Shown here in pieces: positions 1 through 64,000 of a stretch of 64,000 bases of DNA (position 1 is the first letter of the stretch; each line of letters begins with the position of its first letter). Position numbers and translations under genes: made by a program. The notes beneath the pieces are model-generated. The model saw nothing but the letters and a program-made list of their open reading frames with translations. It did no database searches and was not told where the DNA came from. The stretch covers positions 23,541-87,540 of the forward strand of contig JBAQFZ010000008.1 in assembly GCA_049287525.1 (NCBI GenBank), read 5' to 3'. The DNA comes from Halobacteriota archaeon. Its GTDB lineage: Archaea > Halobacteriota > Syntropharchaeia > Alkanophagales > Methanospirareceae.

Positions 1-383
1 CCCTCTAAGGTATTGATGGAGTATGAGCGTTCCTCCGCATGGGGAATACCCAAAAAAGTCGGCTCAACACCGAGAGATAGTACGAGATAATCATAAGAGA
101 TGTCTCCTGCGTCCCCAGCAGTCTTCACTATTTTACTCGTGAAATCAATGGATACAACTTCTTGATTTATGAATTTCGCACCTATCTTCGCGGCATATTT
201 ATTTAAAGCCGCGGATATACCGGCTGGTCTGACCTTGCCACTCAATATCTCTGGAAGTGCCGCCAAGTATTCAAATCTCGCCCGGCGGTCTATCATAGAA
301 ATATCGAGCTCTTTTGTGCGTTTCCGTAACGCCCTTACGACTTCTAGACCGGCAAAGCCACAGCCTATCACGACAACTTTCAT
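1..383 (-). CDS. FAD/NAD-binding pyridine nucleotide-disulfide oxidoreductase (NDH-2 / sulfide:quinone reductase-like); C-terminus outside window
   Basis: Manual reverse-strand translation from ATG at 383 gives MKVVVIGCGFAGLEVVRALRKR... (GxGxxG dinucleotide-binding motif). It reads open to the window edge. It is absent from the ORF track because it is truncated. Confidence 0.55.
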   Translation of the reverse strand, partial: MKVVVIGCGFAGLEVVRALRKRTKELDISMIDRRARFEYLAALPEILSGKVRPAGISAALNKYAAKIGAKFINQEVVSIDFTSKIVKTAGDAGDISYDYLVLSLGVEPTFLGIPHAEERSYSINTLE

Positions 384-413
384 TCTACCACAGGATGTAG
401 CGCAATTAACTTC

Positions 414-884
414 TTACAGTACCTTTCTCATCAGAATCGCACCTTCACCGTCTTTGTAATAAAACGGGATAAACCCAACCTCCTGAAAGCCCGTACTTCT
501 ATATAATCGCTGTGCTATCTGGTTCCTTGCCCGCACCTCCAGTCGCACAAACCCTACCTTTCGCTTCCTCAGCGTATTAAAAGCCGCTTTTAATAACACT
601 CGTCCCACACCCTGGCCTCTATATCTCGAATCCACCGCAAGTGCAAATATCCGCCCATCGCCCTCCTCCGTTAATACCAGAACCACGAACCCTATCACAC
701 TTTCATCTTTCTCTACCACCAGGAAACCCCCGTGCCATTCTTCATATAACTCCAGATACAATGCCGAATCGCCATCCAGCAATGATTCTTCTTCTATCTC
801 CATCACTCTTCTGATGTCTGGTAGTTCAAAAATCCGCATTTTTATCACGAGCCCTTTTGTCGTGCTAATCACCATCGGTTTCAT
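414..884 (-). CDS. GNAT family N-acetyltransferase (RimI-like)
   Basis: 156 aa; acetyl-CoA binding motif RGQGVGRVLL and typical GNAT topology. Confidence 0.75.
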   Translation of the reverse strand: MKPMVISTTKGLVIKMRIFELPDIRRVMEIEEESLLDGDSALYLELYEEWHGGFLVVEKDESVIGFVVLVLTEEGDGRIFALAVDSRYRGQGVGRVLLKAAFNTLRKRKVGFVRLEVRARNQIAQRLYRSTGFQEVGFIPFYYKDGEGAILMRKVL

Positions 885-942
885 ATTTCTATTCTTTTAT
901 ATCCTGGGATCAAGTATAATTTGTAGTTGTCATCTGGATATT

Positions 943-1236
943 TCATTCTTCTTGCTCCTCTTTAAGCGTATACCGGATCACGAGCTCGGCTATCTGCCTC
1001 ATCATCTCCGCGTTTAAGCAGCAATCAGCGCTACGCCTCTTTCCCGCCCGCATACACCATTTATCTATCACTTCGTTCTCACGTTCCATGTCTGCAAGAG
1101 GCCTGTTCATCCTCACTTTCACGTCCTTTGCCTGTTGCGCATATCGCATCCTTTTTGACAGTAGATCCGCAATGGCATCGTCTATTTCATCTATCCTCTC
1201 CCTTATCTCTCTCAGTTCCTCTTCACCCGATGTCAT
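943..1236 (-). CDS. chorismate mutase (AroQ class)
   Basis: The C-terminal 98 aa of ORF 943..1434 read MTSGEEELREIRERIDEIDDAIADLLSKRMRYAQQ..., an AroQ helical signature. The N-terminal 66 codons of the track ORF look like a spurious low-complexity extension. Confidence 0.65.
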   Translation of the reverse strand: MTSGEEELREIRERIDEIDDAIADLLSKRMRYAQQAKDVKVRMNRPLADMERENEVIDKWCMRAGKRRSADCCLNAEMMRQIAELVIRYTLKEEQEE

Positions 1237-1436
1237 CTCCCTCACATCACTTTTATACATAATGAGGCTAAAATAAGAACAGAGCATGATGTCGCTGCAA
1301 GATAACGAAGGCGAAGCAGAACAAAAGCCTCCGGATAGGTGGGAACGAACGGAGGTAAGCACAGGGATGAATAAGGGGAATAGAGGGCATAAGAAGTGCC
1401 GATGGGATAGAGCGGGTGATATAAATAGGTACAAAT

Positions 1437-2693
1437 ATGAGAATACGAGAGCGGGATATGGAGAAGAGAACCTTCAAGAGTCGTGTCTATTCCTTCTTCC
1501 AGAGCTTCTCCGATGTCTTCAGACAAGCGCCGTTTTCTCTGCTCTTTTGCGCGTTCACCGGTCTTCTGGCTGGAATTGCTTTGAGTGCGATGTCCGGTAT
1601 GTTGCAACTGCTTCCCGGTCTAATGATCCTCATTCCCCCTGCGATTGGTATGCGTGGTAATGTATATAGCGCACTCGTATCCCGATTGGGCACATCCATG
1701 CACCTCGGTCTTTTCTCACCTACGCTAAAAAAAGGAGGTGTGTTGCAGCTGAATGCGCATGCGTCTTTAATATTAACACTCATCTTCTCCATTATTCTCG
1801 GCTTCTTAGCGAAATTAGTAGCAGAAGCGTTTGGAGTATTTAGTATTCCGCTTCACGAATTCATCCTCATTTCGGTAATCGGCGGTTTAATCTCCGGCAT
1901 TGTGCTGCTCGGCATCTCTATTCTCGTATCTATTACCGGCTACAATAGAAATTGGAACATAGATAACGTGTCTTCGCCTATAATAACCTCCGCGGGTGAC
2001 ATGATTACCATACCGTCATTGTTCTTCGCTGCTAGCCTGATCTTAAAGCTAAACAAGCTCAAGTTCATGGGCTGGCTATCCCCGGTCACGCTATTATCTA
2101 TTTTATTCATCTCGCTATATTGTGCCGTAAAAGTGCTGAAATCAAACAATGTGGAATTAAGACGTATCCTGTTCGAAAGCATCCCGATGCTTCTCATCTG
2201 TGGCACTCTCTCCACGTTCGCAGGGATAATACTGAATATGAAGCTGGAACAACTGATTGCTAACACTGCCATTTTAGTCATGGTCCCGCCTTTTTTGGGT
2301 GTGAATAACGGATTAGGTGGCATATTAAGTGCACGACTCTCTTCTATGCTTCATATCGGTACGGTAAATCCCCAAAAGTTCCCGGATAGGCGTGTATCTG
2401 CTAATTTTACCGTGATATATCTCCTTTCCTTACTCATATTTTCAGTTGTTGGCGGAATGTCTTACGTTGTGACTCTTCCTGCGGGCACACAGGGAGTATT
2501 AGAACTGTTAGCCCTATCCATTTTGGGCGGTGTATTATGCACCACCTTTCTCAACTTCGCATCCTATTACATTGCTATAATCTCCTTCAGGTTTGGATTG
2601 GACCCGGACAACGAAACTATTCCTCTGATAACCAGCTTGACCGACGTCGTAGGTGTTTTATGCCTCCTGTTTGCGATGATGGTGATTCTGTAA
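1437..2693 (+). CDS. MgtE/SLC41-like divalent cation transporter (two MgtE-type membrane repeats)
   Basis: 418 aa polytopic membrane protein. GLDPDNETIPLITSLTDVVGVL resembles the MgtE PDN-motif membrane domain, and an internal duplicated repeat is visible. Confidence 0.55.
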   Translation: MRIRERDMEKRTFKSRVYSFFQSFSDVFRQAPFSLLFCAFTGLLAGIALSAMSGMLQLLPGLMILIPPAIGMRGNVYSALVSRLGTSMHLGLFSPTLKKGGVLQLNAHASLILTLIFSIILGFLAKLVAEAFGVFSIPLHEFILISVIGGLISGIVLLGISILVSITGYNRNWNIDNVSSPIITSAGDMITIPSLFFAASLILKLNKLKFMGWLSPVTLLSILFISLYCAVKVLKSNNVELRRILFESIPMLLICGTLSTFAGIILNMKLEQLIANTAILVMVPPFLGVNNGLGGILSARLSSMLHIGTVNPQKFPDRRVSANFTVIYLLSLLIFSVVGGMSYVVTLPAGTQGVLELLALSILGGVLCTTFLNFASYYIAIISFRFGLDPDNETIPLITSLTDVVGVLCLLFAMMVIL

Positions 2694-2750
2694 CCCACCG
2701 GTTTTTCTTTTGATAATGCTTTTGCTTTGCTAATGTAATGGAACCGCGAA

Positions 2751-3488
2751 GTGGTACAAAAGAAGAGGTTTGTTTCAATGCAACTACCAACGAAATATAG
2801 TAGTGGCTGTAAGAGCATAGACGAGCTGTTAGGTGGTGGATTCGAGGCAGGCACTGTAACACAGTTGTACGGTGAGGCGGGTAGTGGAAAGACCAATATA
2901 TGCCTCCAGGCAGCGATAGGCTGTGCAAAAAAGGGTAAGACTGTGATTTATATAGACAGTGAAGGCTTCTCACCGGAAAGGTTCATACAAATAGCACGCG
3001 CAGATCGCGAAGTAGAAGCAGTAGAACGCATAGCACGGCGGATTATGATATACGAACCACAGAGTTTCGAGCAGCAAATGTCGTGCATAAAAGAGATAGA
3101 GCAGGAGATAAAGGAGATGAAGGAGGTGGCACTCGTCATACTGGACTCAGCCACCCTATTTTATCGCTTAGAGCTGGACGATGAAAGAAGCATCTATTTG
3201 CGGCGTGTACTGGCGAACCAGATAATGAATCTGCTGGAACTCGCGCGCAATCATGACCTCGCGGTTATAATAACCAATCAGGTCTATACGGATATAGAGA
3301 ATGGTAAATTACGCCCTTCTGGTGGCTATGCACTGGAGCATCTATCGAAGATAATCGTGCAGCTTGAGAAAGCGGCGGAAGGGCGGGGCAAAAGAAAAGC
3401 GGTCTTAAAGAAGCACAGGTCTATGCCCGAAGATACCTCATGCGTCTTCTTTATTACGGGTCATGGCGTGGAAGATAGAAGCTCATGA
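2751..3488 (+). CDS. radB: DNA repair/recombination protein RadB
   Basis: Walker A motif GEAGSGKTNICLQ, RecA-like core, and ~230 aa length typical of archaeal RadB. Confidence 0.8.
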   Translation: MVQKKRFVSMQLPTKYSSGCKSIDELLGGGFEAGTVTQLYGEAGSGKTNICLQAAIGCAKKGKTVIYIDSEGFSPERFIQIARADREVEAVERIARRIMIYEPQSFEQQMSCIKEIEQEIKEMKEVALVILDSATLFYRLELDDERSIYLRRVLANQIMNLLELARNHDLAVIITNQVYTDIENGKLRPSGGYALEHLSKIIVQLEKAAEGRGKRKAVLKKHRSMPEDTSCVFFITGHGVEDRSS

Positions 3489-3601
3489 AAAATGATTGCT
3501 TGTTCAGGCACTTCTCTTCAATATTATTTCTCTGGTAAACCCTTCCTTTATTAAAGGCAGATTTTTTTTATGTTAAAACGGAAGAGAGGAAGGCGTGAAA
3601 A

Positions 3602-4030
3602 ATGGTAGGAGAAGAGGAGATAAAGCTGGGGTTTGTCGTATCCGAGTTTCACCGGGACATCACGTACCAGATGGAGATACTGGGGCAAGAGCACGCGGAT
3701 TTCCTGGGTGCGAACGTTTTCCGGACTCTATACGTTCCGGGAACTTTTGACATGCCGTTAGCCGTGAAGGAACTGCTATGCGATGAAGAAGTGGATGCCG
3801 TGGTTACATTGGGCTGTATAATAGAAGGAGCAACGAAACATGACGAGATAATAGCGGCACAGTTCACGAGAAAGATAATGGACCTTTCACTGGAGTACAA
3901 AAAACCCGTGGCTCTGGGTGTATCCGGACCCGGGATGACCCGGTTAGAAGCCCAGGAACGTGTAGATTATGCAAAAAGGGCGGTAGAATCGGCAGTGAAG
4001 ATGGTGAAGCGAATGAGGGAGATCAAATAA
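3602..4030 (+). CDS. ribH: 6,7-dimethyl-8-ribityllumazine synthase (archaeal type)
   Basis: Motifs GFVVSEFHRDIT, VPGTFDMPLAVKELL, VVTLGCIIEGATKHDE and GVSGPGMTRLEAQERVDYAKRAV match archaeal lumazine synthase throughout. Confidence 0.85.
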   Translation: MVGEEEIKLGFVVSEFHRDITYQMEILGQEHADFLGANVFRTLYVPGTFDMPLAVKELLCDEEVDAVVTLGCIIEGATKHDEIIAAQFTRKIMDLSLEYKKPVALGVSGPGMTRLEAQERVDYAKRAVESAVKMVKRMREIK

Positions 4031-4109
4031 ACAGTTCGGAGCAGGTTGGTTTTTTGCACCACCTGAGTTCTTTCGTTCTTATGTAGCCTCAGAACTCCAT
4101 ATAAATAGA

Positions 4110-5093
4110 ATGGAAACGATAAAATCTATATTGATTGCAGCTAGTTTATTATTCCTGGTGGTTGTAGCAGGGACAGTTGGCTTCTGGTATCTCGAAGGAC
4201 TCCCTCTCTTCGATGCTTTATACTTAACTATCACTACCGTTACCACGGTGGGATACGGCGATATCGTGCCGGAGACACAGGGCGGTAAAATATTCACGGT
4301 GGTATTGGTCATAGCAGGCACTGGCATAACCTTATATGCGCTAGTTGAGATAATGGGAGCAGTATTAGAAGGAAGATTAAGCAAAGCTTTTGGTCTCGCG
4401 AGGGTAAAGAGAAGCGTGGCGAAGATGAAGAACCATAAGATAATATGTGGCGGTGGACGTACCGGGAACATAGTAGCAGATGAATTTAGAAGAGCGGGTT
4501 TGACGTTTGTGGTGATTGAGCACGACCCGGAGATAGCAAAAAAACTGAGGCGGGATGATAGATCCGTAATAGAAGGAGATGCCACAAGTGATGAGATCTT
4601 GATAGAAGCGGGTGTGGAACATGCTTCCGGACTGGTGTCCACGCTGCCTTCGGATTGTAGCAATTTATTGCTCTGTATTACGGCAAGAGACCTGAACAAG
4701 AATATAGAGTTAGTTGCACGAGCGAGTTCTAAAGAGGCTGCTAAGAGATTATACAGCATAGGCGTGAAAAAAGTGGTGATTGTGGAAGAAATAGGTGGTC
4801 GCAGGTTAGCAAAGAGCTTAACAAAGCCGGCAATCGAGGCTTTCCTGGATTTCGCAACGAAGACAGGTGAAGCCTCTTTGGAGAGTCTAAAAGTGGAGCA
4901 CGGCACGAAGATTGCAAATAAGAAGATAAAAGACCTGAGGTTAAAGGAGAAGATAGGCGCGACTATTCTCGCTATCATACGGGATGATAAAGTCATATCG
5001 AACGTAGGGCCTGAGGACGAATTAAGAGAGGGCGATACCGTTGTGGTCATAGGAAAGAAAGAATCGGTCGAGAAGTTTGAGAAACTGGATTGA
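4110..5093 (+). CDS. MthK-like Ca-gated potassium channel (2TM pore + TrkA-N/RCK + TrkA-C)
   Basis: K+ selectivity filter TTVGYGD; RCK Rossmann motif IICGGGRTG; C-terminal TrkA-C domain. Confidence 0.85.
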   Translation: METIKSILIAASLLFLVVVAGTVGFWYLEGLPLFDALYLTITTVTTVGYGDIVPETQGGKIFTVVLVIAGTGITLYALVEIMGAVLEGRLSKAFGLARVKRSVAKMKNHKIICGGGRTGNIVADEFRRAGLTFVVIEHDPEIAKKLRRDDRSVIEGDATSDEILIEAGVEHASGLVSTLPSDCSNLLLCITARDLNKNIELVARASSKEAAKRLYSIGVKKVVIVEEIGGRRLAKSLTKPAIEAFLDFATKTGEASLESLKVEHGTKIANKKIKDLRLKEKIGATILAIIRDDKVISNVGPEDELREGDTVVVIGKKESVEKFEKLD

Positions 5094-5217
5094 TTCACTA
5101 TGACAGACAAACCGTTACAAAGATACAATGCTGGTGTAGAGATAGGGGTAGGGATAGAGAGCGATTTCGAGCGTTTCGGGAATATCTATCCGCTTGCTGA
5201 AGCCACCTCCTCACCTC

Positions 5218-5385
5218 CTATTTCTTTCGGAACTCGGCGTAGCCACATTTGCCACATGAATACCGATCTTTATGTTCCGCTAAAAACACGCCGGCTCCAC
5301 ATCTTGGACATATCTTCCGCGTCCTGCGTACTTTCACTTCGCCTTTTTCTTCTATCACTTCATAAAGCTTATGTATCCCTGCCAT
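5218..5385 (-). CDS. rps27ae: 30S ribosomal protein S27ae (zinc ribbon)
   Basis: Not in the ORF track (55 aa). Manual translation gives [55 protein letters not shown] with a C4 zinc ribbon. A GGAGG sits 10 nt upstream. The gene lies 6 nt downstream of S24e, as in archaeal operons. Confidence 0.8.
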
Positions 5386-5391
5386 AATCTC

Positions 5392-5700
5392 CTATTCCTC
5401 CTTGCCTGCGCCAAAATTACGCTCTATTATATGCTCTCGTTCTATCGCTTTTAACCTATCCTCCCTCTCATATACCTTTGCATACCCTACCGTCTCTCTC
5501 TTACCGAATTCCTGCCTCATCCAATCTATCACGAGCAGGTCGGAACCACACCGAAGCTCCTTTATTAAAACAGTTCGTGCTTCTTCTCTGCTCGGTGACG
5601 CCCCTCCCTCTTCCCCGTCTCCTTTGTACTTTAACCTGAAAAAAACTTCTCTACGCTTCAGTAATTCGTTATTCCACTCTTCTACGATTTCTATCTCCAT
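5392..5700 (-). CDS. rps24e: 30S ribosomal protein S24e
   Basis: MEIEIVEEWNNELLKRREVFFRLKYKG...GASPSREEARTVL matches the S24e family. Confidence 0.85.
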   Translation of the reverse strand: MEIEIVEEWNNELLKRREVFFRLKYKGDGEEGGASPSREEARTVLIKELRCGSDLLVIDWMRQEFGKRETVGYAKVYEREDRLKAIEREHIIERNFGAGKEE

Positions 5701-5706
5701 TTTCCT

Positions 5707-5892
5707 TTACCTCACTTTCAATGCGTACCGCCCTTCTTTATTCAACTCTAATCTCTGCGCTATCTCCGAACTCGCGGCATCTACAATCACCACATAACCG
5801 TTCCAGTCTTTACTGATGGAATTAGAGCCACACTTGCAGACCGATTTACCTTCTTCTACTATCCGATGACAATCCCTACATGCCTTCTCCAT
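5707..5892 (-). CDS. spt4: transcription elongation factor Spt4 (RNAP subunit E'' )
   Basis: 61 aa, zinc ribbon CRDC...CKCG, located directly downstream of rpoE as in archaea. Confidence 0.75.
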   Translation of the reverse strand: MEKACRDCHRIVEEGKSVCKCGSNSISKDWNGYVVIVDAASSEIAQRLELNKEGRYALKVR

Positions 5893-6461
5893 TACTCCGC
5901 TTCCACTTTCTGTTCTCTCTCACGCTCTTCCTCTAACCATTCTATCTTTCCCAGCCCCGGCTGACGCATCGTCAGACCAATTTTGCTGTCTCCAGGGTCC
6001 CTATCGTTCAACGAAATCGCGACTATCCTGGTTCGCACACGATCTCCCTCTCCTAAAGTCCTATTAGTCTCCTTACTCACGAGTTTTGCGCCCTTTTCGT
6101 CATACGAGATGTATTCGTCTATTATCTGGCTGATATGCAGCAAGCCATCTAAAGGTCCTATCTCTACAAACGCGCCAAATTCCACTATCTCCACTATTTG
6201 CCCTTCCACTATCTCCTGCATCCGTGGTCTAAAGACGAGTACATCAAAGACCGTTTCGTAATAAACGCCACTATCTCCTATCATTATCCGCCCTTCTTTC
6301 GTATCCACAACATCCAGTATCGCAATGAACATACCTACCTTCTTATCCATTCGCCCTTCCAGCTTCTCCTGTAATATCTCTTTCACGGTAAGCTGCAGAT
6401 TATCCCCCAATCTCTCCGCTGGCACCCTAACTACATCAATCGCTCTTATCTTTACGTACAT
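5892..6461 (-). CDS. rpoE: DNA-directed RNA polymerase subunit E (Rpo7, S1 domain)
   Basis: MYVKIRAIDVVRVP... N-terminal domain plus an S1-like fold; length 189 aa. Confidence 0.85.
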   Translation of the reverse strand: MYVKIRAIDVVRVPAERLGDNLQLTVKEILQEKLEGRMDKKVGMFIAILDVVDTKEGRIMIGDSGVYYETVFDVLVFRPRMQEIVEGQIVEIVEFGAFVEIGPLDGLLHISQIIDEYISYDEKGAKLVSKETNRTLGEGDRVRTRIVAISLNDRDPGDSKIGLTMRQPGLGKIEWLEEEREREQKVEAE

Positions 6462-8877
6462 CTATCTCCTTCTCCGCCTCTACTACATGTAACCTCGTGG
6501 CTATTATCGCATCCGGGTTCAGCGACATCGAGTCTATCCCACACTCGACCAGGAACTCTGCGAATTCCGGGAAATCACTCGGCGCCTGTCCACAAATCCC
6601 TATCTTCCTCTTCGGTTTGTGGTTGTGCGCTACATCTATGACATACTTTACCAATCGCTTCACCGCCTCGTTCCTTTCGTCGAATATGTGTGATACCAGG
6701 TCAGAATCACGGTCCAAACCCAGAGTCAATTGCGTTAAATCATTTGACCCTATGCTGAACCCATCAAACACATCCGCAAACTCATCTGCCATCACGACAT
6801 TAGAGGGGATTTCGCACATCACGTACACTTCCAGCCCATTTTCACCCTGTTTCAAGCCGAACTCATCCATCGTTTCTATCACTTTTCTGCCCTCTTCTGG
6901 TGTTCTACAAAAGGGAATCATCACTTTTACGTTTGTCAGTCCCATCTCATCTCTGACCTTCTTTATCGCTGCGCATTCCAATCCAAATGCCGCCTTGAAT
7001 TTATCATCATAATAGCGTGATGCTCCCCTCCACCCGAGCATCGGGTTACTTTCTTCCGGCTCGTAGAGATACCCACCGATTAAATTCCCATATTCGTTCG
7101 TCTTGAAGTCTGATAACCGCACAATCACTTCATTGGGATAGAATCCCGCTGCGATTCGCCCTATGCCCATTGCCAGATTGTCAACGAAGAATTGCACTTT
7201 ATCCGTATACGTGCTACTTCTCGCATCTATCATCTTTATTACCCGCGCTATCTTCTTATCTTCGCGCGCGCTATTCTTTAGCTTATCATAATTTACGAGT
7301 GCCAGGGGATGGATGCCGATATAAGAATTGATAATAAATTCCTCACGGGCTAAACCCACGCCGTCATTCGGAATTTGACCATGAGAAAAGGCGTTCTCCG
7401 GTACACTCACATTCATCATTATCCGTGTGCGTGGTCTGGGAAGTTGGTCCAATAGCACCTTATTTAACCGGTACTTCAATTTGCCCTCATATACCCTCCC
7501 TATACCCTCAGAACAGTCTACTGTAACCTCTTTCACATCTTTTAACACCCTTGTTCCCTTTACGGAGCCAATAACACACGGTATTCCAAGTTCGCGTGAA
7601 ATGATAGCGGCATGGCAGGTTCTTCCTCCTCTGTTCGTAACAAGCGCAGCAGCCATCTTCATTATCGGCTCCCAGTCAGGGTCCGTCATATCTGTCACCA
7701 GAACCTGTCCGGGCTCGAATTTATTGATTCCCCTGGCGTGCTCTATTACATTCACTCTACCCTGCCCGATTTTAGTACCAACCGCCTCACCCGTGACTAA
7801 CAGCCGCCCTTCTTCTTTAAGCAAATCCCTGTCCTCTTCGAGCACGTAAGTCTCGAGTACGGCAACGTCCCGTTGTGAATGTACCGTTTCAGGTCTCGCC
7901 TGGACTATGAACAGTTCATTGGTTATGCCATCCTTCGCCCATTCGATGTCCATCGGCTTGCCATAATGGTCTTCTATAATGCACGTCCAGCGCGCGAGTG
8001 TAAGCACTTCCTCATCACTCAACACGAACGTTTCCCGCTCATCGGGCGTGACTTTTCTTTGCTTTGTTCCCACACCATTCTCTTTATAAATCAATTTCTT
8101 CCGCTTTGCGCCTACTATCTTCCCCACGAGCGGTTTAAATCCTGATTTTAACGTGGGCTTAAAGACAAAAAACTGGTCGGGATTTACCGTACCTTGCACG
8201 ACATTCTCACCTAAGCCGTACGCACCGGTGATGTAAATAGCATCCTTAAATCCGGTTTCGGTATCTATGGAGAATATAACCCCCGCAGAGGCTAAATCGG
8301 AACGTACCATCTTTTGCACGCCAACAGAAAGGTACACGCTGAGATGATCAAATCCTTTGTCCACACGATAGGAAATCGCCCGATTTGTGAATAGAGAAGC
8401 AAAACATTCCATCACCTTCTCTATCAGTTCATCTTCGCCTCTTACATTTAAATACGTCTCTTGCTGACCTGCGAAACTCGCTGTCGGTAGATCCTCCGCG
8501 GTTGCACTGCTTCTCACTGCCACGTCCACATTTTCGCCATATCGCTTCTCCATCTCCCGGTATGCGGCTCTTATCTCCTCCTCAAGATCTGATGGACACG
8601 CGGCAGTCCTTATTAGCCGCCTTATTTTGCTGCCCCGTTTAGACAGGTTCGTCATGTCATGGGTGTCCAGATCCGCCAGCGTTTCTCTGATTTCTTCTAC
8701 TATTCCTGCTTCTCTAATCAGATATTTATATGCTTCGGCGGTGATGGCAAACCCGGAAGGGACGCCCACGCCCTTTGCTTGCAGGGTCCTTATCATCTCA
8801 CCGAGAGAAGCGTTTTTACCTCCAACCAATGCTATATCTTCTTTACCAACGGCATCAAACCATTTCACGAATTTCAT
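6436..8877 (-). CDS. ppsA: phosphoenolpyruvate synthase
   Basis: 813 aa; PEP-utilising enzyme mobile domain with GGRTCHAAIISRELGIPCVIG; N-terminal pyruvate phosphate dikinase domain; C-terminal TIM-barrel. Confidence 0.9.
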   Translation of the reverse strand: MKFVKWFDAVGKEDIALVGGKNASLGEMIRTLQAKGVGVPSGFAITAEAYKYLIREAGIVEEIRETLADLDTHDMTNLSKRGSKIRRLIRTAACPSDLEEEIRAAYREMEKRYGENVDVAVRSSATAEDLPTASFAGQQETYLNVRGEDELIEKVMECFASLFTNRAISYRVDKGFDHLSVYLSVGVQKMVRSDLASAGVIFSIDTETGFKDAIYITGAYGLGENVVQGTVNPDQFFVFKPTLKSGFKPLVGKIVGAKRKKLIYKENGVGTKQRKVTPDERETFVLSDEEVLTLARWTCIIEDHYGKPMDIEWAKDGITNELFIVQARPETVHSQRDVAVLETYVLEEDRDLLKEEGRLLVTGEAVGTKIGQGRVNVIEHARGINKFEPGQVLVTDMTDPDWEPIMKMAAALVTNRGGRTCHAAIISRELGIPCVIGSVKGTRVLKDVKEVTVDCSEGIGRVYEGKLKYRLNKVLLDQLPRPRTRIMMNVSVPENAFSHGQIPNDGVGLAREEFIINSYIGIHPLALVNYDKLKNSAREDKKIARVIKMIDARSSTYTDKVQFFVDNLAMGIGRIAAGFYPNEVIVRLSDFKTNEYGNLIGGYLYEPEESNPMLGWRGASRYYDDKFKAAFGLECAAIKKVRDEMGLTNVKVMIPFCRTPEEGRKVIETMDEFGLKQGENGLEVYVMCEIPSNVVMADEFADVFDGFSIGSNDLTQLTLGLDRDSDLVSHIFDERNEAVKRLVKYVIDVAHNHKPKRKIGICGQAPSDFPEFAEFLVECGIDSMSLNPDAIIATRLHVVEAEKEIDVRKDKSD

Positions 8878-8960
8878 GAGCTCTTCTCCCTATTTTTTAC
8901 ATCACACGCTGCGAGAAAGTTCATATTCATATAAATAGTATACATTTCACTATATATAAA

Positions 8961-9011
8961 AATAAGAGAGAATAAGAGAGAGGAATTAAAGCTACACTAC
9001 ACTACACTACA
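8961..9011. repeat. microsatellites in ppsA/argC intergenic: (ataagagaga)x2 and (ctaca)x4, with A/T-rich TATA-like boxes
   Basis: Direct reading gives aataagagagaataagagag ... ctacactacactacactaca. A TTTATATG-like TATA box lies ~26-35 nt upstream of the ppsA ATG on the minus strand. Confidence 0.5.
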
Positions 9012-9041
9012 ATGCAGCCAGGCATTTACGCAGCTCCGCAT

Positions 9042-10049
9042 TCAGGGCACCAATCCCGGGAACCACAGCCCTTCCTCTTCAACCAGCCCGAACATCACGT
9101 TCATATTCTGGACTGCCTGCCCGGAACCACCTTTAACCAGATTGTCTATTGCTGAAGTCACCACGACCCGATTGCTATCTGGCTCTATGGCAAAATTGAG
9201 GTCACAAAAGTTAGTCCCTCGCACCGCGTTCAATGATGGCGCCCCCTTCCTGAGTCGTATAAACTTCTTACCTGCGTAAAATCGGAGGTATATCGCTTCG
9301 AGTTCTTCCGTTCGTTTAAACCCGCTTCCTTTTAAGAAGACATGTGCGGTGGTAAGTATACCTCTGATCGCAGGGATGACATGCGGAGTGAAACTCACCT
9401 TCATGCCCAGCTCATTCCTCATCTCGGCTACATGCCGATGCTCCGTTATTTGATATGGTATGATATTCTCCGCAAGATTAGGGAAGTGAGTCATTTCTGA
9501 TGGTTCCGCACCCGCACCCGATATGCCTGACTTCGAATCGAATACTACCCCCTTCACCAGTCCCGTTTTCACCAGTGGGGCAACCGCAAGTATGGCACAT
9601 GTGGGATAGCATCCGGGATTCGCAACCAGATGGGCTTCTGCCACTTCGGGATGCAGTTCCGTCAGTCCGTATACCGCTTCTCGCTCCTCTTTGTCCTTGT
9701 GTTTACGGTTGTATACACGTTCATATTCTTCTCTCTTCAGCCGGTAGTCCGCACTCAGGTCTATCACCTTCGCACCTCGTTCCATTAACTCCGGCACGTA
9801 CTCCATTGCCGTTCCATGAGGCACCGCCACGAATACAATATCGCTTCTATCTGCTATCTCTCTCGTATCAACGTCTTCGTATTCGCATTCGATAAAAGGG
9901 AGAAGGTGTGGATACACATCGCATACTTTCTCGCCCTTGTATCTTCGGGACGTTACTACTGATATTTCTGCTTCAGGGTGCATCAGAAGCAGTCTTACTA
10001 ACTCAATGCCTGTGTATCCAGTTCCGCCGATTATGCCCACTTTTATCAT
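9042..10049 (-). CDS. argC: N-acetyl-gamma-glutamyl-phosphate reductase
   Basis: MIKVGIIGGTGYTGIELVRLL N-terminus; catalytic Cys in ANPGCYPT; 335 aa. Confidence 0.9.
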   Translation of the reverse strand: MIKVGIIGGTGYTGIELVRLLLMHPEAEISVVTSRRYKGEKVCDVYPHLLPFIECEYEDVDTREIADRSDIVFVAVPHGTAMEYVPELMERGAKVIDLSADYRLKREEYERVYNRKHKDKEEREAVYGLTELHPEVAEAHLVANPGCYPTCAILAVAPLVKTGLVKGVVFDSKSGISGAGAEPSEMTHFPNLAENIIPYQITEHRHVAEMRNELGMKVSFTPHVIPAIRGILTTAHVFLKGSGFKRTEELEAIYLRFYAGKKFIRLRKGAPSLNAVRGTNFCDLNFAIEPDSNRVVVTSAIDNLVKGGSGQAVQNMNVMFGLVEEEGLWFPGLVP

Positions 10050-10055
10050 TTGACT

Positions 10056-11447
10056 CTAAAAACCTTCCCTACCCATTAATGCGTACGTAAAGTTTTTACC
10101 CTCTTCTACACCAGGTTGATTGAAAGCGTTCACATTTAACAATTCACCCATAACCGTGGTCACTACCTCATAGAAATACATTAATTCGCCGATAGTAAAA
10201 GCATTTATCTCAGGTAAAATTATCGTTTTATTCGGTCTCTTGTAATTAGTCAATGCCAATTGGGTTGCAATTTGCTCTGTTTTTATCAGTTCTGCCAAAG
10301 AATGCCCACCAAGATACTTCAATTCATTATATCCCGAGAACAGGAGAGGTATCGCTACTCCATACTCGTATTGCTCGATTTTAATAAAGGTAATATTTTT
10401 ATCAAAAGGACCTTCATTAAATAATTGAAGCAAAGAGTGCTGGTCGGCAGCGCCAACAGCTTTCAATGGTGTACTTCCTGCATTAATTAGTTCGCCATCT
10501 CGTGATTTTTCCTTTCCCAGACTTTCTGCCCAGAGTTGTACGTACCAATTGACGATGTGACGGAGTTTACGTGAATATGGCATCAATACGGAGATGTTAT
10601 ACTTCTTCAGAGTTAATAATAGATATTCCAGAACGGCAAACAGATATGCCGGATTTTGCCACATATCTGATTGATTGCAAAGTTCAGCCATATAACGTGC
10701 TCCGGAAAGTAAATTCTTGACGTCTATTCCCAATACGGCAGCAGGAAATAAACCAACCGGCGAAAAGACTGAAAATCTGCCTCCCACGCGCTTTGGTATA
10801 TCTAAACAGAGAAAATTTTCTTCTTTTGCTACTTTCCTGAGTGCTCCAGCTCCATCACCTGCTCCATCACCTTCATCTGTGGTGATAATAAAGTGCTCAG
10901 CATAATCGCTCCCCACGGATTTTTTTATCATCTCATAACAAATCATAAAATTAGCCGCTGGTTCTGGTGTCGCCCCGGATTTACTAACAATATTGATTAA
11001 CGTTTTCTCCGGGTCAAGAACATCAATAAGACCCGCAGTTTCATCGGGGTCACAGTTATCTAGCGCGAAAAATCTTGGTCTCCCCCCCCTTTTTTCTTTT
11101 GGTAATAAATTATAATAAGGGTGGGATAATGCAGTATGTAAAGCAATACTGCCCCAGGTGGAGCCACCAATTCCGATAACTAAGAAATTTTCATATTTAA
11201 AAGCCTTTTCGTTTGCTAACGATATAATCCCATCCGCTACTTTTTCGTGGTACGGGAGGTCCATAAATTGCAATCTGCCTTCTTCTCTATCCCTTTTTAG
11301 TTTTTTAGCAATTACCTTGACTGTGTCTTCCATATTCTCTATCGCTTTAATCGCGATACCTCTTTCACTTCCTATACGGGATTCCATCACATTACTGAAC
11401 TCCAGCTTTAATCTCATTCTGCCCTGCCAATCGTTGCTCTTCTCCAT
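10056..11447 (-). CDS. pgi: glucose-6-phosphate isomerase
   Basis: 463 aa with PGI family motifs (GGRFSVFSPVGLFPAAVLGIDV and others). Confidence 0.8.
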   Translation of the reverse strand: MEKSNDWQGRMRLKLEFSNVMESRIGSERGIAIKAIENMEDTVKVIAKKLKRDREEGRLQFMDLPYHEKVADGIISLANEKAFKYENFLVIGIGGSTWGSIALHTALSHPYYNLLPKEKRGGRPRFFALDNCDPDETAGLIDVLDPEKTLINIVSKSGATPEPAANFMICYEMIKKSVGSDYAEHFIITTDEGDGAGDGAGALRKVAKEENFLCLDIPKRVGGRFSVFSPVGLFPAAVLGIDVKNLLSGARYMAELCNQSDMWQNPAYLFAVLEYLLLTLKKYNISVLMPYSRKLRHIVNWYVQLWAESLGKEKSRDGELINAGSTPLKAVGAADQHSLLQLFNEGPFDKNITFIKIEQYEYGVAIPLLFSGYNELKYLGGHSLAELIKTEQIATQLALTNYKRPNKTIILPEINAFTIGELMYFYEVVTTVMGELLNVNAFNQPGVEEGKNFTYALMGREGF

Positions 11448-11545
11448 TTTTCACCTGACCTGATAAATAATGCTAATAAACTTACAACCCAACCGTTTTT
11501 GTAAAAGAAAAAACTTCTTGCACTGCACTGCACAACTCAACTATC

Positions 11546-13675
11546 ATGAAACGAACCATGACGGTGATGAGTGCAATTTTAAAACACTGGACACTTAAAG
11601 CACTACCTCTTTCTCTGTTGCTTATTGCATCTCTCTTCTCGCGCCATCTCGCTCTCGTTTCCGCGATTATATTCACTCTTTTCGTCCCGGGCTACATAAT
11701 AGTAGAGTATTACTTCAAAGACTTGAATATACAGGAGAAAATACTATTATACCTGCTACTCAGCGTGTTGATTTCTACACAACTTATTTACTGCCTCTCG
11801 CTTGCTTTTGGCTATTCCGGGCATACGATTCTGATTGCATTTGCCGTTTTGCTTGCTTCTCTTATCCTTATCCCTATCCCTATCCTTATTCTCAAGCATC
11901 ACACGAAACGAGAACCCCAGAATTTACATCTACGCTCGCTGAAAGGTGTGCTGATAAGTGCCGTGATTGCGTTATTCGCTTTCTTCGTGCTCAGCCAAAG
12001 TGTCTGGGTCTGGTATCAGAACCGCATCATTTTGACTGGCTCTAACTGGCAAGATACGCCTATGCACTACGCGATAATCGAGAGCATAAATAACGGCAAC
12101 TTTCCACCGCAGATGCCTTATTACGCGGGCGTTGAGATGCGCTACCATTACCTCGTGGATTTTCACACTGCGATTTTAGAAGAAGCTTTTGGTGCGTTCC
12201 TACCGCGTTTAATCGTGTTTACAAACGCATTTTTCGTGTTCCTCTTTGCGCTATCGCTATACGTGCTCGCATCGTATCTGAAGAACGAAAGAGCCGGTGT
12301 TTATACTGTACTGCTCGGAACGCTTGGTGCCGGTTTCTCGTACTTTCTCTTCTTCCACGCACTCTTCTCCGGGCGGGTTGAACTCACGACGAATTATGCG
12401 TATGAATATGGTAAGTTCTTCACCGTGCCCCCAATATTTGATAATTTATTACAGCAGCGTCCTCAGCTCATGGGACTGCCCACGCTAACTACTGCTCTTT
12501 ATTTCTTCTACCGTGGTTCATCACGTTCACACGCAGGTAAGCGTGAAATAGCGCTAGCAGGCTTGTTAACGGGTCTATTGTTCCCTTTTCACATGCTCGC
12601 CTGCTTTTCCGCACTCCTGCTGTGCTCATTGCTGCTCTTAAAGAAGTTTTTATGCACCCGTTTAGAGAGCACGAGCACCAACTTTTATGAACTTTATTTC
12701 TTCGTATTCTCCCTGCCCCTTATCTTACCCCACCAGATTCCAATGTTTGTCGGGAACGGTCCGGGCGATAGCCTCATCGGACTAAACCTGCCATGGGCTT
12801 TTTATTTCGTAAAAGGCAGACCTCTTTTGTTTTATCTTGCCAATTTGGGCTTGCCCTTTTTACTCGCTATTGCCGGCTTCTTCAAGAAATCCGTACATCC
12901 ACACAGCTTCTTTGTCTATTCATGGCTGTTCTTAATGCTTGCACTTCCGAACTCCATCTCTTTTACACCAAATGTCTGGGATATGTATAAGTTCTTTCAC
13001 TATGCGTGGGTCGCAATTGCAATCGCTGCCGGCGGTTTTCTCGCGGATATTTCGCTTACCGGCATAATAAGAAGTCCAAGGCGCCGTAAGGTGTTAGTCA
13101 CAGCCGCAATTACGCTGCTGCTCGTCTTTTCTATCTTCACTTCCGCGTTAGTGGCGACCTGGAATTTATCTACCCGCTATTCCTGCGCGGATGCCTGCGA
13201 ATATGCGACTGGACTATGGGTACGCGAGAACATCCCGGAGCGGGCGGTATTCCTAACCTGGTACTCCATACATACGCCAGTGACCATGATAGGCGGGAGA
13301 CTGAGGGTGCTTGGTTATGTAAATTGGGCTTATGGACATGGATTTGATATGTGGGGGCGTATGGCGGATGTAGAACGTGCGTACAGAGGTAATATCTCAG
13401 AAACACGGGACGTTATGCGTAAATATGATGCAAACTACGTGTATGTAGGAGAAGAAGAACTGAAGAACGCACCGGGGTGTCTCAATAAATTTGAACATTG
13501 TAAGCAGCTTGAGCTGGTTTACGAGGACCTTTCGGGGAAGAACTATATATTTAAAAGTAGAACTCAGACGAACGCCACAGATGCATCCACCCATTTCAAT
13601 AACACATCCCATCTCCACACGAAATGTACCCGAAAAGTATATAATAGGTTAAAACAACCTGTAATTAGCATATAG
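11546..13675 (+). CDS. large polytopic membrane protein, putative GT-C-type glycosyltransferase or membrane remodelling protein
   Basis: 709 aa, about 13 predicted TM helices plus a C-terminal soluble domain. No confident family signature is visible by eye. Sits immediately upstream of the surface adhesin gene. Confidence 0.4.
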   Translation: MKRTMTVMSAILKHWTLKALPLSLLLIASLFSRHLALVSAIIFTLFVPGYIIVEYYFKDLNIQEKILLYLLLSVLISTQLIYCLSLAFGYSGHTILIAFAVLLASLILIPIPILILKHHTKREPQNLHLRSLKGVLISAVIALFAFFVLSQSVWVWYQNRIILTGSNWQDTPMHYAIIESINNGNFPPQMPYYAGVEMRYHYLVDFHTAILEEAFGAFLPRLIVFTNAFFVFLFALSLYVLASYLKNERAGVYTVLLGTLGAGFSYFLFFHALFSGRVELTTNYAYEYGKFFTVPPIFDNLLQQRPQLMGLPTLTTALYFFYRGSSRSHAGKREIALAGLLTGLLFPFHMLACFSALLLCSLLLLKKFLCTRLESTSTNFYELYFFVFSLPLILPHQIPMFVGNGPGDSLIGLNLPWAFYFVKGRPLLFYLANLGLPFLLAIAGFFKKSVHPHSFFVYSWLFLMLALPNSISFTPNVWDMYKFFHYAWVAIAIAAGGFLADISLTGIIRSPRRRKVLVTAAITLLLVFSIFTSALVATWNLSTRYSCADACEYATGLWVRENIPERAVFLTWYSIHTPVTMIGGRLRVLGYVNWAYGHGFDMWGRMADVERAYRGNISETRDVMRKYDANYVYVGEEELKNAPGCLNKFEHCKQLELVYEDLSGKNYIFKSRTQTNATDASTHFNNTSHLHTKCTRKVYNRLKQPVISI

Positions 13676-13703
13676 AAACAACATCGGAGAAAAGGAGGAT
13701 GAA

Positions 13704-15752
13704 ATGAAGGGAAGAGCGATATTTATTGCAGCGATTTTAGTGGTATCTATTGTTGCTTTGACGGGTGTTGTGAGCAGCGTAGCAGCGACGGAAAAGATAG
13801 ATTTGTTCCTGTTAATAGATGGATCTGGTAGTGTCGCGGCGGAGGACTATATAAATCAAACGAGCGGCTATGCCGCGGCTATTGATAATGAATCGATTGT
13901 TCCACAGGACGGCTCTGTCTCGATTTGCGTGATTATGTTCGGCTTTAAGCCGGGTGGTGTGTATAATCCTCAACTTATGCCTTATAATGTATATAATTAC
14001 GCTAAGGTGATTGTTCCTTACACCACAATCACGAACGCAGCGGTGGCAAAAAGTGTTTCCGAAACGATAAGTAATACGAAGCAGCCGGGGGATGGGACAC
14101 CAATAGAAGCGGCATTCCATGTAGCGATTGAGGAGTTAAAGAAAGCAGTCAAAGAGGGTAAAATTGAACTGAATAAATCTACACAAAAGATAGATATATC
14201 CTCAGATGGACGCCCAAACATGATGCACTTACGGGACTTCTATGGCAAATTTAGAGATGAAAAAGACAAAGAAGCGGTATACAAAGCGTTTGATGCGAGA
14301 ACCGAAGCAATAGCGGCAGGATTTGACGAAATCAATGCGCTTGGTGTGGACCTCAAAGACACAACACGGTCTTATCCGTATAACCGTGAATTCCTGGAAG
14401 ATATGGTTTTGCCACAGCCTTGTGACACAGAGCCGCCAGGCTTTTTCATGGAGACGAGCAGGGCGGATTTTCCGAAGACATTAAAAGAGAAGATAAAAAT
14501 AGAATTACACCCATTTATCAGCGTCAATAAGAGTGTCAGTAAAATATTATGCAATCCCGGTGATGTACTGACCTATACGATAAATTATAGCAACACGAAT
14601 AACGTAAACCTGACAGAAGTCGTTTTAACCGACCCGATTCCTGCTACTACTACTACTTTAGTCTCAGGAAGCATATCAAATGGGGGGACGGTATCGTTGG
14701 ATGGCGTGATTACCTGGAACATAGGCGAGTTGCACGTAGGAAAAGCGGGCACGCAGTCGTTCCAGGTAAGGGTTCACGACCATCTCACAAACGGGACGAT
14801 AATCACGAATACCGCCACGATAGCGAGCAATGAAACAGGACCGGTCAGCGACTCGGTGAACACGACTGTTATATCTCATCCACATATCAGCATCACTAAA
14901 AGCGTCGGTGAAATATTATGCAATCCCGGTGACGTGCTGCACTATACGATAAATTATAGCAACACGAATAACGTAAACCTGACAGAAGTCGTTTTAACCG
15001 ACCCGATTCCTGCTACTACTACTTTAGTCTCAGGAAGCATATCAAATGGGGGGACGGTATCGTCGGATGGCGTGATTACCTGGAACATAGGCGAATTGCA
15101 CGTAGGAGAATCGGGCATGCAGTCGTTCCGGGCAAGGGTTCACGACTCCCTCGCAAACGGGACGATAATCACGAATACCGCCACGATAGCGAGCAATGAA
15201 ACAGGACCGGTCAGCGCCTCGGTGACCACGACTGTTATAGTGCCGAAAATTTTTGAACTATCAGCCTATAAGGCGGTTGATAAGATGTTTGCATCACCAA
15301 ACGAGACGCTCTGCTACCAGATACAATACAAAAATACCGGAACGGAGACGCTCACGCACACTGAGGTAAAAGATACGATACCAGAGAACACCACTTACAT
15401 AGCGGGAAGCATGGGTCTAAACGGTGAAGGTCTAACCGATGGAGCCGGTGATGACGCAGGAAGCTATTACGCAGGGAACAAGACGTTGATATGGGATATA
15501 GGTACATTGGAACCCGGTGAAGGCGGGGATGCGACCTTTAAAGTCACAATAAACGCATTTGTACCCGGAGGAACAATCATACGCAACACCGCTATCCTGA
15601 CAACTAATGAGACATTACCTATTAATCGGACGGTAATAACAAAGGTCAGACCGCCGATACTACTACCAGTGCTGACGTCAGTGGGTATCGCGGTCTTGAT
15701 CGGGCTGCTGAGTCTGGTTGCAATACGCGGTATGAGTGGAAGGCGAAGATAA
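13704..15752 (+). CDS. secreted vWA-domain + DUF11-repeat surface protein with C-terminal TM anchor
   Basis: Signal peptide; vWA MIDAS motif DLFLLIDGSGSV; two near-identical ~122-aa DUF11-type repeats (CNPGDVL.YTINYSNTNNVNLTEVVLTDPIPATTT); C-terminal PPILLP + TM + RRR. Confidence 0.7.
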   Translation: MKGRAIFIAAILVVSIVALTGVVSSVAATEKIDLFLLIDGSGSVAAEDYINQTSGYAAAIDNESIVPQDGSVSICVIMFGFKPGGVYNPQLMPYNVYNYAKVIVPYTTITNAAVAKSVSETISNTKQPGDGTPIEAAFHVAIEELKKAVKEGKIELNKSTQKIDISSDGRPNMMHLRDFYGKFRDEKDKEAVYKAFDARTEAIAAGFDEINALGVDLKDTTRSYPYNREFLEDMVLPQPCDTEPPGFFMETSRADFPKTLKEKIKIELHPFISVNKSVSKILCNPGDVLTYTINYSNTNNVNLTEVVLTDPIPATTTTLVSGSISNGGTVSLDGVITWNIGELHVGKAGTQSFQVRVHDHLTNGTIITNTATIASNETGPVSDSVNTTVISHPHISITKSVGEILCNPGDVLHYTINYSNTNNVNLTEVVLTDPIPATTTLVSGSISNGGTVSSDGVITWNIGELHVGESGMQSFRARVHDSLANGTIITNTATIASNETGPVSASVTTTVIVPKIFELSAYKAVDKMFASPNETLCYQIQYKNTGTETLTHTEVKDTIPENTTYIAGSMGLNGEGLTDGAGDDAGSYYAGNKTLIWDIGTLEPGEGGDATFKVTINAFVPGGTIIRNTAILTTNETLPINRTVITKVRPPILLPVLTSVGIAVLIGLLSLVAIRGMSGRRR

Positions 15753-15797
15753 ATCGTCTTCCCTTTTTGCTTTTTCTTTTAATTTTTTATAGAATTT

Positions 15798-16418
15798 ATG
15801 AGCGTGCAAGCAAAGGGGAAAGTGCGAAACGCACAGCGCAAGAAGAGGGTAGCGCAAAACACTGAGGGTAACGGTAAAAGCCATGCTAATTTATTAACCG
15901 CGGTATTGGAAAAAGCAAAAGAGAACGAGGAAGCGATAAAATACGTGGCGCGTTTCTTAGCTCTTTGTTTCGCGTTCTACATTGTCTATTATATCATAAT
16001 AGTTAGCGACACTATGGTGATGGCTAATATGAGGCACGTTACCACCACAATTTTGGGTGCTATCTTCTCTTTAGCCGGGCTGAAAGTAGTAGAGAGGGCT
16101 GATGTGTTATCCATCAATGGCTTCTCAATGGAGATAATAGATGAATGCACCGCAGTTTTCTCCGCTATCGTTTATTGCTCCTGCGTATTAGCATATCCCG
16201 CAACGCTGAAGCAGAAAAGTCTTGGTATCCTCTTCGGCGTGCCAAGCCTGTATGCGATAAATATCCTTCGCATTTTCCTATTGGCTCTTGTTGGCATGCG
16301 CAATCCCGATATGTTTAAATTTATGCATGTGTATCTCTGGCAGGCGTCTTTTATCATATTCGTGGTCGTGCTCTTTCTGATATGGCTAAAGATGGGGGTG
16401 ACAGATGGCGAAGGATAA
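15798..16418 (+). CDS. exosortase/archaeosortase-family membrane protein (short form)
   Basis: 206 aa with about 5-6 TM helices. IDECTAVFS resembles the exosortase active-site Cys motif, and AINILRIF matches the ANxxR(V/I) motif of the EpsH/archaeosortase family. Lys-rich N-terminus. Confidence 0.45.
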   Translation: MSVQAKGKVRNAQRKKRVAQNTEGNGKSHANLLTAVLEKAKENEEAIKYVARFLALCFAFYIVYYIIIVSDTMVMANMRHVTTTILGAIFSLAGLKVVERADVLSINGFSMEIIDECTAVFSAIVYCSCVLAYPATLKQKSLGILFGVPSLYAINILRIFLLALVGMRNPDMFKFMHVYLWQASFIIFVVVLFLIWLKMGVTDGEG

Positions 16419-16971
16419 GGGCAAGAAGGGGAAGCGGCTAACAGGTACAAAAAAGGTGGATAAGCCGGCGGCAAATGGTAAATGTGATATTTTAAGTTTG
16501 AGCAGGAATCAAATTTTATTGTTCCTGCTGGAGTTTCTGGTTGTCGCCGTGGTATTTTTAGCTGTCTGGTACTACGTCGGGGAGTTCTATCAGAGTGCTA
16601 TTTTCTTCTTCGGGCGTCCCATTCTGCTTGCGATGGGCTGTCCTCCACTGCTCTTAGGTAGCTGTTTTTCTCATATCGCACAGGAAGGTGGATACCTTGT
16701 AAATTTCAATTTAGTGCCGTTCGTAGCATTAGCAATAGCAACGCCTGAGTTAATGCTGCGGAAGAGGCTTGAAATGCTTGCAATAGGCGTCCCGGTCCTA
16801 TTTCTTCTGCATCTCCTCGACCTCATGGCGCATTTCCCTGCTGATATTTACGATTCCGCGCTTGCCGAGATGGTGGTGTATTCAATAGGAGTCAGCGATG
16901 TAGCGGTGCCGTTTATTATATGGTTTGCAATAGCTGTCTCGTTCCGCAGTGCGAAGAAAGTAATTGCTTAG
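16405..16971 (+). CDS. membrane protein with Lys-rich N-terminus (possible second half or partner of the sortase-like protein)
   Basis: 188 aa with about 4 TM helices. Overlaps the upstream gene by 14 nt. N-terminus is MAKDKGKKGKRLTGTKK. Confidence 0.4.
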   Translation: MAKDKGKKGKRLTGTKKVDKPAANGKCDILSLSRNQILLFLLEFLVVAVVFLAVWYYVGEFYQSAIFFFGRPILLAMGCPPLLLGSCFSHIAQEGGYLVNFNLVPFVALAIATPELMLRKRLEMLAIGVPVLFLLHLLDLMAHFPADIYDSALAEMVVYSIGVSDVAVPFIIWFAIAVSFRSAKKVIA

Positions 16972-16972
16972 C

Positions 16973-17194
16973 TTATTTCTTCTTTATTGCATCTAATAAC
17001 CCATGAGCATAGTTTATACATCCAAAGGCAGTGAAGTAATCACCCTTATCAAGATAATACTTCGTATCCTCAAAGTATCCCTTAGCAAGCTCTACCACTT
17101 TCCCTGTCCTGTCATCGAGCGATAAAGAGCTCAGTTCTGTTATGCTCTTAACAAAAAGAGCGAGGTCCTTTTTTATCCTTTCCGCTTCTCTCAT
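16973..17194 (-). CDS. small conserved hypothetical protein
   Basis: 73 aa ORF in a tight convergent arrangement; no recognisable motif. Confidence 0.35.
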   Translation of the reverse strand: MREAERIKKDLALFVKSITELSSLSLDDRTGKVVELAKGYFEDTKYYLDKGDYFTAFGCINYAHGLLDAIKKK

Positions 17195-17232
17195 TTCTTT
17201 CGTAGCATGAATAAACTTATAATAGAACTAAG

Positions 17233-18195
17233 TTGATTATTACGACATTAGACAGAGAGGGGGTAAAAATGGTAGAACGACTAACAGAATCGGGGAAGAT
17301 CTGGTATAATGGCAAGTTTGTGGATTGGAAAGACGCCACGGTGCACGTGCTCTCGCATGGTTTGCATTACGGGTCCGGTGTGTTCGAGGGGATAAGGTGC
17401 TATGCCACGGACAAGGGTTCGTTTATCTTCAGGCTAAAGGAACATGTGGACCGGATGTACCGGTCAGCGGAGTTGTACCAGTTGGAGATCCCGTATTCGA
17501 AGGCGGAGCTGACAGAAGCGATAAAAGGAACGATTCGTATAAACGAACTTGATGCGTGCTACATAAGGCCTATCGCGTTCTATGGTCTCCATCACTTAGG
17601 CGTGAATCCAGCCGGCTGCCCCGTGGATTGTGCAATTGCCGTATGGCGTTGGGGCGCTTATCTTGGTGCGGATGCGTTAGAGACCGGTATAAGATGTACA
17701 ATCTCTTCATGGCGTAGAATAGACCCCCATACATTGCCTGTCACGTCAAAGGCAACGGGGCACTATCTGAATTCGATGTTAGCAGTGCGCGATGCGAAGG
17801 AACGCGGATTTGATGAGGCGATAATGCTTGACAATAACGGATATGTGGCAGAAGGTCCTGGCGAGAATATATTCACAGTTATAAATTCAACGCTATACAC
17901 GCCCGGAGTAGAATCTTCTATTCTGCCTGGTATTACCCGGGCGTCTGTAATCGAGCTTGCACGTGATATGGGGTATGAGGTGGTAGAGAAGTCCATAACG
18001 AAGGAGGAGTTATTGTCTGCCGCGGAAGTTTTTTTCACGGGCACTGCGGCAGAGGTGTCGCCGATACGCGCGATAGACAATGTAACAATAGGAGCAGGTA
18101 AGCGAGGAGAAGTGACTGGCGCGATACAAAAGAAGTTCTTTGACGTGGTGAATGCGAAAGAGGCACGATATATGAACTGGCTGGTACGGGTGTAA
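17233..18195 (+). CDS. ilvE: branched-chain amino acid aminotransferase
   Basis: 320 aa, class IV aminotransferase fold; EGIRCY and catalytic lysine region. Confidence 0.85.
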   Translation: MIITTLDREGVKMVERLTESGKIWYNGKFVDWKDATVHVLSHGLHYGSGVFEGIRCYATDKGSFIFRLKEHVDRMYRSAELYQLEIPYSKAELTEAIKGTIRINELDACYIRPIAFYGLHHLGVNPAGCPVDCAIAVWRWGAYLGADALETGIRCTISSWRRIDPHTLPVTSKATGHYLNSMLAVRDAKERGFDEAIMLDNNGYVAEGPGENIFTVINSTLYTPGVESSILPGITRASVIELARDMGYEVVEKSITKEELLSAAEVFFTGTAAEVSPIRAIDNVTIGAGKRGEVTGAIQKKFFDVVNAKEARYMNWLVRV

Positions 18196-18220
18196 AAGTC
18201 GTATTCGAATTCTTTTCCCG

Positions 18221-18354
18221 TATTTGTATAGCTACATAAAAAACCACAAGATTAACACAAGAAATTATAATTATTTTGGAATAAAGTAGCCAATAGTGTA
18301 CTGAAACTATGTTAATTTTATTCTTTTTCTCGTGAAAATCTGTGTTAATCTGTG
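18221..18354. mobile_element. MITE-like repeat copy 1 (short variant lacking the hairpin module)
   Basis: Shares gtatttgtatagctacataaaaaaccac[a/g]agat.cacaagattaacacaagaaatt... and the right inverted end tgtgttaatctgtg with the copies at 26.1, 29.6 and 43.6 kb. Confidence 0.6.
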
Positions 18355-18416
18355 TCTGTCTATAATTTATTTTCTCTTCTGTTTATTCAAAGACAATTAG
18401 CCAGCCGGATAAAACT

Positions 18417-19382
18417 TCAAACGATAACCTCCTCCCCCAATCTCGTGTCATCCAGCTCCTTAGTCCACCTGTTGAAATCCAGCCAGAGTATTACAGTAAT
18501 ACAGGTGAGGATAAGAAGATAAATGGCAACGACTATAAGCGTATCCAGCATTAACCGTTGATAAACTCTGTTTATCTCAGGTTTAAGCCCTTTTATATCA
18601 CCGAGCGCATTATCACGGTGTTTCTCATATAATTTCTCCGCGTGCTCATACGAATCCCGTGCTTTTATTATCTCCATAAATGCAGCGCCAAATAAGCTTG
18701 AAGAGGCGCTGCGGGCATTGTCAAGATACGACCTCGATGCCATTACATATTCTGATGCCCGTTCCATATCCCGTTTATACATCCGTTCATCACGTAGCGC
18801 CTCGAACTTCATCCGGCTTGCGTCACTGGGCATGCCACCCTCTCCGTATGAAGCCGAACTTATATACTCGTATTCTATCTTCACCTTTGTCACGTTCGTA
18901 TTGGTAGCCATGTCCTTGAAGTATCTTCCTTCGTCCCGGTAAAATCGCTTAAGTGCACGCTCGGCAAGCATTGGTATTCCATTCCTTTCCGCGGTGGCGT
19001 AGCTATTGAGTTTGATTATGGATGTGTTAATCGAATCAGCCATTTTTAGTGCTTCTTTATGGTCCGCGGGACTTTGACTCTCGCTTAACGGTGCCATCTT
19101 TTCAAACTTATCAACAATTGTGAGGAAGATATTTACCCACTCTTTTGTCGTATAGGTAACCTCTGAACCTTCCATACTCTGAATCACCGCCTGTACCTCT
19201 GCCTTTGCAAGTGATAACTCGTCATAGTCGTCAAATACCCCCGACTTGTTCAGCGATATTATATTCTGAAGCAGGTCCCTCTTCAGCGCGTCTGAGCCTG
19301 CCGCAGGTGTGGCGAAAGCCAGGAGGTTGATTATAATTATGGTTATAATCAGGACTAAGGCAATCAAACTTCGCGAGTTCAT
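18417..19382 (-). CDS. secreted/membrane-anchored helical protein (signal peptide + C-terminal TM)
   Basis: 321 aa; N-terminal hydrophobic signal and C-terminal TM segment LIVVAIYLLILTCITVILWL. Divergently transcribed from the FtsZ-like operon. Confidence 0.5.
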   Translation of the reverse strand: MNSRSLIALVLIITIIIINLLAFATPAAGSDALKRDLLQNIISLNKSGVFDDYDELSLAKAEVQAVIQSMEGSEVTYTTKEWVNIFLTIVDKFEKMAPLSESQSPADHKEALKMADSINTSIIKLNSYATAERNGIPMLAERALKRFYRDEGRYFKDMATNTNVTKVKIEYEYISSASYGEGGMPSDASRMKFEALRDERMYKRDMERASEYVMASRSYLDNARSASSSLFGAAFMEIIKARDSYEHAEKLYEKHRDNALGDIKGLKPEINRVYQRLMLDTLIVVAIYLLILTCITVILWLDFNRWTKELDDTRLGEEVIV

Positions 19383-19541
19383 GAGTATGGTGTTGTAATA
19401 TTATACTTGGCTATACTATGTAGCAGGTGCAATAAAAAATCCCGTTACTTACATACAGGCAAAAGGCAAAAAGCGAGCGAATTATTTATAGCAGTTTCCT
19501 ACCATAATAGAACTACCATATAAATCCTTTAGCTGCACAAT

Positions 19542-20492
19542 ATGACTATGCGATACCTGCTTGTTGGACTGGGGAATGCCGGAATTGCAATTCTTAACGC
19601 TCTACTGGAGTACAAAGAGATAAAGAGTGCAAAGCCAAAGCCGGTTATTATCCTGCTACGGTCCGAGAGCGAGGGAGTGGATAAGATAGCAACTGCGTTA
19701 GAGCGAGCAAAAGGCGGGGGCGTTGATTTCGCGCTTCTCTTCACGGGATTTAGCAATAGTAATAATAGTAATATATCAGCAGCGGAAATATTGAATGATC
19801 AAAAGATAAAGACGCTTTTTATTGGCATTCTGCCTGCGAATAGAAGAGAAGAGCAGGAGGAGATAGTAAGTGTATATTCGTCACTGGAGAAGCTAAAAGC
19901 GCATGTGAAATCATTTATAATCGTGGATAACCAGCGTATAGCGCACCATCCAAACTACAAGGAGTTTTATCCACGGTATAACAGGTATATCGCCTCGTGC
20001 CTCGTGGACATCCTCGCAGGGATTCGTGTAAAGGACAGGGCAAACGTGTCCGGGGCGCAATCTGCCCTCCTTCCCATAGAAGAAGTGGTAAAGGCACTGT
20101 CTTTCAATGCTGAGCCGGGCTATGTGGCGGTATCGCGCAGTTCAGAACTTACAAAGGGCTTGATGGGTTATATCGTCCCGTTTACAAGGCACAAACCGCT
20201 TGACCTCAGAACGCTGCTACGGGTTTCGCTGGAGAAGTTCAGCGTTTCTGATGCACCGATAGTCTGTGATAAGAGCGTTTGTTTCCTGCGTGTGCCGGAT
20301 TATTATGTCAGGAGTGGGGGTGTGGATAAGAAATTAATAGAGGAATTCTTGCTCACGTATTCAAAAGAGAGCCATCTCGCGGTATCCGTTACGGGGCGAA
20401 ACACGGTGGCGATCACTAATTTGTTCGTATATAAATTTGAGCAACTGGGTAGATTACGAGATATAAGGGGAGTTGCGCATGAGGCGATATAG
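19542..20492 (+). CDS. divergent FtsZ/tubulin-like protein with degenerate GTP-binding T4 loop
   Basis: YLLVGLGNAGIAILNALLEY aligns to the FtsZ T1 region IKVIGVGGGGNNAV. DFALLFTGFSNSNNSNISAAEIL aligns to the T4 region (GGGTGTG replaced). KTLFIGILPANRREE is cf. VTKPFxFEG. SFIIVDNQRIA is cf. FtsZ TIPNDKLL. Confidence 0.5.
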   Translation: MTMRYLLVGLGNAGIAILNALLEYKEIKSAKPKPVIILLRSESEGVDKIATALERAKGGGVDFALLFTGFSNSNNSNISAAEILNDQKIKTLFIGILPANRREEQEEIVSVYSSLEKLKAHVKSFIIVDNQRIAHHPNYKEFYPRYNRYIASCLVDILAGIRVKDRANVSGAQSALLPIEEVVKALSFNAEPGYVAVSRSSELTKGLMGYIVPFTRHKPLDLRTLLRVSLEKFSVSDAPIVCDKSVCFLRVPDYYVRSGGVDKKLIEEFLLTYSKESHLAVSVTGRNTVAITNLFVYKFEQLGRLRDIRGVAHEAI

Positions 20493-21810
20493 TGTAGTAC
20501 TTGCTCCGCTGGTGCTTTTAGGTTTGATTGCACTTGGTATCTTCATCTTCTTCAAGGGCGGGTCGGACCTTGCATTAATAACTATTATCTTTATCTTTAT
20601 CCCTGCAATGATAGGAGCGGCATTTATGGTTCGATACCTCGTTACGGTACGGAAAGGAAGTCTAAGGGAGAAGGTGATGGTGCGGGACGTGGAGGGTGTA
20701 GCGAACCGGTATGTAGAACAGATGCGGATTCTACACGATTTCGAGGATAAATACGGTATAAGCACGAGCGAATTCCGGCGCGAGCTGGAGAAGGTAAAAG
20801 AAGGTTTAGCCGAACTGGGCTGTGAGGTAAATGGAAGGGTAAGGATGGACCGTGTGAAGCAAAGGAGCGTGGTCTTTGCCGATGTTGAATGGGTGACTAA
20901 GATGTTCGATGGTATAAAAGAGCGGCATGAAGTCGTACTTTATTCCCGGATGATAGAAAGAAGCAGGGCTTATCTTGATGGGCTAAGAGCACTTGAAGAC
21001 GCAGGCTATGATGGTATCCGGGGCAACATAGAGCAGATAGAATCAAAGATAGTGGAGGACGAGAACCTGAAGAAGGATTCACTTGAACTCTCCATCTTCA
21101 TGAATGAGCTGGATTCACGCATAGAAGAAGCGCTGAGAACCTGTTTGCATGATGCACACGGTTTAGAGGCGGAAGGTCGGGAGACGGCAAATGCGGACAC
21201 CGCCCGAGTCAGGACTGATATGAAGCTGGTCGAACATAGCATAGAGCGAGGAAACTACGAGAGCGCATCAAAAGTATTGAATAGCGTGATTGGGAGATTG
21301 AGCCGGATGCTGGCGGATGTGTTTGAACAATATAAGACAGACACGCTTGCGCTGACTGCCGTAGTTGTTGACATGCTGGGAAAGGAAGAAGAAGAGGTGG
21401 AGGTGGCAGTGGTGGATAGGGAGAAGGATAAGAATATGAATAAGAATAAGAAAGAGATAGAAGCGCTGCGGGAACACATCGAGAAGTGCATGACGCCTTC
21501 AGAGATGCGAAAGCTGCGGGCGTATGGAGATGCGCTCATATTAAAAGCAATAACCGCTTTAGAGGCGACTTATAATAAGATATTCACGATTGAAGAGCAA
21601 ATACTGCGGGAGAACCCGGCAACGGAATTGTATCCCGTGGAATACTGGACCAGGGATAAGATAGGCGAGATAGAGGAACTCAGGTCAATGCCAAAATCGG
21701 AAGTCAGTGATTTTGTTCGCAGATACCGTCTCTTAGCATCCGATGCTATTTCGCGGTTGGTGTATGATTCCGAGAGCTTAAGAAGGCTATCTCGCAAGCA
21801 GCAGGCATAA
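20479..21810 (+). CDS. membrane-anchored coiled-coil protein (2 N-terminal TM helices + long helical cytoplasmic domain)
   Basis: An ATG at 20479 has a GGGGAG 7 nt upstream (the track uses TTG at 20473). It overlaps the stop of the upstream gene. The sequence is E/R/K-rich with heptad periodicity. Confidence 0.55.
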   Translation: MRRYSVVLAPLVLLGLIALGIFIFFKGGSDLALITIIFIFIPAMIGAAFMVRYLVTVRKGSLREKVMVRDVEGVANRYVEQMRILHDFEDKYGISTSEFRRELEKVKEGLAELGCEVNGRVRMDRVKQRSVVFADVEWVTKMFDGIKERHEVVLYSRMIERSRAYLDGLRALEDAGYDGIRGNIEQIESKIVEDENLKKDSLELSIFMNELDSRIEEALRTCLHDAHGLEAEGRETANADTARVRTDMKLVEHSIERGNYESASKVLNSVIGRLSRMLADVFEQYKTDTLALTAVVVDMLGKEEEEVEVAVVDREKDKNMNKNKKEIEALREHIEKCMTPSEMRKLRAYGDALILKAITALEATYNKIFTIEEQILRENPATELYPVEYWTRDKIGEIEELRSMPKSEVSDFVRRYRLLASDAISRLVYDSESLRRLSRKQQA

Positions 21811-21874
21811 TTTATTTTATATCACATACGCGGAAACTTAATAACTACCAGGAATAAATATCTTTAAAGAGGTC

Positions 21875-22315
21875 TTGAGTATGGAACCGTTGAGTATAGG
21901 AATACTTATTGTTGCCCTGTTGATCGCCGTGGAAGTGGTATTGATGCTGGTAAAATTAAAGGTGGACAAGATGCTGCTTCTTATGCCCGCCACCGGTGTG
22001 ATATGCGCCACTATCGCGTTTGTATTGAATGAATACCGTGATAAAATACCGTTAGCTGTGTCTGCCGCTCTTGTTGTGATATACGTTATGCTTGCCGTGG
22101 GCGTAGTATTGGGACTACTTGGAATTTTGGTATGGCTAAAAGGGGAGCAGGAAGCGAAGAAGATAATCAGCACGGCAAAAGGAATAGATAGCGCAGTTGC
22201 CCGAATTGACAGCGATATGAAGGGAAGCGAGCTGGAATTAGAGCATTTCGACGACGAGATGAGCGCGATAAAGACGAAGATGGCGGATTACGAGACGAAA
22301 GATAAGGAGGTCTGA
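21875..22315 (+). CDS. small membrane protein (3 TM) with C-terminal coiled-coil
   Basis: 146 aa; hydrophobic segments followed by KGSELELEHFDDEMSAIKTKMADYE. Confidence 0.5.
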   Translation: MSMEPLSIGILIVALLIAVEVVLMLVKLKVDKMLLLMPATGVICATIAFVLNEYRDKIPLAVSAALVVIYVMLAVGVVLGLLGILVWLKGEQEAKKIISTAKGIDSAVARIDSDMKGSELELEHFDDEMSAIKTKMADYETKDKEV

Positions 22316-22326
22316 TCGCGAGAGAG

Positions 22327-25017
22327 ATGGAGAAGGGTGAGGATACGGTAAACCGGATAGTAATAGGAATCGGTGGGCAGGGAGGCAGTATTGTAAACAA
22401 CCTGTTAAGGATGCTCAAGACAAAGACCGGGAAGGTGCCGAAGAATGAGGAGTTTTTGATTATTGATACCGATCAGGCATCAGCAAATGCGTGCACCGAA
22501 GTAGAAGAGCGAAGGAAGATAATACTGAGCAGACCCGATACGATATTGATGAAGAACGCGAACAGATGGCTGCCGGACCCATATCTTGCGGCTGCCGGCG
22601 CGGGATGCGGACAGCACCGGATATATGGCAGGGCGATGTATAACGTGCATCGCGAGCGGATATTCAGTGCGATAGGAACAGCCGCATCGGAATTGCGTAA
22701 CCGGACTGGTGGTAAGGACTTCTTCATTCTGATGGTCTGCGCATTGGGCGGGGGGACCGGTTCGAGTATGCTGCTCGACGTGGCGATAGACATCCGGGAT
22801 TGGATTTCAAAACAGTTTGGGTCAGAACCGGTGATGTTCGGAATAGGTATTCTACCTTCGAGCAAGGAGTCCGTGCTCCCGACTGGTAATGCCCTCGGTG
22901 CACTGAAGGAGCTCCATTTCCTCATGTCACATACCGGAGACATCATAATAGACGACAAGAATTATTCTAATCCATTCAAGCTGTTCTTCCTTTTAGGTCG
23001 TGACCTTCAGGGGCAGAACCGAGATGAGGAACTGGAAAGGGCGATACCAAGGTTCCTTCTCGACCTTGGTTTCTTGCCTGGCGGGACGGTAGAGACGAAG
23101 GGCAAGTGGCTTGACCTGAACGACCTGCAGAACCGTGCAAGGGGCTACGAGAACCGGTTTGATTCCCTGGGTTATTATGAATGCGTATTCCCCAGCGATA
23201 AATTGTTCCTTTATTATGACATCGAGGATGAGATACCGGTAGTCAGGCAGCGACTGGTAGAGATAGAGGCGCGAACCGCGGATATACGCGATAAAATAGT
23301 CTTGCAGCGAGGCGAACTGGAACGGTTTGAGGGCAGGATAAGAGATGCTCAGCGAGAGATAGATAGATACGAATCGGGGGGTGGACTGCTGTCGCACGTA
23401 AATGAGGGCGCAATCCGAGATGCGAAGGCGAAACTGGAAAGAGCGAAGAAGAAGTTATCGGATTTGAAAGAAGGCGTGTTCAACCTTGAGATACGGGTAA
23501 GTGATGCGGAAGAGGAGAAGCGGGTGATGGAGCGTAAGTTAGAACGGCTTGAGGCGTTAAAGAACAAGCTGCTCCGGGAGATAACCACGCCGGCGAATAC
23601 GCGAAGTTATCACCAGATAGAGCTTTCGGAGGATGAAGTGCGCGGCTTAAAGAAGAGCAGGGAAGACCTGAAGAATCTATCGTTCTTAGAGATTATGAAT
23701 AAACTGGATAGGGCGGAGGAATATTTCCGATGGACGCATTCGCCGATAAATGAAGGGGACGTGATATTCAATCCAATGGTAAACTACCGACATGCCATCG
23801 AGAATACCATGACCTCGAAATATATAGGCATCCTGAACGATTACGGATTCCTGACGGTAGATGCGCAGGGTAATGTGGTGAACGAGGAGGAGAAGTTCGG
23901 GCATTTCATCGCGGTATTGAGCACGAGGGCGGATAATTTCGATGATGGTCGGCTTGGCGGTGGCGCGTTTAAGAGCATGGTGACGGCACGATTCGCAAAA
24001 GATGCAGACGTGTTAAAATTGGATGCGCCGGCGCGTGCACACAGTTTCGCTATATACACGCTTATGATTGGACTGCAACCCTGGGCGTCAGGTCCAGGAC
24101 TACCGCCGCGACTGCGTGAATTTGAATGGATAGAGAAGGCGTATAAAGAGAGTGAGTTCTCTAAGCTACAAAGACATCATTCATTCTTTTACGGGACTAA
24201 TAAGCCGTTCTCTATGATTACTGATATACCGTACACACCGGGTGCCGAGGATAAGAATAGGGATATGGTGACGAACTACTGGCAGAATTACGAGATAATA
24301 GAGCCCGGGGTCTTATGGGATAATGTGCCTATCATGCTTGCGCAATGCCTGAAGATGTTTGATGATCTCTTAGTCGGGCTGGATATAGCAAGCGATATAA
24401 AGAACGTGCGGGTTCCGGACCCGGAGAGCTACTCAATCGCGAACCTCACGATGCTGGTTCACGAACTGGAAACCGCAGGTAGAAGTATGGAGAAGGTGAA
24501 TCAATGGACTAAAGAAGCAGGACGTGGGTTTACACATCTGAAAGACGAACTTGACGACTTGATAGTCCGGTTAAAGGGTACGGATGCCGGGCGACCTGCG
24601 GAAGACAAAGCGGGTAAGATGCTCCGGATGATTGACGATTCTAAGCGGGACATGGAGATATTGCTGGACCGGATTGATGATATGTCAAACAGCTTCAGTA
24701 ACGAGATAGAAGCATTCGTGGAAGGGGCAAAGGACTTTATCGGTAAGATTCCCTCGGGTGAGACCACATCAAGTGTGATAAGGCAGATAACAAAAGCGGA
24801 GACGGAGATTTCAAGGATACGAGAGAGCAGTATGAAAGCGGCGAAAGGGATAAGAGAGATGAGCAGTCCTCTGGCAACGCTGTTAGCAGCATTAAAAGAG
24901 CTGAAGGGAATAGTGGAACCAGAAGGAGAAGTCGAGGCGGGAGTAATGGAAGTGCATGGCGGTAAGGAGATGGAACTGCCTGATTTATCTACGGACATAA
25001 GGAGGAAAGAAGATTGA
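22327..25017 (+). CDS. FtsZ/tubulin-superfamily GTPase fused to ~600-aa coiled-coil extension
   Basis: T1 is IVIGIGGQGGSIVN. T2-like is LIIDTDQASA (cf. FtsZ NTDAQAL). T3 is AAGAGCGQH. T4 is the canonical ALGGGTGSS. IIIDDKNYSNP is cf. FtsZ IPNDKL. A long E/R/K-rich helical region follows. Confidence 0.7.
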   Translation: MEKGEDTVNRIVIGIGGQGGSIVNNLLRMLKTKTGKVPKNEEFLIIDTDQASANACTEVEERRKIILSRPDTILMKNANRWLPDPYLAAAGAGCGQHRIYGRAMYNVHRERIFSAIGTAASELRNRTGGKDFFILMVCALGGGTGSSMLLDVAIDIRDWISKQFGSEPVMFGIGILPSSKESVLPTGNALGALKELHFLMSHTGDIIIDDKNYSNPFKLFFLLGRDLQGQNRDEELERAIPRFLLDLGFLPGGTVETKGKWLDLNDLQNRARGYENRFDSLGYYECVFPSDKLFLYYDIEDEIPVVRQRLVEIEARTADIRDKIVLQRGELERFEGRIRDAQREIDRYESGGGLLSHVNEGAIRDAKAKLERAKKKLSDLKEGVFNLEIRVSDAEEEKRVMERKLERLEALKNKLLREITTPANTRSYHQIELSEDEVRGLKKSREDLKNLSFLEIMNKLDRAEEYFRWTHSPINEGDVIFNPMVNYRHAIENTMTSKYIGILNDYGFLTVDAQGNVVNEEEKFGHFIAVLSTRADNFDDGRLGGGAFKSMVTARFAKDADVLKLDAPARAHSFAIYTLMIGLQPWASGPGLPPRLREFEWIEKAYKESEFSKLQRHHSFFYGTNKPFSMITDIPYTPGAEDKNRDMVTNYWQNYEIIEPGVLWDNVPIMLAQCLKMFDDLLVGLDIASDIKNVRVPDPESYSIANLTMLVHELETAGRSMEKVNQWTKEAGRGFTHLKDELDDLIVRLKGTDAGRPAEDKAGKMLRMIDDSKRDMEILLDRIDDMSNSFSNEIEAFVEGAKDFIGKIPSGETTSSVIRQITKAETEISRIRESSMKAAKGIREMSSPLATLLAALKELKGIVEPEGEVEAGVMEVHGGKEMELPDLSTDIRRKED

Positions 25018-26096
25018 GGCGTATATTATCTTATAGCTCGCTTGCCGTTCTGGCACCTGTACTTGTACTTGTAGTTCTGTTTTCATGCGTGGGAATGAGT
25101 ATTGCTGCTGCTGCGGTTCAGGACGTGCTGAAGCTGAACGAAGGGCAGTCGTATGTCCGCAATTTAGAGCCGAGCAGGGTAGCGAGAATTAGCTATGACG
25201 CGTTTTTGAATAGCAATCAATTTGAAGGGGATACGCTTGAATTTCATATCTTCGTGGATAAGGTAGAGAAGGCACCCATTTTAGATGATTATGTCTTAAA
25301 ACTGGAGACAAATCTGGAGAATCCCGAATGGAAATTCGGCGATGACCTCTATCACTCTGCCGAGGTGATTGTATGGGAGGGCGAAGAAGCGCACACGCGC
25401 ATGGTTCCCGAGATTATACTATCTGGTGAGGTTCCCGCACCGATAATAACCATAAAAGAGCCGGGGTTCAACTACGATATTGATGGTATAGGGCAGGATA
25501 AGGTATATGTCAAATTAACTGTCGGGACGGTAAAGGAAAAGGAGGGGGCGACATTGAAGACCATCATCCAGAAACTGGAGCCGACAATGACGTTCTTCTC
25601 CACGAATGAGGGGATACAGAGCGCGAAGAGCGAGATGGATGAGAACCTGGAAGTGGCAAAAGGCAAGATTGGGGAGACGGAATTAGGAAAGGATATAGAA
25701 GAGCTCTACAAAAATGGGCATCCGGGTTGGGCATCTAAATTATCAACCGATTATAAGGCGCTATCGGTAGTGGCAGAGCCACCGCCAATTATGCTTTATG
25801 CCCTCGCCGCGATGATACTCGGGTTGATATTAGGTGCGGGATTCGTGTATGTGTATGTCTCGCGAGGCGGCGGCAAAGGTGTGGACGTGAGTGAGATTTC
25901 GTCAGAGCTGGATGATACTTCAGGTAGAATAGCAGAGAAGTCGGGTGCAATCAATGCGATTTCAACGAGGTTTGCGCGCAGCGCAGATGAAGAGCAGAGG
26001 GGCGCGGCGAGGGAGTTGCTAAAGATAAGAGCGAGTTTGAATGAGCTCGCGAATGAACTGAGGGCAATTGCAGATAGGATAAGGGGTTCGAGATAA
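25014..26096 (+). CDS. signal-peptide protein with ~230-aa extracellular domain, one TM and C-terminal cytoplasmic coiled-coil
   Basis: A TTG start overlaps the stop of the upstream gene (tTGA), with GGAGG 8 nt upstream. A TM helix (LYALAAMILGLILGAGFVYVYV) is followed by a helical tail. Confidence 0.55.
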   Translation: MRRILSYSSLAVLAPVLVLVVLFSCVGMSIAAAAVQDVLKLNEGQSYVRNLEPSRVARISYDAFLNSNQFEGDTLEFHIFVDKVEKAPILDDYVLKLETNLENPEWKFGDDLYHSAEVIVWEGEEAHTRMVPEIILSGEVPAPIITIKEPGFNYDIDGIGQDKVYVKLTVGTVKEKEGATLKTIIQKLEPTMTFFSTNEGIQSAKSEMDENLEVAKGKIGETELGKDIEELYKNGHPGWASKLSTDYKALSVVAEPPPIMLYALAAMILGLILGAGFVYVYVSRGGGKGVDVSEISSELDDTSGRIAEKSGAINAISTRFARSADEEQRGAARELLKIRASLNELANELRAIADRIRGSR

Positions 26097-26126
26097 TTAA
26101 GCGATGGCTGCAGGAGAAAATGAAAC

Positions 26127-26333
26127 GTATTTGTATAGCTACATAAAAAAACCACGAGATTTCACAAGATTAACACAAGAAATTGAGATTATTAGCGGAT
26201 AAAGTAGCCAATAGTATACTGAAACTATGTTAATATCATTCTTTTTCTCGTGAAATAAACCCATTCTGGGTTTTAGAAGAAACCCGTAGGGTTTCCTGTG
26301 GACGTGGGCAGAGCCCACGAGTGTTAATCAGTG
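26127..26333. mobile_element. MITE-like repeat copy 2 (full, with two hairpins)
   Basis: Left module ccacgagatttcacaagattaacacaagaaattga; hairpins gaaacccgtagggtttc and cgtgggcagagcccacg; right inverted end gtgttaatcagtg. Confidence 0.6.
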
Positions 26334-26424
26334 TCTATAAAGACGCGGGCTTATCTGGTGCTTAGAATATGGTATTTCGCAAGAGCCAAGAGCTATACAC
26401 CTATGTTAGTTAAGTTCGTCCTCA

Positions 26425-26976
26425 CTATTTTCTTAATAGAGTCCAGTCAACGCAGCCGGGCTTATACCTGCGCCTTAACGCATCCTTTCGGCTGCTGCTT
26501 TCGCATTCTTCTATCTCGGTATCTATAATTTCGCGCACCACCGCAGCCACTTCTGCTACGCGCTTATCGCTGGTGTCCACCTCGTAGACCACAGCGCAGA
26601 GTTCAACCGCTTCTGTTAATATGATGTCCAGCGTTTCCGCATCCACATTCTCATCTCTCTTTCGCGCGGAGAAGCCTCTTTGCATTAGCCGTTTGGAGAG
26701 CAACAAAGGATTTGCACGCAGCACGATTACTACATCCGGGTTCAGTAGATGTGCTAAGTGGCTCTCTATCAGTAAAAAAGGTTTACGCACCTGTTGCAGG
26801 TATTCTTCTATTTTAGCGAGGTCTGCGATAAAGGAACCCCTTTCGGTATCTATACCGGTGTAGAATCCTTTTTCTTCTATTACACTATTCAAATCTATAT
26901 ATTCATATTCAAGCCCAAGTGCTTTGCATACACTTGTCTTTCCGGTGCCCGGAGTTCCGGTGATGGCGAGTCTCAT
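26425..26976 (-). CDS. adenylate kinase isoenzyme 6 / Fap7-like NTPase
   Basis: P-loop ITGTPGTGKTSV; motifs SHLAHLL, VVIVLRA and VDTSD; 183 aa, typical of archaeal Fap7/AK6. Confidence 0.7.
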   Translation of the reverse strand: MRLAITGTPGTGKTSVCKALGLEYEYIDLNSVIEEKGFYTGIDTERGSFIADLAKIEEYLQQVRKPFLLIESHLAHLLNPDVVIVLRANPLLLSKRLMQRGFSARKRDENVDAETLDIILTEAVELCAVVYEVDTSDKRVAEVAAVVREIIDTEIEECESSSRKDALRRRYKPGCVDWTLLRK

Positions 26977-27190
26977 AACTTCTATTTACCGAGAAAACCA
27001 TAAAGTTTTATATAGCAGGTACGAGATAGGATAGAAGAGGGGAAAAAGGGGAGAGATGCCGGGAAGAGAAGAAGCGGAGAAGAAGATAAGCAAAGGGCGG
27101 AAGGATAATGCTAATCAGAAGGGAAGAACAGGCAAAGTTTTATATATCCCCTTTTTGATAGAAGAGATTAGGAGGTGAGAACGAAAAAAA

Positions 27191-29476
27191 ATGGAAACAA
27201 AAAAGAGAGGAGGAACGATAACAGGTATTGCTCTGGTAGCGATTATGGTCGCTTCAGTTATGCTCGCAATGGTCGCGAGCACCGCAGCGTACAGCACAGG
27301 CGGAAAATACAATATCATTAACAACTCAACAACACCACCTGCACAACAAGTACTGACAGGACAGGATCTGAAATTCATAAAGGGTACTGATGCTCTTGAG
27401 TGGACATCGGCACCGACAGTAATGCAGTATGGATCTAATGGTAACCAAGAACATACGTATCCATCGGCAGTGGGAGACGGTGGGGACTTTTACATCGACA
27501 ACGTGGACTGGGGTACGTCAGGTACATTTTATGTGAACGGTGGTGCGACCGTAAGTGCTGCCTACTGCGCACAGCTTTCTGTCAGTGACCCAAAAATACC
27601 GCTGCAGCTAAAAGTAGGTGATAAGATAGTGACGTCACTTGCCAAGGGTACGCCAGGATTTCACACAGATGTTGGAGGTAGAAATCTGTTCCCCGAGGAT
27701 GGTGTAGACCTCGTGATTATGGGTCCCAACGGGCAGATAACAACAAAGAACGGCCAGAATTTTAAAGGCATAAATGTGAGTACATTGACCGATTATACAA
27801 GTGTGAACTTTATTAACACCACAGGCTGGGACGTAGGGCATTACACCTTCCAGGTGAAGACCAAACCGGAAAACGCATGTGGCCTGGATACACAGAGCAC
27901 ACTGCGGGAGATGAACATAATAAAAGCTGCGGTAACAATAACAGCGGAGCCGACAGAAGTAGCGGAACTCACAACCGTGAAACTCACAGTAACTGGTGTT
28001 GCCGGTACGCCGATAAATGTACTAGAAGACACTTTAAGTCCGCATGCTTATTTCCCTGCAGGGCTTAATGACAACCAGGGACCAAAGAATAACAATTTCA
28101 CTGATACAATAGACAGTGACGGCACGCGGACCTACGCAGTGGAGTTCAACGATACCGGTGCATACACAATTAAAGTGACGGATTTAAACGATCTATCAGG
28201 AGATACATATGACACCGTTGACATTACCGTTACAGAGAAGGGAGTTACCTTTGACGTGCCAAGCACAGTAGTTATCGGGCAGCGGTTTACGATAAAAGGG
28301 ACTGCAAATACAGGCAATATGGTTACGGTTGCCGTGGATGACGAGGTGGTGTTGAAACTGAATAATATCGTAATAGACGAGAACAACGAATTCTCGGAGG
28401 AGATAGATACAAGCGCAGATGCAGCACCCGGGGCATTCAAGCTTCCAGGTTCTGTGAGGTTGAAGGCGTACATTGACTATCCAGGGGGCACTGGTCCGGT
28501 ACTCCAAGGCATAACAGACGATGGCTCGTTTGCGATATTAATGACAAAAGGCGAATTAACGGCTGAACTGTCAACAAAAAGCGTAGCGAAGGGCGATGAT
28601 TTCACAATCATCGGTAAGGCAAAAGGCTCAAAGAACGTGAATATATTGATAGTCGCACCAAAGGGTTTCAGTGGTTCAAACATAGAAACAAACGGTAAGG
28701 AGATGTATTACACATCAACGTCTGTCACAACTACCGATGATAGTTTCTACAAGAAGATCACCGTGAACGATGACGTGAACTCGGGCAAATATCTCGTGAT
28801 GATACTCAGCGCGGGAAGCGACGACAAATGGGGAAAGAGCGGTTACGATACACTTTATAACCCAAGTAAGCCAACGGATACTAATACCGCTTTAGGTCAG
28901 TATACATTAAGCACCAGGACACAGGAAGGGATGTTGGAGATAGTAAAAGATATGAGTGCTTTAAGCGATGACCTCCTGTGGATAGGGCTCGTAAACGTGG
29001 AATCGCCGTATGTGATTCTTAACCCAATAGCAGAGGTGAACATTGGAGAACCTATGGAAGTAACAGGAACTACAAACAGAAAGGATGGATATACCATAGT
29101 TGTCACAGCTAAAGGACCGACAGAGCTAACTCCGGCGACCGTACCGGTACATAACAGTACGTTCAACGCAACGTTAGACACTTCAGATGCTAAGGTAGGC
29201 GTGTACGTAGTGACGGCAGACGATGGTGATGGTAATACAGATACAGAGCAGGTGAGCATAGGAGGAGCAGCAGTACCGGCTGAGACGCCACTAACATCGC
29301 CAGCAGCAGAAACACCAATGCCAACAGCAGAAGCACCAACGCCAGCAGCAGAAACACCAATGCCAACAGAAGAAGCACCAACACCAACACCAAAACCAGT
29401 ACCAGGATTCGTAGGTGTGTTCGCCATTGCAGGCTTGTTAGCGGTTGCCTACCTATTACTGAGGAGAAGGAAGTAG
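27191..29476 (+). CDS. PGF-CTERM surface (S-layer-like) glycoprotein
   Basis: Signal peptide; 700-aa beta-rich ectodomain; Thr/Pro-rich linker AETPMPTAEAPTPAAETPMPTEEAPTPTPKP; PGF motif + TM + RRRK at the C-terminus (archaeosortase A sorting signal). Confidence 0.8.
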   Translation: METKKRGGTITGIALVAIMVASVMLAMVASTAAYSTGGKYNIINNSTTPPAQQVLTGQDLKFIKGTDALEWTSAPTVMQYGSNGNQEHTYPSAVGDGGDFYIDNVDWGTSGTFYVNGGATVSAAYCAQLSVSDPKIPLQLKVGDKIVTSLAKGTPGFHTDVGGRNLFPEDGVDLVIMGPNGQITTKNGQNFKGINVSTLTDYTSVNFINTTGWDVGHYTFQVKTKPENACGLDTQSTLREMNIIKAAVTITAEPTEVAELTTVKLTVTGVAGTPINVLEDTLSPHAYFPAGLNDNQGPKNNNFTDTIDSDGTRTYAVEFNDTGAYTIKVTDLNDLSGDTYDTVDITVTEKGVTFDVPSTVVIGQRFTIKGTANTGNMVTVAVDDEVVLKLNNIVIDENNEFSEEIDTSADAAPGAFKLPGSVRLKAYIDYPGGTGPVLQGITDDGSFAILMTKGELTAELSTKSVAKGDDFTIIGKAKGSKNVNILIVAPKGFSGSNIETNGKEMYYTSTSVTTTDDSFYKKITVNDDVNSGKYLVMILSAGSDDKWGKSGYDTLYNPSKPTDTNTALGQYTLSTRTQEGMLEIVKDMSALSDDLLWIGLVNVESPYVILNPIAEVNIGEPMEVTGTTNRKDGYTIVVTAKGPTELTPATVPVHNSTFNATLDTSDAKVGVYVVTADDGDGNTDTEQVSIGGAAVPAETPLTSPAAETPMPTAEAPTPAAETPMPTEEAPTPTPKPVPGFVGVFAIAGLLAVAYLLLRRRK

Positions 29477-29518
29477 AGACTTCGCAAGGCTGAAAACCGA
29501 AACCTAAAAAAGAAAGAA

Positions 29519-29556
29519 TTGTGGGGGTGTTTTTTTTTAATCCCCTTTTTTTATTT
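29519..29556 (+). terminator. putative terminator (G/C stem with oligo-T tracts)
   Basis: gtgggggtgtttttttttaatccccttttttt follows the surface protein stop codon. Confidence 0.45.
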
Positions 29557-29899
29557 TGTATTTTTATAGAACCGCGAGATTACACAAGATTAACACAGAG
29601 GGAAAAAGTGGAAGATACGACTGAAAAGTGGCTTTATAGGGACTTAACACAAAAGATTATCGGTGTAGCGATGGAAGTGCATCGTGAATTAGGCACTGGC
29701 TTTCTTGAATATGTTTATGAGGAGGCTTTATGTTATGAGCTAAATTTGGGAGAGATTCATTTTGAAAGACAGAAAGAACTCGATAAGTTAGAGATGAAAA
29801 GAAGAATCTTGTGAAACAAACCCTTTCAGGGTTTTAGAAGAAACCCGTAGGGTTTCCTGTGGACGTGGGCAGAGCCCACGATGTGTAATCTTGTGGTTA
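29553..29899. mobile_element. MITE-like repeat copy 4 carrying a truncated GxxExxY gene between its left end and hairpin module
   Basis: Left end accgcgagattacacaagattaacacagag; right end hairpins plus the inverted end gatgtgtaatcttgtggtta. The internal ~220 bp differ from the other copies and encode the GxxExxY fragment. Confidence 0.55.
29608..29814 (+). pseudogene. GxxExxY family protein, C-terminally truncated remnant
   Basis: A GTG start with GAGGG upstream gives ...IIGVAMEVHRELGTGFLEYVYEEALCYELNLGEIHFERQKEL, then terminates early relative to ~125-aa family members. Confidence 0.4.
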
Positions 29900-30014
29900 T
29901 AAAAGGAGCTAAACAAATACGAGCTTTTTATTCACTAATAAATATTATTCCTGCTCTTACAAGCGAAAAAAAGGATTATATTATGCTGCTAAGTTCATAT
30001 AATTAATTAAATTA

Positions 30015-30086
30015 GCCCCAGTGTGGTAATGGAAATCCATTGGGCCTGCGGAGCCTAATATCCGGGTTCGATTCCCGGCTGGGGCA
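30015..30086 (+). tRNA. tRNA-Arg (anticodon GCG)
   Basis: Manual cloverleaf: 7-bp acceptor GCCCCAG/CTGGGGC, D-stem TGGT/TCCA, anticodon stem TGGGC/GCCTA, loop CTGCGGA, T-arm CCGGG-TTCGATT-CCCGG, discriminator A; no encoded CCA. Confidence 0.8.
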
Positions 30087-30107
30087 TTCATCTCAATTCA
30101 ACTTAAT

Positions 30108-30887
30108 TCAAATCAATTCAATTTTGAACACGCGCGCGAAATTGCGCTCTATTGCTGCGTCCACGGACTCGAACTCGAGCTTCTTTTGCCGTGCTATCTC
30201 TTCGTACACCACCTTTACGTGCTGTGGCACATTCCTTTCTTCCGCTACATCAGGAGAGAGATAAGGTGCATCTGTCTCTGTAAACAAATAAGAAAGCGGT
30301 ATTCTATTCGCGACCTTCTTCATGCTCTTGCTTCGCACTATTGATGCAGGCAGCGAGATGTAATAACCTTCTTCACATATCAGTGCCGCAAGCTGCGGCT
30401 TGCCCGTGAAGCAATGAAAAACCGCTTTCGGGATGTCCGCATCCGAAACGAGCTTCAAACCGTCCTCTATCGCTTCGCTGCCCGTACCCCGCAGATGAAG
30501 CACAACCGGTAAATCGAGCTCCTTCGCAAGCTCAAGAAACTCTTCAAATACTGCTCTTGTACGCTTTATCTTTAACGGGTCGCGTACCCGGTGGTAGTCA
30601 AGCCCTATTTCGCCTATGCCCACTATTCTACTTTTGTTCTTGCTTATGAACTCTTGATAATCCTCTATCTCATGGGCTGTTCGGTCTGCCACGTGTATCG
30701 GATGTAGCCCAAGCGAAACGAATACGAAGCCGGTATGCAATTCTGCAAGTTCTAACGCCTTCTTTGCATCTTCCGGGTCCACGCCACTTGTGACCACGCC
30801 CTTTAATTCCTGCTTGCCCGCCTCTATCACCTGCTCACGGTCCGTGTCGTAATCCGCAAACGTCAGATGGCAGTGTATGTCTATCAT
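30108..30887 (-). CDS. tatD: TatD family metal-dependent hydrolase/DNase
   Basis: MIDIHCHL N-terminus; conserved His/Glu/Asp metal ligands; 259 aa. Confidence 0.85.
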   Translation of the reverse strand: MIDIHCHLTFADYDTDREQVIEAGKQELKGVVTSGVDPEDAKKALELAELHTGFVFVSLGLHPIHVADRTAHEIEDYQEFISKNKSRIVGIGEIGLDYHRVRDPLKIKRTRAVFEEFLELAKELDLPVVLHLRGTGSEAIEDGLKLVSDADIPKAVFHCFTGKPQLAALICEEGYYISLPASIVRSKSMKKVANRIPLSYLFTETDAPYLSPDVAEERNVPQHVKVVYEEIARQKKLEFESVDAAIERNFARVFKIELI

Positions 30888-30932
30888 TTTAATCTCCTTA
30901 AACTGATTAGGAGTTTTATAATGATAAACAAG

Positions 30933-30968
30933 ATACAGGATACAGGATACAGGATGCAGGATACAGGA
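30933..30968. repeat. heptamer array (CAGGATR)x5, left flank of four-helix-bundle gene
   Basis: caggatacaggatacaggatgcaggatacaggagg; its final unit supplies a GGAGG RBS 7 nt before the ATG. Confidence 0.6.
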
Positions 30969-30973
30969 GGGAA

Positions 30974-31354
30974 TTGATGGGTATTCAGACGTATAATGAC
31001 CTGGAAATCTATCAGTTAAGTCATGAGCTGGCAGTTGAAATACATAAGCTGAGCCTTAGCCTCCCGAAAATCGAGTTATACGAAGAAGGGAGCCAATTGA
31101 GGAGATCAGCTAAGGCAATCCCGGTGAATATCGTTGAGGGATTTGGCCGCCGCCGATACAAAAATGATTTTATCCGATTCCTCACTTTTGCTCTGGCATC
31201 CTGCGACGAAACAAAAGAGCATCTAAAAATACTGCGTGAGACCGAAGCTCTCACTGATAATGATATTTTTGATAACTTTATACAGAAGTACGAAGAATTA
31301 GGGCGAAAAATCTACACTTTCATTAAAGCTGTGGAATCTGGTCATAAATCATAG
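30974..31354 (+). CDS. four-helix-bundle protein (family often found in 23S rRNA intervening sequences)
   Basis: DLEIYQLSHELAVEIHKLSLSLPKIELYEEGSQLRRSAKAIPVNIVEGFGRR is a typical signature. ATG at 30977 (track lists TTG at 30974). Confidence 0.65.
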   Translation: MMGIQTYNDLEIYQLSHELAVEIHKLSLSLPKIELYEEGSQLRRSAKAIPVNIVEGFGRRRYKNDFIRFLTFALASCDETKEHLKILRETEALTDNDIFDNFIQKYEELGRKIYTFIKAVESGHKS

Positions 31355-31400
31355 TCATGTATCTTGCATCCTGCATCTTGCATCTTGCATCTTGCATCCC
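31350..31400. repeat. inverted heptamer array (GCATCYT)n, right flank of cassette
   Basis: tcatgtatcttgcatcctgcatcttgcatcttgcatcttgcatcc; it is the reverse complement of CARGATG units. Confidence 0.6.
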
Positions 31401-31420
31401 AGCAGCCAAACATCCATAAA

Positions 31421-32440
31421 ATGAGATACGTAACCTTCTCCCGGAATGTATTCATACCGGTAACGAACGTATGCCGGAATGCCTGTGCGTACTGTGTGTA
31501 CCGTGCTCGCAGTCCCGACGCCGCTTATTTAGTGCGTAAGGCGGATTTTTTCGCACTCGTGAATAGAACAAAACTAGAAGCAACCGAAGCGCTTTTTACG
31601 GCAGGCGAGAAGCCCGAACTCGCCAACCCCGGGTTTTTCACGTGGCTTCATAATGCTACCGGCTGCTCTACCCTTGTCGAATACACGAAAGAGCTGTGTA
31701 AACTTGCGATTACGCATGGATTACTGCCTCATTGTAATCTGGGCGTATTGAGCGCGGACGAACTCGAAGCGTTACGAGACGTGAATGCCTCTATGGGCTT
31801 GATGCTCGAAACCACGGCAGAGCTCGATGCGCATAAGAACTCGCCGGGCAAAGTGCCGGAAGAGAGATTGAAGATGATTGCAGAAGCAGGAAAGCTTAAG
31901 ATTCCGTTCACTACTGGCTTGTTGATTGGCATAGGCGAGACGCCAGAGGACCGCATCCGTTCTCTGGAAGCTATTAAGTCGTTACATGAGATATACGGAC
32001 ATATCCAGGAAGTTATTATCCAGCCCTTCGTGCCCAAACCGTTCACGCAGATGGCAAACACGGGCTCGCCTAGCTTTGAGGCATTGAAAGAAGCTGTACG
32101 TGCGGCGAGAAGGATATTGCCAGCGGAAATCGCGATTCAGGTGCCCCCTAATTTGACCTCGCCACGTGAATTAATAGAACTTGGTGCTTCGGACCTGGGT
32201 GGCATTTCAGAGCGGACTATTGACTATATAAATCCCGAATCGCCATGGCCTCGTGAGGACGAGCTCAGGCAGCTAGTTTATCCGTTTTTACTGCGAGAAA
32301 GATTGCCGATATATCCCGGCTTTATCAAAAAGGGCTGGTATAGTGAGGAGATACGTCCTTTGATAGAGCGATATGCGGGTGAGGACGGGTTGAGAAGAAT
32401 CCATAATTTCATTAAAGATGTGGAATTTGGTCATACATAG
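31421..32440 (+). CDS. cofG: 7,8-didemethyl-8-hydroxy-5-deazariboflavin (FO) synthase subunit 1, radical SAM
   Basis: MRYVTFSRNVFIPVTNVCRNACAYCVY carries the CxxxCxxC cluster motif. The track ORF start at 31364 reads through the upstream repeat array and is rejected. Confidence 0.85.
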   Translation: MRYVTFSRNVFIPVTNVCRNACAYCVYRARSPDAAYLVRKADFFALVNRTKLEATEALFTAGEKPELANPGFFTWLHNATGCSTLVEYTKELCKLAITHGLLPHCNLGVLSADELEALRDVNASMGLMLETTAELDAHKNSPGKVPEERLKMIAEAGKLKIPFTTGLLIGIGETPEDRIRSLEAIKSLHEIYGHIQEVIIQPFVPKPFTQMANTGSPSFEALKEAVRAARRILPAEIAIQVPPNLTSPRELIELGASDLGGISERTIDYINPESPWPREDELRQLVYPFLLRERLPIYPGFIKKGWYSEEIRPLIERYAGEDGLRRIHNFIKDVEFGHT

Positions 32441-32478
32441 ATCATAGTCCTGCATCCGGCATCTTGCATCCTGCATCC
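32441..32478. repeat. second copy of the inverted heptamer array after cofG
   Basis: atcatagtcctgcatccggcatcttgcatcctgcatcc is near-identical to 31350-31400. The preceding ~45 nt (ttcattaaagatgtggaatttggtcata) duplicate the 3' end of the four-helix-bundle gene. Confidence 0.6.
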
Positions 32479-32517
32479 TAACGGCTATACAAATACAATT
32501 AGCTATATTTATCATTC

Positions 32518-33729
32518 ATGCGCGCTGACCAAACAGTCACAAAAGTGGTTATAATCACCGCAATCTGTGTCTTTAGCACGCAATTTGGTGTTACTGTGAT
32601 TGCACCGCTGCTTGGCATGTGGGTAATAGCATCAGACATCCCCCAGCAGTTCCTTGTAGCGGGTTTGATAATCGCGGTGTTCGCGCTTGCAAGTCTGGCT
32701 CTTAACATTCCAGGCGGTATTATATCCGATAAATGGGGCAGGAAACCCTTGATTGTAGCAGGGCTTATCCTTTACGCCGTTGCCGCGCTGCTATTCCCGC
32801 TTTCCATGAGCCCTTATGATTGGATATTTGTAAGAGCTTTACAAGGCGCGGGTGCTGGCTTCTTCTTTCCCGCAGTCACTGCTTTGCTTGCCGACATCAC
32901 GACTCGCGAGGAGCGAGGGCATGCGTTTAGCATCTACAACATGGGTTTGGGCATTGGTTTGGCAGGGGGTCCAATTTCAGGCGGGCTCCTCTTTGTAATC
33001 TACGGTATTTTCATGCCATTTCTCTTTTGCGCAGTCTTCGCATTTATAAGCGTGGTCCTGGTGCTGCTCTTTGTTCGAGAGCCGAACCGGGAAATAAGGG
33101 CAAAAGAGAAGAGGGGGAAGAGGGGCGAATGGTTAGCCGTGGGTGCGCGGGAACGAAAGGTATTGACTCTTTGCTGTCTCCTGGTATTCTTCGGTCAGGG
33201 CGTGGCATCCGTGATGAGCGGGTTGTTCTCGCCTTTTGCTGTCGCGGAGTTACATATTTCTGAAGCGCTCATCGGCGCGATTCTTTCTGTGATGTTCGTG
33301 ACGTTCACATTACTGCAACCGGGCTTTAACCGGCTGATGACGCGAATAGGGGAAGTCAATCTCGCGGTTACCGGCTTGTTCTTCTGCGTTTGCGGCTTGA
33401 TTATGCTCTATTCGGCGACCTGTGTATTAGCATTGTTTATAATGTGCGTATTCCTGGGTGCAGGTATAGGTGCGATTTTACTTGGCATGTTAACATTAGC
33501 ATCGAAAGTGGCGGGCAAAGGAGAGGAAGGGAAAGTAATGGGCATTTATTACACGACGTTCTATGCCAGTCTTGGTTCTATTCCGGTAGTTTGTGGTGCG
33601 CTCGCAGACATAGTCGGAGCACGCTTGCTATTCTTAGGGTATGCCGGACTTTTACTCGTGTTGATGCTTATAGTTGTAGTGTGGGAGGTGTATTCCCGAT
33701 CCCGAGAACCACCGTATTGTCGCTTCTAA
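32518..33729 (+). CDS. MFS transporter
   Basis: 403 aa, 12 TM; MFS motif GIISDKWGRKP. Confidence 0.75.
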   Translation: MRADQTVTKVVIITAICVFSTQFGVTVIAPLLGMWVIASDIPQQFLVAGLIIAVFALASLALNIPGGIISDKWGRKPLIVAGLILYAVAALLFPLSMSPYDWIFVRALQGAGAGFFFPAVTALLADITTREERGHAFSIYNMGLGIGLAGGPISGGLLFVIYGIFMPFLFCAVFAFISVVLVLLFVREPNREIRAKEKRGKRGEWLAVGARERKVLTLCCLLVFFGQGVASVMSGLFSPFAVAELHISEALIGAILSVMFVTFTLLQPGFNRLMTRIGEVNLAVTGLFFCVCGLIMLYSATCVLALFIMCVFLGAGIGAILLGMLTLASKVAGKGEEGKVMGIYYTTFYASLGSIPVVCGALADIVGARLLFLGYAGLLLVLMLIVVVWEVYSRSREPPYCRF

Positions 33730-34608
33730 ACCTTCTTCTAAACGGTAACATGGCTCATAGCCAAATTCTGCTTTTGCTTTTGATATATCAGCTAAGGAAT
33801 GCCGCACGTCTCCTTGTCTGGGCGCCTCAAACACCACACTTAGTTCTTTGCCCATGAGTTTCATCACGAGTTCTGCAAGTTCCTGTATGCTTATTCGCGT
33901 GCCCGAAGCGATATTGAACACACCTGTTGTATCAGTTTGCATAGCGCGGATGTTCGCGGTCACCACGTCTTTAACAAAGGAGAAATCACGCGTTTGCTGC
34001 CCATCCCCATAAATCACGGGTGGCTCGTTAAGACGGATTCTACTCACAAACCGCGGAATAACAGCGGCATAATCTGAGTACGGGTCCTGTTTGGGTCCAT
34101 AAACGTTGAAATAACGTAATGCAACCGTTTTTAAGCCGTAAACGTCATTAAAAACGGTGCAGTAGTACTCCCCGGTAAGCTTGGTCACGGCGTAAGGCGA
34201 CAACGGGTTTGGAGTCATCTCCTCCCTCTTGGGTAGCGCCGGCGTATCGCCATAGACGGAACTGGAAGAAGCATAAATCACCTTCTTTACGCCACAATTC
34301 TTCGCTGCCACCAGCACATTCAGTGTTCCATTTATATTCGCGTTATTCGATGCAATCGGGTCGTTTACGCTCCTTGGGACTGAAGGAATCGCAGCCTGAT
34401 GGAATACGTAATCCACATCTTTTAATACCGTCTGCAAGAGCACTAAATCAGTAACGCTACCTTTAACGAATTTTATAGCTAAATCGCGGGTATTATCACG
34501 CGTTCCCGTGGATAAATCGTCCAGAACGATGACTTCGTTCGTCTTCGAGAGTTCAGCCGCAATATTTGCGCCTATGAATCCCGCGCCCCCGGTTATGACT
34601 ATTCTCAT
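33652..34608 (-). CDS. NAD-dependent nucleotide-sugar epimerase/dehydratase (GalE/UDP-glucuronate epimerase-like)
   Basis: MRIVITGGAGFIGANI Rossmann motif; catalytic YxxxK (YAVTK). Confidence 0.85.
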   Translation of the reverse strand: MRIVITGGAGFIGANIAAELSKTNEVIVLDDLSTGTRDNTRDLAIKFVKGSVTDLVLLQTVLKDVDYVFHQAAIPSVPRSVNDPIASNNANINGTLNVLVAAKNCGVKKVIYASSSSVYGDTPALPKREEMTPNPLSPYAVTKLTGEYYCTVFNDVYGLKTVALRYFNVYGPKQDPYSDYAAVIPRFVSRIRLNEPPVIYGDGQQTRDFSFVKDVVTANIRAMQTDTTGVFNIASGTRISIQELAELVMKLMGKELSVVFEAPRQGDVRHSLADISKAKAEFGYEPCYRLEEGLEATIRWFSGSGIHLPHYNYKHQHE

Positions 34609-34616
34609 CTCGCTGC

Positions 34617-35315
34617 CTAAAACCCTAACGCCTCCTCGATTCTGCCCAATTCCGCGCCTGTCGTCTCGTCTCCGGCAGCATAGCCCTTCGTATTCGCAAG
34701 TAACGCCGCGCCTATCACAGGTACGCCGAAATTTACGCTCCCTATCTCTACCGGTAACTCATATATCTCCTCTAAAAATTCTAGCTCCTCCCGCGTGGCA
34801 TTCTTATGCGCCAGGATACCCCGGTTTGTGGCAACAGCAGCCATACCCACTGTTTTTAACCCGCCTATCGTACCTTTATAGACTCTCACACCCAGTGTAG
34901 CCTTTACCACGTCCAGCGCATCTTGCGATAAACCCGGATGCACCAGCGCAACGGTATCGTTTGCGAGTATGACGTTGCCCGCCGCACTTATCCTATCGCG
35001 AGCCGGCAGTCTGTTTATGGTCACCTCTAACCCCACCGCCTGTGCTGACTCTTTTACACGCTCTATCTCGCTATCCAGCGTGTACTGAGAGACGATGAGC
35101 CCTTTTGTGTTACCCACAGCTAAACAGCCAGCTAAAGACGTCTCGGCGATGAGAGTCCTTATTACTTTCGTCTGTAATGTTCGCCCCAGCTCTACCGCTA
35201 AACTTCCAGGGACATTATGGGGTAAAAGAAGCAAGGATTCGGTGCACGCTGCGAAAATACCTATATATGGACTCCCATCCACATTGAAAGTTCGCTCTAT
35301 CCCCCGCATCATCAT
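34617..35315 (-). CDS. eif6: translation initiation factor 6 (aIF6)
   Basis: 232 aa; pentein repeats; C-terminus GDETTGAELGRIEEALGF matches aIF6. Conserved archaeal operon L39e-L31e-aIF6. Confidence 0.8.
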   Translation of the reverse strand: MMMRGIERTFNVDGSPYIGIFAACTESLLLLPHNVPGSLAVELGRTLQTKVIRTLIAETSLAGCLAVGNTKGLIVSQYTLDSEIERVKESAQAVGLEVTINRLPARDRISAAGNVILANDTVALVHPGLSQDALDVVKATLGVRVYKGTIGGLKTVGMAAVATNRGILAHKNATREELEFLEEIYELPVEIGSVNFGVPVIGAALLANTKGYAAGDETTGAELGRIEEALGF

Positions 35316-35578
35316 TATTCTACAAGCTCAGCTCGGACTATATTCTCCTCCGTTGTTACCTTCACTCTTATCCGGGTTGGCGGCTTCTTCGCACCGCGTT
35401 CCCACACCGTTTCGTTTATTTTTGTATCTAAAACGATGTACTCAGATTTTGTATGCCGCATCAGGTATTCCCTGATCAGCGTTATTGCCCTGTTGCTCCG
35501 CTTCCACCTCGGTGCCTTCTTCACATCTCGCAACGGTATTGTATAAATCCGCCCCTCTTCTACTCCTTCTTCTGTCAT
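35315..35578 (-). CDS. rpl31e: 50S ribosomal protein L31e
   Basis: The real start is MTEEGVEEGRIYTIPLRDVKKAPRWKRSNRAITLIREY... The track's longer N-terminal extension overlaps L39e in another frame and is rejected. Confidence 0.75.
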   Translation of the reverse strand: MTEEGVEEGRIYTIPLRDVKKAPRWKRSNRAITLIREYLMRHTKSEYIVLDTKINETVWERGAKKPPTRIRVKVTTEENIVRAELVE

Positions 35579-35601
35579 CTTATTATCTATCACCCACCAC
35601 T

Positions 35602-35760
35602 TCACGCTTTCAGCTTCGTACGCCTCCAATGCCGCCTCTTCGGATGTGTCGTCACTCTTCTGTTCGTTTTTACCATTATCCACGCCGGTACACGTCGGTT
35701 CTGCCTGTTCGCCTTACAAAGCCGGAGCTTCCTGCCTTTCGTGTTCTTACCTATCGACAT
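35602..35760 (-). CDS. rpl39e: 50S ribosomal protein L39e
   Basis: Not in the ORF track (52 aa). Manual translation gives [52 protein letters not shown]. Confidence 0.8.
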
Positions 35761-35832
35761 TGTTTAGGTAATATCAGTGTTTGTTATTAATAAATTAAGT
35801 GGATTATTAAATGTATAGAGTGAGTCAGTCAG

Positions 35833-36216
35833 ATGGTGAAGATGAAATTGGGAGTGTCGCAGGAGTTCAGTGCGGCTCATTCGCTGCCGCGACATCCGGG
35901 TAAATGCAAAGCTCTTCATGGGCATACGTATAAGGCAGAAATAGTAGTAGAAGGGGAGAAGAAAGAAGGTACGGGGTGTGTGGCGGATTTCGCAGAAGTG
36001 AAAGCAGAGGTAAGCGAAGTGCTTGAGCTCGTTGACCATAAGCATCTGAACGAGATAATAGCGTACCCAACAAGCGAGAATATAGCCTTATTTCTGAAAC
36101 AGCAGCTGGAGAAGCAGTTGAAGGACTCTAATTTAGGCATTTCGCTCTTATCAATAAAATTATGGGAAGGTAGCGACAAATGGGTGATGATAGAGTCAGA
36201 GTCTGAGTCGCACTGA
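35833..36216 (+). CDS. queD: 6-pyruvoyl-tetrahydropterin synthase family / QueD-like
   Basis: 127 aa; Zn-binding CxxxHGH motif (CKALHGHTY); EFSAAHSL. Confidence 0.8.
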   Translation: MVKMKLGVSQEFSAAHSLPRHPGKCKALHGHTYKAEIVVEGEKKEGTGCVADFAEVKAEVSEVLELVDHKHLNEIIAYPTSENIALFLKQQLEKQLKDSNLGISLLSIKLWEGSDKWVMIESESESH

Positions 36217-36279
36217 ATGCTACACCTGCCGCCATCGTCCGTCTCCAAATATTGTACCTACCCCTCCGATTGATTCTGG

Positions 36280-37527
36280 TTAAAGAACGTTTGTCAACTC
36301 GTTCACTATCTCTTCCGCGATTATTCGCTTTGCTCCTTTCACATGCTTTGGATTCTCTAAGCCCTCTCTTAATATGAATACCTCGTTATCTTCAGTTCCT
36401 ATTCCACCCCTGCCCACGTCATTTGCAACTACCATTGCAAGGCGATAGCGCTTCATCTTCTCCCGTGCCCTTACTATCAGTTCCTGCTCTGATACGTTCG
36501 TCTCCGCTTTGAAACCCACGATAACGAGTTCCGGGAATTCTGTGCGCACTTCTTCTATCAGCTTCGGTGCTGGCACGAGCCGCAGATGGTACTCCTCTAC
36601 CGACGGGATTTTCACGTCTAACGAATTACCGATGAAATCCGAGATAGCTGCTGAGGATATAAGCGCATCGTATCCTTTGCCTCCCTCGTTAGCCACACGC
36701 AGTTCGTTAACGCAGGCATCAATCATTTCTCGTGCTGTTTCCACCTCCACTTCTTTTATTCCACCCAAATTACGCGCTCTATTATGAACAAGTGTAACTT
36801 CTGCCCCCTCTTTATATGCCGCCATCGCAAGTTCAACTCCGGTTCGTCCGGAACTTCGGTTTGTTAAGACCCGTATCGGGTCTATCGGCACGATAGTCGC
36901 CCCGCCAGTAATGAGGATGCGTCTTCCCCGCAGTTTCTTTGATGAAAGTACACGCACCACGTTAAGAAGTATGTCTTCAGTCGAGGCGATTTTCGCAAGC
37001 CCTTCTTCCAGTTTTGGCTCTATGACGGTGACACCAAGCTTTATCAGCTTATCACTGTTCTCTATCAGCACCGGACTCTTATATATGGTCTCGTGCATCG
37101 CAGGCACCACGATAATCGGGATGTGCGAGCCAAAGGCTGTGGTTGCAAATGCGGTCACCGTGGTGTCCGAGATACCAGTAGCGATTTTGCTTAACGTGTT
37201 TGCTGTGCATGGAGCCACGATAAACAGGTCCGCGGTGCCCTCCATCCCTAAGAACTCCACATGCTCTATATTACCCATTAGTTTCGTTATCACTTCATGC
37301 CCCGTGGCGTAATGAAGCGTATAAGGATGAATTATCTCGGTTGCCGCTTCACTCATCACGCCGTACACGTCTGCACCATGCCGTATCAATTCGCGTGCAA
37401 GCTCAACGGTTCTTACTGCGGCGATAGAGCCCGTAACACCCAGAACTATCTTTTTACCCCACAGCGACTGACTCTTTGTACCTCTTATCCTCAGTGTCGG
37501 GTGCGGTCCCCTATCTCTTTCTGCCAT
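36280..37527 (-). CDS. coaBC: bifunctional phosphopantothenoylcysteine decarboxylase / phosphopantothenate-cysteine ligase
   Basis: 415 aa; N-terminal flavoprotein KKIVLGVTGSIAAVRTVELAREL; C-terminal CoaB domain. Confidence 0.9.
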   Translation of the reverse strand: MAERDRGPHPTLRIRGTKSQSLWGKKIVLGVTGSIAAVRTVELARELIRHGADVYGVMSEAATEIIHPYTLHYATGHEVITKLMGNIEHVEFLGMEGTADLFIVAPCTANTLSKIATGISDTTVTAFATTAFGSHIPIIVVPAMHETIYKSPVLIENSDKLIKLGVTVIEPKLEEGLAKIASTEDILLNVVRVLSSKKLRGRRILITGGATIVPIDPIRVLTNRSSGRTGVELAMAAYKEGAEVTLVHNRARNLGGIKEVEVETAREMIDACVNELRVANEGGKGYDALISSAAISDFIGNSLDVKIPSVEEYHLRLVPAPKLIEEVRTEFPELVIVGFKAETNVSEQELIVRAREKMKRYRLAMVVANDVGRGGIGTEDNEVFILREGLENPKHVKGAKRIIAEEIVNELTNVL

Positions 37528-37537
37528 AATGAATGAA

Positions 37538-37610
37538 TGGACCGGTCGGGATTTGAACCCGATGCCTCTCGCACGCCAAGCGAGTGATCTTCCAACTGAT
37601 CTACCGGCCC
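37538..37610 (-). tRNA. tRNA-Ala (anticodon GGC)
   Basis: Reverse complement GGGCCGGTAGATCAGTTGGAAGATCACTCGCTTGGCGTGCGAGAGGCATCGGGTTCAAATCCCGACCGGTCCA. G3:U70 Ala identity pair present; anticodon loop TTGGCGT; no encoded CCA. Confidence 0.8.
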
Positions 37611-37701
37611 GTGATTATTAATACTGTTTTTTCCCGGGTATATAAATTTAAATTTCTTTTTATAGCCTTTCCTTGAAGTACTCATTATTACATATATAAA
37701 C

Positions 37702-38511
37702 ATGCCATCTTTGCGTGAGGTAGGAGGAGCAGAGCACGGAACCAAAGCGAATATCATTGCAGTTGCAGGAAAAGGGGGTACAGGGAAGACCGTAATAGCC
37801 TCGTTAATACTGAAATTCCTGACAGAAAACGGAGCAGGGCAAGTGCTTGCGATAGATGCCGACCCAGCATCTAACCTGCCCAGCACGTTAGGCGTGAGGG
37901 TGAATAAGACTTTAGGAGATGTGAGAGAGGAGATAGCAACGCCAGGCGGGGTATTCTTCTCTGAAGATATGCCCACAGACATGCTTCTTGAATATAAAAT
38001 AGAGGAGATAATGCGGAATACACCCCGGTTCTCTGTATTAGTTATGGGTCGGTCCGAAGGTCCGGGCTGCTATTGTCTGATAAACGATATGCTGCGGCAT
38101 TTCATTGATAAGCTCTCTGCTCGATTCGCTACTATCCTGATAGATTGCGAAGCGGGCTTAGAGCATCTGAGCCGGAGAACGACCAGGGACGTGGATATCA
38201 TGCTGGTGGTAAGCGACCCGACAAAACGAGGCATAGACACAGCTTCCGCAATAAAGGAAATAGCGGAGAAGCTGCATATTAACTTCGGGCGGATATATCT
38301 TGTGCTGAATAAAGTAACGGATGATGAGGCGGAGAAGACGGTTCTATCGGGGCTGGTAAAGGATAGTGGGCTTACGCTTCTGGGTTCGGTTCCTGAAGAT
38401 GAGAATGTAAGAGCATATGATTTAGTAGGAAAACCTATAATAGCACTGCCAGAAGATTCTAAAGCGGTTGTCGCCGTGAAACGGATATTTGACCGGATTT
38501 GTGAAGGATGA
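37702..38511 (+). CDS. cooC: CooC/AcsF-type Ni-insertion ATPase (MinD/ParA family)
   Basis: Deviant Walker A AVAGKGGTGKT; ~260 aa; CxC motif GPGCYC typical of CooC. Confidence 0.7.
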   Translation: MPSLREVGGAEHGTKANIIAVAGKGGTGKTVIASLILKFLTENGAGQVLAIDADPASNLPSTLGVRVNKTLGDVREEIATPGGVFFSEDMPTDMLLEYKIEEIMRNTPRFSVLVMGRSEGPGCYCLINDMLRHFIDKLSARFATILIDCEAGLEHLSRRTTRDVDIMLVVSDPTKRGIDTASAIKEIAEKLHINFGRIYLVLNKVTDDEAEKTVLSGLVKDSGLTLLGSVPEDENVRAYDLVGKPIIALPEDSKAVVAVKRIFDRICEG

Positions 38512-38529
38512 AGGAGATATTGAATAACG

Positions 38530-38952
38530 ATGGAATATAATATCTTGCTTGTGGATGACAAAGGACCAATACATAAACTCCTGCCACTTTTTCTGGCGAT
38601 GCACAGGAGGCATACGTTCAAAGTGCACTCTGCCCTCCATGGCGAGGCAGGCGTTAAGATGTACCACAAACTGTCAGGTACTGGTCAGAAGCCGGACATC
38701 GTGCTGATGGACATCAAAATGCCTGTGGTGAACGGTGTGGAAGCAACCAAACGGATAATGGATTACGATCCAGAGGCAAACATCTACCTGTTCACTGCCT
38801 ATGCCAATACCGAGGTGGAACAAAACGCGCTCAACGCGGGTGCTCGCGGAACAATAAGCAAATCAGCAGAGTGGTCTGAGATAGTAGCAGAGATAGTGAA
38901 TATTCTGGAATCTGCATCTGCATCTGCATCTGATAGAACAGTCAGTACCTGA
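38530..38952 (+). CDS. stand-alone response regulator receiver domain with SASASAS tail
   Basis: LLVDD, LMDIKMP, conserved T and K of the REC fold. The C-terminal tail is encoded by (gcatct)x4. Confidence 0.7.
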   Translation: MEYNILLVDDKGPIHKLLPLFLAMHRRHTFKVHSALHGEAGVKMYHKLSGTGQKPDIVLMDIKMPVVNGVEATKRIMDYDPEANIYLFTAYANTEVEQNALNAGARGTISKSAEWSEIVAEIVNILESASASASDRTVST

Positions 38953-39319
38953 CTTTTGTTATCTTTTCCACACGCATCATGGGATACTCCAGTTCAGATT
39001 CGTATAATAGCCTCGCATCTACTTCCACCTCTCCATACACGACCACCACTTTTACGTCCAGCATCTCGCCGCTTAACTCACAATACTGGAATTGATTCAC
39101 ATTCGCTCTTACCTTCTCCCGGTCTATATGCACTTCCACGGCGTTCACGCATGGCTGAAGTGATACGCTCTTCTCGATCGCGCTCTCCAGCACAGCCGCA
39201 GTTTCCACACTCACTGGTGTGCCTATAAACTGATGGTAAAGAGCGCCCAATTTGATGCCAGCCTCGAATACTGCTTTGTCGCTATCTGAAATCTCACCCG
39301 TTACTCTTTTAGCTTCCAT
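38942..39319 (-). CDS. small conserved archaeal protein (possibly COG2098/MptD-like)
   Basis: 125 aa; AGIKLGALYHQFIGTPVS motif. The family assignment is from memory only. Confidence 0.3.
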   Translation of the reverse strand: MEAKRVTGEISDSDKAVFEAGIKLGALYHQFIGTPVSVETAAVLESAIEKSVSLQPCVNAVEVHIDREKVRANVNQFQYCELSGEMLDVKVVVVYGEVEVDARLLYESELEYPMMRVEKITKVRY

Positions 39320-40026
39320 TCCGCTTTCCTTAATATTCCCCTCAGCGTTTGCACCTCTCTCGCAGTTAGTTCCGCTCTGCCAAGGATTCTTCTAAGCATG
39401 AGCATTGTCTTCTGCTTCTTCTGCTCCTTATAGCCTATCTCGTCCAGAAAGGTTTTTACGTGCGTAAATAACCGCTCTTTAGTCTCTACACTCGCTAATT
39501 CCAAGCCCGTCTGCGTAGCAGCTACTGCGTTCAATTCGTACAGGAGTATGGAAACGGCATGCGAGAGGTTCATCACCGGATAGGTAGTACTCGTGGGTAT
39601 AAAAACAACGAACTCGCACCGCATAAGCTCTTTATTCAACAGTCCAGTGTCTTCTCTACCAAATAGCAGTGCTAATACACCCGTTTTGCCCTTTAGCTTT
39701 GCTTTCAAGTCGTATGGCGTTAAATAAGGCATTCTAAGGTGCTTATTTAGAGAGACGCCGTGCCTCGATGTAGTGCCTACCACAATAGCAGAGTCCTTAA
39801 TCGCTTCTTCCACGGCATTCACGATTCGAGCCCGGGCTAGCACATCGTCTGCATGGGAAGCGACAGCAATCGCTTTTGTGCCAATAGCAGTAGGGTTTAC
39901 CAGGTAAAGGTCAGTTAACCCGAAGTTCTTCACCACCCGTGCCACAGCCCCTATGTTCTCTTCTATCTTCGGCTCTACAAGAATTGTACGAATAATCATC
40001 ATCCATCTATATAACATAACACACAT
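39301..40026 (-). CDS. SpoU/TrmH-class RNA 2'-O-methyltransferase
   Basis: MMIIRTILVEPKIEENIGAVARVVKNFG is a SPOUT N-terminal motif. The likely start is the internal MM, about 8 codons downstream of the track start. Confidence 0.75.
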   Translation of the reverse strand: MCVMLYRWMMIIRTILVEPKIEENIGAVARVVKNFGLTDLYLVNPTAIGTKAIAVASHADDVLARARIVNAVEEAIKDSAIVVGTTSRHGVSLNKHLRMPYLTPYDLKAKLKGKTGVLALLFGREDTGLLNKELMRCEFVVFIPTSTTYPVMNLSHAVSILLYELNAVAATQTGLELASVETKERLFTHVKTFLDEIGYKEQKKQKTMLMLRRILGRAELTAREVQTLRGILRKAEWKLKE

Positions 40027-40056
40027 TACATATAGAAATTAATTGTAAGGGCAGAA

Positions 40057-40884
40057 ATGACGAGATTAGCATTCAAATTCGGGTTCCTCGGTACCAATTA
40101 TCACGGATTTCAGATTCAGCCACAGTCCGAGCTGCCGACAATAGAGGGAAAACTATTCGAGGCTTTGAAGGAGCTTGGTATTTTAGAAGACCGGGCAGCC
40201 GCGAATTATGCCGCTGCCGGTAGAACCGATAGGGGCGTACATGCGCTTGCGCAGGTCGTCTCCTTCGACACGTCAAACACAGACGTGACGCCTCGAATGA
40301 TAAACAGTATGCTACCTGATGATATATGGATGTATGCAGTGGCAAAGCCGGATTCCGACTTCGATGCACGCCGGGATGCAGTAAGTAGAGAATACCGCTA
40401 TTTCATGACTTCAGAAGCCGAGCTGGATATAAGCGGCATGCGAGATGCTGCGGAACTGTTCATCGGCGTTCATGATTTCTCTAATTTCGCGTATCGCAGT
40501 GAGACTGATAGCCCTATAAGAGAGATAAAGCGGATAGCGATAGGAACGAAAGAAGGAAGACCGCTTGTCGTCATAATAGATATAGAAGCGAACGGTTTTC
40601 TACGTAAGATGGCGCGGAAGATAGTAGCCGCGTTGAGCATAGTTGGCAGTGGCATGAGGGACAGGAGCTGGATAGAGTCACTGCTGGATTTACGGCTAAC
40701 AGAGGGAATCATGCCCGCACCTGCTTTCGGTCTTATTCTAAAGAACGTTTCGTATCCTGCCACGAAGTTTGAGGTGGATGTTTACGCCCTGCGGAGATTA
40801 GAGGCGCGATTAAAGGCTGATTTGTACTTCCATGCTATACAGACCGCAGTGCTGGAGGAGATGATAGGATGTATCTCGCAGTAA
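40057..40884 (+). CDS. truA: tRNA pseudouridine(38-40) synthase
   Basis: GTNYHGFQIQP and catalytic GRTDRGVHA motifs. Confidence 0.85.
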   Translation: MTRLAFKFGFLGTNYHGFQIQPQSELPTIEGKLFEALKELGILEDRAAANYAAAGRTDRGVHALAQVVSFDTSNTDVTPRMINSMLPDDIWMYAVAKPDSDFDARRDAVSREYRYFMTSEAELDISGMRDAAELFIGVHDFSNFAYRSETDSPIREIKRIAIGTKEGRPLVVIIDIEANGFLRKMARKIVAALSIVGSGMRDRSWIESLLDLRLTEGIMPAPAFGLILKNVSYPATKFEVDVYALRRLEARLKADLYFHAIQTAVLEEMIGCISQ

Positions 40885-41324
40885 AATTGGATGATTACGA
40901 AACATACATGGAACTCACGCGGGTAATCCATGAGATGGAGATGGATGAGTTTGTGGATGCCGTGATCGTTGAAGGCGTCCACGATAAGGCGGCATTGCGG
41001 GAAATGGGGGTCACGAAGGAGATAGCGATGTGCTCTTCGGGTCCTTACTCGTATGCCGGGTTCGTTGATTACCTGACGGGTAGATACAGGCGCATTACCA
41101 TTCTTACTGACTATGATCGAGCAGGGAAGAGGCTAAACAAGAAACTGACAACTCGACTGGAGCGGGAGGGCGTAAAGGTAGAGAAGCGATACCGGGATAA
41201 GATAGGGATGATACTGGTACTCCGGGGGTTTCATGAGATAGAATCCATGACTCCTCTCAAAAGGAGAGCTTCTGCCTGGCTCAAAACTTATGAGTTCTTT
41301 TTGCACCTTCGAGATCCGCGATAG
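40869..41324 (+). CDS. small Toprim-domain protein
   Basis: VIVEGVHDKAAL (Toprim E) and ILTDYDRAGKRL (DxD) motifs; 151 aa. Confidence 0.6.
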   Translation: MYLAVKLDDYETYMELTRVIHEMEMDEFVDAVIVEGVHDKAALREMGVTKEIAMCSSGPYSYAGFVDYLTGRYRRITILTDYDRAGKRLNKKLTTRLEREGVKVEKRYRDKIGMILVLRGFHEIESMTPLKRRASAWLKTYEFFLHLRDPR

Positions 41325-41481
41325 GGGGAAAGATTTTATTGATTACATTTTCCATTATTAATTTCAATCTCGTGATTGCTGCTGAATTGGTTATAAATGC
41401 CGCTGGCTGGACTGTATCACATGTTAAATGGCTGGGCATGTCCTGAAAGTCCTTTTAACCTCCCGGATGCAACAATTGATG

Positions 41482-42540
41482 TTATGTTTCCGATACCTCC
41501 TCAATCCCCAATCGTGTTAGGAGTGTAGAAAATAGCTCCTGTTTAAAGTTCGCATATGCCACTTTATTCGGCACGACAATAGCGAGTTTACGCTCTGAAT
41601 ATTCGGGATACGCCTCCTTGAACACATGTTTTATCCCTCCTATCCATCTCGGTAGCTCACTGGTTACGAATACCACTGGCTGCTCTCTCCATTCTCTAAC
41701 GTCATATCTTGACAATTTATCTTTCACCATCAGATGAAGCGTATCTCTCGCCGCGGATACATCTCCGGTAAGAGCTATAAAGTCCTCTTCCATAGTGAAC
41801 CCGCTGAAATAGCCGCTTACGGTCTTCAATTCTTCGTTTGTGAATTTAGACCACTCTGCAAGTCCTTCTTCCCGCGCTTTTGCTTCTTCGTGCGATTGCG
41901 CGATAATCACCCCTATTTGCGTTTCCAGCTCTTTTGTCATGGGCATCTTATACAGCTCCTTCTCTCTAAACGCTACTAACTTAGCTGTGGCAGTCCTTAG
42001 TTCCTCGTCGCTTTGATGATACAGCCGTAAGAATTCATGCCTTGGCTTTCTTTGCCCATAAACACAGATATTCCTGGCGATGAACTCTGTCTCTAAAGTC
42101 TGAAAGACCTCAGGTGAAAACATATCGCTCATATCTGCTTTTATGAGTTCATATTGCGTGAAACCCGGAATTCCGTGTATCCCTATCTTCAACAGTAGTT
42201 CTATCATTGTTAGCGTGGCATTATTCCCCGCTTCTACTATCTGCGCTAATTTCGGTGGCTCTGCTAAAAAGCGTGATGCAAGCTCCTCGAATGTCTTTTC
42301 ATGCCCCGCTGGACAAATGTACTCGTCATAAGGTCCTGTTCCTAAAATCCGCTTCCGCCTCAATGATTTTAATAAGCCCATGCACTCCCGCTCTTTCCCC
42401 CGTAATGCTGCGAAGTTTCTCGTGAGCGCTTCTTCCGAGGCATACTCCTTCAGTAAATGGACCAATCCCAGTAGTGTTCTGGCATCCTCGTCTCTCTCCG
42501 TTACACTTAAGACCAAATTCTTATATTCTTCTGGTTTCAT
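41482..42540 (-). CDS. conserved hypothetical protein
   Basis: 352 aa soluble ORF with coding-like composition; no family recognised. Confidence 0.45.
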   Translation of the reverse strand: MKPEEYKNLVLSVTERDEDARTLLGLVHLLKEYASEEALTRNFAALRGKERECMGLLKSLRRKRILGTGPYDEYICPAGHEKTFEELASRFLAEPPKLAQIVEAGNNATLTMIELLLKIGIHGIPGFTQYELIKADMSDMFSPEVFQTLETEFIARNICVYGQRKPRHEFLRLYHQSDEELRTATAKLVAFREKELYKMPMTKELETQIGVIIAQSHEEAKAREEGLAEWSKFTNEELKTVSGYFSGFTMEEDFIALTGDVSAARDTLHLMVKDKLSRYDVREWREQPVVFVTSELPRWIGGIKHVFKEAYPEYSERKLAIVVPNKVAYANFKQELFSTLLTRLGIEEVSET

Positions 42541-42556
42541 ATTCTCTCTCTCCTAT

Positions 42557-43504
42557 TTATCCACACAATAACCTATCCACAAGCCATTCCGCATCAAACT
42601 TCTGCAGGTCTTCGTAGCCCTGCCCCGTGCCCAGGAATATTATGGGCTTAGAAGTGGCATGAGCAATGGAAATAGCCGCACCGCCTTTTATATCTATGTC
42701 TAACTTGGTTAGTATCGAGGCATCTATGCCTATGATTTCATCGAATCGCTTTGCTCTTTCTACAGCATCGTTCCCCGCAACCGCTTCATCCACAAATATC
42801 ACCATGTCCGGCTCCGTTACACGGCATATCTTCTTTAACTGCTCCATGAGATTCACAGAGGTGTGCATTCGCCCCGCGGTATCCGCCAGAACTACATCTA
42901 CTCTATTTGCTTTCGCATATTTCACTGCATCATAAACAACCGCGGTCGGGTCAGCGCCATACTGATGTTTTATCACCTTTATGCCCAAATTGGACGCATG
43001 AAGCTCTATCTGTTCAGTCGCACCCGCTCTGTAAGTATCCGCAGAAGCAATAACCACCGAATGCCCGGTAGAAAGCAACTTCTTCGCTACCTTCGCGATA
43101 GTTGTCGTCTTCCCCGTGCCATTCACACCGACGAACGCGATTTTTACCGGCTTTTCACTATTTGCCACGAACTCATCAAAATCAAGCTTTCCCGCGGAGA
43201 GGAGGTCTAACAACGCATTCCTTATCGCGGTACTCACTAATTCACCCGTGTCGGTGCCCCATTTCACACGCTTCTTCTCCAGTTCCCTCTTCACACCTGA
43301 AATCAACTCTTCCACCACAGGAAATGCCGCGTCACTTTCCAGTAACGCCATTTCTAACTCTTCTAGAGGTGTTTTCAGGTCATTCTCATCTAAAACCGTC
43401 TCACCACCTAATGTCGCCTTACCCTTATCTATTATTTTCTCCTTTATTCTCTCCGCTACCGTTTTAGTAAAGTTCTGTAGCCTGTTTTGCAGCTTCTCAA
43501 ACAT
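42557..43504 (-). CDS. ftsY: signal recognition particle receptor FtsY
   Basis: SRP GTPase motifs GVNGTGKTTTIAKVA, DTAGR and TKLD. Confidence 0.9.
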   Translation of the reverse strand: MFEKLQNRLQNFTKTVAERIKEKIIDKGKATLGGETVLDENDLKTPLEELEMALLESDAAFPVVEELISGVKRELEKKRVKWGTDTGELVSTAIRNALLDLLSAGKLDFDEFVANSEKPVKIAFVGVNGTGKTTTIAKVAKKLLSTGHSVVIASADTYRAGATEQIELHASNLGIKVIKHQYGADPTAVVYDAVKYAKANRVDVVLADTAGRMHTSVNLMEQLKKICRVTEPDMVIFVDEAVAGNDAVERAKRFDEIIGIDASILTKLDIDIKGGAAISIAHATSKPIIFLGTGQGYEDLQKFDAEWLVDRLLCG

Positions 43505-43620
43505 CGCTTCTCTCTTTCTCTCTCTCTTCGCCCCTGCGGATAAATATTACAAGTGGATAATAAAAGAGAAGCGATAGCTTGTGTTAAACCGGATTTAACT
43601 ATAATATTACATTATTACGC

Positions 43621-43833
43621 GTATTTGTATAGCTGATGTAAAAACCACGAGATTTCACAAGATTAACACAAGAAATTGAAATTAATAATGGATAACGTAA
43701 TCAATAAAGCACTGAAATTTGGTTACTATTATTATTATTCTCTCGTGAAATAAACCCATTCTGGGTTTTAGAAGAAACCCGTAGGGTTTCCTGTGGACGT
43801 GGGCAGAGCCCACGATGTATAATCTTGTGGTTA
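43621..43833. mobile_element. MITE-like repeat copy 3 (full, with two hairpins)
   Basis: gtatttgtatagctgatgtaaaaaccacgagatttcacaagattaacacaagaaattgaa ... gaaacccgtagggtttc ... cgtgggcagagcccacgatgtataatcttgtggtta. Confidence 0.6.
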
Positions 43834-43906
43834 GCTAAACAAATAAAAAAAATAAAAAGGGATAAGTTTTGGGTTATCCCCGGTATCTAGCTCTTTTATT
43901 GCTTTT

Positions 43907-44107
43907 TTATTGTAGTGCTTCGTCTATATCTTCCTTTTTTACTGTTTTGCGTCCAGCATGTTTGGCAAGGCTTACGGCTTTCTTTGCTATTTCCATGCCT
44001 TTTTCCTCTAATACCTCTACCAATGCCATACTTGCCTCTTCGCTTACTCTCTCCGCACCTGCATTTCTCACTAATCGCGTCACAGGTGCAATTGGTATTT
44101 GTGCCAT
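43907..44107 (-). CDS. archaeal histone (HMf-like)
   Basis: MAQIPIAPVTRLVRNAGAERVSEEA...LAKHAGRKTVKKEDIDEAL is the histone fold signature. The start is taken at the internal Met. Confidence 0.8.
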   Translation of the reverse strand: MAQIPIAPVTRLVRNAGAERVSEEASMALVEVLEEKGMEIAKKAVSLAKHAGRKTVKKEDIDEALQ

Positions 44108-44177
44108 TTGCATCACCATGATTACGTAATAGGATGGTCTATATAAGCTTTTCGATAGTTAACCCTCTACAACCTTA

Positions 44178-46688
44178 TCAAAACCAATGTCCTAATGTCT
44201 TTTGCCCGACATCATCAAAAGATGAGGCGTCATAACCGAAGAGTTGCAACACCCTATGTGCAACAGGTATTACCTGATGATATACATAATACGTGACGTC
44301 AAGCGAGTATTCGCGCCTCTCTGCGTATATTACGTTCCCCTCGCTCTTCTCTATGATGCCCACGGGGAAAGCACGGTCACTCGTCTTCCCCGCACCTTTT
44401 ATGATAACATAAGGTATTTTCGACCCCACTTCGTATGCAATGCGCAAGGGAGAAGCGAATGCACGCTCTGCCGCGATAACATGTGTCTGCTTTGTCTCAT
44501 AACCGCTTATCTTTCTGGTGAGTGTTTTGTAGATTATTAGCATATTTAACGGTATTTTACCACTCCTTAAGTCTCGTATGACGTTTTTAACATATTTAGA
44601 TGCTGCTTCAGGGTCTTTTTCTCTCAATATCAGGTCTATCACTTCCGTCTGCACCTCCTTCGCCAGTTCACACCAGTCCCCACGGCGCACTTCCAACCCA
44701 CGGACTACGATTTCACCTTTATCAGTAAGCGCGGCATACCGCTTCTTCTTACCGGTAAAGAAAATAGCTTTGAAGAAGTCCTGTATCTCCAGCTCAAGCG
44801 GGAACTCCTTCGAAATCTGTTCTGAAACTTCTCGCGCCTTCTCCCGTATCGTGCCTTGCCTATCGCCGGGTTCGTCATCGGGCAGCTTGGCGAAGACGCT
44901 ATCTGTATCGCCGTAAATGACTTCTAAGCCAAGCGCCTCCGCTACTTCCACCGTACGCTTTATAAAGTACCGCCCCCATGCCGTGGTCGCCTCAGCACAT
45001 TCTCGCTTGTAAAATTTCGCGGCACTCCACCCGGTATAGCCATAAAAGCTGTTCGTGAGGATCTTGATACTCTGCTGTTGTATATCCAACAACCGGTATT
45101 CTGGCATGTCTTTGGTATATCTCTTCATCTCGCTCTTTATCCTTCTCCTTCTCGTGATTAAATCAGTCATTATACTCTTAAAGAACCCATCCGGCGTCTT
45201 CCTGAATGCGTGCCCCACCTCCGGTGCGATATACAAATCATTGCTGGCTGCTTCTTCCCCAGGGACCACAAAAGTATCGGGCGAGACATTAAAGGAGATC
45301 ATAATGGTGGGATACATGGAGGAGAAGTCGAGCGCGATAACATCCTCATGCAGCCCCTTTACAGGCGGCAGTACGAACCCACCCTCGAACGATTTCGCAC
45401 CCCCGCCCTTCGGTGGTACCAGTTCCCCCCTTTTAAACGCCTCTAAGGTCAGAAAAGATTCTACCTGACGACCCCGGCCCATCTTCGCTAATTCGTCCAG
45501 GGGATAACCCACCATCCGGGAGAGTTCAATTTGCAGTGGTAACACCTTTTTCGCGATACCCAGCGTGCTAACTGCATCTGCTTTCGCATACGCGTATAGA
45601 CGCTCACGAGCGGCGTTATTAAGCCAGCATTCAGTAATCTCTCGCGGTGACAAATTCACCCGGGCGTCTTTTTTCATCACACCGAGAAATTCTGATACAT
45701 TCTCCAGCGTTTTCACCTTCACGCTGTCCAGGTCTCGCTTTGCCAGCTTAAACAGGTCAACGTTCAGCATGCCGGTGATATTTACACTCGGTAGCGCACC
45801 GACTTTATCGTATTGAACCTCACTGCCATCTGCACCCAGTTTCATGCGAATACCATGCAAATCTGCCCGTTCCTTTATGTACGCCCAGTCAAAACTGTCG
45901 GAATTATAGCCCACGATTATATCGGGTCTGAACTGCGTCACGAAGCCCAAAAAATCGGTTAATACCCGTCTGTCATCCCGGGCTCGATATTCTACCTCCG
46001 TCATCACAAATAACTCCGAGTTGACTTTGTTTTCCGTCTGGTATGCCACGGAAATGATGATTATAGGGTCCCTCTTTGGCGATGGCATACCCACCGAAGT
46101 TGACGCCATCTCACAATCGAATGCTGCGATTTTGAGCTCCGGCAACGCGCTCTCTACCTGCTTATTGTATCTTACGTTTGAAGCGAGAATAGCCGTATCG
46201 GCATAGTCCAATGCGAGTTCTTCTCCTTCTATGCGTATACCGTCACAGGGGCGCAGTTGCTGGTCTATCAAATATCGAATAGCAAACAGGATATCAGCTT
46301 CCAGCACGTTAAGACCCACTTTTATTACTGCCTCTCGCAACAGAGGCACGTGTCGTGGCTGCCATGCGAAGATCTTCAGTACCTCTCGCCTCATCCCGAG
46401 TAATTTCCGCTGACATATCTCCACCCGCTTTATTCTTATCTCGCCACTATCTTTATATATACTAATACTCTCAACCGCGGCTTTTTTCTCTTCCGCATCT
46501 CTATCATGAGCATAAAACCGTGAGTAATCGGGCATCGCATAGAAATATGGCTCGAAATGCCTGTCTAACACGACAAAATCCTCGCCTTCTTTGTCCTTGC
46601 ACCACAATCGAATCACGGGCTTTTCTTTTCCAGCCTCGTCTTTCTCCGTTACGTAGTCAATATCGAGTAAAAAACCCTCTTTAATCAT
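44178..46688 (-). CDS. polB: family B DNA polymerase
   Basis: 836 aa; exonuclease motifs; polymerase motif YGDTDS (IYGDTDSVFA); KxxxNSxYG region. Confidence 0.9.
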   Translation of the reverse strand: MIKEGFLLDIDYVTEKDEAGKEKPVIRLWCKDKEGEDFVVLDRHFEPYFYAMPDYSRFYAHDRDAEEKKAAVESISIYKDSGEIRIKRVEICQRKLLGMRREVLKIFAWQPRHVPLLREAVIKVGLNVLEADILFAIRYLIDQQLRPCDGIRIEGEELALDYADTAILASNVRYNKQVESALPELKIAAFDCEMASTSVGMPSPKRDPIIIISVAYQTENKVNSELFVMTEVEYRARDDRRVLTDFLGFVTQFRPDIIVGYNSDSFDWAYIKERADLHGIRMKLGADGSEVQYDKVGALPSVNITGMLNVDLFKLAKRDLDSVKVKTLENVSEFLGVMKKDARVNLSPREITECWLNNAARERLYAYAKADAVSTLGIAKKVLPLQIELSRMVGYPLDELAKMGRGRQVESFLTLEAFKRGELVPPKGGGAKSFEGGFVLPPVKGLHEDVIALDFSSMYPTIMISFNVSPDTFVVPGEEAASNDLYIAPEVGHAFRKTPDGFFKSIMTDLITRRRRIKSEMKRYTKDMPEYRLLDIQQQSIKILTNSFYGYTGWSAAKFYKRECAEATTAWGRYFIKRTVEVAEALGLEVIYGDTDSVFAKLPDDEPGDRQGTIREKAREVSEQISKEFPLELEIQDFFKAIFFTGKKKRYAALTDKGEIVVRGLEVRRGDWCELAKEVQTEVIDLILREKDPEAASKYVKNVIRDLRSGKIPLNMLIIYKTLTRKISGYETKQTHVIAAERAFASPLRIAYEVGSKIPYVIIKGAGKTSDRAFPVGIIEKSEGNVIYAERREYSLDVTYYVYHQVIPVAHRVLQLFGYDASSFDDVGQKTLGHWF

Positions 46689-46802
46689 TTCTGGTCAACT
46701 TCCTCTTCTCTTCTCTTCTCATTTCCTCATTATATCTCGCGTTAATTACATTTTTAAAGCGGGAGCAGTTAAATCATCACTAACTAATGCGAATCGGAAG
46801 AG

Positions 46803-47948
46803 ATGAAGAATATAATTGTGGGCGGAGGAAGAGCCGGGAAAGAATTAGCAGCACAGTTGCCAGGGTCCGTGATTATCGAAATAGACGCCAGTAAACGGGA
46901 TGAGCTTTCTGAATTAGCGGGTGTGCAGGTGATAATAGGAGATGGAAGTGATGAGGAGCTATTAAAGCACGTGGGTCTGGCTGATGCTAAGGTGTTTATC
47001 GCGCTCACGAACAGTGATGATTTAAACTACCGGGCTGCGGCTATTGCGAAGCGACATGGCGTTCCCCGGATAATGGTTCGTGTGGAAGACCCGGGGGATA
47101 GGGCACGGTTCAATGAACTGGGTATTGAGCACATTATAGTACCCCAAAAGATGGTTGCCAATCTCGTTGCTGACATGATGATGCACTCCGAGGAGCGAGG
47201 TAGGTCATTCAAGAAAATCCTGGTCCCTATTCTCAGTAAAGATACGGTGAATCGGGCGTTCAAAGAAGCGTTGTTGATCAGTTCCATTGCGATGGGGGGA
47301 ATAACAGCGGTTATGTCTGGCGATATAGATGGGAAAGAGATGGAAAACCTGGCGATGGAGATGGGTGTACCACTCAAGATATTCCCGGAAAAGGAAATAC
47401 AGAAGGGCATCATAAAGAAGCACCTGCGTAATCCCGGGTGTATCATATTAGACACAATAAAGGCGCACTTTTATTTCCCGGATTGTATAATAATAGACCA
47501 GGAAGAGCTTGGCTTCTTCGCTCGGTTGTTTGGACGGAGTATCGTATTGAAATTGATACGGGCTGCATCTCAGCCAGTTCTTGTAGCACGGACGTTTAGA
47601 TATTACGAGCAGGTGCTTACCCTTCTAGATGCTTCAGACACCGCAGAGCGAGTAGGACTGCATTCGGTTCAGATAGCGCATTTATGCGGTGCAGACATGA
47701 ATCTACTTGTTCTTGAGGATGTGCCTGAGGAGGTAATAGACGGGATACGGAATAACGGGAAAAGATGGAACGTACGCATTATTGAGAAGCGGGTAGAAGG
47801 GAATCCAATGATAGAAGCGGTAAAAGAGGTAAAAAGTGGTAATTACGAGCTTACTGTGCTTTCATGGAAAGGGTCGGGAGTTATTCGTGCGGACCTGATA
47901 AAGAAGATAGTAAATGATGCGCCCGGTTCTGTTCTAACGGTGGTATGA
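46803..47948 (+). CDS. TrkA-N (RCK) domain fused to UspA-like domains; regulatory partner of the downstream antiporter
   Basis: IIVGGGRAGKELA Rossmann motif; USP-like alpha/beta repeats; 4-nt ATGA overlap with the next gene. Confidence 0.55.
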   Translation: MKNIIVGGGRAGKELAAQLPGSVIIEIDASKRDELSELAGVQVIIGDGSDEELLKHVGLADAKVFIALTNSDDLNYRAAAIAKRHGVPRIMVRVEDPGDRARFNELGIEHIIVPQKMVANLVADMMMHSEERGRSFKKILVPILSKDTVNRAFKEALLISSIAMGGITAVMSGDIDGKEMENLAMEMGVPLKIFPEKEIQKGIIKKHLRNPGCIILDTIKAHFYFPDCIIIDQEELGFFARLFGRSIVLKLIRAASQPVLVARTFRYYEQVLTLLDASDTAERVGLHSVQIAHLCGADMNLLVLEDVPEEVIDGIRNNGKRWNVRIIEKRVEGNPMIEAVKEVKSGNYELTVLSWKGSGVIRADLIKKIVNDAPGSVLTVV

Positions 47949-49111
47949 TGCCGATGACTATAACCCTAAGCCCACATATACTCTTATTAACGATAGCGGT
48001 CTTCGCGTTCATTATCCCTATTCTTTCGGGTAGAATCGGTGTTCCCGCGGTGGTAGGCGAAATCATCTTCGGCCTCTTCCTGGGTACGCTGGGTTTATCA
48101 CTCGATACAGAAGGACTTATAGTTATAGACTTCCTTGCAGGCTTTGGACTGATATTTCTGATGTTCTTAGTAGGGCTGGAGATAGATTTCTCGAAGGTAG
48201 AGGTTTACGGTGTGAAACCATTTCTCATTGGCTTTTGTATCTTCATCATCACGCTTGGGCTCTCGATATTTATGACACTAAAACTGGGCTATGGGTTGTA
48301 TCTTGCGCTTATTCTCTCAACTTCTGCGGTTGGGCTGACAGTGCCAACGATAAGAGAATTAGGGATGTTAAAGAGCGATTTCGGACAGACAATCCTCATA
48401 GCAGCATTCATTGCGGATTTCGCCACGGTATTGCTCGTGACGTTGTACACACTGCATTTTGAAAAGGGGTTCACATGGGAGATGTCTTTGATTGTGCTCG
48501 TGTTCGGTCTCTTTTTTATGATATATTACGTGGGTAAGCACGTAATCTGGCATTATCCGGAGCGATTATCCGCATGGTTCAAGTCGAACCAGCCATCGGA
48601 GATAGGCGTAAGAGCCGCCTTCGCATTATTGCTCGTATTCGTTGCTCTATCAGAGATAGCAGATGTAGAAGCCATACTGGGTGCGTTTCTTGCCGGAGTG
48701 ATGCTTGCACTGTTGTTCCGTGGGGGGACAGTACTCGAGCAGAAATTGTATGGTATCGGGTATGGATTCCTGATACCGATTTTTTTTATAAACGTAGGAA
48801 TGCGGTTTGACGTAGGTGCATTGTATGAACGTGGAATTTATCTAATTATTGCTAAGATTCTTCTTATCGCACTCGTGGTGAAGATAGTGCCGTCACTGCT
48901 TTTGGTCTTTCGGCATTCGTTGCAGGATAGCATTTCCGCTGGCGTTCTGCTCTCTTCGAGATTGAGCTTGATAATCGCAATGGCTGCGGTTGGTGTAGAA
49001 CTGGGACTGATAGAACGGGGAATGGAATCGGCGATTATAGTGCTTGCGATAATAACGAGTATAAGTTGTCCGACGATGTTCAGGCGGATGCATCAAGTAG
49101 AATGTGCATAA
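47945..49111 (+). CDS. cation:proton antiporter (CPA1/CPA2, Na+/H+ exchanger family)
   Basis: 388 aa, about 11-12 TM; Na_H exchanger-like topology. Confidence 0.7.
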   Translation: MMPMTITLSPHILLLTIAVFAFIIPILSGRIGVPAVVGEIIFGLFLGTLGLSLDTEGLIVIDFLAGFGLIFLMFLVGLEIDFSKVEVYGVKPFLIGFCIFIITLGLSIFMTLKLGYGLYLALILSTSAVGLTVPTIRELGMLKSDFGQTILIAAFIADFATVLLVTLYTLHFEKGFTWEMSLIVLVFGLFFMIYYVGKHVIWHYPERLSAWFKSNQPSEIGVRAAFALLLVFVALSEIADVEAILGAFLAGVMLALLFRGGTVLEQKLYGIGYGFLIPIFFINVGMRFDVGALYERGIYLIIAKILLIALVVKIVPSLLLVFRHSLQDSISAGVLLSSRLSLIIAMAAVGVELGLIERGMESAIIVLAIITSISCPTMFRRMHQVECA

Positions 49112-49117
49112 TATAAT

Positions 49118-49140
49118 AAAGCTCGCGTTTTTTTTTTATG
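49118..49140. terminator. bidirectional oligo-T terminator between convergent genes
   Basis: gctcgcgtttttttttt (a T10 run) lies between the antiporter stop and the hisA stop. Confidence 0.4.
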
Positions 49141-49162
49141 GAACTGGTTGAACTCAGGAAGT

Positions 49163-49921
49163 TTATAGACGCTCAGGTATTCCAATACCAACTACACCAA
49201 TCACGTGCTTGAAGTTTATTTTACCGGTATACAATGCGCTACCTAACACTACCCCGCTTGCCCCCACCTCTTTTATCCACATCACATCTTCTACACTACT
49301 TACACCACCTGCTATTACCACAGGAACGTTGGCAGCCCCCACGAACTCCTCTATAATACCTTTATCTATACCTTTCATCAACCCTTCCACATCTATGTTC
49401 GTGAATAGCAGACTGCCAGCACCCAGCTCTTCTGCTTTCTTCACCACATCCTTCGCCTCCAGTCCTGTTACTTCTCGCCATCCATCTATCGCCACTTTAC
49501 CCGCTCTTGCGTCCAGTGCGACCATCACTCGTTCAGAGGAGAACTCATCTGCTATCTGTTCTATAAGCTGTGGTGATTTCAATGCAGCAGTGCCAAATAT
49601 TATTCGATTCACGCCTATTTTAAGGAGCATAACTGCTGCTTTGTAAGACCGGATTCCGCCACCCACCTGAGTTCTTGCATTGCTCTTTACACCTTCTGAT
49701 TCAGTTATCGCTTTAATCAAGCCGAAATTACGCTGCTCTTCCATGAACGCGCCATCCAGGTCTATTATATGCAATCGTTTCGCACCCTGCACAACCCATT
49801 CTCTCGCGATTCCCACCGGGTTATCAGCCGAGAATATTACCGCCCCCTTCTTACCCTGCTGCAATTGGACACAGCTGCCTCCTTTCAAATCTACTGCCGG
49901 AATTACCTCAAATTCTTCCAT
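49163..49921 (-). CDS. hisA: ProFAR isomerase (1-(5-phosphoribosyl)-5-[(5-phosphoribosylamino)methylideneamino]imidazole-4-carboxamide isomerase)
   Basis: MEEFEVIPAVDLKGGSCVQL is the HisA N-terminus. The track's 14-codon N-terminal extension is rejected. Confidence 0.8.
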   Translation of the reverse strand: MEEFEVIPAVDLKGGSCVQLQQGKKGAVIFSADNPVGIAREWVVQGAKRLHIIDLDGAFMEEQRNFGLIKAITESEGVKSNARTQVGGGIRSYKAAVMLLKIGVNRIIFGTAALKSPQLIEQIADEFSSERVMVALDARAGKVAIDGWREVTGLEAKDVVKKAEELGAGSLLFTNIDVEGLMKGIDKGIIEEFVGAANVPVVIAGGVSSVEDVMWIKEVGASGVVLGSALYTGKINFKHVIGVVGIGIPERL

Positions 49922-50013
49922 GATAGTTGTGGGTACGTTCGAGTATATAAAAACGTATAGCAAAAGAGAAAGAAAGTGTCTTTTTATGAGGTGGTTTTAT
50001 ATCTATCGGATGG

Positions 50014-51042
50014 ATGGAGATGAAGATGAAGGAAGAGCAGATTCAGGAGGAAGTGCGGTATTTCAACTGCCAGCTATCAGAGCTGATCGAGCAAAAAATG
50101 CGGTGCGAATCCAATAAAATCTTATTTGATGCACTGAATTATATAAGAGAGACCGGGGGGAAGCGGCTTCGTCCTATTATCTGTCTTCTATCGGCGGAAG
50201 CGGTTGGCGGCTCACGGGATAAGGCTTTATCCACCGCAATAGCGATTGAACTACTCCATAACGCTACTCTTGTTCATGATGACATAATAGACGAGAATTA
50301 CGTACGCCGTAAGAAACCCTCGAATCCCATGAGATATGGCGAAAAGCGGGCAATAGTCATAGGTGACCTCTTGCTCGGGCTTTCTTGCGAGATGCTGGGA
50401 AGATGCGGCGAGCCGGAAGTCATAAGATTGGTCACCCGTGCTATCTCTGATATCGCTATGGGGCAGTATCTGGAGTTCACGTTGAGGTTACAGGACTTAC
50501 AGGAAGCGACAGAGCATTTATACATGGAGATAGCGGAGTTAAAAACTGCATCTGCATTTATGGCGAGTGCCGAAGCGGGAGCGATGCTCGGTTGTGGCAG
50601 CGAGCTGGAAAGTGAGAAACTACGTAATTATGGTAAAAATATGGGCATGGCATACCAGATTCAAGATGATGTCTTAGACATCTGCGGTGACCCTACGATG
50701 ACCGGTAAAACCGTAGGTCTGGACATTAAAAACGGAGAAAGAACGATTCTTGTAATCCACGCATTGAGTCATTCAAACCCATCAGAGCGGGCGTATATAG
50801 AAGAAATCATGACGAGGAAGGGGGATGTGGGCAGTTCCGAGATTGCCCGAGTCAGAGAGATTTTCATAACATCGCGTTCAATTCACTATGCCATTACGCT
50901 ATCCAATGGACTTGTAAAGGGCGCGAAAAATAGTATAGAAGGGCTCGAAGATTCGGAAGCAAGGAGAAAACTACTGTTCATTGCGGATTTGGCTGCGAGG
51001 AGAATAGAAGAGCAAGCAATGGATACATTTATACGTCAATGA
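50014..51042 (+). CDS. idsA: polyprenyl (geranylgeranyl) diphosphate synthase
   Basis: First DDxxD in LVHDDIIDE and second in QIQDDVLD. Confidence 0.85.
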   Translation: MEMKMKEEQIQEEVRYFNCQLSELIEQKMRCESNKILFDALNYIRETGGKRLRPIICLLSAEAVGGSRDKALSTAIAIELLHNATLVHDDIIDENYVRRKKPSNPMRYGEKRAIVIGDLLLGLSCEMLGRCGEPEVIRLVTRAISDIAMGQYLEFTLRLQDLQEATEHLYMEIAELKTASAFMASAEAGAMLGCGSELESEKLRNYGKNMGMAYQIQDDVLDICGDPTMTGKTVGLDIKNGERTILVIHALSHSNPSERAYIEEIMTRKGDVGSSEIARVREIFITSRSIHYAITLSNGLVKGAKNSIEGLEDSEARRKLLFIADLAARRIEEQAMDTFIRQ

Positions 51043-51051
51043 AGAGATGTT

Positions 51052-51777
51052 TTACTTTGACCTCATCTTCTCGGTCATCCTTTCAAATTGCTCAGACGGT
51101 TCCGCCCTCCCTGCTGTACTGAACTCAACCGCCTCTGCAATACCTCTTAGCCGCTCCCACGGAATTGATGCGACCATAATATCAGGGTCCCACCGTTCCA
51201 GCCTCCTTGCGCTTATGTCCCCAACCGAGAGGTTGAAGTTCCCTGATACAAGAGGATAGGTGATCATGCTCCAGCAGAGCGAGCCTCTCATCTCGATAGA
51301 TGGGGTTTTTCCATCCCAGAATTGATTTAAGGTAATGAGCCTTGATGCCTGCTCGGCGTTTATAAGCATGAGGATAAGGTCAGGATGAAATATTCCGGTC
51401 ATAGCAGGATAAAGAAATATCTTCTTTGAAAGACCATAGGGTGGTCTTGCAATCTTCTCAACCTCTACACTCGACCTTATCGCGGTTTTAACGTCATACC
51501 AGAGCTTTTCTCCTTCAACAAGCATCTTCCATGGTATTTCCCTCTTCTGGGTGAGACCAAGATGCGTCTTTCCTCCGTGACAGGCACAGCTCTCCTCTGT
51601 AAGCAGTATGACTTTCCCCTCAGAAGCCGCCAGTATCGCACCACACACGGTATAGCTCTCTATTTCAATCTCAACTCCCGGGTCTTCGTCGGCGTATTTT
51701 ACCCCAACTGGCTCTTTTTCTATGTCTAAAGTCTCTACAATAGTTTTAACGTGTTTGATATATTCTTCCTCTTCCAT
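51052..51777 (-). CDS. conserved archaeal protein, DUF169/COG2043-like
   Basis: 241 aa; cysteine pair CACHGG; length and composition typical of DUF169. Confidence 0.4.
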   Translation of the reverse strand: MEEEEYIKHVKTIVETLDIEKEPVGVKYADEDPGVEIEIESYTVCGAILAASEGKVILLTEESCACHGGKTHLGLTQKREIPWKMLVEGEKLWYDVKTAIRSSVEVEKIARPPYGLSKKIFLYPAMTGIFHPDLILMLINAEQASRLITLNQFWDGKTPSIEMRGSLCWSMITYPLVSGNFNLSVGDISARRLERWDPDIMVASIPWERLRGIAEAVEFSTAGRAEPSEQFERMTEKMRSK

Positions 51778-52352
51778 CTACACCGCCTCCTTCAATCGCA
51801 TATTTCGAAATATTCAGGAACCAATATCCATCTTTCAATATCTTTTCGCTATTGACTATTCTTATCCGGTTTTTGAACCCAGGTCCATCAATAACAAATG
51901 TGTGGTATTCACCAAATTCACCACAGTAATCGAGTCCTTTATGAGAACTACGTAAATCGCTTACAAATTCGTTATCTATCTTTCGTCCAAGCCACTCTTT
52001 GTCAAATAAATCTGCTTTAGCACTCACTACAATCGCCTCAAATCCTGCACCTATAAAGTCTGTTATGATTTGCTCGGAATCGCAGTTCCAAAATTACTTT
52101 TTTAAATTCTTGCTCATACGATATAAAATCTCTTTGAAGAATTGGAATTCCAATCGCTTGTGATTGCGCAGAGAGCAGTTCAGGATTTAGTTCATGAGAC
52201 CCGCTTCTCTTCATATCTCTAAAACTCAAGAGATAGGAGACATCATACCCTTCTGAAATTGCTTTATAACATGCAAAACAACCATCTTTTCCTCCAGTCC
52301 AGGAGACAACAAGCTTGTTGTTAATTTTATCTAAAGTACTACCAGTTTTCAT
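51746..52352 (-). pseudogene. PP-loop ATP pyrophosphatase (MJ0570 / diphthine-ammonia ligase-like), split by frameshift
   Basis: ORF 52038..52352 has the PP-loop SWTGGKDG. ORF 51746..52027 carries the family C-terminal part GEYHTFVIDGPGF in another frame. Confidence 0.5.
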
Positions 52353-52449
52353 TTCCCGTACCTAATATTATACAGAGTCTGCACCCATATAAATTTAGGT
52401 TTTTGTTTAGTACCCAATGCTTGCATAATCAACCTCCTTTTTTCTGATG

Positions 52450-52812
52450 TCACGCTAATCTAATAGCGGGAATCCAATCGCTATATCTTCTCCCGTTTGC
52501 ATCCACAAACTCCGTGCAGGTTATGAATCCCGTGGAAGTTGAATGATTACCGGTATGATGAATCTGCGGATAAGAACCTGTTTCTATGACGTAGGTGTAT
52601 TCATTGTTTTTATACAGCGTGACAGAAGGAGTAATTGTTATGTTATGCCAGTCGCTCGAATAGCCGTTCCCGGTGCCACTTGCTATCAAGTCGCCATTTT
52701 CATATATCTTGATAGACTCGGTGTGCCCACCAGTGCCTGCACATGGATAGGTGTACACCCTGCTAAATCTGATGTCGTAAGACGGTATGATTTTGCCGTC
52801 GTGCTTGCCCAT
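52450..52812 (-). other. detached C-terminal domain ORF of surface-protein paralog A
   Basis: MGKHDGKIIPSYDIRFSRVYTYPCAGTGGHTESIKIYENGDLIASG... is about 85% identical to the last 120 aa of the intact paralog at 56371..59433. Confidence 0.55.
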
Positions 52813-52884
52813 GATGCTTGGATATGGGTTAGGTGGCGAACCTGTGTCAAATATTTTCTCTTCCGGGGGTTTAATGTAATTATT

Positions 52885-55800
52885 TCAGGATTCCATCAGT
52901 GGATAATAATCTTTATCGGGATCTATGATGTATGGATTATCCCAAATACCATCATTATTGGCATCCGTGGAAGTGAAATTATGCCAGTAGTTGCCGAGAT
53001 AGTTTGTGTAAGTACTACCCATGTAAGTGTAGTTTATTTTTTCGGGTGAGTTCCAGATGTTTGTTGATTTGTAGGAATAAACATTTTCGGTGTTGTTTAT
53101 GAAATTGTTGAGATATATTTTGTTGCTGTTTGAATACCAGATGGAGATGCCGTAATGGTTGTTTGAGGAGCAATTGTTATTTGAAATGCTATTGTTGTTA
53201 GAATCCAAGAAGAGGTAGATGCCATTCCGGTTGTTTGAGCAGTCGTTGCTCGATATGCTATTGTTGTTAGAATCTGAGAGGTAGATGCCATCTGAGTTGT
53301 GTGAGCAGTTATTGTTCTTTATGGTAATGTAGGAGGAGTAAGCGGTTTGTATGCCGATACTTGCATTATTTAAGTTCTGATTTTCAACTAAAATGTTTTT
53401 GCAATTAATGAGTATGACCTGACCTGCACCATCAGGAATTATTCCTCCTTCGATGCCCCTCCAGTAATAAACTGGTTTCCCATTCACTGTGTTGCTTTTG
53501 TCTATCTCATGCTCGTAATGGGTTGGTAAATAACCCCGAATAACTATTCCGTTCCCCAGCATGATATTACCTGTTAATTTGTTGGTGCTTGAATACGAGA
53601 GGTAGATGCCATTCCCGCTATTATTTTCTGCCGTGTTATTTGCTATTGTGCTCCCGCTTGATGACAAAAGTCTAATACCCTGGTAATGGTTAGAGTTTGC
53701 TATGTTATTGCAAATCTCATTACTGGTTGATAAGTTTAGAGAGATCCCGTGGTAGTCATTGTTTGAGGCGTCATTATCGTTTATCCTGTTGTTGTTTGAC
53801 TTCTTAAGGAGGTAGATGCCATCGACTCTGTTGTTCTTAGCCGTGTTGTTTTCGATGCTATTATTATTAGACGACCATAATAGAATGCCACTTTCATTAT
53901 TTGAATTGACAACGTTGCCTGTAATTGCATTGCGATTACTGGATTCGCGCAATCGAATTCCATCAAATTTGTTGTTATTTGCTGTGTTGTTTTCGATGCT
54001 ATTATTGTTAGATGACCATAATAGAATGCTGCCACCACCCGAGATGTTTGAGCAATTGTTGCTCGATATGCTGTTGTTGTTAGAATATGAGAAATAGATG
54101 CCATAGTTTTCGTTGTCCCCGGCAGTATTGTTTGTAACATTGTTATTATTACTAGATTCGTGTAACCAGATGCCATGTTTATTATCAGAGGCTAAGTTTT
54201 CTATTAAAGTGTTATTGTTAGATGCCCACAATAGAATGCCACTTTCATTATTTGCGTTGACTACGTTGCCTTTAATTGTATTGTGATTACTGGTTTCGCG
54301 CAATCGAATTCCATCAAATTTGTTGTTATTTGCTGTGTTGTTTTCGATGCTATTATTGTTAGATGACCATAATAGAATGCTGCCACCACCCGAGGTGTTT
54401 GAGCAATTGTTGCTCGATATGCTGTTGTTGTTAGAATATGAGAAATAGATGCCATCGTTTTCGTTGTCCCCGGCAGTATTGTTTGTAATATTGTTATTAA
54501 TAGATTTGTATAACCAGATGCCATATTTATTATCAGAGGCTAAGTTATCTATTAAAGTGTTATTGTTAGATGACCACAATAGAATGCCACTTTCATTATT
54601 TTGCATTACGACATTATTAGTTATCCAGGAGTTATTGGATTTGTAGAGGTATATTCCATAAAGACCATTTTGAACTGTTAGCCCAGAAATTGAAGTGTTA
54701 TCCACAGTAATAAATATACATGATTGAGCAGTATTGGCTGCTTGTATTATAGAATCCCCATTTGGGGCATAGATTGTTAGAGGTTTATTTATTACCAGGT
54801 TCTCATTATAAGTTCCAGGATAAACTTCTATTGTGTCGCCGGGCATAGCAGCTTCCACTGCCTCTTGTATAGTTAGATATTCTTCGGGAACACAGATCTT
54901 TTTTGGGACGTGTGTCTTTAATTTGATAAGAGTGAGATTGCTTGCCGTATCATCTTCAGGCCATAATAGTGGATGCTGTGGATTCGGGTAGAAGTTTTCT
55001 GAATATTCAACTATTTTTGGAAAAGAGTAATCACTTAATTCTCGAATGGAGATTCTACTATCACCATCAAGGTCTGCAGCTCCCCACAATCCCTGTACAA
55101 TATAATAAGTAAATACGCCATTTTTCAATGCACTTGCCCATATTCCTGTTTCATTCATTCTGCTGGATGCTAATACCATACAATTGGCTTTTTCAAGGTC
55201 CATAGCGAATCCATCGAGTTCATACGTATTATACGTTTCTGTTGCCTCGCTTATTTGATATGGAGTGAGAACCCCTCCACTATAACATGCACTTAAAATT
55301 GCTACTGCTTTCTTTGCTTTCACCTCACCAATCCATTCTTCAAGTTCGTCATCTATTATCTCAGCGTCAAAAACTCTTAGTGACTCGTCAATACCATCAG
55401 CCTCGTCGCCATTATGATCAAGTGTATCATTATCTCCATGTCCGGAGAAAAAGAATAGACAGGTATCCTCCGTACCAGCGTTATTAGCCATCCACTGTAT
55501 CGCATTCCTGATGTTTGCCTTTGTTGCACTTTCATTAACTAAAAATCGGATATGGCTCGCCTCCCAATTATCTGATGCTCGAGTGAGAACATTGTATATA
55601 TCATGTGCATCCTGATACGCGTATACAGATGTAGCTCCAACTATAACAGCCCAATATTCCTCTGCTGGAGTGACAGTAGCTTCTTCGAATGTTATGCCGG
55701 TATAATTAGCATTTAAGGAGATGCCCTCGCCCTCAATTTCCCCACAGACCGACCCGTTGAAAAACAATCCAAGCATAAGCATCAGTCCTATAACGAAAAT

Positions 55801-55893
55801 CGTCGCAATCTTACCCAGTAAGCCTGTTTTTCTTTCCTCGGGTCCTCTTATCCAATTCTTCATAGCCGGTTTTCGTTGAGAATTCTTTTTCAA
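52885..55893 (-). CDS. secreted legumain-like (C13) peptidase domain + PbH1 parallel beta-helix repeat protein, paralog A (C-terminal domain separated by stop)
   Basis: Signal/TM; His-Gly FFFSGHG and Cys ILSACYSGG catalytic dyad of the caspase/legumain fold; over 20 Asn-rich 23-aa PbH1 repeats; a TGA where the paralog reads through. Confidence 0.6.
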   Translation of the reverse strand: MKKNSQRKPAMKNWIRGPEERKTGLLGKIATIFVIGLMLMLGLFFNGSVCGEIEGEGISLNANYTGITFEEATVTPAEEYWAVIVGATSVYAYQDAHDIYNVLTRASDNWEASHIRFLVNESATKANIRNAIQWMANNAGTEDTCLFFFSGHGDNDTLDHNGDEADGIDESLRVFDAEIIDDELEEWIGEVKAKKAVAILSACYSGGVLTPYQISEATETYNTYELDGFAMDLEKANCMVLASSRMNETGIWASALKNGVFTYYIVQGLWGAADLDGDSRISIRELSDYSFPKIVEYSENFYPNPQHPLLWPEDDTASNLTLIKLKTHVPKKICVPEEYLTIQEAVEAAMPGDTIEVYPGTYNENLVINKPLTIYAPNGDSIIQAANTAQSCIFITVDNTSISGLTVQNGLYGIYLYKSNNSWITNNVVMQNNESGILLWSSNNNTLIDNLASDNKYGIWLYKSINNNITNNTAGDNENDGIYFSYSNNNSISSNNCSNTSGGGSILLWSSNNNSIENNTANNNKFDGIRLRETSNHNTIKGNVVNANNESGILLWASNNNTLIENLASDNKHGIWLHESSNNNNVTNNTAGDNENYGIYFSYSNNNSISSNNCSNISGGGSILLWSSNNNSIENNTANNNKFDGIRLRESSNRNAITGNVVNSNNESGILLWSSNNNSIENNTAKNNRVDGIYLLKKSNNNRINDNDASNNDYHGISLNLSTSNEICNNIANSNHYQGIRLLSSSGSTIANNTAENNSGNGIYLSYSSTNKLTGNIMLGNGIVIRGYLPTHYEHEIDKSNTVNGKPVYYWRGIEGGIIPDGAGQVILINCKNILVENQNLNNASIGIQTAYSSYITIKNNNCSHNSDGIYLSDSNNNSISSNDCSNNRNGIYLFLDSNNNSISNNNCSSNNHYGISIWYSNSNKIYLNNFINNTENVYSYKSTNIWNSPEKINYTYMGSTYTNYLGNYWHNFTSTDANNDGIWDNPYIIDPDKDYYPLMES

Positions 55894-56123
55894 ACCTTTA
55901 CCCTCTCCTTCACAAGTTCCACTTTTGAGAACTTAAAACTCATCTCCGCAACTGAAGAAGGACTTAATCTCTCTTTTGCATCCAGTATCTCTATACCAAT
56001 TATTTCGTTATTTTTATCAAAGTCAATGATTATCCCTTCTCTGATCTCCTCGCTTATTTCATATTCCCCTTCCCTAAATTTTATATACATCGCATCCGCT
56101 TCAGGGTCGTATCTTATTTCCAT
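55890..56123 (-). CDS. DUF2283 family protein (putative antitoxin)
   Basis: MEIRYDPEADAMYIKFREGEYEISEEI is the DUF2283 signature. Confidence 0.5.
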   Translation of the reverse strand: MEIRYDPEADAMYIKFREGEYEISEEIREGIIIDFDKNNEIIGIEILDAKERLSPSSVAEMSFKFSKVELVKERVKV

Positions 56124-56127
56124 TTTC

Positions 56128-56364
56128 TCACCTCCTTAAATACCTCCTTGGGTCAGCCCTATATGCCGAAATAACAATTATTTCTTCCCCATCCTTTTCA
56201 TAAATAACTCTCAAAAGTTTATCATCAAACACTCTATGTGCTATTTTCCGATTACCATATCTATTAACGACTTCTATTGGATTCTTTATTGTCATTTCCA
56301 CTTCCTTTTTACTAATTTTCCGCTCCTTTAATTGCTCTTCTGCATGTTTGTAATATTTTATCAT
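56128..56364 (-). CDS. DUF4258 family protein (putative toxin)
   Basis: 78 aa; MIKYYKHAEEQLKERKISKKEVE...; paired 4 nt from the DUF2283 gene. Confidence 0.5.
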   Translation of the reverse strand: MIKYYKHAEEQLKERKISKKEVEMTIKNPIEVVNRYGNRKIAHRVFDDKLLRVIYEKDGEEIIVISAYRADPRRYLRR

Positions 56365-56370
56365 TCTTTA

Positions 56371-59300
56371 CTAAAGAAACAACTTAATAGCTGGTATCCA
56401 GTCATAATAAATTCTCCCATTAGCGTCAATGAATATATCGCAAGTGATTGTTCCCATGCCATTGGCTACTTCTAAGCTCTCGGTATGGTGAATCTGCGGA
56501 TAAGAGCCTGTTTCTATGACGTAGGTGTATTCATTGTTTTTATACAGCGTGACAGAAGGAGTAATTGTTATGTTATGCCAATCGCCTGCATAGCCGTTCC
56601 AGGTGCCGCTTGCTATCAATTCGCCATTTTCATATATCTTGATAGACTCGGTATGCCCACCAGTGCCTGCACATGGATAGGTGTACACCCTACTAATTCT
56701 GATGTCGTAAGACGGTATGATTTTGCCTTCATGTCTGCCCATGATGCTTGGATATGGGTTCGCAGACGAACCAGTGTCAAATATCTTCTCCTCTTCAGCA
56801 GGTTTAACATAATTCTCCCAGGGCATAACCAGTGGCTGGTAGTCCTTATCCAAATCTAAATCTATGATGTATGGATTATCCCAAATACCATCATTATTGG
56901 CATCCGTGGAAATGAAATTATGCCAGTAGTTGCCGAGATAGTTTGTGTAATTACTACCTTTATAAGTGTATATTATTTTTTCGGGTGAGTTCCAGATGTT
57001 TGTTGAATTCTCGGAATAAACATTTTCGGTATTGTTTATGAAATTGTTGAGGTAGATTTTGTTGCTGGTGGTGTTCTGAAGGACAATGCCTCCAATGCTG
57101 TTGCCTATATTGTTTCCGGTAACAGCATTGCGGGTAGAATAGTTGAGGAATGAGATGCCGAGTTCGTTACCGGTGACTTCATTGTCAGTAATTGTGTTGC
57201 CATCAGAATACTCGAGGATGGAAATACCCATGACGTTGTCGCTAATAGTATTGCCGGTGATGGCGTTGCTGTTAGATTCGTATAGAGAAACGCCACCCCA
57301 TTCATTGATGAGGTAGTTGTTCTGTATTCTTGAGTTACTGGTGTTGAAGAAACCAATACCTACGAAGTTGTTTATAAGATTCAAGTCTTTTACTGTGATA
57401 TTGTCGCAGGAGATGCAGTAAACTGTGCCTGCGTTCGAGGACGAATCAATGACATTACCAGAAGCGCCTACAAGGTAGTAAATTGGCTTTCCATCTACGA
57501 GGTTGCTGGTATCAATGTCGTTGTTAAAGTCTGAGTAGCTATCGCCATCAGTTCCAAAGTTCCAGAGATTACCCATCATCAAATTATTCCTTAAAGTATT
57601 GTTGCTGGAATCCACCACATAGATGCCACTTAGGCTGTTGTTACTGGCATTGTTGTCTGTAACTATGTTGCTGTTTGATGCGTTAAGATAGATGCCACTC
57701 TCTCGATTGTTATCTGCCGTGTTGTTTGCGATTATGTTCTCGTTTGATGTCCAAAGTCCAATACCCTCGTAATAGTTAGAGTTTGCAATGTTATTGCGAA
57801 TCTCATTACTGGTTGAAAAGTTTAAAGATATACCGTTGTAGTCATTGTTTGAGACATAATTATCAGTTATCCGGTTATTGGCGGACTCATTGAGATAGAT
57901 GCCATTATCTCGATTGTTCTCTGCCGTGTTGTCTGCGATTATGTTCTCGTTTGATGACAAAAGTGCAATACCCTCGTAATAGTTAGAGTTTGCAATGTTA
58001 TTGCGAATCTCATTACTGGTTGATGAGTTTAGAGATATCCCGTTGTAGTCATTGTTTGAGACATAATTATCAGTTATCCGGTTATTGGCGGACTCCTCGA
58101 GATAGATGCCATTCTCTCGATTGTTATCTGCCGTGTTGTTTGCGATTATGTTCTCGCATGATGACAAAAGTACAATACCCTGAGCGAGATTGTTTAAGGC
58201 CTCGTTATTGGTTATTTTATTGTTGTTTGAGCCAAATAGGTATAGTCCAAAAAAACCATTTTGAAATGTTAGCCCAGAAATTGAAGTGTTATCTACAGTA
58301 ATGAATATACATGGTAAAGTCCGATCAGCTTGTATTATCGAATGCCGAGCTCGGGCATTTATTATCAGTGGTTTATTTATAATCAAGTTCTCATAATAAG
58401 TGCTAAGAAAAGTCCCAGGATAAACTTCTATTGTGTCTCCGGGCATAGCAGCTTCCACAGCTTCCGGAATCGTGCGATATTCCGCGGGAACACTGATCTT
58501 TTTGGGGACGTACGTCTTTAATTTAATAAGAGTGAGATTGCTTGCCGTATCATCTTCAGGCCATAATAGTGGATGCTGTGGATTCGGGTAGAAGAATTCT
58601 GAATATTCAACTGTCCTTGGAAAAGAGTAATCACTTAATTCTCGAGCGGAAATTCTACTATCACCATCAAGGTCTGCTGCTCCCCACAATCCCTGTACAA
58701 CATAATATGTAAATACGGAATTTTTCAATTCAAATGCGATCCATCCAATTTCATTCATTCTGCTGGACGCTAATACCATGCAATTGGCTTTTTCAAGGTC
58801 CATGGCGAATCCAAATCCATCGAGCTCATTCGACGTTTCTATTGCCTCGCTTATTTGATATGGAGTGAGAACTCCTCCACTATGGCATGCCTCTAAAATT
58901 GCAACGACTTTCTTTGCTTTCACCTCACCAATCCATTCTTCAAGTTCGTCATCTATTATCTCAGCGTCAAAAGTAATTAGTGACTCGTCAATACCATCAG
59001 CCTCGTCACCATTATAATCAATTGTATCATTTTCTCCATGTCCGGAGAAAAAGAATAGACAGGTATCCTCCGTACCAGCGTTATTAGCCATCCACTGTAT
59101 CGCATCCCTGATGTTTGCCTTTGTTGCACTTTCGTTAACTAAAATTTGGATATGGCTCGCCTCCCAATTATCTGATGCGCGAGTGAGAACATTGTACATA
59201 TCCCGTGCATCATGATACGCGTATACAGTAGTAGCTCCCACTATAACAGCCCAATATTCCTCTGCTGGAGTCTCAGTAGCTTCTTCGAATGTTATGCCGG

Positions 59301-59433
59301 TATAATTAGCATTTAAGGAGATGCTATCGCCCTCAATTTCCCCACAGACCGACCCGTTGAAAAACAATCCAAGCATCAGCATCAGCCCTATAACGAAAAT
59401 CTTTACAATCTTATCCATCGCTTCTTCTTCCAC
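56371..59433 (-). CDS. secreted legumain-like (C13) peptidase domain + PbH1 beta-helix repeat surface protein, intact paralog B
   Basis: 1020 aa; FFFSGHG / ILEACHSGG dyad; PbH1 repeats; conserved ~120-aa C-terminal domain. Confidence 0.7.
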   Translation of the reverse strand: MEEEAMDKIVKIFVIGLMLMLGLFFNGSVCGEIEGDSISLNANYTGITFEEATETPAEEYWAVIVGATTVYAYHDARDMYNVLTRASDNWEASHIQILVNESATKANIRDAIQWMANNAGTEDTCLFFFSGHGENDTIDYNGDEADGIDESLITFDAEIIDDELEEWIGEVKAKKVVAILEACHSGGVLTPYQISEAIETSNELDGFGFAMDLEKANCMVLASSRMNEIGWIAFELKNSVFTYYVVQGLWGAADLDGDSRISARELSDYSFPRTVEYSEFFYPNPQHPLLWPEDDTASNLTLIKLKTYVPKKISVPAEYRTIPEAVEAAMPGDTIEVYPGTFLSTYYENLIINKPLIINARARHSIIQADRTLPCIFITVDNTSISGLTFQNGFFGLYLFGSNNNKITNNEALNNLAQGIVLLSSCENIIANNTADNNRENGIYLEESANNRITDNYVSNNDYNGISLNSSTSNEIRNNIANSNYYEGIALLSSNENIIADNTAENNRDNGIYLNESANNRITDNYVSNNDYNGISLNFSTSNEIRNNIANSNYYEGIGLWTSNENIIANNTADNNRESGIYLNASNSNIVTDNNASNNSLSGIYVVDSSNNTLRNNLMMGNLWNFGTDGDSYSDFNNDIDTSNLVDGKPIYYLVGASGNVIDSSSNAGTVYCISCDNITVKDLNLINNFVGIGFFNTSNSRIQNNYLINEWGGVSLYESNSNAITGNTISDNVMGISILEYSDGNTITDNEVTGNELGISFLNYSTRNAVTGNNIGNSIGGIVLQNTTSNKIYLNNFINNTENVYSENSTNIWNSPEKIIYTYKGSNYTNYLGNYWHNFISTDANNDGIWDNPYIIDLDLDKDYQPLVMPWENYVKPAEEEKIFDTGSSANPYPSIMGRHEGKIIPSYDIRISRVYTYPCAGTGGHTESIKIYENGELIASGTWNGYAGDWHNITITPSVTLYKNNEYTYVIETGSYPQIHHTESLEVANGMGTITCDIFIDANGRIYYDWIPAIKLFL

Positions 59434-59714
59434 GTATCATCATCACCTATTGAGGTGAGGTATTTTTGGTTTTTATTTTTATCAGGAGATTCAGCAACGA
59501 TAGGAGTACTAACTACAGTGGGAGTTGCACTGATTGCTGTTATGGCAGCAATTACGGGAGATTCAGCAGAGTATCCCGAATATATCTGAGTCGCGTTCTC
59601 GAAAGAGTCGCCGCCGCCTAAAGATCCTGCGCTTGCTGTCTGAATGCCAAACGATATTACCACTATTAACATGCCAAACAGGGCTATTGCCCGCATATTT
59701 TCCTTATGTTTCAT
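59403..59714 (-). CDS. small secreted protein (signal peptide), uncertain
   Basis: 103 aa with an N-terminal hydrophobic signal; overlaps the start of paralog B by 31 nt. Confidence 0.3.
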   Translation of the reverse strand: MKHKENMRAIALFGMLIVVISFGIQTASAGSLGGGDSFENATQIYSGYSAESPVIAAITAISATPTVVSTPIVAESPDKNKNQKYLTSIGDDDTWKKKRWIRL

Positions 59715-59818
59715 TTTTTACATATCACCTTCTTTTCCTTTTATACCTTTTCTGCCAGAGGTATTTAAAAGCTATTCGATTTATTTATAGTCATTTTCAC
59801 CATCTCATTTTTGAGAGC

Positions 59819-62545
59819 TCATTTCGAGCGATGTTTTTTTAACGCTTTCCAAGCCTCCACCGCAATGAAAATAGTAATACTCACAGCGAGAGCAATACTC
59901 CAATCGAGAGGAGTTAATGGCTCTGTATGAAAGAACCATCCTGTAAATGGTATTTGTATTGCGAAGATCATGAGAAGGATGGAGCATATTACACCTAATA
60001 TCAACCATTTATTAGAGAAGATGCCTACTCTTAGCAAAGAATGTCTTTCCGAACGGCAATTAAACGCGTTTATCATCTCGTATAGAATGAAGGTTGCGAA
60101 TACCACCGTTTGCGCCTTCTCTACCTCTTTACTATCATAACCTGATAGATATTTCAAGAATATTCCCATGCAGCCGATGAATATTACCACAGACATAAGT
60201 ATTAGCAGATGAAGCGTTCTTTTTGTAAATACACCCTCATCAGGGTCTCTTGGTTTCCTTTCCATTATATCCCGGTCAGGTGGGTCAATGCCCAGGCCCA
60301 TTGCGGGTAAATCCTCTATTACCATATTTGCCCATAGTATCTGTATTGCAATGAGTGGGAATGGAAGCCCGAAGAAGAAAGCACCTGCCAACAGACATAC
60401 TTCGGCAAAGCCGTAAGAGAGTATATAGGTGAGATATTTCTTCACGTTATCATAAATGGCTCTGCCTTCTTGTATTGCAGCCACGATGGTCGCGAAATTA
60501 TTATCGGTCAATACCATATCAGATGCCTCTTTCGCTACATCGGTTCCTGAGTTCATTGCTATCCCTATATCACTTCTTTTTAAAGCCGGTGCATCGTTTA
60601 TTCCATCACCGGTCATAGCAACCACATCACCATTTCTCTTTAGCGCTTCCACTATTCTCAATTTGTGCTCCGGAGATACCCTTGAATAAACACCGACGTT
60701 GCCAACAATTTCATCAAGCTCTTCTTCGCTCATCTTCTCCAGCTCTGCTCCTGTCAGCACTTTTTCACCGCTAAACATGCCAAGTTCCTCGGCGATTGCC
60801 ATAGCTGTTAGTTTATGGTCTCCGGTTATCATAATAGGCTTTATTCCCGCTTTTTTGCAGCGCTCTATCGCATCTCGCGCCTCTTCTCTCGGTGGATCCG
60901 CCAAACCAAGCAATCCAACAAAAGTGAGGTCCTTTTCTATATCTTCTGCGGTGTATTCCTCCTTTTCTCCGTCAGGTAATTCCCTGTACGCAACTGCTAT
61001 TACCCGCAATGCTTCAGCAGCCATCTTATCGCTTATATTTAACACATCTCTTCTACCGTCATCCTTTATCTCTTCTATTACTGCTTCTCCTTCGTTATCC
61101 CGGTAAATGCTGGTGGAAAGCGTGAGCAATACTTCGGGCGCGCCTTTCACGTATGCTACTCTTTTACCCTCTACCGAATCGTAATGAATCGTGGTCATTC
61201 TCTTCCTTTCACGTTCAAACGGTATCTCACCTACTCGCCTGTATCTCTTATCCCATTCCTCCTTCTTCAAACCTGCTTTCTCCGCTGCTACAACTAACGC
61301 GCCTTCCGTTGGGTCTCCATGTATCTTATAGCCATCTCCTTCCTTTACCAGCCTTGAGTCATTGCACAACGCAGCGATTTGAACCGCCATTCTCAAATCC
61401 TCATATGGTTCTATTTTTTCCCCTTTCGAGAGAAAATCACCTTTTGGCGCATAGCCCGCACCCGTAACTTCTATCATCTTCCCTCCAACATATACGCTGC
61501 GGACGGTCATTTCGTTCTTTGTCAGCGTTCCGGTTTTATCTGAGCATATAGCAGTTATGCAGCCTAATGTTTCAACAGCCGGCAATTTCCTTATTATCGC
61601 TCGCTTCCTCGCAATTCTCTGCACGCCCAGCGCCAGAGTCCCGGTAATGATAAGAGGCAATGTTTCTGGTACTAACGCCACCGCCAAGCTTATGCACCAT
61701 ATAAGCATCTCGAGGAAATTACGTCCTTTGAGCACACCTATTAGTAATATCGTTATACTGATAGCCACATACGCAATGCTCAGCCATCTCCCGATTTCAT
61801 TTATTCTCCTTGTCAGCGGCGTTTCTTCCTCTTTCGTACCAACCAGCATTCTCGCAATCTTACCGAGTTCGGTTCGCATACCGGTTGCAGTTACCACCGC
61901 TTTACCCCGCCCATATGTTACGGTCGTCCCCGAATAGACCATATTTCCCCGCTCTGCGATTAATACGTCCTCATTAAGCACCACCACTTCCTTCTTCACA
62001 GCAGCTGATTCACCTGTAAGGGGTGATTCGTCCAGCTTTAAATTCACTTCCTCTATCAATCTTGCATCAGCAGCTACCCGGTCTCCAGCCCGGAGAACCA
62101 TAATATCACCGGGAACTATCTCCATAGAGGGTATCTTGACTTCGTTCCCGTCTCTCATAACGCTGGTAGTAGGCGCAGCTATCTCCTTCAACGCTTTAAT
62201 CGCCTTTTCAGACCGGTATTCGAAGAAGAAGCCTAAAACGACACAAAGAATAACTGCTGCGAATATAACAGTTGCGTCTATACCGTGCCCTAATGCTGCT
62301 GATATTGCAGTAGCAACCAGAAGTATAAGGATAAGAGCATTTTTGAACTGCGAGAGGAAGATTCTAAGCATTGTAAATCTCTTCTCTTCCGTTATTTCAT
62401 TCGTGCCGAACTTATTTTGCCTTATTTTCACCTCTGTGGGGTTGAGCCCTTCTTTCGAAGATTGGAGCTCTTGCAAAGCTTCTTCTGGCGCTATCAAATG
62501 CCATTGTGGATTCTCTTCTTCTAAATCTGCTAAACCTGTTTTCAT
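59819..62545 (-). CDS. cation-transporting P-type ATPase (P2-type, Ca2+/Mg2+-ATPase-like)
   Basis: Phosphorylation site CSDKTGTLT; hinge TGDGINDAPAL; 10 TM; 908 aa. Confidence 0.9.
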   Translation of the reverse strand: MKTGLADLEEENPQWHLIAPEEALQELQSSKEGLNPTEVKIRQNKFGTNEITEEKRFTMLRIFLSQFKNALILILLVATAISAALGHGIDATVIFAAVILCVVLGFFFEYRSEKAIKALKEIAAPTTSVMRDGNEVKIPSMEIVPGDIMVLRAGDRVAADARLIEEVNLKLDESPLTGESAAVKKEVVVLNEDVLIAERGNMVYSGTTVTYGRGKAVVTATGMRTELGKIARMLVGTKEEETPLTRRINEIGRWLSIAYVAISITILLIGVLKGRNFLEMLIWCISLAVALVPETLPLIITGTLALGVQRIARKRAIIRKLPAVETLGCITAICSDKTGTLTKNEMTVRSVYVGGKMIEVTGAGYAPKGDFLSKGEKIEPYEDLRMAVQIAALCNDSRLVKEGDGYKIHGDPTEGALVVAAEKAGLKKEEWDKRYRRVGEIPFERERKRMTTIHYDSVEGKRVAYVKGAPEVLLTLSTSIYRDNEGEAVIEEIKDDGRRDVLNISDKMAAEALRVIAVAYRELPDGEKEEYTAEDIEKDLTFVGLLGLADPPREEARDAIERCKKAGIKPIMITGDHKLTAMAIAEELGMFSGEKVLTGAELEKMSEEELDEIVGNVGVYSRVSPEHKLRIVEALKRNGDVVAMTGDGINDAPALKRSDIGIAMNSGTDVAKEASDMVLTDNNFATIVAAIQEGRAIYDNVKKYLTYILSYGFAEVCLLAGAFFFGLPFPLIAIQILWANMVIEDLPAMGLGIDPPDRDIMERKPRDPDEGVFTKRTLHLLILMSVVIFIGCMGIFLKYLSGYDSKEVEKAQTVVFATFILYEMINAFNCRSERHSLLRVGIFSNKWLILGVICSILLMIFAIQIPFTGWFFHTEPLTPLDWSIALAVSITIFIAVEAWKALKKHRSK

Positions 62546-62902
62546 ATCATCGTATTGCTGATTTTATTTTATAATTAGAAGGGTATGTATTTGTTAGCAG
62601 ATAAAGTAAAAATGGCAATAAATGGCAGGCAATCTATGTGCTCTGGCACTGGGGTGATATATGCAAGTAATGCGGATATCCCGAAGGTAGAAGAAATCGG
62701 GGCAAGAGCAAGATTAAGATTATAATGATCCCTAAAAACATAAAAGATAGAACATATCATCAAAGCAAGAGAATAAATTAATAGTATTTATTTAGCTCAC
62801 CGCAAACAAAGCTCATTGACGAGCAATTTTTTTAGCTCATTATAGACATCTTTTCCCTGTAACCGCCACGTGGCGAAGACCGAAGCGATGTACTGGTAAT
62901 AT

Positions 62903-63232
62903 TCAGCGCCAATAGTTTTTACCGAGAACCCGTATCCCCGTCTCGTCCATATAATTCCACTCCGCAGTTCTGACTTTGTCGATATTTAAGGAATACGCAG
63001 TCTTGCAGGCTCCTCCTACACGGAGGATAGCATCCTGAATGCCCTTAGGTGTGATGTCGAAGGCATAGAAGGTCTTCGGGAGCCAAAAAGTCATGCCGTG
63101 CATAATCCTGAAACGATCGACCCCCAGATCGTTGAGACCGTGAGAAAGATTAAAAGAGATGCTGGCAGAGAGGGAATGGGAGGATGTAGGGGGATTGGTG
63201 ATGGTTTTGGAAGAGGTTATCTCAGCATACAA
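62903..63232 (-). pseudogene. IS630-family transposase remnant
   Basis: The C-terminus WNYMDETGIRVLGKNYWR matches the start of the IS630 DDE domain, then terminates. The surrounding 0.8 kb is non-coding or degraded. Confidence 0.3.
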
Positions 63233-63359
63233 TGATGCTCCGCATCAAGGGTTGGATGGTCTATCTCCAGACGGGTATGAGCGGACACTCATGTGTATGG
63301 CATCCGGTTGACTATAACAATTCCCCGTGCACTCTGCGGTTAATCAGACAAGCCACTTC

Positions 63360-64000
63360 TCACATTGTAAACCGCTTATATATCCTCGTTATTTTTTCAG
63401 GCAGTTTTACAACATCATTTATCACTACCCATCTGCTATTGGCATACATTCGTGGCAAATACTCCGCTGCTTCACGATCAACAGTAATACAAAACGACTT
63501 GATACCATACCGTTGGGCTTCTTTCAATGCCATTCTCGTGTCTTCAATCGCGTAATTTCCGTGATAATCCCGATCTAACGGCTTACCATCGCTCAATAGA
63601 ATAAGCAGCTTTCTCTTCTCTTCCCTTCTTCTCAATTTAGTTGTTGTGTGCCTAATAGCCGGTGCAATTCTCGTAGATTGCTTATTCGTCATTGTAGATA
63701 TTTTGCACTGTACTATCGGGGCATAAGAGTCCTCAAAATCTTTGATTAAAAAAAACACCACATTATCGCGTCCATACCCGGAGAACCCGTAAATAGCAAA
63801 AGCATCGCCTAATTCTTTCAATGCTTCCGACATTAATATCAATGCTTCCTTTTCACATGTTATTGTTGCTCCTACTGTACTACCACTCATGTCAACGAGA
63901 AAAGCAACTGCTATATCTCGCGTTCTTCTTTCGGTTCGTACGTAGTTTCTTTCGGAAGGTGAGAGCCTTAGTCGCTTATCAATAAAATATTGAACCGCTG
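63360..64000 (-). CDS. vWA-domain protein (CoxE/NorD-like), N-terminus outside window
   Basis: The frame stays open upstream of the track Met to the window edge. MIDAS motif AVAFLVDMSGST; later LLILLSDGKP. Confidence 0.6.
   Translation of the reverse strand, partial: AVQYFIDKRLRLSPSERNYVRTERRTRDIAVAFLVDMSGSTVGATITCEKEALILMSEALKELGDAFAIYGFSGYGRDNVVFFLIKDFEDSYAPIVQCKISTMTNKQSTRIAPAIRHTTTKLRRREEKRKLLILLSDGKPLDRDYHGNYAIEDTRMALKEAQRYGIKSFCITVDREAAEYLPRMYANSRWVVINDVVKLPEKITRIYKRFTM

Follow-up and report, generated by a model that had tools for sequence, protein, structure and literature searches.

The cofG locus of a Methanophagales (ANME-1) archaeon, contained within the 64,000-nt stretch of DNA that we analysed (the window), probably harbours two copies, the first intact and the second decayed, of a small selfish cassette that has no promoter and is of the bacterial 23S rRNA intervening sequence (IVS) kind, residing here in a protein-coding context. 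The intact copy is set between the TatD and cofG genes, where it abuts protein-coding genes and lies outside rRNA (Table 1). To our knowledge, neither a function nor a way of spreading has emerged since the early 1990s for the ORFs found in 23S rRNA IVSs. Our survey indicates that inverted heptamer arrays and a gene of the corresponding four-helix-bundle (4HB) family form a fixed package that is present at ~50 unrelated protein-coding sites, that the protein is under purifying selection, and that the package is polymorphic between ~98%-identical strains and found in bacteria as well as in ANME-1 archaea. No description of this general architecture (4HB gene plus inverted heptamer arrays) was found in the literature searched, coverage of which was partial, such that an earlier notice is possible.

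Table 1. Features of the cassette-bearing cofG locus in window coordinates (TRF, Tandem Repeats Finder)
Feature	Position	Strand	Basis and remarks
TatD-family hydrolase gene	30108..30887	-	PF01026, E 4e-66; divergent upstream neighbour, left bound of insertion site
Left junction	30909..30929	+	Former cofG ribosome-binding site (AGGAG) and cofG start-region copy ATAATGATAAAC
Left heptamer array, CARGATR, ~6 units	30928..30968	+	TRF period 7, 5.9 copies, 91% matches, consensus ACAGGAT; inverted-repeat arm
4HB gene, 125 aa, S23p/TIGR02436 family (23S rRNA intervening-sequence protein)	30977..31354	+	PF05635, TIGR02436
Right heptamer array at 31361-31398 (ATCYTGY, inverse units) and outer cassette end ccagcagccaaacatccataaa	31355..31420	+	TRF period 7, 5.4 copies, consensus ATCTTGC; reaches cofG ATG
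Native cofG part (FO synthase subunit 1, radical SAM), codons 1-326, end ...GEDGLRR	31421..32398	+	NF004884, TIGR03550
Foreign tail, 13 codons plus stop (IHNFIKDVEFGHT, stop): 4HB C-terminus fused in frame to cofG	32399..32440	+	Direct repeat, tblastn
Third heptamer array in inverse orientation (32448-32479), with preceding spacer and outer flank taacggctatacaaatac: right end of remnant cassette	32441..32497	+	TRF period 7, 4.6 copies, consensus TCCTGCA
MFS transporter gene, downstream host neighbour	32518..33729	+	PF07690, E 3e-58

The three arrays are the only ones with an ACAGGAT-type unit that Tandem Repeats Finder detected in the 64 kb, and the motif CAGGATRCAGGAT, with up to two mismatches allowed, matches the window 15 times (2.73 expected; 15 reached in 0 of 100 shuffles), 13 of these matches falling inside the arrays. 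The 4HB gene is bracketed by inverted arms (30929-30968 and 31355-31394) that are 83% complementary over 40 nt, as the initial annotation had proposed, and a 30-nt stretch of the third array shows 83% complementarity to the left array. The heptameric character of the left array is likewise as first described, but the (caggata)3 assigned to it is not present, the actual order being caagata (caggata)2 caggatg caggata caggagg. The last of these units, CAGGAGG, does provide the GGAGG (30966-30970) that had been read as the ribosome-binding site, located 6 nt ahead of the 4HB ATG. Apart from this unit order and the degree of similarity given for the two tails, the initial description of the locus is correct. 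An upstream ORF of 18 codons (30921-30977) opens at ATG 30921 and runs through the left array until its final TGA overlaps the ATG of the 4HB gene. In the predicted fold of the cassette RNA, the left and right arrays are paired (dG -145.5 kcal/mol, z -3.9), with the antisense duplex of this cassette being slightly more stable than the sense duplex (-70.5 vs -63.5).

The 4HB protein matches PF05635 (E 9e-29, 100.2 bits with a cut-off of 33.8, residues 8-113) and TIGR02436 (E 4e-31, 107.5 bits with a cut-off of 24, profile positions 1-108 of 109), and the family profile matches, as a sequence match over the whole length, the homopentamer XCC0516 (PDB 2GSC; E 1e-18) as well as PDB 2RLD (3e-11). 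A protein that is 100% identical to that of the window (P0121) derives from an NCBI 'Halobacteriota archaeon' MAG. Judging from dN/dS values of 0.05-0.19 against ANME-1 paralogues, the 4HB ORF is under purifying selection. It is the sole ORF of the cassette, and neither within the cassette nor next to it is there a gene for a transposase, an integrase or a reverse transcriptase. No relatives were found in PADLOC, PHROGs or IMG/VR, and there is no sign in these collections of a defence-system or viral origin. Between 29400 and 32700, Rfam gave no rRNA match, the sole match above the gathering score being a tRNA-Arg.

Related cassettes share the same anatomy, comprising an (NNNGATR)n array, their own Shine-Dalgarno sequence, an ORF for a 4HB protein of the S23p/TIGR02436 family and an inverse (YATCNNN)n array. 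Close ANME-1 homologues of the 4HB protein (78-89% at the amino-acid level) are encoded between NifH-like and Rpb6 (L007), DUF2238 and DUF308 (L008/9) and CheX and CheB genes (L010-13), in each case between (CARGATR)n and its inverse, and the outer end of the intact cassette, gcatccCAGsrGC, is common to the L010 cassette. Among 387 metagenomic relatives, the best 80 were examined, which together with three ANME-1 loci amounted to 83 loci at 51 distinct sites. Of 77 non-redundant cassettes, 61 have three or more GATRY motifs to the left and three or more RNATC motifs to the right, and period-7 arrays are ~30x denser within 140 nt of the 4HB ORF than elsewhere (9.7 vs 0.32 per kb; TRF). In 25 of 56 cassettes, the dominant variable triplets of the two sides form Watson-Crick complements (for example, CTC/GAG, CAG/CTG, TGA/TCA, CCA/TGG and CAC/GTG), as they do in a further five when G-U pairs are allowed, compared with ~1/64 by chance; a divergent 4HB gene (L159) is accompanied by GAAATTG/AATTTCC arrays instead. 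The lengths of the two arrays are often very unequal, as at L008 with ~10 units on one side and 2.5 on the other.

The cassettes also follow the orientation of the host genes: the gene upstream points the same way in 45 of 45 cases and the gene downstream does so in 40 of 42, with the arrays typically beginning at the upstream stop codon and finishing 0-25 nt ahead of the next ATG. Of 77 cassettes, 56 have a sense duplex that is more stable than the antisense duplex (p = 5e-7). An asymmetry between the strands in wobble pairing was considered as an arbiter between RNA and DNA pairing, with a weak result: sense-compatible G-U pairs outnumber antisense-compatible mispairs (86 vs 60, p = 0.04), but the difference is not significant per cassette (27 vs 22). 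Array mismatches are mostly transversions at the central R/N position.

The converse association is poor. Arrays of the type (CARGATR)3 were expected to mark 4HB cassettes in representative genomes, an expectation that failed, with a 4HB-like ORF nearby at only ~8 of 120 (CARGATR)n loci, also when the profile was broadened; thus, the implication runs from the gene to the arrays and not from the arrays to the gene. By our estimate, ~35 matches to (CARGATR)3 are expected by chance in the 596 Gb searched, and the three-unit loci L052, L059 and L080 are uninformative. In the search for further arrays and paralogues that the initial annotation had suggested, paralogues do lie between the same arrays, but most array loci are without a 4HB gene. 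Hairpins of the form array-loop-array without an ORF occur at L064-L066 and L079, in genomes of the kinds that also bear cassettes.

A possible, although rather unlikely, reading is that the 4HB gene and its arrays constitute an autonomous mobile element of an undescribed kind, in which the pentameric 4HB protein would act as a mobility factor that reads a 7-nt-periodic, mismatch-punctuated structure rather than a fixed sequence. The ORF-less hairpins would then be non-autonomous derivatives, the element would cross between bacteria and archaea, and the classical 23S IVSs would be copies that landed in rRNA. The cassette resembles miniature inverted-repeat elements and their autonomous parents in its inverted termini, its polymorphism between near-identical strains, its many unrelated sites and the ORF-less hairpins in the same kinds of genomes. 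In contrast to such elements, it has no recognisable transposase, its termini are lineage-specific microsatellites, its orientation within operons is strictly sense and its target-site duplication is only putative. No trans-acting enzyme serving the cassette was recognised. Against the selfish cassette of the IVS kind itself count the absence of an encoded mobility enzyme, the often unequal array lengths and the small fraction of array loci near a 4HB gene, which shows that arrays also exist without it.

The evidence for a second copy comes from the 3' end of cofG. The encoded protein matches the NF004884 equivalog (E 6e-120, 400 bits with a cut-off of 209, residues 2-322 of 339) and TIGR03550 (E 2e-114, 382 bits with a cut-off of 213), contains the radical-SAM CxxxCxxC motif as CRNACAYC and is 97% identical to its counterpart in L001 (P0001; cofG dN/dS 0.18). 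However, all ~120 CofG homologues among the matches listed cover 95-97% of the query, with matching stopping ~12 residues before the end, and the ten homologues that were read terminate in ...GLRRL, ...LRKQ or other short unrelated tails, none of these ten having the FIKDVEFGHT tail or a downstream array. The tail is thus foreign to CofG. Comparison of cofG with its orthologues, as originally advised, yielded no relative with the same end residues and array, which bears out the suggestion that the C-terminal codons of cofG were overwritten by the end of a cassette; the opposite suggestion, that the cassette captured cofG codons, is not supported, the tail being 4HB and not CofG sequence. A tblastn search of the window with the 4HB protein gives a match at 32360-32434, at the 3' end of cofG, and the 45-nt stretch at 31305-31349 recurs at 32394-32438.

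The tail and the third array appear, from their sequence, to be the remnant of a second cassette without its left array and 5' portion. We propose that this second, paralogous cassette was formerly located just downstream of cofG, and that an illegitimate deletion or a 5'-truncated integration brought the final 13 codons of its 4HB gene into frame behind cofG codon 326, thereby swapping out the last codon and stop codon of cofG, adding 12 foreign residues to the protein and leaving a solo right array. 4HB tails standing alone beside arrays were sought elsewhere as a mark of 5'-truncated integration and none were found outside the window, such that the idea of a retrotransposition-style process gained no support. 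Alternatively, the tail and third array could have arisen without a second insertion, if replication slippage or unequal recombination between arrays had recently duplicated the adjacent 3' junction in place. The copies share a strand, are separated by 1089 bp and have 84% identity in the tail and 82% in the array region, and arrays are good substrates for misalignment. Nevertheless, such a duplication, which the initial annotation had envisaged between almost identical copies, appears improbable: the recurrence itself stands, but the copies are not almost identical, with seven differences over the 45 nt, 5 of 36 positions differing in the coding tail, an indel ahead of the array and a different unit composition, all far above the ~2% between strains. 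Instead, the coding tail is nearer to the L007 cassette (33/36) than to the adjacent 4HB gene (31/36), and the outer flank of the third array, gcatccTAACgGCTA, fits the L008-type cassette end gcatcctaaccgcta (TAACsGCTA), unlike the gcatccCAGcaGC (CAGsrGC) of its neighbour. L001 is without both features and retains the native cofG end.

Insertion of the intact cassette, as first proposed, is supported by its recurrence as an array-4HB-array unit in unrelated ANME-1 contexts and by an empty site in L001. The L001 contig is ~98% identical on both sides (13 of 780 nt differ in TatD, dN/dS 0.125; dS between the strains 0.05-0.06), but is without ~500 bp (30918-31420), leaving a TatD-cofG gap of 33 bp (gattaggaggttaataATGaaatac; junction ggaggttaataATG) with no 4HB gene, no arrays and a native cofG end. 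Presence of the cassette is thus polymorphic at an otherwise near-identical site, and the existence of this ~98%-identical strain implies that the cassette was either gained here or cleanly lost in L001 within the last ~2% of divergence; these two events are not separable because the closest sampled donor copy of the 4HB gene is at dS 0.58. The sequence GGATGCAGGA at the L001 cofG end was considered as an array remnant and rejected, since other orthologues (P0004) natively end in ...LRKQ followed by a stop. The intact cassette lies between the cofG ribosome-binding site and start codon. The left 12-mer ATAATGATAAAC and the right 12-mer AAAATGAGATAC each match the empty-site ATAATGAAATAC at 10 of 12 positions, in AT-rich sequence, and a 12-bp target-site duplication in the cofG start region is possible, albeit only suggestive; no clear target-site duplication was present at the other cassette sites examined. 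The start regions of cofG and cheB both bear a resemblance to the array core (G/T)A(T/A)AC. With no recombinase encoded and a duplication that is only suggestive, the earlier notion of a site-specific insertion is conjectural. Cassettes displace ribosome-binding sites and, as the tail suggests, can rewrite the ends of housekeeping genes.

The empty site also bears on a very doubtful alternative, which we consider largely refuted, namely that the arrays are a native regulatory feature of cofG (terminator, attenuator or phase-variable heptamer tract) and the 4HB gene an ordinary neighbour. In many genomes, heptamer tracts are frequent between genes (PMC4679880), the number of units differs between samples, and the gain or loss of a unit would shift the frame of the upstream ORF, the TGA of which overlaps the 4HB ATG. 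However, arrays and a 4HB gene are both absent from the cofG loci of L001 and L002-L006, the arrays accompany the 4HB gene to 51 unrelated sites, and two-sided inverse arrays with co-varying triplets would be needless for a one-sided expression switch. The TAACTGA heptamer direct repeats of Beggiatoaceae, cyanobacteria and Bacteroidetes (PMC4679880) resemble the cassette arrays in their period of 7, their location directly upstream of start codons, their variable copy number and their distribution across distant phyla, but are direct, one-sided and associated with diverse genes, and the terms 'helix bundle' and '23S' have 0 occurrences in the article describing them (PMC4679880).

That the arrangement is an assembly artefact, arising where repeated arrays caused a chimeric join or collapsed, is extremely improbable, even though the contig stems from a metagenome-assembled genome (MAG), such genomes contain further copies of the arrays and many array-bearing contigs terminate at arrays, which probably break assemblies. 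At each outer end of the intact cassette, unique host sequence passes into an array within a few bases. A false join would have had no array to start from at the empty site, the cofG/tail junction shares ~7/9 nt with the 4HB sequence, an overlap too short for a k-mer join, and similar architectures have been assembled independently in dozens of projects.

PF05635 is the Avd-like family, and Avd is a pentamer that binds nucleic acids (PMC10053308); the 4HB protein is related to the four-helix bundle of Avd (PDB 4DWL) from diversity-generating retroelements. Although such retroelements are reported from subsurface archaea and their viruses (PMC4372165) and a 45-nt repeat is located at the 3' end of a gene, the 4HB gene can practically be dismissed as the Avd gene of such a system with a template-repeat/variable-repeat pair, since there is no reverse transcriptase among the ORFs at 27-36 kb (five Pfam-scanned, the rest by eye), the seven differences are of mixed types rather than adenine-specific, the repeat consists of the 4HB gene's own coding tail and a microsatellite, PADLOC gave no match, and Avd genes are not described between heptamer arrays.

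For the selfish cassette of the IVS kind, we envisage that host transcripts carry it in the sense orientation and that the arrays in these transcripts would pair with each other, enclosing the ORF in a long stem of 6-bp helices separated by single mismatches. A stem of the same kind is cut by RNase III in bacteria, excising the IVS, and a comparable process may keep the passenger apart from the host RNA. The arrays, which are prone to slippage, would represent the functional ends of the element, and the conserved 4HB protein, as a relative of the pentamer Avd, could be the element's own factor acting on them.

The closest known counterpart of the cassette is the Coxiella 23S rRNA IVS. Archaea generally lack RNase III, which is accordingly not expected in the cassette host, whereas 23S IVSs are known from bacteria; they are inserted in an rRNA helix, in contrast to the position of the cassette between protein-coding genes. 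Nevertheless, the IVSs of Coxiella burnetii, Leptospira and Xanthomonas share with the cassette a PF05635-family ORF, complementary termini forming a long stem around it and a promoter-less, host-transcribed state. In Coxiella, the IVS termini form an RNase III-cut stem of 28 bp that is near-perfect, unlike the periodic mismatches of the cassette arrays, which are long on both sides, and the S23p ORF is reported to be decaying and is probably untranslated (PMC4990558), as opposed to the strong purifying selection on the 4HB ORF of the window. IVSs of the S23p type are viewed as selfish elements with an unexplained way of spreading (PMC4990558). Two to three tandem GACAGAT heptamers, in strain-variable number, precede the Coxiella ORF (PMC4990558), corresponding to ACAGATG in the register of the window, and thus GATR-core heptamers are located just upstream of the ORF in both cases. 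The variable copy number is also shared by the ANME-1 cassettes, with L013 having one unit more than L010-12 at the same site.

All three period-7 arrays of the heptamer CARGATR in the 64-kb window lie at the cofG locus, where two of them enclose a gene for a four-helix-bundle (4HB) protein of the 23S rRNA intervening-sequence (IVS) family. A two-unit pattern with 2 mismatches allowed gave 15 matches versus 2.7 expected, 13 of them inside the three arrays. The first two arrays form inverted arms of 40 nt that are 83% complementary, and the last left-array unit, CAGGAGG, provides the GGAGG of the 4HB gene, with the ATG 6 nt further on. The profile of the 4HB family finds 2GSC, the structure of the pentameric protein XCC0516, at E 1e-18. 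The arrays, 4HB gene and recurring tail described in the initial annotation are present, but the tail does not recur almost identically, since 32394–32438 shares 84% identity with 31305–31349 at the 3' end of the 4HB gene. We consider it likely that the locus comprises a 4HB cassette of IVS-like type, set in protein-coding surroundings, and a remnant by which the cofG end was rewritten.

Features of the cofG locus in the window and sites of related cassettes on other ANME-1 contigs
Feature	Position	Strand	Description
Left array	30928–30968	+	CARGATR, 5.9 copies, period 7
4HB ORF	30977–31354		125 aa, PF05635/TIGR02436
Right array	31361–31398		CARGATR in inverse orientation, 5.4 copies, period 7
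cofG	31421–32440		CofG equivalog models matched only up to residue 322 of 339
Third array	32448–32479		CARGATR in inverse orientation, 4.6 copies, period 7
4HB cassette, L007			between NifH-like gene and Rpb6
4HB cassette, L008/9			between DUF2238 and DUF308
4HB cassette, L010–13			between CheX and CheB, within chemotaxis operon

The site of the intact cassette is empty in L001 (Logan, SRR4089363), a contig with tRNA-Arg, TatD and cofG genes that differs from the window at 13/780 nt in TatD and 21/963 nt in cofG (dS about 0.055; dN/dS 0.13–0.18). TatD and cofG are 33 bp apart in L001 (junction sequence gattaggaggttaataATGaaatac), and the ~500 additional bases of the window (30918–31420) are located exactly at this junction. 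The absence of these bases from a ~98% identical contig, as well as the presence of the package at unrelated ANME-1 sites, bears out the insertion footprint proposed in the initial annotation. Left of the cassette, the window retains both the former ribosome-binding site and a 12-mer, ATAATGATAAAC, whose ATG starts an upstream ORF of 18 codons; this ORF continues through the left array and terminates at a TGA that shares bases with the 4HB ATG. At the actual cofG start, right of the cassette, is another 12-mer, AAAATGAGATAC. Each matches the empty-site sequence ATAATGAAATAC at 10/12 positions, and a 12-bp target-site duplication at the cofG start is suggested, if unproven. The window may differ from L001 either by a recent gain in its own lineage or by a precise loss in that of L001, which are not separable because the closest sampled 4HB paralogue has a dS of at least 0.58.

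The end of cofG in the window, IHNFIKDVEFGHT followed by the stop codon, is translated in the 4HB frame. The top CofG homologues belong to Methanophagales (ANME-1), and query coverage is only 95–97% in all ~120 homologues listed. Ten that were inspected end in ...GEDGLRRL, ...LRKQ or other short unrelated tails, L001 has the native end ...GCRKQ, and in the DNA of two relatives cofG closes with gac gg(a/g) ttg agg cga (c/t)tg t(g/a)a, beyond which the sequence is unrelated and free of arrays. The native reading in the window breaks off after GLRR (32398), and thirteen 4HB codons stand in place of one codon and the stop, as expected if the C-terminal codons of cofG were overwritten, one of the two possibilities raised initially. 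A native cofG terminator or attenuator is largely ruled out, as the relatives' genes end without the tail and the two relatives' DNA lacks the arrays.

The tail, spacer, third array and outer flank can all be aligned to cassette 3' ends. Local duplication of the adjacent 3' junction, as envisaged earlier, is not upheld: the 36-nt coding piece of the tail does match the neighbouring 4HB gene at 31/36 positions, but it is nearer L007 (33/36; L008, 31/36), identities that by themselves are not decisive, and the remnant's outer flank, gcatccTAACgGCTA, agrees with L008, while the outer end of the intact cassette, gcatccCAGcaGC, is as in L010. Together with a strain divergence of only ~2%, these flank and tail matches argue for an origin of the remnant in a second, paralogous cassette rather than as a recent copy of its neighbour. 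The junction between cofG and the tail falls inside a short similarity (cofG ...ttg agg cga... versus 4HB ...gga cga aaa atc...), and illegitimate deletion or truncated integration would be the simplest route to it. No further solo 4HB tails beside arrays were present among the loci collected.

Homologues of the 4HB protein with 78–89% identity occur at three unrelated ANME-1 sites, each with (CARGATR)n 5' of the gene and an inverse array 3'. The number of units varies, with L013 having one more than L010–12 at the same CheX/CheB site and L008 bearing unequal arrays (left ~10 units, right 2.5). The pairwise dN/dS of 0.05–0.19 among these genes is that of a protein maintained by selection, and the array unit is unchanged over the corresponding dS of 0.14–2.1. 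The array-4HB-array package is one unit, and the structure of the window locus is unlikely to be an artefact of assembly.

A metagenome scan with the 4HB alignment yielded 387 relatives, the best 80 of which (54–83% identity) were examined; with three ANME-1 loci, these make 83 loci at 51 distinct sites. Inverted heptamer arrays (NNNGATR left, YATCNNN right) surround nearly all of them, with at least three core motifs per side in 61/77 non-redundant cassettes. Of 65 cassettes, TRF detects period-7 arrays left of the ORF in 50, right of it in 55 and at both ends in 42; the density of these arrays is 9.7 per kb beside the ORF versus 0.32 per kb elsewhere. The variable triplet is lineage-dependent (CAG, CTC, CTG, CCA, TGA, CAC and others), and in 25/56 cassettes the triplet dominating on the left is the Watson-Crick complement of the one dominating on the right, with 5 more including G-U pairs. 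The architecture is conserved but the heptamer sequence is not; different 4HB lineages carry different heptamers, since a second, divergent 4HB gene in contig L159 (3441–4005) is flanked by GAAATTG (x7.6) and AATTTCC (x21) arrays. Cassettes occupy whole intergenic gaps, where the left array begins at or just past the stop codon of the gene before it, while the right array finishes 0–25 nt before the next start codon, and neighbours are co-oriented with the cassette (upstream 45/45, downstream 40/42). In some homologues (P0190, P0209, P0224 and P0233; alignment A2), C-terminal extensions such as ...SGHKSSIEHRESR resemble translated heptamer arrays; these genes appear to have lost their stop codon, with translation continuing into the right array.

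The presence of a 4HB gene predicts arrays, but the converse fails because, among the (CARGATR)3 genome loci, only ~8/120 of the matches listed have a 4HB-like ORF nearby. Many others are intergenic hairpins of array, short loop and inverse array, or array pairs around decayed sequence; where a partner array is present, it lies on the inward side in 24 cases versus 3. A genome contig scan revealed (CARGATR)n of 3 to 28 units in at least 120 loci (L014–L133), mostly lacking a 4HB gene, in many bacterial phyla and a few archaea, with one Bacteroidota MAG (JBAXLI01) supplying several (L060, L064, L065 and L083).

In the predicted RNA of the window cassette (dG -145.5 kcal/mol, z -3.9), the arrays pair in a series of 6-bp helices with 1x1 mismatches between them, enclosing the ORF. 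The sense-strand duplex is stabler than the antisense in 56/77 cassettes (Wilcoxon p = 5e-7), which, together with the strict sense orientation within operons, favours a role in the transcript. Array mismatches are mostly transversions at the central R/N position, and G-U mispairs, a weak direct test, are sense-compatible in 86 cases versus antisense-compatible in 60. Pairing of the arrays at the RNA level is thus more likely, yet short of shown, and we propose a transcript-stem mechanism only tentatively. The one relative studied experimentally, the Coxiella 23S rRNA intervening sequence, has 2–3 tandem heptamers GACAGAT, variable in number between strains, 5' of its S23p ORF, and its termini form a 28-bp stem cut by RNase III (PMC4990558). 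In the window register GACAGAT reads ACAGATG and has the GATR core in common with the window arrays; the window element is the same package, but outside rRNA and in an archaeon.

The 4HB family, its occurrence in 23S intervening sequences and the Coxiella heptamers are already known, as are abundant intergenic heptamer repeats (PMC4679880). Searches of defence libraries, phage libraries and IMG/VR gave no match, and the literature searched, of incomplete coverage, held no description of the general package, in which 4HB genes lie between inverted arrays of co-varying heptamers and have the sense orientation within operons, and which is present at numerous sites outside rRNA in both bacteria and ANME-1 and is polymorphic between strains that are nearly identical. 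A diversity-generating retroelement was rejected, as the repeat differences are not adenine-specific and none of the ORFs listed at 27–36 kb looks like a reverse transcriptase.

GxxExxY proteins are the other small family associated with 23S intervening sequences. A truncated GxxExxY/PD-(D/E)XK_3 gene fragment (29608–29814; profile positions 1–48 of 116 only) is flanked by a 23-nt inverted repeat (29564–29586/29882–29904, 83% complementary), and this element (29564–29904), located 1 kb before the 4HB cassette, may represent another type of cassette. Its arm motif, AACCACRAGATTRCACAGATTTTCACGA, reappears directly after cofG in L001 (2040–2077) and both before and after cofG in contig L002 (3186–3215 and 4448–4600), the latter as an inverted pair of ~140 bp with no ORF, and looks like a MITE-like ANME-1 family repeatedly landing beside cofG. 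Another motif, CTAWACAAATAC (window 29911–29922 and 32483–32494; L001 20–31; L007 about 3435), is located just beyond the ends of both element types, ~25–35 nt before the next gene (tRNA-Arg, MFS transporter), and may be either the TATA-like box of an archaeal promoter or a favoured target. Directly after tRNA-Arg(GCG), a 10-nt-period repeat (30086–30124, ATTCAACTCA-like, 3.6 copies) overlaps the TatD 3' end and is kept in L001. A 761-aa ORF (27191–29476) contains a Pro/Thr/Ala/Glu-rich 21/42-nt tandem repeat (29298–29398) and ends in ...PGFVGVFAIAGLLAVAYLLLRRRK, which looks like a putative archaeal PGF-CTERM sorting signal of a surface protein. Tandem repeats at 14516–15239 (period 366, 2.0 copies, 92% matches) and 57686–58181 (period 207, 2.4 copies, 93% matches) are probably repeated domains of large surface proteins.
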